Shown one piece after another: positions 1 through 10,985 of a stretch of DNA of 10,985 nt. Origin of the DNA: Fibrobacterales bacterium (GTDB lineage: Bacteria; Fibrobacterota; Fibrobacteria; Fibrobacterales; JAOPTW01); assembly GCA_051532055.1 (NCBI GenBank), contig JAOPTX010000106.1, forward strand, positions 1 to 10,985, written 5' to 3'. The position numbers and the translations under genes were made by a program. The stretch's first letter is position 1. The number at the start of each line of letters is the position of its first letter. A model generated the notes under the pieces. The model made no database searches. It was not told where the DNA came from and worked only from the letters and a program-made list of their open reading frames with translations.

Positions 1-114
1 AGAGTCGATTTTGGTGTATATGCTGGCGCATTTGAATTTCCTGCTATTGGGTCTGTATTCACAAAAATAGTTGATGGCTGCGGCGTAAACTCATCTCTCA
101 TAAAATCAAAAAAT
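1..114 (-). repeat. Perfect 114-bp inverted copy of 663-776 (probable chimera/assembly artefact at the window edge)
   Basis: Reverse complement of 1-114 (ATTTTTTGATTTTATGAGAG...CCAAAATCGACTCT) equals 663-776 base for base; identity stops at 115/662 and the other end runs off the window edge. Confidence 0.95.
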
Positions 115-1122
115 GCATATAATGTCCAGTTGCACGGCTTGAAAGAAAAAAAGCATCATGTTAGTTTTCCCTCGCTCTCAGACCCTACAGAATTTGTTTT
201 TGGAATAGAGGACCTTCGAAATGGTGAATCTGATGAAGACTATAATGATCTTATTCTGATAATCGATGATATTGATGAATCAACTGTGTGTGATTATCTT
301 AATGATCCTTCATGTTTTAACTGTAGTGAATTGCCATATAATAAAAGTTCACGACTCGCCTTTGAAGATCAATACCCACAGTATGGGGACTTTGATTATA
401 ATGATGTCGTCGTTGATATTGATTATACGGTAGTTGCACAGCAATGTAATGTTTTGGGAGTGCCAATCTATGACGCGAGTTATGGTATTAGGTATGCTCC
501 TCAGTTACTGAATGGATCGGTAGCCGTAACGCCTGTGGCGAATGGTGCGCTGTATCCTCTTGGTTTTGCCGTTGCATTGAAAAGTGACTACGCTAATGCA
601 GTAGTGACTGTTGAAAATTCTTCATCCAGAGTTGTAAGAATAAATGATGAACCGATTATAGAATTTTTTGATTTTATGAGAGATGAGTTTACGCCGCAGC
701 CATCAACTATTTTTGTGAATACAGACCCAATAGCAGGAAATTCAAATGCGCCAGCATATACACCAAAATCGACTCTGAGGGCAAACATACTTTTTAATCA
801 AGGTACCGCAATTCCTGAGAAAAAACTTTCACTATTTAATCCATTTATATTTTTCACAGATAATGTACAGCGTGAAATACATATGAGAAATGGTGTATTG
901 AGTGCACGAGGCATTGCTCAAAATATTGTAGGTTCACCTGCAGAGGGACACCCGTACGAGGATGATAATGGAATTCCCTGGGCTATTGAGATTAATCAGG
1001 CTACACGGTATCCCGTTGAATTTCAAGATTTTCTTGGTGCCTATCCTAATTATTCTAAATGGGCTCTGGATGGTACACATAAAGGTTGGGCTAATAAAGG
1101 GGTTCCAGCCGTATTATATTAG
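115..1122 (+). CDS. LruC-domain (DUF4842-like) protein preceded by a DUF4114-like acidic motif; 5'-truncated
   Basis: Motifs FGIEDLRNGESDEDYNDLILII and LAFEDQYPQYGDFDYNDVVV, then FNPFI...REIH...PWAI...YPVE...AYPNYSKWA, typical of LruC-domain proteins. The frame is open upstream of the TTG at 130 and there is no signal peptide or RBS, so the real N-terminus has been replaced by the inverted segment. Confidence 0.75.
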   Translation, partial: AYNVQLHGLKEKKHHVSFPSLSDPTEFVFGIEDLRNGESDEDYNDLILIIDDIDESTVCDYLNDPSCFNCSELPYNKSSRLAFEDQYPQYGDFDYNDVVVDIDYTVVAQQCNVLGVPIYDASYGIRYAPQLLNGSVAVTPVANGALYPLGFAVALKSDYANAVVTVENSSSRVVRINDEPIIEFFDFMRDEFTPQPSTIFVNTDPIAGNSNAPAYTPKSTLRANILFNQGTAIPEKKLSLFNPFIFFTDNVQREIHMRNGVLSARGIAQNIVGSPAEGHPYEDDNGIPWAIEINQATRYPVEFQDFLGAYPNYSKWALDGTHKGWANKGVPAVLY

Positions 1123-1138
1123 TATTAGAGTGTTAGGA

Positions 1139-1189
1139 GCATCGAGCTGAGTAGTGTTTGAGAGACAGCTTAGTTGATGTTTCAGTTTT
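1139..1189 (+). terminator. Imperfect hairpin with T-rich tail after the LruC gene
   Basis: GCATC-G-AGCTGAG...TGTTT-GAG-AGACA...CTTAGTT-GATGT (1139-1180) pairs using G-U wobbles and is followed by TTCAGTTTT. Confidence 0.4.
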
Positions 1190-1229
1190 CGTTAAATACT
1201 CTATCGGATAGTTCTGCATAAGCTCTCCA

Positions 1230-1310
1230 TGTACTCAATAAGTTCGCAAGTGTAAAAGGTTTTTAGTAATAGGTTGCCCCTAAGCTCGCTCTGTTTTTTG
1301 AATCTATATT
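1230..1310 (+). promoter_or_regulatory. Shared 28-bp motif copy 1 (1230-1257) plus TATATT box (1305-1310) upstream of cotH-1
   Basis: TGTACTCA-ATAA-GTTCGCA-AG-TGTAAAA, 22/28 identical to copy 2. TATATT starts 75 bp after the motif start. SD-like GGGGAG precedes ATG 1339. Confidence 0.7.
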
Positions 1311-1338
1311 TAAATTTCAAATAACACTGGGGGAGCCT

Positions 1339-2994
1339 ATGATACTAAGAAGAATGCAGTCCATATCGATACTATTGAAGCTCGGGATAGTTTCACCTTT
1401 TCTCATGGCGTGTGATACAGCAACAGAGGTTTCTCAGGGTAGTGATAGTTCTTCTTTCTACAGCTCTAATGTGGTTGTGGATAGTGAATTTGAATCAAGT
1501 TTGGTTAGTGTTGAAGCAAATACATCATCAGATGAATCAATTGTTCTTTCTGCAAGTTCAATTTCAAGTCAACCAGCCTCCATAAGCAGTGAATCAAGTG
1601 TCGACCAATCAGGATTGGTGAGTAGTTCAGTAACCACAGAGACTCATGATGACTCTTCTGACGAAGTTCACGAAGAGGGGCACGAAGAAAGTACCTTGTT
1701 GAGATCCGAGAATAGAGAACGAGAGAACATGTCGGGAGAAGTGTTGCTTGCTACGGATGACTGGCGGGATTCCACACGGTTTGTATTCCATCCTGATTCG
1801 CTCTATACTTATGAACTCCTCATTGACGAATCAGATTTGGCTTTTCTCGACATAGAACCACAACGAGAGGAGTATGTACCCGCATCTATAGTATTTCAAG
1901 GCGATACTGTGGATAATGTTTTAGTTCGCTATAAAGGCTCTAAGGGTGCGTGGACTCCTTGTGGTGAAGGCTCAAAATCATGTAACCTGTCTACAAAAGT
2001 TAAGTTTAATACTGATGGCAATAAAGACCGACTTTTTTATGGCCTTAAAAAATTGCAATTTCACTCTATGAATCACAGTCCTTCTCATTTAGCGGAGAAA
2101 TTTGCGTATTGGGGGTATCGGCAAATGGGTTTGGCTGCATCACGGACTGCCTATGCGCGTCTTATTGTAAATGGAACGTTACAAGGGCTCTTCTTGGTCG
2201 TAGAACAAATTGATGGACGGTTCACTCGGTATCATCTTAATGATTCTAAAGGGAATGTATATAAGCATTATTGGCCACTTAAAGATAGTAGTGCGAGTAC
2301 TGCTGATTCTCTCACTGCACATCTTGAGACTAATGAAGAAGAAGCTGATCACACCGTTGTAACGGCATTTGAAAATGACCTTATTGGTGCAGGCATGGGC
2401 AAAAATGATTTGGCGGCAGTTCTCAAGAAGTGGAATATGGCCGAGATGATTGCACGACAGGTTGTTACTGCAAATGCGGTCTATGATTGGGATGGCCCGT
2501 ATATGGGGGCATGGGATAGTGGTCATAATACCTATTGGGCAGTATTACCTGAAACTGAAAAAATAATCATGATACCATGGGATATGGATATGCCTGAATT
2601 TCCTAATTATATGATTGGTTTGGTGACTCAGTATACTCTATGGAATGGGAAAGGGGGGTATCCGGGCTGTCCGGATAAAACAACATCGCTCTTTTCTAAA
2701 TCCTGGTTTTGTTTTCCCGAAGAGTATGAAAAAGCATTTGTGGATTTAGAAAATAAAGTATTGAATAAAAGAGATCAAATGCTCACGGAGTGGTCTGACC
2801 AGATTCGTCCGGTTATGGAAGACATTGCAGAGACGTTAAAAACAGGAACTTCTGAGACCTATCCAGCCTCGACAGGATATCCTCGCTACGCCCAGAAGAT
2901 ACGTCATTGGGAAGATGCTATTGATCGGTATACTGAGATACTTGATGAACGAGAGCACGATATCAATACAATGAAAAAGTCATTAGGGCTGTAG
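1339..2994 (+). CDS. CotH kinase family lipoprotein (paralogue 1)
   Basis: Lipobox LMAC, Ser-rich then His/Asp/Glu-rich linker, and CotH motifs VRYKG, STKVKFN, FYGLKKLQF, LAEK, ARLIVNG..GLF.VVEQID, GNVYK, DWD, HNTY, IPWDMD. Confidence 0.88.
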   Translation: MILRRMQSISILLKLGIVSPFLMACDTATEVSQGSDSSSFYSSNVVVDSEFESSLVSVEANTSSDESIVLSASSISSQPASISSESSVDQSGLVSSSVTTETHDDSSDEVHEEGHEESTLLRSENRERENMSGEVLLATDDWRDSTRFVFHPDSLYTYELLIDESDLAFLDIEPQREEYVPASIVFQGDTVDNVLVRYKGSKGAWTPCGEGSKSCNLSTKVKFNTDGNKDRLFYGLKKLQFHSMNHSPSHLAEKFAYWGYRQMGLAASRTAYARLIVNGTLQGLFLVVEQIDGRFTRYHLNDSKGNVYKHYWPLKDSSASTADSLTAHLETNEEEADHTVVTAFENDLIGAGMGKNDLAAVLKKWNMAEMIARQVVTANAVYDWDGPYMGAWDSGHNTYWAVLPETEKIIMIPWDMDMPEFPNYMIGLVTQYTLWNGKGGYPGCPDKTTSLFSKSWFCFPEEYEKAFVDLENKVLNKRDQMLTEWSDQIRPVMEDIAETLKTGTSETYPASTGYPRYAQKIRHWEDAIDRYTEILDEREHDINTMKKSLGL

Positions 2995-3115
2995 GGACCA
3001 CGTCATTTTCAAATAACGCATTGATACTGTATGAGTTATTAGAGAATTTAAAGCTTATATATGCAGTATCTAACGAATTCTTTGAAAAAGGGGAACTGGT
3101 TGGTATACGGTAGGA

Positions 3116-3230
3116 TATTTGTACTCAATAATTTTGATTAAAATAGGGTGTATTTGTACTCATATCGTTCGCACATGTAAAATAACGTCAAAAAAGTGCA
3201 GTATATGTATTCATAAATTTGATTAATATA
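3116..3230 (+). repeat. Imperfect direct repeats upstream of the TIGR02147 gene
   Basis: TATTTGTACTCA exact at 3116-3127 and 3151-3162; TATATGTATTCA at 3202-3213. Copies 1 and 3 continue as ATAATTTTGATTAA and ATAAATTTGATTAA. Confidence 0.6.
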
Positions 3231-3234
3231 TATT
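3155..3234 (+). promoter_or_regulatory. Shared 28-bp motif copy 2 (3155-3182) plus TATATT box (3229-3234) upstream of the TIGR02147 operon
   Basis: TGTACTCA-TATC-GTTCGCA-CA-TGTAAAA. TATATT starts 74 bp after the motif start. SD-like TGAGG precedes ATG 3259. Confidence 0.7.
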
Positions 3235-3258
3235 ACAGTCAGACATCTGAGGCCTACT

Positions 3259-4074
3259 ATGAATATTTTTGGTTACTACAATTATCGGACCTATCTCAAA
3301 GATTATTATGAATATAAGAAATCACGAGATCGCCATTTTACCTATCGTAAATTTGCTGAGAGTGCAGGGATTAAATCACCGAGCTTGTATGTGGACATGA
3401 TTAATGGTCGAAGAAACATTACACCGGCTTTGTTACCCAAGTTTTCAATTGCGCTCGGGTTAAATGAAAAAGAATCGCAATATCTTATGCAGATGATGCA
3501 TTTTACTCATGCAAAATCTCAAGAAGCAAAAGAAGAAACGTTCAATAAAATGGCTAAAATGCTACCGAGTACCGCAAGAAAGCTTAGTAAAGATCAGCGA
3601 GCGTATTATGAACATTGGTATATCTCGGCAATACGTGAGGCCCTTGCAGTTATAAGTATCGCTGATGACTTTCAAGATCTTGCTCTATTTCTTACTCCGC
3701 GAGTCTCGCTTCCCAAAGTGAAAAGTGCAATGCAGTTGTTAATAGATCTTGATATCATTGAAAAACAGAATGGTTTTTGGCGCTCAAAAAATGGTAGTAT
3801 TAATGGTGACCACATTGATATTTTTACGATGCATGATGTACAAAAACAATTTATGGATTTAGGTAAAGCGAGTCTTGATGTTTTTACTCAAGAAAAAAGA
3901 AATGTATCGGCACTTTCTATGAGCATTTCTGAAGAAGGGGTACAACGTTTAATCCATAAAATTGATGTATTTAGAAAAGAAGCAATTGAAATTGTACGAG
4001 CTGATACTAATGAAAATCAGGTGTATCATTTAAATGTGCAATTTTTCCCGATATCTAAGGAGGCAGAACGGTGA
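3259..4074 (+). CDS. TIGR02147 family protein (N-terminal HTH, C-terminal DUF4423); putative DNA-binding regulator
   Basis: 271 aa, starting MNIFGYYNYRTYLKDYY..KK....FTYRKFAESAGIKSPS....INGRRNI, with YYEHWYISAIRE, RNVSALSMSIS and terminal VYHLNVQFFP; characteristic of this family, which is expanded in Fibrobacter and Bdellovibrio. Confidence 0.9.
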   Translation: MNIFGYYNYRTYLKDYYEYKKSRDRHFTYRKFAESAGIKSPSLYVDMINGRRNITPALLPKFSIALGLNEKESQYLMQMMHFTHAKSQEAKEETFNKMAKMLPSTARKLSKDQRAYYEHWYISAIREALAVISIADDFQDLALFLTPRVSLPKVKSAMQLLIDLDIIEKQNGFWRSKNGSINGDHIDIFTMHDVQKQFMDLGKASLDVFTQEKRNVSALSMSISEEGVQRLIHKIDVFRKEAIEIVRADTNENQVYHLNVQFFPISKEAER

Positions 4075-5420
4075 TTAGATTTATTACATTGATATTGGCT
4101 GTGCTTGTTATAAGTGCGTGTAGTGTTGTTGAGCAAGCAGGTACAACAACTGAATACCCTAATACTATAGCAGGAACCGTTGTCGATTCACTCGGGGGGC
4201 CGGTAGACGGAGCACGAGTATATATGGTAGAACAGTATGGGTGGAGTGATAAGGTGGCGGCAAAAAAATCACCGGTAATTACAACTACTACTACTGATAA
4301 GTCAGGTTCATTTGCTTTTGAGAGAAATGAAAAGAGTGCAGTAAGTATGGAGGTAGTATACGACTCATTAATACAGCAAGTCTTTGATGTACAGGGTGAT
4401 CAAGATAGTATCATGCTCGATACATTAACGTTGGTTTCAAAAAAATGGTTTAAAGGAGTGGTTGTCGATTCGTCCTATTTTAATAGGAAATTATTTATTG
4501 AGTCGACACGTCATTCCGTTGTGGTAGATGGTAAAGGCGCCTTTCTTTTTCGGGGATTGTTAGAGCATGAGTATCGTTTTTTTATCCGCGATACCATAGC
4601 TGGAACTGCTGTGAACATTTCAGATTCTATGGTAACCATTTCGGCAACAACGACCCCTTTTGAAGATTTTAAACTCAAAGATGTTCCTGATGTTACCGTA
4701 AGAAAGATTGATAGTATACCGAGCTCAGATGTTAACAAGGATACGACTGATATAATAGATACTACAGACTCTCAAGATTCGACGGTACACGATAGTACAT
4801 CGGACACCACCTCAACTCCTAATGATTCGGTGTTGAGTTTTGATAACTTTAATGATGGTAATTGGATGGGAAGTGTTGGTGATGAAACCTTTAGTTGGTA
4901 TTTTAGAATAGCATCGTATACATGGCTAAAATATAATGACGCTCAATCAATGATGGGTGAACAGTTCGACAATCGATTTAAAATTAATGCCTCCTCAGGT
5001 GTGGATGGTTATGGATTAAAGATTAAGAATTTTTATGATACGGGAGACTCTATTGCGACATGGGAGCGGAGTGGCGTAATGGCTGTGTTTGATGATAGGT
5101 CAATAAATATTTCTCAGTATTCAAAAATTCGAATTTCTATTAAAGGAACAGGTGCATTGAACATTAATATGTTTTTTCATAAGCTCATTACTCCTGATGA
5201 GTATGAAAATTTCTTTCTCTCTTCAGAGCCAATTCAAGCAGAAGCTGATTGGAAAGAGATTACGCTTAACCTTAATGATTTTTGGTATGTAAATTTTGAT
5301 GCTGAAAGAGATGGCCCAAAGCAAGAAATAAATAAACTTCTCAAAAGAGTACGGCTTATTGGTTTTACCGTTGAGGGGCAGAAATTGATAAGAATAGATT
5401 CAATCGAATTTATACGATAG
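4071..5420 (+). CDS. Lipoprotein with carboxypeptidase-regulatory-like Ig domain(s), Thr/Asp/Ser linker and C-terminal galactose-binding-like (CBM11/CIA30-like) domain
   Basis: GTG start overlaps the upstream TGA (GTGA 4071-4074) after AAGGAGG. Lipobox ISAC, AGTTTEYPN, IAGTVVDSLGGPVDGARV...TTTDKSGSFAF, linker DTTDSQDSTVHDSTSDTT, then FDNFNDG...INISQYSKIRISIKGTG...WKEITLNLNDF...IRIDSIEF. Confidence 0.7.
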   Translation: MIRFITLILAVLVISACSVVEQAGTTTEYPNTIAGTVVDSLGGPVDGARVYMVEQYGWSDKVAAKKSPVITTTTTDKSGSFAFERNEKSAVSMEVVYDSLIQQVFDVQGDQDSIMLDTLTLVSKKWFKGVVVDSSYFNRKLFIESTRHSVVVDGKGAFLFRGLLEHEYRFFIRDTIAGTAVNISDSMVTISATTTPFEDFKLKDVPDVTVRKIDSIPSSDVNKDTTDIIDTTDSQDSTVHDSTSDTTSTPNDSVLSFDNFNDGNWMGSVGDETFSWYFRIASYTWLKYNDAQSMMGEQFDNRFKINASSGVDGYGLKIKNFYDTGDSIATWERSGVMAVFDDRSINISQYSKIRISIKGTGALNINMFFHKLITPDEYENFFLSSEPIQAEADWKEITLNLNDFWYVNFDAERDGPKQEINKLLKRVRLIGFTVEGQKLIRIDSIEFIR

Positions 5421-5559
5421 AGCGAGCGTGTAGGCGCTCATTCAATGGCACTTAGGGGTATTTGCCAAACCAGATCATAATTCTTTCATATCTACGGGGT
5501 GCGAACTTTGTGGAGGTGAGAGCGTTATGTTCTTATATAGAAAAATAGAGAAGGTGTGT

Positions 5560-7464
5560 ATGAAGGTATGTATTGGTGGGCTTGGGCTGTTGTGGCTCTT
5601 ATTGGGATGCTTTAATGATTCGGTTACTGTGCAGGCTGTTGATAATCCAGGTCGTCTGAGTAGTGCAGAAATCGGTAGTGCTGATACCATACCCAAAAGC
5701 AGTCAATCTGAATTGGTATCGTCACATACGGTACATCTACCTATGTCATCATCTACAGAGTTTGGTGATGAAAAAGTAATTGATGACTATGGACCCGTTC
5801 CAGTAGATTTCACAAACTCTGACGGTGTTATCGCTATTGATCTTTCGATTAAGCCAGTACAGCATACTGAGCCATTTTCTGGGTTTGAGGGTAACAGAGG
5901 GACTGATGGAGATCCCCATCGCTACTGGTCCTCGGATATTGAAAACCTGTTGCCCTGGTATCAAGTCGACTTACAAGGAATGTATAGGCTTTCGTCAGTT
6001 GCTCTTACCGCGCGGCAAGATAAATCAAAACCATCATATCGTACTAATGTCGCACTTTGGGTGTCTAATGACCCCACCTTTATAGAATACGAAGAAATTG
6101 GGGTGATTGTTGCTGACGATCCTGATAAAAATCTAACCTATCCACAGGCAGGAGTGTGGGAAGTATCTGTACAATTTCCTGAAAGTTATCGCTATGTACG
6201 TGTCCAAAGAATACATGATGCGGGACACTTTAATTTTGGCGAGTTATCAGTTGTAGGAGAGCTCACTGGCAATGTACTTATCGCGCAGGCAGGGCCCACA
6301 ATAAAAGTAGTTGATACTGATAATAATGGAAGGGAAAAAGTGGAACTCAATGCCGAAGCATCGTTACCGGGGAACTATTCAATAGCTAGTTATCGTTGGG
6401 AGTTAAAAGATTCGGTGATATCAAATTCTAGTACTCATATGCAGGTGTTTCCTGTGGGAAAACATAAAGTAGTACTGACGATAACAGACGAGCTCGGAGA
6501 CAAGGCGGTAGATACACTTGTAGTAATTGTTAAAAAGGGAGATATTTTTGATTCTACAACCCCTTTTACTCCCATAGATCCATGGGAGCTTTCTAAAAAG
6601 GCTGGGAGGGGTATCAATATGGGGAATACGCTTGAAGCAAAAAATGGCGAAGGCTCGTGGGCACCTGCGGCTAAGGAGTACTATTTTGATGATTATCAAC
6701 AAAATGGTTTTACAAATGTGCGGATACCAATTCATTGGGGAATACGTATAGACAATGCGGGTAATGTGGATCAAAAATTTCTTAATCGAGTAGAGGAGGT
6801 TGTGGACTGGTCACTGTCTCGTGGGTTGGTAACTATAATTAATACGCATCATGAAGAGTGGGCGATTAATAACTATAGTGGAAGTAAAGCCAAACTCATT
6901 CGAATATGGGAACAGGTTGCTGAACGGTTTAAAGATAAGCCAAACCTTTTAGTGTTTGAATTATTTAATGAACCTCGTGCACCAATGACCGACAGTGATG
7001 TGAGTGATTTAAATACGATACTATTAAAAACAGTTCGGAAAACAAATCCAAAACGAGTATGTATTGTAACTGGTGGCAATTGGGGTAACTGGCGTGATCT
7101 GAAAAATGTGAGTTGGCCTGATGATCCTTACCTTTGGGCGTCGTTTCACTACTATGAACCTTTTAATTTTACCCATGAGAGTGATTATGAGTGGTCTAAT
7201 TTTGGATCACTTTGGGAGGAAATGGATGATATATTTAGTTGGTTAAAAAATACGAAAGGAATACCAGGATTTGTTGGTGAGTTTGGAGTCAATCATGGTA
7301 AGATGGCAAAGGATTGGGGGTCGGTTTTAAAGTATTATGCAACAGCGACTGAGGCGATTAATAAATGGGAAGGTGCCTATTCCGTGTGGGATGACTCTGG
7401 GTGGTATAAAGTGTACGATCGAAATAAACGTACGTTTAATGAAATTGAAGAGCAGTTACAATAA
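5560..7464 (+). CDS. GH5 endoglycanase (cellulase family) lipoprotein with F5/8-type/F-lectin-like and PKD domains
   Basis: Preferred start is ATG 5560 (MKVCIGGLGLLWLLLGC lipobox, AGAAGG upstream); the ORF track starts at 5527. PWYQVDL...YRYVRV discoidin fold; AQAGP...IASYRW...GKHKVVLTITD PKD domain; GH5 motifs RGINMGNTLEA, VRIPIHW, INTHHE, FELFNEP (acid/base Glu 6970-6972), FHYYEPFNFTH, VGEFG (nucleophile Glu 7279-7281). Confidence 0.92.
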   Translation: MKVCIGGLGLLWLLLGCFNDSVTVQAVDNPGRLSSAEIGSADTIPKSSQSELVSSHTVHLPMSSSTEFGDEKVIDDYGPVPVDFTNSDGVIAIDLSIKPVQHTEPFSGFEGNRGTDGDPHRYWSSDIENLLPWYQVDLQGMYRLSSVALTARQDKSKPSYRTNVALWVSNDPTFIEYEEIGVIVADDPDKNLTYPQAGVWEVSVQFPESYRYVRVQRIHDAGHFNFGELSVVGELTGNVLIAQAGPTIKVVDTDNNGREKVELNAEASLPGNYSIASYRWELKDSVISNSSTHMQVFPVGKHKVVLTITDELGDKAVDTLVVIVKKGDIFDSTTPFTPIDPWELSKKAGRGINMGNTLEAKNGEGSWAPAAKEYYFDDYQQNGFTNVRIPIHWGIRIDNAGNVDQKFLNRVEEVVDWSLSRGLVTIINTHHEEWAINNYSGSKAKLIRIWEQVAERFKDKPNLLVFELFNEPRAPMTDSDVSDLNTILLKTVRKTNPKRVCIVTGGNWGNWRDLKNVSWPDDPYLWASFHYYEPFNFTHESDYEWSNFGSLWEEMDDIFSWLKNTKGIPGFVGEFGVNHGKMAKDWGSVLKYYATATEAINKWEGAYSVWDDSGWYKVYDRNKRTFNEIEEQLQ

Positions 7465-7500
7465 AATTAAAATATAGAATGTGATATGAACTTTGGGATG

Positions 7501-7582
7501 AGTACGCGTTCTGTTCGCATGAGTAAACTAAGTTAAATTTAAATGATGTGTTAAAAATATGTATTTAAAAATTGTATCTTTG
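7501..7582 (+). promoter_or_regulatory. Shared 28-bp motif copy 3 (7501-7528) plus TATCTTTG box (7575-7582) upstream of a structured region with no long ORF
   Basis: AGTACGCG-TTCT-GTTCGCA-TG-AGTAAAC, 18/28 identical to copy 2. TATCTT starts 74 bp after the motif start. TATCTTTG also fits the Bacteroidota TAnnTTTG promoter element. Confidence 0.6.
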
Positions 7583-7817
7583 TTTTCAGTGATGGATCAA
7601 AGTTCTCGTCGAATGAGTTTTACATTACATAAATAGATTTACTGAATCAGCAATCCCAGAAGGCACTATACCCTCAGTGCCAGAGATTCCTGTACTACTC
7701 TAGAAAGCCCTTTCAAAGAGTAGTATGGGAATTCTTTTTACAAAATCACGATTGTAGAGATGTGGGAATACGATGTGTGTCCCTGAAGGTAATGTATGTT
7801 AGTATAGAGGGGTATCT

Positions 7818-7877
7818 ATGACTGATATATGTTATTCTGATGATCATTGTATCCCCGCATCTTACTATATGATTTAA
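7818..7877 (+). CDS. Possible 19-aa small peptide MTDICYSDDHCIPASYYMI
   Basis: GAGGGG (7807-7812) lies 5 nt before ATG 7818; TAA at 7875-7877. Both the SD and the start codon fall in predicted stems. No homology recognised. Confidence 0.25.
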   Translation: MTDICYSDDHCIPASYYMI

Positions 7878-7929
7878 CGAGGCTTATCAAGCTGAGAATT
7901 TAGCGCTTAAGATAATTAGATTAAGATAG

Positions 7930-7963
7930 AAAAAGCACAAGGAGAAAAATCCTTGTGCTTTTT
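7930..7963. terminator. Bidirectional intrinsic terminator
   Basis: Perfect 14-bp inverted repeat AAAAAGCACAAGGA-GAAAAA-TCCTTGTGCTTTTT with A/T tracts on both sides, 26 bp beyond the cotH-2 stop codon. Confidence 0.9.
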
Positions 7964-7989
7964 GTTATTTGTATTGTTTTAATTATTCT

Positions 7990-9450
7990 CTACAGTGATT
8001 CGTACCACTCTTCGACAGCGCTGAGGCCTTCTCTGAGAATCTTTTTTTCTTCAGCTATAGCGGCTCTCCATTTCTTGGGTTTTAAGGCGCCTGTTTTAGG
8101 AAACCCATCTCCATACGTAGTGTATGCTTCTTTAGTCGCATCATTAATCTGACCTTTCCATGTATCTATCATGGTCTCAGCCCTTGGGTAGACATCATTG
8201 ATGAGTCTATCTAATACTTCTTTTGCTTCGTCGGGAAAGCAGAGCCAATAGCTCATAAACTGATTGTCTACTGGGCTTTCGCATTGTAATGCATCAAGTA
8301 CGTCCTCATGCTTCATATGGTCTTTAGAGAAGTCGTTCGGTCGACCGTGAATTGATAGGTGGGCATTGTCTGTGTCCCACGGTATTGAATAGAGCTTGCC
8401 TTCGGTGGGGTCAGAATACCAATATGAGTTATGGCCCATGTACTGAATGCGGAGGTAGGGACTATCCCAGTGTCTTAGGGCAGCGGAGGTGAGTATAGTA
8501 CTCACCAGTTGAGGTACATCCCACCATTTGCTAATCACTTCTTTAATTTCGTCTTCTGTAGAAGCGTCGAGTATCTCTTGCTCAAACTTCTGCATGGCCG
8601 TAAATGTTGGGTTTTCATCCTCATTAGTTTTGAGGGCATTCATAAATGTAGTATCATGGGTGAGGGAGTCACCGGCTACGGGAAGTAATTCTTTATACAG
8701 ATTTCCTTCACCATCTTCCCAGTGTTCTCTGGTAAAGCGGCCATCTATCTGTTCTACAAGAGAAAAGAGACCGATGAGTTCGCCATTAATTTTAAGTTGC
8801 GCATGGACGAGTCTTGGTGCTGGGTTTCCCATTTCTCTATGGAACCAATAGGTAATGCGTTCCCGTAATTGACTATCGTAATGATGCATGTGATGAAATT
8901 GGAGTTTCTTAAGTGAGAAAAATTTTCTATCAGGGTCGGCATCGGTATTAAACTTTACTTTCGTAGAAAGTTTGATACATGTTTTTATTCCACCCAATCC
9001 ATAATGCTCTGCATCTCCACAAGGATACCAGGCGCCCCGACCACCTTTGTAACGAACTTGAATGTCGCGTATAGTGTCACCCTCAAATACGATGTCAGCA
9101 CTTTCGTACACTTCTGCCATTGGGTCAGCGTCGAGGCGTTCCAATGCATCGGGTTCAATAAGTATATTGTATACTTTGACTGGTGCATCATCATTAAAAA
9201 TATAATCACTGTCGGTTGTTTCTGGATTACCAGAGGCGCCAATTTGGTCTTCACTGCTTGGATCGTCTGGGTTGGCGGAGGTCCCACTATGGTCTTCACT
9301 ACTTGAATCATTATTGTGTTGTTCTGATGAATGAGTATCTGAGTCATGGTCATCATCACTTTGGGTTGGTTCCGCACAGGCATAGAAGAGCATGCTGCTC
9401 ATGAGTACCATGCCTGAGAGTAACAAGTGTTTGGTGTTGTGTCTTTTCAT
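7990..9450 (-). CDS. CotH kinase family lipoprotein (paralogue 2)
   Basis: Lipobox FYAC, Asp/His/Ser-rich linker, and motifs VRYKG, STKVKFN, FFSLKKLQF, LRER, QLKING..GLFSLVEQIDGRFT, GNLYK, HWD, HNSY, IPWDTD. Confidence 0.88.
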   Translation of the reverse strand: MKRHNTKHLLLSGMVLMSSMLFYACAEPTQSDDDHDSDTHSSEQHNNDSSSEDHSGTSANPDDPSSEDQIGASGNPETTDSDYIFNDDAPVKVYNILIEPDALERLDADPMAEVYESADIVFEGDTIRDIQVRYKGGRGAWYPCGDAEHYGLGGIKTCIKLSTKVKFNTDADPDRKFFSLKKLQFHHMHHYDSQLRERITYWFHREMGNPAPRLVHAQLKINGELIGLFSLVEQIDGRFTREHWEDGEGNLYKELLPVAGDSLTHDTTFMNALKTNEDENPTFTAMQKFEQEILDASTEDEIKEVISKWWDVPQLVSTILTSAALRHWDSPYLRIQYMGHNSYWYSDPTEGKLYSIPWDTDNAHLSIHGRPNDFSKDHMKHEDVLDALQCESPVDNQFMSYWLCFPDEAKEVLDRLINDVYPRAETMIDTWKGQINDATKEAYTTYGDGFPKTGALKPKKWRAAIAEEKKILREGLSAVEEWYESL

Positions 9451-9494
9451 TAGGGTTCCCTGTTGGTATAGGTGTATTGTGGTTGACAGTATCG

Positions 9495-10361
9495 TTATTT
9501 TTGGGGAACAAAGGTGATAGAAATATTTTTATAGTTATCACTTTTATCAGAAATGGTAAATTTCGTATTATCCAGAGTGAATTTGACTGCATGGTGGGGG
9601 CCAGCTTCGTTCTGTTCAGTAAATTCCATGTGCAATTTGTATTTCCCCGCTGTAACTTGTTTCCCCTTATGGTTTTTTAAATTCCAAGTGATGTTTCTTT
9701 TACTATGTCCGTTGGCTGAAGCTCCGGTTATGGCGTCGAGTAATCCAAGTCCAATTGATGATTTCGCCTTTTGCCATTTGTATAGGTAGGTTGGACGATA
9801 GTGATGGTTTTGTACTCTAGCTTTGAGAGATCGCACAAAGGTTCCATCTGCTTTGGTAATCCAAATGGCATAATAATTCTTGGGTGCATATTCTCCATTA
9901 TAGGTAACGGGGGTGAAAGAGGCGGTGAGGGTTCCTCGGGGCGAAGGTTGTTTGATGGGGGCGTGTGAACTACTTGATGTTTCGGAGCTACTGAGGGCTG
10001 AAGAACTACTTGGTTCAATAGGATTTCTTTTTGACGATGAAGAGATGGGTAAGCTCGATGAAGAAGGGTGTGCCGCACTGATATGTTCTATGCTTGATAC
10101 TGCCTCGCTGCTTATAGATGGATGAGTGCTACTTACACTATTGAAACTAACTGAAATATTCCATTCGGTGTGCGAACTCTGTGATGCAGAACTATGTTTT
10201 GATGTAGTTTGTGTTGAAAGGTTGCTCGATTCTCTAGAGGATTCAACTAGATCTTCCGATGAACTCATTTCAATTACTGAAGATTTTGGTTCATTAGGGG
10301 TTACACACGAGGTGAACAGGATAAAGGGTACAGAAATTACAAGTAACAAAAAATGTTTCAT
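9495..10361 (-). CDS. DUF2271-domain lipoprotein with long Ser-rich linker
   Basis: Lipobox FTSC, ~115-aa Ser-rich region, then YAIWITKADGTFVRSL...LYKW...DAITGAS...ITWNLKNHKGKQVTAGKYKLHMEFTE, typical of DUF2271. Confidence 0.78.
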   Translation of the reverse strand: MKHFLLLVISVPFILFTSCVTPNEPKSSVIEMSSSEDLVESSRESSNLSTQTTSKHSSASQSSHTEWNISVSFNSVSSTHPSISSEAVSSIEHISAAHPSSSSLPISSSSKRNPIEPSSSSALSSSETSSSSHAPIKQPSPRGTLTASFTPVTYNGEYAPKNYYAIWITKADGTFVRSLKARVQNHHYRPTYLYKWQKAKSSIGLGLLDAITGASANGHSKRNITWNLKNHKGKQVTAGKYKLHMEFTEQNEAGPHHAVKFTLDNTKFTISDKSDNYKNISITFVPQK

Positions 10362-10394
10362 AAGGGAGACCTTGGGTTGCTTAAAAATAGTGAG

Positions 10395-10985
10395 TTATTC
10401 ACATTCCTCAGATTGACGTACAATGCCCATTTTATGAGAAACAGTGGTTTGTTTTCCTGAATCAAACGTTGTCTTTACGATCCAATGATATACTCCTGAA
10501 CCTACTTTGCGTCCTTCAGAATCTTTTAAGTCCCACACAAGCTCATTGAGAAAGTAATTGTCAATGTCCGTTTGAGATCGTCTTTTTTCATTGGTGTACT
10601 CGCCACAAAAACCGAACATTTGAGACCATGAAGTGATAAATTGTCCAAGTTGATCATAGACGTAAATGGTAGAGGTGTAAGGGCCTTCTTGTGCAAAGGT
10701 CCCCATTATTAGTGAGGCTAAGCATTTTCGGTCAAAGGAGGATGTTGTGGTAACACTACTCTGTTCATCATCTCGAGTGTCGTCATCGCATTCATAGTGG
10801 GGGTCGATTACTCCATCATGAAATTGAACTGGTGCAATCCACCTTTTGGGAAGTGAAACGTGGTCAGGAGATTTTTCTTCAAGTAAAATTCCTTCCTTGT
10901 CATATATTGGAAATATTTGTGTATTAATAGATCGAGTTCGATCGTTTATTCCTACAATAGGGTTACGGAAGGTAATGCCTGTTCC
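10395..10985 (-). CDS. C-terminal part of a larger secreted protein with FlgD-Ig-like/Fibrobacter-type C-terminal domain (partial; starts beyond the window)
   Basis: Frame is open from 10985 (GTGITFRNPIVGINDRTRSINTQIFPIYDKEG...RKCLASLIMGTF) to the stop at 10395. Ends IYVYDQLGQFI...LVWDLKDSEGRKVGSGVYHWIVK...KMGIVR. Confidence 0.75.
   Translation of the reverse strand, partial: GTGITFRNPIVGINDRTRSINTQIFPIYDKEGILLEEKSPDHVSLPKRWIAPVQFHDGVIDPHYECDDDTRDDEQSSVTTTSSFDRKCLASLIMGTFAQEGPYTSTIYVYDQLGQFITSWSQMFGFCGEYTNEKRRSQTDIDNYFLNELVWDLKDSEGRKVGSGVYHWIVKTTFDSGKQTTVSHKMGIVRQSEECE

Follow-up and report, generated by a model that had tools for sequence, protein, structure and literature searches.

Activators of the CRP type acting in class I fashion bind a site upstream of about -60, where shifts by whole helical turns are tolerated, and pho boxes place a half-site over the -35 position. 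In Fibrobacter, how cellulase genes are controlled at the level of transcription is treated as an unanswered question by Suen et al. (2011, PMC3079729), who point to few recognisable regulators close to these genes. For TIGR02147 (Fsuc_second)/DUF4423, no function, binding site or regulon was found in the literature searched, supplements aside, and the sole DUF4423 match was a table row for Bd3700. That literature also yielded no description of the repeated motif reported here, which an earlier note on this DNA did not recognise as a described one.

Here we analysed a stretch of 10,985 bp from a Fibrobacterales bacterium (contig JAOPTX010000106.1; hereafter the window) within its source genome (G000, 181 contigs), with a related genome (G001) for comparison. 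The motif consists of two 8-bp half-sites one helical turn apart and a GTAAAA block; its start lies 74/75 or 85/86 bp ahead of a box of the TAT(A/C)TT type, and such sites precede about 20 promoters, mostly of exported-protein genes, as well as the clade-A TIGR02147 genes themselves. Judging from sequence, we consider it probable that clade-A TIGR02147 proteins use the motif as their operator, through which they would activate a structured RNA and exported proteins of about 11 unrelated families and would regulate their own genes.

The motif and its genes in the window

1230..1257, + strand: putative operator copy 1, TGTACTCA / AGTTCGCA at an 11-bp period, then GTAAAA; PWM score 38.2 bits
1305..1310, + strand: TATATT, probable -10 element of the CotH gene (sequence, hexamer bias)
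1339..2994, + strand: target, CotH-kinase-family protein with lipoprotein-like N-terminus (Pfam PF08757, E=7.7e-23)
3120..3127, + strand: extra upstream half-site TGTACTCA, the same in the G001 ortholog promoter (alignment)
3155..3182, + strand: putative operator copy 2, 5' of the TIGR02147 gene, presumably autoregulatory; PWM score 35.7 bits
3206..3213, + strand: proximal half-site TGTATTCA over the -35 position of the TIGR02147 promoter (sequence)
3229..3234, + strand: TATATT, probable -10 element of the TIGR02147 operon (sequence, hexamer bias)
3259..4074, + strand: TIGR02147/DUF4423 protein of clade A, likely reader of the motif (HMM, Pfam, fold search, trees)
4071..5420, + strand: lipoprotein with carboxypeptidase-regulatory-like domain, AGTTTEYPN after the lipobox (ORF, Pfam)
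5527..7464, + strand: GH5 + F5/8 type C + PKD protein, candidate for co-transcription (Pfam; same strand)
7501..7528, + strand: putative operator copy 3; PWM score 30.9 bits
7575..7580, + strand: TATCTT, putative -10 element (sequence)
7585..7970, + strand: candidate non-coding RNA (no ORF of at least 60 aa; hairpins; terminator)

The 28-mers start at 1230, 3155 and 7501, with TATATT, TATATT and TATCTT at +75, +74 and +74, and each lies between genes, on the + strand, exactly as the earlier note had read them. The pattern GTAC-N7-GTTC-N6-GTAA has three matches in the window against 0.04 expected, a number reached in 0/200 shuffles. In G001, copies 1 and 3 are kept with boxes at +75 and +74, and the counterpart of copy 2 is a 20.1-bit site with its box at +74. 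The description of the motif as tripartite holds in that all blocks are present, but they are not equivalent: the specific part is the pair of half-sites TGTACTCA/TGTTCGCA with a period of 11 bp, while GTAAA is also found without half-sites, phased to TAT(A/C)TT boxes throughout the genome (peaks of 10-15 at 42/43, 52 and 62-64 bp; background about 4). In these other GTAAA-box promoters, tandem repeats at -11/-22 are not enriched.

The local targets proposed earlier, namely the CotH gene, the TIGR02147 operon and a structured non-coding region, are likewise supported. The candidate RNA has hairpins at about 7662-7681, 7688-7730 and 7757-7863 and ends in a terminator (7930-7963) that may equally serve the convergent CotH gene. 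Its folding score is z=-9.06, to which the terminator adds, with 0/100 shuffles as good, and the first two hairpins show double-sided changes in a two-sequence alignment with G001. Rfam matches in 7585-7970 fell below the gathering thresholds (the best scored 26.4 bits for a threshold of 47 and 20.8 bits for one of 40), and no second copy was found in the source genome apart from terminator-like hairpins. The lipoprotein gene at 4071..5420 overlaps the stop codon of the TIGR02147 gene, and behind the Fibrobacteraceae orthologs of the latter comes a lipoprotein with AGT(A/V)T(D/Q)T(E/G)N; by gene pairing only, this lipoprotein is a candidate partner of the regulator. From one RNA run, two short contigs were obtained, which cover 4630-4783 and 5305-5494.

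Promoter geometry across the genome

The earlier note took the three copies for a local regulon, which proved wrong, with at least 20 promoters on 10 contigs having the same site-box geometry. With a cut-off of 18 bits, an iterated PWM recovered 28 sites in the source genome, compared with 1-5 for five column-shuffled PWMs. At a threshold of 16 bits there were 29 sites, only 3/29 of them inside ORFs at a coding density of about 91%, and one 14-bit match lies 2.2 kb from a tyrosine recombinase on contig C46. A phased TAT(A/C)TT-type box (+74/75/86) follows 19/28 sites versus 1.7% of 19,704 random intergenic positions, and the other 9/28 lack a box at a phased position. The expectations of intergenic enrichment and of a fixed, helically phased distance from a transcription factor site to the box are thus borne out, the 74-75-bp spacing recurring with 86 in addition. 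In G001, the exact pattern has 11 matches (reversed-pattern control, 0), and a phased box was seen in 16/26 sites among the fetched loci, at distances of 74/75/85/86. Core identity between the two genomes is 92% against 53% in the flanks over 15 pairs, a figure that is inflated because the PWM picked both members of each pair. Outside the genus, the full 27-bp pattern turned up in 1/119 further genomes from this order, and most genomes searched thus gave no match to the tripartite form; an exact-pattern scan of metagenome contigs gave 0 matches.

Upstream of 1215 genes, TATATT and TATCTT are the first and third most strand-biased hexamers (296 vs 154; 107 vs 44), and the box is therefore a generic -10-like element. 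Since it is the commonest strand-biased promoter hexamer, an alternative sigma factor is not needed, and of the earlier suggestion of an activator or alternative transcription factor it is the transcription factor site that stands. The motif promoters have no -35 consensus. A scan for the sigma70 consensus did no better than chance (26 vs 34.5). Taking the box as the -10 element, the helically phased site lies upstream of about -60, where a class I activator would bind. The sites behave as an operator would: they are enriched between genes, keep a fixed geometry to a promoter element, precede targets that are unrelated to each other (11 protein families, mostly exported) and are conserved in related genomes.

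The TIGR02147 protein and its clade

The earlier note named no factor; the best candidate is the TIGR02147 protein whose gene follows copy 2, together with its clade. This protein is a full-length member of TIGR02147 (273 bits vs a cut-off of 50, residues 1-267) and matches PF14394 (DUF4423; 85 vs 30 bits). Its AF2 model (pLDDT 81) predicts an XRE-like HTH (residues ~6-90) and an ArsR-like winged helix (residues ~103-186), which resemble HigA/XRE HTHs and winged helices of the ArsR type with Z-scores of 8.0-8.7, only around the level that the tool terms common. Foldseek with this model gave no match at E<=0.001, and a PDB sequence search no solved homolog.

TIGR02147 matches number 52 in the source genome, 50 in G001 and 20 in a further genome (G035). 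After two partial matches among the 52 were dropped, a motif-like half-site pair was found upstream of all five clade-A paralogs of the source genome and, on the gene strand, of 0/45 others, which had a best PWM score of 7.0 bits and no forward pairs at lag 11. One site is inverted (the C2 paralog) and another lacks GTAAAA (the C146 paralog, -0.8 bits). In trees, from which one further short match was left out, the five motif-bearing paralogs form one clade (SH-aLRT 99) that groups with Fibrobacteraceae orthologs (support 99), clade A having one copy in Fibrobacteraceae and five paralogs in the source genus. Over all paralog promoters of the source genome, lag-11 periodicity is weak (9/48 vs a 10.5% background, with lags 9 and 19 equally high), and a pairwise repeat test upstream of all paralogs of both genomes did not beat its control (17/30 vs 16/26). 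A proximal half-site is present in 4/4 promoters flagged TIGR02147 versus 3/34 others, one of which (L081) also precedes a TIGR02147 gene.

Upstream of clade-A orthologs (47-54% identity), GT(A/T)C(T/C/G)(C/T) pairs at lag 11 were found in 59/74 GTDB and 55/64 metagenome loci, counts that are not independent because kin share promoters by descent; other lags gave at most 3, and the reverse strand 0 at lag 11. This looser pattern was picked after viewing the GTDB loci, and the strict pattern gave 35/79. The 64 metagenome loci are 80 minus 16 that had no 200 bp upstream or were duplicates, and group A counts leave out L173 and four G001 loci, with duplicate upstream sequences collapsed. Repeated GTGTTC occurs in 72/74 upstream windows, while 15 other windows from these loci reach no more than 0.51, GTTCCC lies 21-24 bp before the box, and the clade-A promoters of F. 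succinogenes and F. intestinalis have the tandem. Three other TIGR02147 subfamilies have repeats of their own: TGTATC (25/28), TGTACT/GTACTA (5/9) and TTCTCA (6/10). Group A promoters lack TGTAT(C/T)A, and group B in turn lacks the group A half-site. The subfamily D half-site GTTCTCA resembles that of subfamily A, though the HTH differs, and outside A, the subfamily A pattern also scores 0.44 per locus in subfamily C and 1.4 in subfamily D. TGTTCYC-N5-GTTCYC is found in 39/61 Fibrobacteraceae genomes, with fewer control matches, some matches being the regulator's own promoter. In 30 loci it stands before PD40 (6), GH10 (2), GH8 (2) and FKBP (2) genes, and in 5 of the 30 on the strand opposite a GH5 gene, among close kin, a possible sign of a Fibrobacteraceae regulon.

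Under the preferred reading, the two-HTH protein would occupy the half-sites in head-to-tail order between about -87 and -60, or a helical turn further upstream, and recruit sigma70-type RNA polymerase to -35-less promoters in class I style. GTAAA may be a phased element of general use or else a third half-site in degenerate form, and the extra half-site over the -35 position could provide feedback at the regulator's own promoter. The regulon would be large in the genus where clade A expanded to five paralogs.

Alternative explanations

The main rival, which we regard as unlikely, is that an OmpR/PhoB-type response regulator or another conserved transcription factor binds the repeats, the clade-A genes being mere conserved targets. 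The 11-bp direct repeat found here is typical of such regulators, PhoP binding 7-bp repeats with a 4-bp spacer (PMC4832192). A half-site covers the -35 position as in pho boxes, and Trans_reg_C genes are available (7 in the source genome, 3 in each Fibrobacteraceae genome tested). However, 0/38 PWM matches of at least 13 bits lie near those 7 genes, the annotated targets include no phosphate or stress genes, and four TIGR02147 subfamilies with differing repeats would need as many outside regulators. Slightly less credible is that TIGR02147 reads the motif but represses or merely bends DNA. Its predicted folds are like those of the repressors HigA and ArsR, and the regulator's own promoters have a half-site lying over the -35 position, but 31/34 promoters not flagged TIGR02147 have no proximal half-site, the main site is wholly upstream of about -60, and the 74/75 versus 85/86 phasing and missing -35 consensus fit activation.

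It is improbable that the motif serves as a site for recombination or cassettes, or that it is a promoter module copied and carried by mobile lipoprotein genes. In G001, the same locus holds extra inserted genes, several of them preceded by a site of their own, with homology to the window resuming at 1229. Sites cluster on contigs C40, C106 and C93. Two spacer pairs are 68-74% identical, but the median over 190 pairs is 0.34, and with 11 unrelated target families this argues that the sites are not one duplicated promoter. Furthermore, the repeats are direct rather than inverted, the -10 spacing is kept in helical steps, and 0/5 tyrosine recombinases are on contigs bearing a site that scores 16 bits or more, in an assembly that is fragmented. 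A LexA/SOS box like the alphaproteobacterial GTTC-N7-GTTC, whose spacing is the same (PMC3091678), can be dismissed with near certainty, given best scores of -6.6 and -8.5 bits upstream of lexA and recA, a TGCAC-N4-GAGCA box at recA with similar boxes by eye at lexA, and no repair genes among the targets.

Significance and comparison with known systems

A broader reading, which we offer tentatively and think rather doubtful as a whole, is that TIGR02147 is the main transcription factor family of Fibrobacterota, so far unrecognised, with paralog-specific half-sites and an outside signal fed in by lipoproteins, clade A activating secreted enzymes. It would comprise 20-50 paralogs in every genome, each of which would form a new kind of signalling pair with an exported lipoprotein, and secreted-enzyme targets would be GH5, CBM35 and CotH proteins here and possibly GH5, GH10 and GH8 in some Fibrobacteraceae. 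A two-HTH family of 20-50 members with predictable subfamily-specific operators makes the question of Fibrobacter cellulase control testable, and cultured F. succinogenes and F. intestinalis offer a testing ground. The window is a clear case, bringing together a defined site, about 20 target promoters and a candidate regulator in one place.

The system shares with OmpR/PhoB boxes (pho box, PhoP, KdpE) the head-to-tail half-sites at an 11-bp period, a predicted winged helix in the candidate reader and a half-site over -35 in the regulator's own promoter. Unlike those regulators, the candidate reader has no receiver domain and carries an extra N-terminal XRE-like HTH, and the main site is at about -87 to -60. 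That position upstream of about -60, together with a -10 element lacking a -35 consensus, is shared with CRP-type class I activation, from which the direct repeat in place of a palindrome and an unrelated protein fold set it apart. A parallel in family history is the ROK expansion of Thermotogae (PMC3553997), which likewise involves lineage-expanded paralogs with diverged DNA sites near carbohydrate genes; it differs in fold, TIGR02147 has no recognised sugar-binding domain, and each TIGR02147 gene is paired with that of an exported lipoprotein.

Extent of the motif

The window is a complete contig (C106) of a 5.17-Mb genome, with its nearest named homologs assigned to Fibrobacterales, and holds genes for an LruC/DUF4842 protein, CotH, TIGR02147, a lipoprotein, a GH5 protein, a second CotH and DUF2271. 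The positions that the earlier note gave for three 28-bp motif copies and their downstream TAT(A/C)TT boxes agree with the sequence, and the tripartite pattern has three matches here against 0.04 expected. The features needed below are:

1230, + strand: motif copy 1
3155, + strand: motif copy 2
3206-3213: proximal half-site
3259-4074: TIGR02147 gene (candidate regulator)
7501, + strand: motif copy 3
7775-7783: GTGTGTCCC within a candidate RNA

After iteration on the genome the matrix became TGTACTCA-n3-TGTTCGCA-n3-GTAAAA. It finds 28 sites scoring 18 bits or more, whereas five column-shuffled matrices find 1-5, so what had been proposed as a local regulon is instead genome-wide. Of 29 sites scoring 16 bits or more, three lie inside ORFs, in a genome with a coding share of about 91% (crude ORF calling), and a phased TA(T/C)(A/C)(T/C)T box follows 19 of the 28 sites, at +74 (6), +75 (10) or +86 (3), compared with 333 of 19,704 random intergenic positions. 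A same-genus relative (G001) has 11 exact pattern matches and no control matches, with a phased box at 16 of 26 sites (16 fetched loci).

Promoter architecture and putative target genes

TATATT and TATCTT are among the top strand-biased hexamers before 1215 genes, which makes a housekeeping -10 element the most likely identity of the box. The motif promoters show no -35 consensus. GTAAA alone is phased to boxes across the genome at 42/43, 52 and 62-64 bp, also outside motif sites, and no tandem repeats precede these lone elements, which may be a general upstream promoter element in this lineage. With the box generic and GTAAA phased elsewhere without tandem repeats, the motif-specific part is the pair of half-sites repeating every 11 bp, which spans about -87 to -60 or lies one helical turn farther up.

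Twenty promoters have their box between +72 and +86; downstream of them lie 18 ORFs of 11 unrelated families (CotH x6, TIGR02147 x2, GH5, IgGFc-binding, CBM35, DUF5060, VWA and unknowns), and nearly all targets but TIGR02147 begin with a signal-peptide-like stretch, as judged by eye. Many of the genome's 29 CotH-family genes are lipoprotein-like; only six have a site, and these are scattered across the CotH tree. Spacers are unrelated between sites (median identity 0.34).

TIGR02147 proteins as candidate readers

The genome has 52 TIGR02147 matches, and in the upstream regions of the 50 inspected, motif-like pairs precede five paralogs:

C106: 35.7 bits
C155: 28.4 bits
C177: 27.4 bits, spanning a 22-bp overlap between contigs, with a box at +75
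C2: 25.9 bits, inverted
C146: -0.8 bits, GTACGCA tandem without GTAAAA

These five form a single clade (clade A; SH-aLRT 99), and among the remaining 45 the best score is 7.0 bits and none has a forward pair at 11 bp. Two broader tests over all paralogs were weak or null. The predicted fold combines an XRE/HigA-like HTH with a winged helix like that of ArsR; the Z-scores, 8.0-8.7, are close to what the tool calls common. We predict with good confidence that TIGR02147 proteins read the motif.

Fibrobacteraceae orthologs, one per genome in 54 of 56 Fibrobacteraceae-level genomes, cluster with the five paralogs (support 99). Their promoters carry a related 11-bp tandem, seen at 59 of the 74 loci from GTDB and 55 of the 64 from metagenomes (35 of 79 under a stricter pattern), with other lags at three or fewer and none on the reverse strand at 11 bp, although related promoters are alike by descent and these counts carry shared ancestry. 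In these loci the repeat is restricted to the upstream region, where 72 of 74 have it; other parts of the loci give 0.51 or less. Ortholog promoters also have a lone half-site placed 21-24 bp ahead of the box, matched by the proximal half-site in the window and in this genus's other regulator promoters; it is rare in target promoters, in a count that includes orthologous, non-independent pairs. Three other TIGR02147 subfamilies have repeats of their own: TGTATCA (25/28 loci, two copies 73-74 bp apart), TGTACTA (5/9) and GTTCTCA (TTCTCA in 6/10). The half-site of subfamily D resembles that of clade A despite a differing HTH.

The Fibrobacteraceae clade-A genes (L136-L211) look leaderless, the box ending about 8 nt before ATG at many of the loci, and they have in common a conserved GGGATGGGATTGGGTGTTCC block about 160 bp upstream. 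In some Fibrobacteraceae genomes (loci L327-L331, L316/L318, L332/L333) a tandem resembling that of clade A stands 63-83 bp away from GH5/GH10 starts on the opposite strand, and another precedes a GH8 gene. Hallerella-like clade-A loci under records titled as unrelated taxa (L136, L137, L138, L144, L146, L151) are likely binning or labelling errors and are not taken as transfer.

From these sequence patterns, we consider it likely that a clade-A dimer would bind two half-sites head-to-tail and, depending on helix face, activate promoters without a -35 consensus, with feedback at the regulator's own promoter via a half-site over -35. The lipoprotein that overlaps the regulator's stop codon may supply a signal; this pairing is kept in the six Fibrobacteraceae-level loci read.

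Candidate RNA and contig oddities

Copy 3 precedes an ORF-free stretch of about 385 nt that folds strongly (z -9.06), with hairpins kept in the relative through double-sided changes (two-sequence alignment) and no Rfam family. The candidate ncRNA suggested in the earlier note remains a candidate small RNA. ACACA/GACACA-type hexamers are strand-biased before genes of this genome, and the complementary GTGTGTCCC is conserved in the relative; pairing between it and gene leaders is speculative. At the start of the contig, positions 1-114 and 663-776 are identical 114-bp copies in inverted orientation, probably an assembly artefact that truncates the LruC/DUF4842 gene.

Alternative readings and known systems

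Repeats of 11 bp are bound by OmpR/PhoB-type regulators (PMC4832192), and such regulators are present in this genome, but none of their genes lies near a motif site, and we regard them as improbable readers. Barely open is the reading of the sites as cassettes, which gene gain and loss beside sites in the relative would favor. In the relative's ortholog of the window (L071), three further genes encoding 375 aa, 695 aa (collagen-like) and 815 aa are inserted at the same locus, and the new intergenic regions hold additional motif copies. A LexA box is ruled out: the motif is missing upstream of lexA and recA, which bear a different box. Their TGC(A/T)C-N4-G(T/A)(G/A)CA-like boxes (upstream of C15:234784 and C37:20453) resemble the Fibrobacter LexA box.

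Full-text searching, with subscription journals mostly outside coverage, returned nothing on TIGR02147 or Fsuc_second and one table row on DUF4423, and a listings-level search of literature on Fibrobacter regulons and promoters did not return the motif. The operator and its regulon are real and previously undescribed, and they probably belong to an uncharacterised regulator family.

Follow-up and report, generated by a model that had tools for sequence, protein, structure and literature searches.

The 525-bp gap between two convergent genes of a Fibrobacterales genome is, on firm evidence, the relic of a promoter-bearing GH5 cellulase gene, in which the remaining coding fragment is now a long hairpin. 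We propose further that this relic has been reused as a non-coding RNA linked to the regulon of its promoter, a reading of the sequence to which we give about even chances.

The acquisition of new regulatory RNAs by bacteria is poorly documented. Here one can see directly which gene family was the parent, which lesions disabled the gene and which changes created the pairs, and the promoter has apparently been kept by selection after the death of the gene. If the relic is expressed, it would be a dated and mechanistically readable case of a coding sequence becoming a structured RNA, as well as an entry to an uncharacterised regulon of secreted proteins in marine Fibrobacterales. If it is not expressed, the locus would show that a pseudogene can acquire very strong folding scores and what look like compensatory changes; candidate RNAs should therefore be checked against translated paralogues.

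The gap and its neighbours

The window, that is, the whole stretch of 10,985 nucleotides that was analysed, is contig C106 of G000, a 5.17-Mb draft genome with 39.6% G+C. All two-species comparisons were made with G001, a congener and the sole other genome with the locus. The gap occupies positions 7465–7989, between a GH5 cellulase gene on the + strand (5527–7464) and a CotH gene on the − strand (7990–9450). An earlier note on this DNA had described a 525-bp gap with no long ORF between convergent genes, and both points hold: the longest ORFs are of 24–33 aa. These small ORFs, including one of 25 aa at 7559–7636, are not conserved in G001. The GH5 gene is the last of a co-oriented run in which a TIGR02147 helix-turn-helix gene comes first; the order of the run upstream of the gap is TIGR02147, carboxypeptidase-regulatory-domain gene, GH5. 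No mention of TIGR02147 was found in the literature searched, and a literature search on Fibrobacter small RNAs and promoters gave nothing relevant by title or abstract.

The divergence between G000 and G001 is a mosaic along the locus. To the left of the gap, identity at four-fold sites is 0.48 for the TIGR02147 gene, 0.69 for the next gene and 0.55 for GH5, while to the right it is 0.81 for the CotH gene and 0.87 for the gene beyond.

A dead GH5 gene in the gap

The link to a protein-coding gene came from a covariance model of the long hairpin (hairpin C, described below). This model, R1, was searched over 151 Fibrobacterales genomes and matched only in G000, at the syntenic locus of G001, and at one more site in G001 (50 bits) that lies within the 5′ end of a GH5 cellulase ORF. 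When GH5 paralogues from both genomes (P0001 of G001 and C40:13690–15567 of G000) were compared with the gap by tblastn, they aligned in frame with 53–62% identity over 42–64 aa. The E values in a small database were 2e-12 to 9e-14 for G000 and 1e-17 to 2e-19 for G001, and against the whole genome they were 6e-11 and 3e-9; tblastx also supports the GH5 link, and found no coding remnant in the gap besides this fragment. The pseudogene fragment spans 7734–7868 on the + strand and corresponds to residues ~19–63 of the paralogue C40:13690. By translated similarity it is a fragment of a GH5 (PF00150) gene, the family to which the intact paralogue L014 matches at 1.5e-27.

The fragment carries in-frame stops, has lost its start and is truncated. 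TAG codons interrupt the frame at 7755–7757 and 7800–7802; the first is at the same position in G001 and the second is one codon apart there. In G001, AAA stands in place of the paralogue's ATG start codon. In G000 the signal-peptide part has been deleted, and its retention in G001 accounts for what a pairwise alignment presents as a 122-nt insertion. No similarity to GH5 was found past residue ~65. The gene thus died before the two species split. Reassignment of the stop codon was ruled out, as TAG ends the intact cotH-1 ORF at 2992–2994. A 26-codon hydrophobic ORF was seen in G001 inside the 122 nt that are missing from G000.

The relic thus resembles GH5 cellulase genes (PF00150) in that 7734–7868 is in frame with residues 19–63 and in that a gene of the parent type has the same upstream motif. 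It differs from them in having no start codon or signal peptide, two TAGs and nothing past residue ~65. It also differs in having ~200 extra leader bases, which contain hairpins A and B and are dissimilar to the flanks of the paralogues, and in that its coding fragment folds, while the intact genes do not. In local DNA alignments of hairpins A and B and region D against both GH5 paralogues with their flanks, no match was better than those of shuffled sequences. The leader of the G001 GH5 paralogue is itself unstructured (z 0.2).

The orphan promoter and its regulon

The regulon motif GTAC-N7-GTTCGCA-N3-GTAAA has 11 full copies in the 5.17 Mb of G000, 3 of them in the window. The third copy, which the earlier note had placed in the gap, was recovered by pattern search of the genome at 7502–7527 on the + strand. 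In G001 the motif has 10 full copies, compared with 0 for a reversed control pattern. At least 9 of the 10 other copies in G000 sit 52–279 nt upstream of a long ORF. The ORFs behind the motif encode CotH (C40:36379, and cotH-1 in the window), a GH5+fn3+CBM6 protein, a CBM35 protein, a VWA protein and an IgGFc-binding-like protein, and they also include the TIGR02147 gene. The motif probably serves as an upstream activator site, or else it belongs to an alternative promoter.

The promoter-like box reported previously is also present. This TAT-box, TATCTTTG, lies at 7575–7582 on the + strand, 47 nt after motif copy 3, and is similar to a −10/−7 promoter element; it also resembles the Bacteroidota-type TAnnTTTG promoter consensus. 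The box of the G001 orthologue is TATATTTG, likewise at +47 from the motif, and a box of the form TAT...T occurs at +45 to +48 in 6 of the 10 other G000 motif copies. A sigma-70 scan called no + strand promoter at 7575–7582. With its full motif, its TAT-box in the range of about +45 to +48 and the orientation of the downstream unit, copy 3 has the features by which members of the motif regulon were recognised. Judged by the position of the box, transcription would start at about 7587–7592. The motif of the G001 orthologue is identical at 16 of the 16 specified positions but at only 2 of the 10 free positions (alignment A1; Fisher p 3e-5).

Copy 3 is the only full copy of the motif without an ORF after it, and for that reason the gap presents a standard regulon promoter with nothing to express. 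We explain this orphan promoter as the dead GH5 gene's own, since the nearest intact paralogue in G000 (C40:13690–15567, encoding GH5+fn3+CBM6) carries the same motif, 78 nt upstream. The G001 GH5 paralogue (G001:C24, P0001) has a one-mismatch copy of the motif upstream. The claim that the structured stretch has its own promoter and terminator holds in part: a conserved promoter architecture of the regulon type does stand in front of it, and a terminator behind, but the promoter is accounted for by the dead gene.

Folding of the stretch as RNA

From 7587 to 7963 the + strand folds with −126 kcal/mol (z −7.88), and 0 of 100 dinucleotide shuffles were as good; the − strand gives −98 kcal/mol (z −4.99). 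The minimum free energy (MFE) structure of the + strand has 130 pairs, of which 20 are G-U, and a single 1x1 A.C mismatch, which upholds the argument made earlier from G-U pairs that the + strand is the one that folds. Within this stretch, a variable 5′ segment of the putative transcript (7587–7660, + strand; 24 of 74 aligned columns identical to G001) is followed by hairpins A, B and C, by region D and by a terminator.

Hairpin A (7662–7681, + strand) is the 6-bp hairpin noted before, with a C-rich loop that reads CCCUC in G000 and CCCC in G001. Two of its six pairs are altered on both sides between the species and are still paired (G-C to U-A, and A-U to G-C). Hairpin B (7682–7737, + strand) corresponds to the claimed 17-bp stem with an apical 4-bp stem; its stem was found to be of ~20 bp, topped by the apical 4-bp stem. 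Two of its pairs change from U.G/G.U to U-A/A-U between the species, and two more are altered on both sides. Folded together, A and B (7655–7742) score z −6.9 in G000 and −9.4 in G001, with 4 pairs altered on both sides and pairing kept. No other copies of these two hairpins were found in 40 genomes.

The largest element is hairpin C, a continuous hairpin of 107 nt at 7757–7863 on the + strand, with 39 consensus pairs, made of the pseudogene fragment. The earlier note had described a 19-position long-range stem closing a three-way junction. This did not survive: the positions concerned form the outer part of hairpin C in both the MFE and the centroid structure. The sole long-range stem in the G000 MFE is one of 6 bp that encloses hairpins A and B, and it is not kept in G001, where 122 extra bases separate B from C. 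The three-way junction is not conserved.

Searches of RNA families agreed with the absence of a known family. No Rfam 15 family reached its gathering score anywhere in the window. Between 7400 and 8050 there were 15 Rfam matches at E up to 10, all below cut-off and most of them on the terminator, the best of these weak matches scoring 26.4 bits against a cut-off of 47. The likeness to Rfam families (rimP leader, RefA9, SpF25) is confined to their terminator parts, which resemble the terminator at 7930–7963. ARAGORN found no tRNA or tmRNA, again as had been expected.

These results bear on the reading first given to the stretch, as a new and unrelated class of structured RNA with a three-way junction, being an RNA gene in its own right. 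The strong folding z-scores and the lack of an Rfam match would suit such a class. It would not account for the largest helix being GH5 coding sequence with stop codons, for a junction-closing stem that is not conserved and at which 122 nt are inserted in G001, or for an MFE structure that is a linear hairpin with no junction, and we consider it very improbable. What remains of the novel structured RNA is a single-copy stretch with no Rfam family that is strongly structured, favours the + strand and keeps its hairpins in G001; it did not arise de novo, has no three-way junction, and its largest element is a GH5 pseudogene fragment.

Origin of hairpin C

The hairpin was gained in the relic and not inherited from the coding sequence. 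When the relic is scored on the R1 structure, all 39 pairs are canonical in each of the two species (9 and 5 being G-U), whereas the intact paralogues form 20 and 25 of the 39, inside the 10–23 spanned by slid controls or slightly over it. Similarly, the folding z-scores are −6.37 and −4.52 for the relic (7752–7868 in G000) but +0.83 and +0.21 for the intact paralogues. Both arms of C are colinear with the coding sequence, with 31–38 of ~50 positions matching per arm, and for this reason an inverted duplication was ruled out as its origin.

In the outer helix the changes are concentrated in one arm. Among the 10 bases of the 5′ arm, 4–5 are found in neither paralogue, compared with 0–1 for the 3′ arm, and in G001 the two arms are exact reverse complements of each other. 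The outer helix therefore looks like a template-switch copy. Monttinen and Loytynoja 2022 (PMC8794818) describe how template switching can create and repair stems without any function. The outer helix, with 4–5 changes per 10 nt in one arm and an ancestral other arm, is like the quasi-palindrome mutations described there. Unlike them, the remaining helices of C have changes on both arms and several G-U pairs, in a comparison of four sequences. A template-switch signature was found for the outer helix only, the other helices being mixed, and a single template-switch event is insufficient because those helices were altered on both arms, with several G-U pairs. The energies of hairpin C on the + and − strands are −44.8 and −23.5 in G000, and −45.2 and −40.1 in G001, where the hairpin is nearly strand-symmetric.

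Hairpin B, region D and the terminator

A U-rich run at 7732–7739, read by eye in both species, overlaps and follows hairpin B, which may be an intrinsic terminator or attenuator. A terminator scan with a loop limit of 3–8 nt, possibly exceeded by the apex of the hairpin, did not call B. Region D (7864–7929, + strand) has no conserved structure: its z-scores are −2.0 and −1.1 and its folds differ between the species. Its identity to G001 is 24/42 over 7864–7905 (57%) and 23/24 over 7906–7929. The claimed terminator for the + strand was found at 7930–7963. It has a 14-bp stem with T-runs on both strands, making it a bidirectional intrinsic terminator; the convergent CotH gene, which has its stop codon 26 nt away, shares it. 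It was the only site called by the scan. All 34 of its positions are identical in G001, as are 83 of the 84 positions of 7906–7989.

These features could instead belong to a structured 3′ region. On this account the operon of TIGR02147, carboxypeptidase-regulatory-domain and GH5 genes reads through into the gap, B is its terminator, the hairpins shield 3′ ends from exonucleases, and 7930–7963 serves CotH. There is no terminator-like site between the GH5 stop (7464) and hairpin B, the U-rich run after B occurs in both species, and the position and bidirectionality of the terminator are as this account would have them. It leaves unexplained why a conserved motif and box stand just upstream at the standard spacing of the regulon, and from where hairpin C originated; moreover, B begins 218 nt past the GH5 stop and escaped the terminator scan. 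We think a structured 3′ region unlikely, and return to the reading of the gap as a reused gene relic.

Copy number and distribution

The stretch is single-copy in G000, which answers the concern that it might be the remnant of a multicopy MITE. Searches with R1 (151 genomes) and R2 (40 genomes) gave no further copies beyond G000, G001 and the GH5 paralogue, and BLAST in 40 relatives found the locus in G001 only. Neither the CotH protein nor a 23-nt pattern taken from the hairpin C apex matched anything in metagenome scans, and a 20-nt pattern of hairpin B, scanned against genome contigs, matched the record of G001 itself and no other.

A DNA-level element, such as a MITE or IS end, an integron attC site or a REP-like palindrome, would be in keeping with the long imperfect palindromes. 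Such an element is difficult to reconcile with a single copy in G000 or with the failure of R1 and R2 to find copies other than the GH5 paralogue. For attC sites we looked for R″ RYYYAAC and R′ GTTRRRY cores flanking an imperfect palindrome of 50–140 nt; no such core arrangement (RYYYAAC...GTTRRRY) is present on either strand of 7465–7989, and no plasmid or phage similarity of the stretch was found. The strand asymmetry that comes from the G-U pairs is also unfit for a DNA palindrome. A DNA-level element is largely excluded, and we give it hardly any credence.

Constraint between the two species

Hairpins B and C stand out from their flanks by their conservation. Identity to G001 is 43% over 7465–7501, 32% over 7587–7660 and 59% in hairpin A, compared with 88% (36/41) in the core of hairpin B (7689–7729) and 85% (91/107) in hairpin C. 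With 48 of 116 positions identical in the flanks, C is higher at p 1e-11 and the B core at p 2e-7. The spacer beside the motif core and beside hairpins A, B and C is 32–57% identical between the species.

The substitutions that did occur in the hairpins tend to spare pairing. In hairpin C all 8 changed consensus pairs remain paired; six are one-sided switches between G-U and Watson-Crick pairs and two are changed on both sides. In the RNAalifold consensus, which was derived from the same two sequences, 0 pairs are broken and 9 changes are double-sided, including 3 that fall in a weak region D stem. If the G000 MFE is taken as the reference in place of the consensus, pairing in G001 is broken at 4 changed pairs. 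The retention of folding energy was evaluated by simulation, in which the observed number and type of substitutions were placed at random and the sequence was refolded, with 1000 placements. The energy of hairpin C is unchanged after 16 substitutions, which 7 and 17 of the 1000 simulations equalled. Hairpins A and B, with 21 substitutions in 74 nt, keep energies of −34 to −37 kcal/mol, which 0 and 1 of the 1000 simulations equalled. The p values for kept stability are thus ~0.001 to 0.02 with n=2 sequences. Several of these results point to constraint on the promoter core and on hairpins A, B and C.

The same comparison can be read as that of an inert relic, in which the dead GH5 promoter, leader and 5′ fragment are decaying, the hairpin is a by-product of template switching, the likeness between the species reflects recent ancestry or recombination of the right-hand block, and any transcript is noise. 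The identity of the pseudogene is firm, and the template-switch signature of the outer helix has a mechanism that is published for the creation and maintenance of stems (PMC8794818). At 85%, hairpin C is no better conserved than the silent sites to its right (0.81–0.87 at four-fold sites), the near-complete identity of 7906–7989 suggests a recent exchange tract, neither region D nor the three-way junction is conserved, and the locus occurs in only 2 of the 151 Fibrobacterales genomes searched. Simple decay would leave unexplained why the motif core is kept at 16/16 positions when the free positions are at 2/10 and the adjacent spacer at 32–43%, and why A and B have held their stability through 21 substitutions. 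It would also not explain the drop to 57% identity at 7864–7905 between two well-conserved blocks, or the excess of G-U pairs over A.C on the + strand (20 to 1 in the G000 MFE). We regard an inert relic as a serious possibility, albeit one that we doubt.

Proposed history and function

Of the regulon's cellulase gene, the relic retains the motif-bearing promoter, a leader of ~150 nt that includes hairpins A and B, and ~45 codons from the start of the GH5 domain; nothing else of the gene is left. The coding fragment was probably remoulded into a hairpin, in part by template switching while the DNA was replicated. For the outer helix, a copy of the 3′ arm, which kept the ancestral sequence, would have replaced the 5′ arm as its reverse complement and so created the first stop codon. 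If the relic was indeed reused as a regulon-linked RNA, the promoter may still be active together with the rest of the regulon, whose secreted products are CotH, GH5, CBM and VWA proteins. Its product would then be a non-coding + strand RNA, of ~150 nt if it stops at hairpin B or of ~375 nt if it runs through C to 7963, and this RNA would be maintained by selection. The one small metatranscriptome from the same sample yielded no RNA contigs over the stretch, a result that carries no weight either way on expression. If termination at hairpin B is efficient, C would seldom be transcribed from the motif promoter.

Jose, Gardner and Barquist reportedly held in 2019 that some bacterial intergenic sRNA genes are born by exaptation of older sequence. 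Like intergenic sRNA genes, the locus is intergenic, single-copy and lineage-restricted, with a promoter-like element, stem-loops with C-rich loops and terminator-like hairpins. Unlike them, its full form of ~375 nt would be long for an sRNA. Raghavan et al. 2015 (PMC4350180) present the origin of RNAs from degraded protein-coding genes as documented in eukaryotes and unclear in bacteria.

The mode of action, as a regulatory RNA of the same regulon, is speculative. More specifically, the locus might represent the birth of a bacterial ncRNA from a dead paralogue, which kept the promoter, turned ~45 codons into a 39-bp duplex and yielded an RNA that acts in the same regulon, for example as a feedback regulator via its C-rich loops or as an RNase III substrate. 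We put this forward tentatively, as an idea that is somewhat improbable in its full extent. The long duplex of C could act as a stabilising module or as one processed by RNase III, and hairpins A and B could base-pair, through their C-rich loops, with ribosome-binding regions rich in G. As a hint of such pairing, 3 of 11 regulon genes (one read by eye) have GGGGG no more than 25 nt from the start, compared with 1.7% of 2802 crude ORFs.

Distribution of the 26-nt upstream motif

Three copies of the upstream motif GTAC-N7-GTTCGCA-N3-GTAAA, each 26 nt long, lie in the window, at 1231-1256, 3156-3181 and 7502-7527, the last within the gap between the convergent GH5 and CotH genes. Searching the genomes with this pattern gave 11 copies in the Fibrobacterales draft genome (G000) and 10 in its congener G001; those of G000 outside the window are on contigs C40 (five full copies), C33, C54 and C93. 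The linked genes encode CotH, GH5, CBM35, VWA and IgGFc-binding-like proteins, together with a TIGR02147 HTH protein, and the motif appears, from sequence, to mark a regulon of secreted proteins. The TIGR02147 protein is an obvious candidate for its regulator; a search by that name found no mention of it among the papers covered.

Three motif-bearing genes also share ACTGGGGG 5-10 nt 5' of the start codon (window 1324-1333; C40, upstream of 13423 on the minus strand; C93, at about 6180). Of 2802 crude ORFs taken genome-wide from G000, 1.7% carry GGGGG at the same distance from the start.

Divergence between the congeners

Compared gene by gene at four-fold sites, window 3259-10361 and its syntenic stretch in G001 (L011 844-8078) show a mosaic of divergence. 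Identity is 0.48 in the TIGR02147 gene, 0.69 in the next gene and 0.55 in GH5, and reaches 0.81 in CotH and 0.87 in the DUF2271 gene, a pattern that suggests recombination or very uneven constraint over 7 kb. At L011 5397-5477 in G001, what remains of the signal peptide of the dead GH5 gene makes up a hydrophobic 26-codon ORF with a TTG start. This ORF falls within 122 nt deleted in G000 and so is not conserved.

The DNA sequencing run containing the window also includes contigs from a second variant of lower abundance, with many differing positions in the gap-flanking genes (6834-6990, 8053-8122 and 8560-8569). Among the contigs listed for that run, none of the second variant spanned the gap (7465-7989).

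Contig end and terminator-like sequence

Positions 1-114 and 663-776 form a 114-nt inverted repeat of 100% complementarity, which starts at contig base 1 and falls inside the LruC-domain ORF. It probably arose as a fold-back artefact when this end of the contig was assembled. Elsewhere in G000, C7:83636-83704 has 73-87% similarity to the terminator region at 7915-7989; it is probably another terminator, unrelated but alike in sequence.
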